From Octopus sinensis (lineage: Eukaryota): a stretch of 9,276 nt of DNA. The stretch is from positions 1-9,276 of the forward strand of contig NW_021828006.1 of NCBI RefSeq assembly GCF_006345805.1. Direction: 5' to 3'. Both the position numbers and the translations under genes were made by a program. The notes under the pieces are model-generated. The model was not told the DNA's origin, did not search any database, and saw only the letters and a program-made list of their open reading frames with translations. Positions 1-9,276 of the stretch are shown piece after piece. How positions within the stretch are numbered: the first letter of the stretch is position 1; every line of letters starts with the position of its first letter.

Positions 1-147
1 GGATTTCATTTGTTTTATAGCTTTTGTTGTTTCTTCATCTTCTTCTTCTTCTTCGTGTTTATTAGGTGGTATGATTTCTTGTTTGTATTTGTCAGCTTCC
101 TTAAATACTGAGAACAGTTTTTTGTTTTGCTCGTGTTTTGCCGCTAT

Positions 148-148
148 C

Positions 149-184
<36 letters not shown>

Positions 185-345
185 TTTTATTATTATTATT
201 ATTATATTATTATTATTATTATTATTATTAATATTAATTATTATTATTATTATTATTATATATTATTATTATTATATTATTATTAATTATTATTATTATT
301 AATATTATTATTATTATATTATTATTATTATTATTATTATATTAA

Positions 346-376
<31 letters not shown>

Positions 377-543
377 ATTTTTATTATTAAATTATTAATA
401 TTATTATTATTATTATATTAATATTATTATTATTTTTATTATTATTATTATTATTATTATTAATATTATTATTATTATTAATATTATTATATTATTATAT
501 TAAATTTTTATTATTATTATTATATTATTATTATTATAATTAA

Positions 544-585
<42 letters not shown>

Positions 586-669
586 ATTATTATTATTATT
601 ATTATTTTTTATTAATATTATTATTATTATTATTATTAATTATTATTATTATTATTATTATTATTATAA

Positions 670-706
<37 letters not shown>
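148..706. repeat. Long imperfect (TTA)n microsatellite
   Basis: ~560 bp of tta units with single-base slips, read directly from the sequence. Confidence 0.98.
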
Positions 707-729
707 TCTCGACTGAAAGACAATGATAG

Positions 730-1330
730 CAGTACTTGTGACAGACGTTGGTGGTGATGGCTGAGCTGCACTGAAGTGGTGGTGGTGTTTGTGATAGTAT
801 AGGCTGCTGTTGTGGTGGTGGTTGCCGTTTGGTGGGTGTTCATTTTGGGGCGGCATTGACAGTGATGATGGTTACATTGTCGTGATGTTCGTAGTGGCAG
901 TTTGTTATTAAAAGGTGGTGGAGGTGGTAGTGGTGGTCCTCGTTATATTGTTGTTGTTGTTGGTGGTGGTGTTTATGAAAATTACTTTTGCAGTTATTGT
1001 TGTGGTAGATTGTGGCGTTGGTGGCGGCACCAATGGCTGCTTTTGTGGGGGAATTATGGTAGGGTTTGTGTGAGGAGAGATCTCATGCGGATGTGGGGTC
1101 GGGGTGGACGTTGGTGTTGGTGATAGTAGTGGTTGAGGGAGTTGTTGTAAAGATGCTCGGGCAGGTGGAGTTATTGGGGTGGGTAGTGAAAGGTGATGGC
1201 GGGGGTGCAGATAGTGTTGTTTTTGGTGGTGAGAGTGGTAGTAGTGGTGGTGTTAGGAGTGCTTGTGGTACTTGTAGCCGTGGCAGCTGTTGTTGTTGTG
1301 GTAGTGGTGGTGATGGTGTTCCGACACACA
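730..1330. repeat. Cryptic (GGT/GTT/GTG)-rich low-complexity tract
   Basis: Degenerate ggt/gtt triplets. Only short ORFs in several frames, each giving poly-V/G or poly-T/P/H peptides. Confidence 0.8.
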
Positions 1331-1376
1331 CAAACTAAAACTACGCCGCAACCACCACCATCGCCTCCATCTCCAC

Positions 1377-1500
1377 TAGAATGAGTACAAAGCTTAAAAA
1401 TACGTCCCGCTGTCGATTTCTTCAACTAAAAAACCATTTAAGGCGGTGCTCCAGCATGGTCGCAGTCAAATGACTGAAACAAGTAAAAGAATAAAAGAAT
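1377..1500 (+). mobile_element. SINE 3' fragment (same family as 6713-7136)
   Basis: tagaatgagtac...gtcgatttcttcaactaa...aggcggtgctccagcatggtcgcagtcaaatgactgaaacaagtaaaagaat is the reverse complement of the sequence at 6720-6820 and 7150-7280. Confidence 0.88.
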
Positions 1501-1509
1501 ACACATAGA

Positions 1510-2692
1510 TGCACGCACACACGCACACACACTCACACACACACACACACTCACACACGCACACACACTCACACACGCACAGACACTCACACACACACAC
1601 TCACACACGCACACACACTCACACACGCACAGACACTCACACACGCACACACACTCACACACGCACAGACACTCACACACGCACACACACTGACACACAC
1701 ACACTCACACACGCACATCACACGCACATACACGCACACACGCACAGACACGCACACACGCACAGACACTCACACACGCACAGACACTCACACACGCACA
1801 CACACTCACACACACACACTCACACACGCACATCACACTCACACACGCACACACACTCACACACGCACAGACACTCACACACGCACACACACTCACACAC
1901 GCACACACACTCACACACGCACACACACTCACACACACACACTCACACACGCACATCACACGCACAGACACGCACACACGCACAGACACTCACACACGCA
2001 CAGACACTCACACACGCACACACACTCACACACGCACACACACTCACACACACACACTCACACACGCACATCACACGCACAGACACGCACACACGCACAG
2101 ACACTCACACACGCACAGACACTCACACACGCACAGACACTCACACACACACACTCACACACGCACATCACACGCACATACACGCACACACGCACAGACA
2201 CTCACACACGCACAGACACTCACACACGCACACACACTCACCACGCACACACACTCACCACACACACTCACACACGCACATCACACGCACAGACACGCCA
2301 CACGCACAGACACTCAGACACGCACAGACACTCACACACGCAAGACACTCACACACACACACTCACACACGCACATCACACGCACATACAACGCACAACG
2401 CAAAGACACTCACACACGCACAGACACTCACAACACGCACACACACTCACACACACACACTCACACACGCACATCACACTCACACACGCACACACACTCA
2501 CACACGCACAGACACTCACACACGCACCACACACTCACACACGCACACACACTCAACACACGCAACACACATCACACACACACACTCACACACGCACATC
2601 ACACGCACAGACACGCACACACGCACAGACACTCACACACGCACAGACACTCACATACGCACACACACTCACACACGCACATACACGCATAC
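1510..2692. repeat. Compound (CA)n-derived satellite with ~18 bp subunits and higher-order structure
   Basis: Recurrent cacacacgcacagacact and cacacacgcacacacact units, with periodic catca interruptions. Confidence 0.95.
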
Positions 2693-2744
2693 AGATATAT
2701 TTATATATAAACACATATATAGACTATATATAGGAGCCAGCGTA

Positions 2745-2803
2745 TAAGGTTACATTTTAGGGTTTGACCTTGCAAAAATAGCAGCCAAATCTCCTTCTAA
2801 TCA
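2745..2803 (+). repeat. Diverged dispersed repeat fragment, inverted homologue at 8497-8553
   Basis: aaaaatagcagccaaatctccttctaatca aligns with aaaaataacgaccaaatctccttcaaatca on the minus strand at 8497-8553. Both are preceded by aggttac/gggttac. Confidence 0.55.
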
Positions 2804-2918
2804 AGTCTTAGTGTTTTATGTATGAAGCAATGAAGGGGATCCGTACATGGCAGTTATATATTCATATTTATCTATATATAGTATTATACATACGCGCGCG
2901 CAGCCCCACACGTATGTC

Positions 2919-2923
<5 letters not shown>

Positions 2924-2956
<33 letters not shown>

Positions 2957-2982
2957 TATATATATATATATGTATGTATGTA

Positions 2983-3032
<50 letters not shown>

Positions 3033-3075
3033 GCCTTCGTCTTTTGTTTATTTTCATAAAGCTTCCCGTATATAT

Positions 3076-3132
<57 letters not shown>
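2924..3132. repeat. (TA)n microsatellites (2924-3030 and 3069-3132)
   Basis: Direct reading. Confidence 0.97.
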
Positions 3133-3339
3133 GTTAATCCAAACATGAAAACACAAGAGATAACACAACAACGCGAGCACGTGGAACAAGTATAGTGTTA
3201 TTGGACGCTCAGGAAAGAAGGAAAGAAAGAGGGTTTAACGTTTCGAGCGGAGCTCTTCGTCGGAAACATAGGAGAAGGAAAGATCCAGAGAAGGGAAGAT
3301 AGAGGAAAAAAATCGCCAACGGTACACACGCGGTCACAT
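3132..3339 (-). mobile_element. ~208 bp hammerhead-bearing interspersed repeat (copy 1), probably derived from a Penelope-like element
   Basis: The reverse complement aligns over its full length, at roughly 90% by eye, with 7525-7729. It contains CCGACGAAGAGCTCCGCTCGAAACGT and ends in (TA)n. The Penelope assignment is inferred from the motif type. Confidence 0.75.
3233..3267 (-). ncRNA. Minimal type I hammerhead ribozyme-like motif, intact GAAA
   Basis: Minus strand reads GUUU-CCGACGA-A-GAGC(UCC)GCUC-GAAA-CG-UU-AAAC. Stem I is GUUU/AAAC, stem II is 4 bp, and a palindromic ACGU replaces stem III. Confidence 0.7.
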
Positions 3340-3371
3340 ATACATACAAACACACATACATATATATATGT

Positions 3372-3517
3372 ATGTGGCAGGTTTCCACACAGTTTCCACC
3401 TACCAAATAGTTCACTCCCAAGCATGAGATTATAGTGGAAGACATTTGACCGAGGCACTACACAGGACCGAACCCGAAATCTTGTGGTTAAAAGCAACCT
3501 TCTTACCACACAGCTAC
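3372..3517 (-). mobile_element. Diverged tRNA-derived SINE head
   Basis: Homologous to 6977-7136 (cagtttccacctaccaaat; gaacccgaaatcttgtggtt; cttaccacacagcta), with degenerate A and B boxes. Confidence 0.78.
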
Positions 3518-3520
3518 ATA

Positions 3521-5180
3521 CTAGAAGAGATACCCGGCATTGCCTGTGTTACATGCAATTGAACAATTGAATAATTAGACTTCTTTGTTATATTTTCTGC
3601 AATGAAGTGGAATACCTATGATTGCAATTTCATCAAAATTGCAGATGAGGGTCATTTCCCTCTTTACACACCCTAAAAAAATAGTAATCATGACAATAGT
3701 AATCCGATACTACTGATTTTTATGCGCAGATTCCAAAATTCCAGTCTTATAGAACCTGCTAAAAGGATTTTGTTCCTGAAAAATGGAGGTCATGGAGCTC
3801 TGAAATGTGGGAGTTAAGGCCCCTATTGGGGGTGGGTGTCTTAATGTCAACCAGAGAAGTTGAATTGTTGAAAATCTTTTTAACTTGGGTCTTATATCTA
3901 TTGTTTGAATTTCTTTGAAATAGGAAATATATGTTCACTGAGTTTGTAAAAGAGAGCAAAGCTACAGGAAACCAATAGACGAATGATCACAATAAGCAGT
4001 CAGCTACCCTACCCTAGTCGTTACCACTCCCAATGTAGTATTCCTCACCATCCAGGTGACAAGCACAGCCGTAAGATGCATTACAAATCTATAGCAATTG
4101 GAAGGGCGTGACCCAACTGAAATAAACATTAACAACTGTGTGACGTGAGGGCGAAGGAGAAATGAAAGTGTCGTCTTTGGAGTTTGCAAATGACCACTAT
4201 ACTGATACATAAGTGGACAGAATAAATTTACAATCTATAAATGTCTTTGAATAACCAGTCACTCATCTGGGAAGGCTTTGAAATCAATGTTACCATCTGG
4301 GGACTATGTGTGACCCAGTGATAATAAAAAGACTCAAAGGAGGTCTGCAATCAAATAACTTTACTCAACACTTTGCAACTGAATCAGTGGAGACAAAGAT
4401 GCCTCTCATTTACTTGACAATTTATGCACCACGTTGCAGAAATCACAATCTAAGTATATGTCAGAGCAAACTCTTACACTGTTGTACCATTGAATTGCAA
4501 ATAATGCTCATCTTTTATGCTCGGGTGACCCCACAGCTTCCAAGAGTACAACTGTATTCATCTTTGGTTAGACAAAATGACTAAATTGTGGGTGTTAAGT
4601 CCCCTTGAAGGGTTTTTTCTAACTTGTAAGAAGATGAAATTTTATAAATATTACTTCGTTTGTGTCTAATATCTATGGTTAAAATTTCATCAACAGCAAA
4701 AATATATGCATTGTCATGGGGGTTATGACCCTTATACAGAGAATAAAATTTCCAAATTTCGTAAAGATCCATTCAGTACTTTTGACCTAATTTTGGATCA
4801 TAAAAGAAATTATTAAAATTTGGGAGTTACGGCCCCCATTAGGGTGTCTTAGAATCCTCATGAGAAGTGGAAACTTTGAGAATACTTCTTGATGTGTGTC
4901 AATTACCCATGGTTGAAATTTCATCAACATTGAAAGGTTCTGCCCTCTTTAAGCCATCTGAAATTCAAACCAAACATATTGCATTATACCTGCCCTTCTG
5001 CATTGAATCTAAGTTCCAAATATCATAAGGATCCATTCAGTAATTTTGGTCCATGACATTGTATGAAACACACAAGGCTTGGATTTTGTGTTCCAAATTT
5101 CATTATGATCGGTGCAGCAGTTTTCGAATGGATACGTAACACATGAACACACATAAAGACATTGGCTTTGATATAATAGA
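3521..5180 (-). mobile_element. Non-autonomous Helitron-like element
   Basis: The minus strand begins A|TCTATTATATCAAAGCC at 5180 and ends ggcaatgccgggtatctcttCTAG|T at 3521. This gives 5'-TC, 3'-CTAG, an A/T target and a decayed GC-rich subterminal hairpin. Internal degenerate subrepeats are present. Confidence 0.65.
4150..4480 (+). pseudogene. Heavily decayed non-LTR retrotransposon RT fragment (tentative)
   Basis: With one frameshift it translates as KVSSLEFAND/TILIHKWTE*IYNL*MSLNNQSLIWEGFEINV, resembling the LINE RT region xLxFADDxxLx...GLxIN. A downstream IYL may correspond to YLG. Confidence 0.4.
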
Positions 5181-5191
5181 TATGAATATGC

Positions 5192-5275
5192 ACACCACAC
5201 ACACACACACACACAACACACACACACCACACCCACAACACACACACACCACACACCACACACAACACACACACA
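5192..5275. repeat. Imperfect (CA)n microsatellite
   Basis: Direct reading. Confidence 0.95.
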
Positions 5276-5337
5276 AAAGATAAATTGATAGATACAAACG
5301 GAGTGGCAAAGGAAAATATGAGACACTGCCTAGTGCT

Positions 5338-5640
5338 TTTTTTATTTTGATAAGCCTGGTACTTATTCTATCAGTTTCTTCTTGTCAGGCCAGTAAGTTA
5401 CAGAGATGTAAATAAACGAACAGCAGTTGTGAAGCAGTGATGAAGGCGAAACACAGAGACAAACACACACACATAGACTTACATATATATATATATATAT
5501 ACGTATATATACGATTGATTTCTTTCAGTTTCTGTCTACAAAATCCTCTGACAAGGCTTTGGTTGGTCTGAGGCTATAGCAGAATACACATGCCAAGTCA
5601 CCACACAGTGGGACTGAACCCAGGATCATGTGTTTTGGAA
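5338..5640 (-). mobile_element. Older diverged SINE copy with internal (CA)/(TA) microsatellite, truncated at both ends
   Basis: Collinear with 6790-7100: aagcctggtacttattctatcag...microsatellite...ttctttcagtttctgtctac...cagtgggactgaacc. B box at 5610-5620. Confidence 0.85.
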
Positions 5641-5743
5641 CCCAGTTTATATATATAAAGATATATCAGAAAGTAAACATGGAGATATAGCATTTAATAA
5701 CAATTTATTGAATATATATATATATATATAGATATATATATAT

Positions 5744-5969
5744 ATTATATTAAATTAGAGTATACCCCACTATTAGGCAAATCAAACAGTGAAAAACATA
5801 AGCCAATACATAAAATTAATTTAAAATATAAAAATTGAAAATTAAAATTTTTTTAATTTTAATTTTTATTTGTTAACTTTTTATATTTTAAATTAATTTT
5901 ATGTATTGGCTTATGTTGTTCACTATTTGATTTTGCCTAATAGTGGGTTTATCTCTAATTTAATATAAT
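5744..5969. repeat. Long AT-rich inverted repeat (arms 5744-5834 and 5878-5969)
   Basis: ~91 bp arms are reverse complements with a few mismatches and one indel. The spacer is itself palindromic around 5849. Confidence 0.95.
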
Positions 5970-6057
5970 ATAATATAATATATTTATACTATAAAAATTG
6001 GATTTAATCTTAAATCTATTTTTCCCTGTAAGTTTAGATTCATTCCCAATATTATGA

Positions 6058-6180
6058 TTTATATATATATATATAATTATATATTATAATATATATATAT
6101 ATATATATATATTATATTAATAGATATATAGATATTATATATATATATAATATATATATATAGTATATATATATATATAC
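6058..6180. repeat. Imperfect (TA)n microsatellite
   Basis: Direct reading. Confidence 0.95.
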
Positions 6181-6305
6181 ATAACATCATATATTATATT
6201 TGGTAAAAACGGTAAGATAAAAAGAAAGAAAGAGACCTCAATATTATGTAAATAGAGGAAATTTTCCCCTTTATATAACGGTATTTTTTCATAGCGTTTT
6301 TCAGA

Positions 6306-6382
6306 TGGCCAGATAACCGAAGAGATGGTGTTGTTTTAGAATTCCACTTCGGCACCCGAAACTCAGAGTTTTATCTTGGCTA
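6306..6382 (+). ncRNA. Type I hammerhead ribozyme-like motif with CCGA core
   Basis: Stem I UGGCCAGAUAA/UUAUCU(U)GGCUA (11 bp, one bulge); core CCGAAGA 6317-6323; G6324-C6357 pair plus a 7 bp stem II; GAAA 6358-6361; stem III ACU(CAG)AGU; GUU site at 6368-6370. Confidence 0.8.
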
Positions 6383-6504
6383 CCGAATAATTGTCACATA
6401 TTAATTTACAGATATATATACATTATACACACACAAACACACACATATATATATACATATATTCATGTACGTATGCATATGCCTACATACACACATATGC
6501 ATCT

Positions 6505-6702
6505 ACCTTTGCGCACCCCACACTGCTTGGTAAACAGTGTTTGTTTAAGTTCCCATAACGAAGCGGTTCGGCAAGAGACACTGATAGAATAAGTATGCGG
6601 CTTTTAGAAAAACTAGGTATAGATGGCGATCACTGTTGGAAGAAAACCCTTGAAGGCGGTGCCCCAGTATGGCCAAAATCCAATGACCAAAACAAGATGA
6701 AT
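6505..6702 (+). mobile_element. Diverged SINE body/3' fragment, tail-to-tail with the next copy
   Basis: cccataacgaagcggttcggcaagagacactgatagaataagta...aaggcggtgccccagtatggcc is the inverted homologue of 6720-6900. Confidence 0.85.
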
Positions 6703-6712
6703 GTAACAGGTA

Positions 6713-6928
6713 CTCTTTACACATTTACTTGTTTCAGTCATTTGACTGTGGCCATGCTGGAGCACAACCTTTTTAGTCGATCAAATCGATCCCAGGACTT
6801 ATTCTTTGTAAGCCTAGTACTTATTCTATCAGTCTCTTTTGCCGAACCGGTAAGTTACGGGGACGTAAACACACCTGCATCGGTTGTCAAGCGATGTTGG
6901 GGGAGAAACACAAACATACACACACACA

Positions 6929-6976
<48 letters not shown>

Positions 6977-7136
6977 GACGACGGGCTTCTTTCAGTTTCC
7001 GTCTACCAAATCCACTCACAAGGCTTGGGTCGGCCCGAGGCTAAAGTAGAAGGCACTTGCCCAAGGTGCCACGCAGTGGGACTGAACCCGGAACCATGTG
7101 GTTGGTAAGCAAGCTCCTTACCACGCAGCCACTCCT
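6713..7136 (-). mobile_element. Near full-length tRNA-derived SINE with CORE-like motif and internal (TA)(TG)n microsatellite
   Basis: Minus strand: A-box-like TGGCTGCGTGG (7121-7131), B-box-like GGTTCAGTCCC (7078-7088), and CACCTTGGGCAAGTG (7054-7068) resembling the CORE-SINE motif. Microsatellite at ~6915-6976, then a body shared with the other copies. Confidence 0.9.
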
Positions 7137-7149
7137 ACGTCTATGTGTT

Positions 7150-7290
7150 ATGCTATTCTTTAATTCTTTTAATTGTTCCAGTCATTTGACTGTGGCCATG
7201 CTGCAGCACCGCCTTGAATGGTTTTTAGTCGAACAAATCGACCCCAGGACTTATTTTCTAAACCCGAGTACTTATTCTATCGGTTTCTTT
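7150..7290 (-). mobile_element. SINE 3' fragment
   Basis: cagtcatttgactgtggccatgctgcagcaccgcc...gtcgaacaaatcgaccccaggacttatt is nearly identical to 6735-6840. Confidence 0.9.
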
Positions 7291-7354
7291 GTCGTATCGT
7301 CAGGTCCCAAAACACTGTCGGCCCAAGACCTCTTAAAAATATGGATCCATCAGA

Positions 7355-7425
7355 TTTTTGAGAGCTGACGATACACCATAAAGCTGAACCCTTTATGGAC
7401 GGGAAACCTAAGGTAATCCCATAAA
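7355..7425 (+). ncRNA. Decayed type I hammerhead ribozyme-like motif with canonical core
   Basis: CUGACGA 7365-7371; hairpin CCAUAAAG/CUUUAUGG; GAAA 7403-7406; stem III ACC(UAA)GGU; GUA site at 7413-7415. Stem I has 7 of 10 positions paired and the base of stem II is mismatched. Confidence 0.6.
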
Positions 7426-7524
7426 CCGGCCTTCCCCCATTTTTAATATATACTGCTCTACATCTTAGAGTGAGTTTCTTCTTTCGGATTCATGTTTTTT
7501 TTTACAAACGATATATATTTCAAA

Positions 7525-7729
7525 ATGTGACCGCGTGTGTACCGTTGGCGATTTTTTTTCGTCTGTCTTCCCTTCTCTGGATCTTTCCTTCTCCTATGTT
7601 TCCGACGAAGAGCTCCGCTCTAAACGTTAAACCCTCCTCCTTTCCTTCTTTCCTGAGCGTCCAATAATACTATATTTGTTCACGTCCTCGCGCTGTTGTG
7701 TTTTTTGTGCTTTGTTGTTTGGATTAACT
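7525..7729 (+). mobile_element. ~205 bp hammerhead-bearing repeat (copy 2), inverted relative to 3132-3339
   Basis: Full-length alignment to the reverse complement of 3132-3339, followed by (TA)n. Confidence 0.75.
7598..7632 (+). ncRNA. Minimal hammerhead motif, probably inactive (GAAA to UAAA at 7621)
   Basis: Identical to 3233-3267 except at the G12-equivalent position, which is T. Confidence 0.6.
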
Positions 7730-7731
7730 TC

Positions 7732-7744
7732 ATATATATATGTA

Positions 7745-7783
<39 letters not shown>

Positions 7784-7784
7784 T

Positions 7785-7817
<33 letters not shown>

Positions 7818-7836
7818 TATATATAATATATTATAA

Positions 7837-7876
<40 letters not shown>
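7732..7876. repeat. (TA)n followed by (ATAG)10
   Basis: Direct reading; the atag array is at 7837-7876. Confidence 0.97.
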
Positions 7877-7939
7877 GATAGTAGTTAGGTGCACAGTCGC
7901 ACTCATAGACTTTGAAACGCATGTAATTATGTATAGATA

Positions 7940-7968
7940 TAAATAGCCCACACACTCTGTGTGGTATG

Positions 7969-7999
<31 letters not shown>

Positions 8000-8022
8000 G
8001 TAATATATATAATATATATATA

Positions 8023-8078
<56 letters not shown>

Positions 8079-8125
8079 CATATAATATAATATACACACA
8101 TCTATACACGTGTGTGGGCTATTTA
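7940..8125. repeat. Foldback/MITE-like unit: 16 bp perfect inverted repeats around (TA)n
   Basis: taaatagcccacacac (7940-7955) and gtgtgtgggctattta (8110-8125). Confidence 0.65.
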
Positions 8126-8267
8126 CATGAATGTGTATGTAAGTAGTAGAGATGAGATGCTATCTTGGATGCAGAGATGTTCTCCTGTAGCCACAACAGA
8201 TGGTGAGGTAGATTTGAAACTATAACAGCTTGGCATACAAATAAACAGTGACTCTACCACATGACCA

Positions 8268-8345
8268 TGAGGTGGTGGCGGTGGTGATGGTGTTGTGGTG
8301 GTGGTGGGAGTGGTGGGAGTGGAGGTATGCTTGAAGGTGGGAGTG
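8268..8345. repeat. (GGT)-rich low-complexity tract
   Basis: Direct reading. Confidence 0.8.
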
Positions 8346-8574
8346 AATGATGTATGATTATTCTTCTCGTTGTTGGTGTCCGTCTCTTCGTCAGTCCTAT
8401 AATCAAAATTGTTCCAACCGTGCCCACCACGTCTTTTGTGTATAAACGATTTCCGTTAACCTGCATGTTCTTCTGATGTTTCAAAACAGTTGGGAGTGAT
8501 TTGAAGGAGATTTGGTCGTTATTTTTACCAGACGACAATATGGGGTAACCCTTTATGTAGCAGCAGGGCACATT

Positions 8575-8660
8575 CTTCTTCTTCTTATTATTATTATTGT
8601 TGTTGTTGTTGTTGTTATTATTATTATTATTATTATTGTTGTTATTATTATTATTATTAT
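8575..8660. repeat. Compound (TTC)(TTA)(TTG)n microsatellite
   Basis: Direct reading. Confidence 0.97.
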
Positions 8661-9215
8661 TGAGTGAGAGAGCAGTGCATGCCATCAAAGTGACACTAGA
8701 GTACAAATATACGAAGCCCAGTATACCCATCATGACTACCCGTCTGATAAGGGTACACCAGGCACATGCATCACAACCATATGTGCGAGACATGGTGATC
8801 TCATATGAAGATAAACAGCACATGACCTTGCAGGTGGGGCCCAGTTAGAATTTTCTTCAGGTCAGTTAACCCATCCAGCTCAAAAGGTCCCTGAATAAAG
8901 GCTGTTTAAGGATGTTGAACGAAACACCCATGTTTCCAGAGGTGAATTATTCAAACCCCAAATAATCCTTCTCAACACATGGCTATGATGCTCCCCCACT
9001 ACTTCTGCTCGTGATCAGAGATGCACATATCATCAGCCGCTAAGGGACATACTCAACTGGTTAAGGTCAAACAACAGACCAGCAAATCTGTGGTATTGAG
9101 CAGAATATTTGCTGTAGCCCATCTTTTATACCAAGACAAAACAATGAACATGATAACACTTCCAGTCAGATAAGATCAGAAGCCATGAGAGCCACTGCCT
9201 GGTACTGCATCAGGG

Positions 9216-9217
<2 letters not shown>
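8661..9217. mobile_element. 557 bp complex-sequence element with TG...CA ends, embedded in (TTA)n; class unresolved
   Basis: Sharp boundaries tgagtgagag...catcagggca between two same-orientation (TTA)n arrays, with no convincing ORF. I also recall it as a common octopus repeat (unverified). Confidence 0.6.
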
Positions 9218-9264
<47 letters not shown>

Positions 9265-9276
9265 TATTATTATTAT
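9218..9276. repeat. (TTA)n microsatellite running off the window end
   Basis: Direct reading. Confidence 0.98.

What the first reader, a model, noticed from the sequence alone, without database searches (positions are those of the whole stretch)
6306..6382. Complete type I hammerhead ribozyme fold with a CCGA catalytic core
Seen in sequence: an 11 bp stem I with a single U bulge (6377) six pairs from the core, CCGAAGA, the G10.1-C11.1 pair (6324/6357), a 2 nt bulge, a 7 bp stem II with a 16 nt loop, GAAA, a 3 bp stem III with a CAG loop, and GUU with predicted cleavage after 6370. The only core deviation is U4C. Established knowledge: a natural CCGA variant in peach latent mosaic viroid still self-cleaves, and type I hammerheads occur in Penelope-like elements and non-LTR retrozymes of animals. 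Inference: this is a potentially active ribozyme in a cephalopod repeat. The stem I bulge may dock with loop II, and the weak stem III may require dimerisation.
Basis: partly seen in the sequence, partly recalled or inferred. Interest (0 to 1): 0.85.

Follow-up and report, generated by a model that had tools for sequence, protein, structure and literature searches.

The report
Solo hammerhead-like motif with CCGA core
The hammerhead-ribozyme-shaped sequence is really there and is too good to be chance, but it is most likely a lone, weakened or dead copy of the ribozyme motifs that Penelope-like retroelements scatter through animal genomes, which is ordinary.

Summary
A type I descriptor allowing one core mismatch finds 2 independent sites in the window, against 0.001 per dinucleotide shuffle of its complex sequence, so it is not chance.

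Support for an active ribozyme is weak.
- No Rfam hammerhead model matches, even at E<=10.
- The hammerhead fold is 7 kcal/mol worse than the predicted best fold, which pairs CCGAAG with CUUCGG.
- U4C is a low-activity change (PMC3088659, PMC9901934).
- The window holds no second copy, tandem repeat, reverse transcriptase or GIY-YIG remnant.

The motif lies in a ~220-nt island between (TA)n tracts, a preferred target of Penelope-like elements. An unrelated ~205-nt repeat, present as two inverted copies that each end in (TA)n, carries a minimal hammerhead with the same CCGA core and GUU site.

My best reading is a solitary Penelope-like or retrozyme-type hammerhead relic or variant with weak or no activity. 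No family copies could be fetched, so covariation is untested. Interest is low to moderate. The recurrence of C4 is the one point worth following.

The parts
6306..6316 (+). Helix I, 5' strand (UGGCCAGAUAA)
   Evidence: Pairs with 6371-6382: 11 pairs, one G-U, U6377 bulged. Kept in the MFE in every sequence context tried.
6317..6323 (+). 5' core strand CCGAAGA (C3 C4 G5 A6 A7 G8 A9), with U4 replaced by C
   Evidence: In the MFE, 6317-6322 pairs with CUUCGG at 6347-6352 instead.
6324..6357 (+). Helix II: G10.1(6324)-C11.1(6357), 2-nt 5' bulge at 6325-6326, 7-pair stem 6327-6333/6350-6356 (two U-G), 16-nt loop 6334-6349
   Evidence: The long helix II and the bulge on the 5' side recall Penelope-like-element min-hammerheads (PMC4209133). 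There, however, the extra nucleotide lies before G10.1, not after it.
6358..6361 (+). 3' core strand GAAA (G12 A13 A14 A15.1)
6361..6369 (+). Helix III: A15.1-U16.1, C-G and U-A with loop CAG. The 9-mer ACUCAGAGU is a palindrome around a central A.
   Evidence: and direct reading of the sequence. In a dimer it would give 8 pairs and one A-A mismatch (inference).
6370..6370 (+). H17 (U); predicted cleavage between 6370 and 6371, after GUU
   Evidence: The position follows from the hammerhead numbering. Cleavage itself is not shown.
6371..6382 (+). Helix I, 3' strand (UUAUCU-U-GGCUA)
6190..6409 (+). Unique ~220-nt island that carries the motif. The motif ends 39 nt from the island's 3' edge.
   Evidence: No other copy in the window. 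Not alignable to the 3132-3339 / 7525-7729 repeat. No Rfam match on either strand over 6250-6430 at E<=10.
6057..6189 (.). (TA)n-rich microsatellite on the left of the island
   Evidence: (TA)n is a preferred target of Penelope-like elements (PMC8557442).
6410..6475 (.). (TA)n/(CA)n microsatellite on the right of the island
3132..3339 (-). Copy 1 of an unrelated ~205-nt short repeat. Both of its ends abut TA-rich microsatellite.
   Evidence: Inverted repeat I1, 95% over 129 nt.
3233..3267 (-). Minimal hammerhead-like motif in copy 1: GUUU / CCGACGA / A / GAGC-ucc-GCUC / GAAA / C-G / U / U / AAAC. Only U4C deviates from the core.
   Evidence: It has the extra nucleotide between A9 and G10.1, the G10.1-C11.1 pair, a palindromic 15.2-16.2 and a 4-pair helix I, as described for Penelope-like-element min-hammerheads (PMC4209133).
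7525..7729 (+). Copy 2 of the same short repeat, in the opposite orientation. Its 3' end runs into (TA)n and its 5' side is TA-rich.
7598..7632 (+). The same minimal motif in copy 2, with a further G12-to-U change at 7621
   Evidence: G12 is one of the two catalytic guanosines (PMC9901934), so this copy should be inactive (inference).

Best explanation
The motif is a genuine descendant of the type I hammerheads that Penelope-like retroelements (PLEs) and their non-autonomous derivatives (non-LTR retrozymes) carry. It sits near the 3' end of a solitary ~220-nt fragment inserted into a (TA)n microsatellite.

In the parent element such a motif would cut the retroelement transcript after H17, usually by pairing two copies through the short palindromic helix III. 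This copy has no partner nearby. It carries C instead of U at core position 4, and its core strand is predicted to be sequestered in a competing hairpin. It is therefore most likely a weak or dead relic, not a working ribozyme.

Shown: the anatomy, the excess over chance, the microsatellite flanks, and a second hammerhead-like family with the same CCGA core in the window. Inferred: the PLE or retrozyme origin and the low activity.
For: Anatomy and chance:
- The anatomy is exact.
- Chance rate is 1-3x10^-4 per window for the strict descriptor.
- The loose descriptor gives 0.001 sites per shuffle against 2 independent sites observed. Decoys give 0.
- Features the descriptor did not require also fit animal or PLE hammerheads (PMC4209133). 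These are six helix I pairs before a discontinuity, a long helix II with unpaired nucleotides at its 5' base, and a near-palindromic helix III.

Context:
- The island lies between (TA)n tracts, a preferred PLE target (PMC8557442).
- Most genomic PLE hammerheads are dispersed single motifs, thought to be truncated copies (PMC4209133, PMC7761336).
- A second, non-homologous short repeat has two inverted copies, each ending in (TA)n. It carries a textbook min-hammerhead with the same CCGA core and GUU site.
- All three CCGANGA heptamers in the window lie in such motifs.

Weak or dead:
- U4C lowers activity (PMC3088659), as do all single changes in the CUGA turn (PMC9901934).
- The hammerhead fold is 7 kcal/mol above the MFE.
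- There is no tandem copy.
- PLE min-hammerheads cleave poorly in vitro even with intact cores (PMC4209133).
Against: - No Rfam hammerhead model matches at any threshold tried.
- No second copy of the island was found anywhere, so family membership, conservation and covariation are untested.
- No reverse transcriptase or GIY-YIG remnant lies in the window.
- The 2-nt bulge follows G10.1 instead of preceding it as in PLE motifs, and the 16-nt loop II is unusually long.
- I do not know how many windows the first stage read, so a selected chance hit is not fully excluded.
- The recurrence of C4 in two unrelated elements argues against simple decay and fits a tolerated or selected variant better.
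Confidence: 0.55

Rival explanations
1. It is a chance look-alike. An AT-rich structured fragment happens to place CCGAAGA and GAAA at a three-way junction, has no evolutionary link to hammerheads and has no ribozyme function.
For: - No Rfam hit at E<=10.
- The core is not canonical. Published curation rules reject any hit with a core mutation (PMC3088659).
- The MFE fold uses the core strand as a helix, and the fold z-score is only -1.63.
- It is a single copy.
- The loose descriptor is expected to hit by chance on the order of several hundred times in a multi-gigabase genome, given 1.3x10^-7 per nt.
Against: - The strict descriptor is rare at 0.4-1.4x10^-8 per nt, and none of its 9 random hits combined stems I and II as long as here.
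- A second, independent hammerhead-like motif occurs in the same 9 kb. Its chance expectation is about 10^-3 per window, and it was not what selected the window.
- Both motifs share C4, C15.2-G16.2 and U17, and both lie in short elements bounded by (TA)n.
Confidence: 0.2
2. It is a working natural C4 (CCGA) hammerhead variant. In this genome the ribozymes of Penelope-like or retrozyme elements use C at position 4 as their normal core and still process transcripts, perhaps as dimers or with host factors.
For: - Two unrelated element families in one window both have U4C as their only core change.
- If single core changes were random decay, the second family would match the first about 1 time in 20 (my estimate).
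- T-to-C at this site creates a CpG, and CpG sites tend to be lost in methylated genomes. A retained CCGA therefore looks ancestral or maintained (inference).
- A U4C viroid hammerhead remains functional in vivo (PMC3088659).
Against: - U4C considerably reduces activity in vitro (PMC3088659), and all single CUGA-turn mutants were low in a deep scan (PMC9901934).
- One of the two short-repeat copies has also lost G12, so these copies are decaying.
- The sample is only three motifs from two families, with no copies from elsewhere and no expression or cleavage data.
- The island's core is predicted to be paired away.
Confidence: 0.2

Closest known systems
Minimal type I hammerheads of Penelope-like elements (Cervera & de la Pena 2014, PMC4209133)
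   Same: - Type I topology and the G10.1-C11.1 pair.
- A long helix II (7-8 pairs) with unpaired nucleotides at its 5' base.
- A short, near-palindromic helix III that suggests action as a dimer.
- Occurrence as dispersed single motifs in non-coding DNA, here with microsatellite (TA)n flanks.
- Low expected activity.
- The 3233-3267 motif in the same window fits this class almost exactly.
   Different: - C4 instead of U4.
- The bulge is 2 nt and lies after G10.1, not between A9 and G10.1.
- Helix I is long (11 pairs) rather than 4-5.
- A real 3-pair helix III with a 3-nt loop is present.
- Loop II is 16 nt.
- No pseudo-LTR, reverse transcriptase or GIY-YIG ORF is nearby.
Canonical animal type I hammerheads of non-LTR retrozymes and satellite DNA: newt, Schistosoma, mussel, coral (PMC7229834, PMC7761336)
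   Same: - Type I topology.
- Six helix I pairs before an interruption.
- A weak helix III of 1-3 pairs with a small loop.
- Low-GC host sequence and an element size in the 150-300 nt range.
   Different: - Those occur as tandem repeats with intact CUGANGA cores, a 4-pair helix II and conserved loop 1-loop 2 contacts.
- This one is a single copy with a mutated core and a long helix II, and it matches no Rfam hammerhead model.
Natural U4C hammerhead variant of peach latent mosaic viroid (Ambros & Flores 1998, as summarised in PMC3088659)
   Same: The same single core substitution, giving CCGA instead of CUGA.
   Different: That variant is a type III hammerhead in a replicating viroid with strong tertiary stabilisation and demonstrated in vivo function. 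Nothing of the kind is shown here. I could not read the primary paper.

Membership tests
Hammerhead ribozyme, type I | Three helices around the junction, with helix I open-ended, in the order I-core-II-GAAA-III-H17-I | tested here: met
   11, 1+7 and 3 pairs at the stated coordinates.
Hammerhead ribozyme, type I | Invariant core: C3 U4 G5 A6 N7 G8 A9, G12 A13 A14, A15.1-U16.1, H17 | tested here: not met
   position 4 is C and the other 12 positions fit. The curation rule of PMC3088659 rejects any core mutation. U4C is nonetheless a documented tolerated natural variant.
Hammerhead ribozyme, type I | Base pairs directly adjacent to the core: 1.1-2.1, 10.1-11.1, 15.1-16.1 | tested here: met
   A6316-U6371, G6324-C6357, A6361-U6369.
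Hammerhead ribozyme, type I | Match to the curated Rfam hammerhead covariance models | tested here: not met
   No hit at gathering score, at E<=10 on 181 nt, or at E<=10 on the whole window.
Hammerhead ribozyme, type I | The hammerhead secondary structure is the favoured fold | tested here: not met
   -12.8 against -19.8 kcal/mol, with ensemble probability 3x10^-7. The core strand pairs with 6347-6352. The energy model ignores tertiary contacts.
Hammerhead ribozyme, type I | Conservation of the core and covariation in the helices across homologues | not testable with these tools
   No homologue was obtained. The searchable DNA collections tested with the window's own common SINE do not contain it.
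Hammerhead ribozyme, type I | Site-specific self-cleavage after H17 | not testable with these tools
   This needs an in vitro transcription and cleavage assay, or mapping of RNA ends.
Penelope-like-element min-hammerhead | Enlarged helix II (6-8 pairs) | tested here: met
   1+7 pairs.
Penelope-like-element min-hammerhead | One extra nucleotide between A9 and G10.1 | tested here: not met
   the 2-nt bulge (6325-6326) lies after G10.1. The feature is met in the neighbouring motif at 3256 and 7609.
Penelope-like-element min-hammerhead | Palindromic 15.2-16.2 and loop 3 | tested here: inconclusive
   ACUC-A-GAGU is a palindrome around an odd central A, so a dimer would carry one A-A mismatch (read from the sequence).
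Penelope-like-element min-hammerhead | Location in the pseudo-LTR of an element encoding reverse transcriptase plus GIY-YIG endonuclease | tested here: not met
   No such ORF or Pfam remnant in the window. Most described motifs are solo copies, so this does not exclude that origin.
Penelope-like-element min-hammerhead | Insertion into a microsatellite, especially (TA)n | tested here: met
   (TA)n-rich tracts at 6057-6189 and 6410-6475. The target preference is described in PMC8557442.
Animal non-LTR retrozyme | Head-to-tail tandem repeats of ~150-400 nt, each with a type I hammerhead | tested here: not met
   Only a single copy in the window.

The most novel reading that the evidence does not exclude
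This genome's Penelope-like or retrozyme-type elements use a CCGA (C4) hammerhead core as their normal, maintained state. That would be a natural animal lineage of U4C hammerheads that still process RNA, seen here in two unrelated short elements within one 9-kb window.
Probability: 0.2. Interest if true: 0.55.

Novelty: new member of a known kind. Interest (0 to 1): 0.3.

Why it matters
Hammerheads in animal repeats are already known in the thousands per genome, so one more degenerate copy changes little.

The useful point is narrower. Standard screens (Rfam models, and descriptors that demand an intact CUGANGA) would miss both motif families in this window. If C4 proves to be the consensus state in this lineage, that would be new in two ways. 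The U-turn position 4 would be more tolerant in vivo than mutational scans suggest. Ribozyme-bearing retroelements would also be undercounted in such genomes.

Tried and rejected
- **Rfam/Infernal.** Run on the whole window at gathering score and at E<=10, and on 181-nt and 101-nt sub-windows. No hammerhead or other ribozyme appeared. The weak hits are microsatellite artefacts resembling miRNA models.
- **tRNA or tmRNA origin.** None found.
- **Second copy in the window.** None for the island. The island is not homologous to the short repeat at 3132-3339 / 7525-7729.
- **Copies elsewhere, by DNA.** Exact-pattern scans of the metagenome, GTDB-genome and viral contig collections gave nothing. 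Three metagenome hits to the short-repeat 22-mer proved to be one GC-rich bacterial gene, a chance match. As a control, the window's own abundant SINE is also absent from the genome and viral collections, so those negatives say nothing.
- **Copies elsewhere, by protein.** Searching concatenated frame translations of the island and of the short repeat gave no hits. Exact look-up of three window ORFs found nothing on record.
- **Penelope-like coding remnants.** No ORF of note. Pfam on six frames of 3330-5160 found no reverse transcriptase or GIY-YIG.
- **Dimer energy.** The dimeric hammerhead is not a nested structure in a two-strand fold, so its energy could not be evaluated. I dropped this.
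- **Literature.** Sequence-string searches to identify the taxon or the SINE gave nothing. The primary U4C paper, the Lunse 2017 paper and the Terminon paper are not held. The supplement with Naiad consensus sequences is not held.

Full report
**Observation**

I read 6200-6500 and checked every claimed pair by script.
- Helix I is 6306-6316 paired with 6371-6382: 11 pairs, one G-U, and U6377 bulged after six pairs.
- The 5' core strand is CCGAAGA at 6317-6323.
- G6324 pairs with C6357, followed by a two-nucleotide bulge at 6325-6326.
- Helix II is 6327-6333 paired with 6350-6356: seven pairs, two of them U-G, closing a 16-nt loop.
- GAAA is at 6358-6361.
- Helix III is 6361-6363 paired with 6367-6369, with loop CAG.
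- U6370 is H17.

Twelve of the 13 conserved core positions fit, and position 4 is C instead of U.

**Is it more than chance?**

It allows one core mismatch and requires helix I of at least 5 pairs, G10.1-C11.1 plus a helix II of at least 4 pairs with a bulge allowed, GAAA, a helix III of at least 3 pairs, and H17.
- It found only this site in the window.
- It found none in 4x10^7 nt of Markov sequence.
- It found 2 and 7 sites in two sets of 5x10^8 random nt. That is about 1-3x10^-4 per window counting both strands.
- None of those 9 random hits combined a helix I of at least 6 contiguous pairs with a helix II as long as here.

A looser descriptor follows Cervera & de la Pena. It requires helix I of at least 4 pairs, allows an optional extra nucleotide after A9, and accepts a helix III of at least 2 pairs or the minimal form.
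- It hits random sequence at 1.3x10^-7 per nt.
- It hits dinucleotide shuffles of the window's 6265 nt of complex sequence 3 times in 3000.
- Reversed and complemented decoys give 0.
- The real window has two independent sites.

So the motif is not a chance event at the scale of one window. At genome scale the loose descriptor would still produce chance hits on the order of several hundred, and I do not know how many windows the first stage read.

**Evidence against a working ribozyme**

- Rfam 15 gives no hammerhead hit. This holds at gathering score, at E<=10 on a 181-nt sub-window where the filters are laxest, and at E<=10 on the whole window.
- ViennaRNA does not predict the hammerhead fold. 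The MFE is -19.8 kcal/mol. It keeps helices I and III but pairs the core strand CCGAAG (6317-6322) with CUUCGG (6347-6352).
- The drawn hammerhead is -12.8 kcal/mol, with an ensemble probability of 3x10^-7. The same competing hairpin appears in three longer sequence contexts.
- The 77-mer is not unusually stable, with a z-score of -1.63.
PMC3088659 states that the U4C variant 'considerably decreases activity in vitro' yet permits viroid infectivity.
- A complete single- and double-mutant scan found that all changes in the CUGA turn other than the C3-G8 swap have low activity (PMC9901934).

**Context**

The window is repeat-rich animal-type DNA with microsatellites and several SINE copies. It has no credible ORF and no tRNA. 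I could not verify that it is cephalopod.

The motif lies in a ~220-nt stretch of unique sequence (6190-6409) bounded by (TA)n-rich tracts at 6057-6189 and 6410-6475. There is no second copy in the window and no tandem arrangement. Six-frame Pfam of 3330-5160 found no reverse transcriptase or GIY-YIG remnant.

The literature makes this context meaningful.
- Penelope-like elements carry type I hammerheads in their pseudo-LTRs near the 3' end.
- Most genomic copies are dispersed single motifs, interpreted as truncated elements.
- These motifs have an enlarged helix II (7-8 pairs), an unpaired nucleotide at the 5' base of helix II, a conserved G10.1-C11.1 and a short palindromic helix III. They cleave poorly in vitro and probably act as dimers (PMC4209133, PMC7761336).
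- Penelope-like elements also show an insertion bias for microsatellites, (TA)n among them (PMC8557442).
- Animal non-LTR retrozymes appear to be non-autonomous derivatives of their pseudo-LTRs (bioRxiv 10.64898/2026.07.22.740005).

**A second hammerhead-like family in the same window**

The arms of the strongest inverted repeat (95% over 129 nt) are two copies of a ~205-nt element, at 3132-3339 on the minus strand and 7525-7729 on the plus strand. Each runs into (TA)n at its 3' end, and their 5' sides are TA-rich.

On the minus strand, 3267 to 3233 reads GUUU CCGACGA A GAGC-ucc-GCUC GAAA CG U U AAAC. That is a minimal hammerhead with these features:
- the extra nucleotide after A9;
- G10.1-C11.1;
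- a 4-pair helix II;
- a palindromic C15.2-G16.2;
- U16.1 and U17;
- a 4-pair helix I.

Again U4C is the only core deviation. The literature-based descriptor finds it. The other copy (7598-7632) is identical apart from G12 changed to U at 7621. Because G12 is catalytic, that copy should be dead.

This element is not alignable to the island, so it is an independent family. All three CCGANGA heptamers in the window belong to hammerhead-like motifs. This motif did not select the window, and its chance expectation is about 10^-3 per window. It therefore shows that hammerhead-derived motifs are a recurrent part of this genome's short repeats, which raises the odds that the island motif is one too.

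**What could not be done**

The decisive test is conservation and covariation across family copies, and it was not possible.
- Pattern scans of the metagenome, GTDB-genome and viral collections returned nothing relevant.
- Three metagenome hits were a chance match in one GC-rich bacterial gene.
- The window's own common SINE is absent from the genome and viral collections, so those negatives are uninformative.
- Searching the protein collection with frame translations of both elements, in the hope of finding spurious ORF calls on sister copies, gave nothing.
- Exact look-ups of window ORFs found no record.

**Verdict**

- **Best explanation (0.55).** A solitary Penelope-like or retrozyme-type type I hammerhead on a truncated fragment in a (TA)n tract. 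It carries the U4C change and is probably weak or inactive in this copy. The anatomy, statistics and context are shown; the origin and the activity are inferred.
- **Rival: chance look-alike (0.2).** Supported by the Rfam negative, the competing fold and the single copy.
- **Rival: working C4-core variant (0.2).** Supported by the recurrence of U4C, C15.2-G16.2 and U17 in two unrelated elements. Opposed by the known cost of U4C and by the visible decay (G12U) of one copy.

Hammerheads in animal repeats are well known, so I score this as a new member of a known kind with low to moderate interest. The C4 recurrence is the one thread worth a genome-wide check.

Noticed in passing
window 3132-3339 (-) and 7525-7729 (+); motifs at 3233-3267 (-) and 7598-7632 (+): Two inverted copies (95% over 129 nt) of a ~205-nt repeat, each running into (TA)n at its 3' end. 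Each carries a Penelope-like-element-type minimal hammerhead with a CCGACGA core (U4C). The plus-strand copy also has G12 changed to U.
   Followed up: partly
window 5779-5839 / 5873-5933, outer arms 5725-5781 / 5932-5988: A long AT-rich near-perfect palindrome (61-nt arms, 93% complementary, 33-nt spacer), embedded in (TA)n. It looks like a MITE or a foldback element.
   Followed up: partly
window 1429-1501 (-), 5330-5650, 6640-7300: Several copies and fragments of one SINE-like family, with shared blocks such as CAGTCATTTGACTGTGGCCATGCTG and GGGACTGAACCC. One fragment is inverted and 90% complementary to 7154-7226. The 25-mer is absent from the prokaryote-genome and viral contig collections.
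   Followed up: partly
window 1500-2690: A 1.2-kb complex CA-rich minisatellite (CACACGCA / CACACTCA units, with a higher-order period of about 238 nt). It reads as a spurious 412-aa 'ORF' made of His-Thr repeats.
   Followed up: no
window 3600-5130: Diverged direct repeats spaced at about 234-282 nt (for example 4629-4695 / 4863-4929 and 4729-4784 / 4993-5048). No Pfam match in six frames.
   Followed up: partly
window 140-700, 8575-8660, 9215-9276; 730-1320 and 8270-8340: (ATT)n microsatellites lie near both ends of the window. GGT/GTG-rich tracts (strong GC skew) lie inside them on both sides, suggesting a larger-scale inverted or duplicated arrangement.
   Followed up: no
L001-L003 (metagenome contigs Ga0172368/69/73): The 22-mer TTTCCGACGAAGAGCTCCGCTC occurs by chance in one GC-rich (56-58%) bacterial sequence that is identical over the ~250 nt inspected in three contigs. 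It is unrelated to the window.
   Followed up: yes
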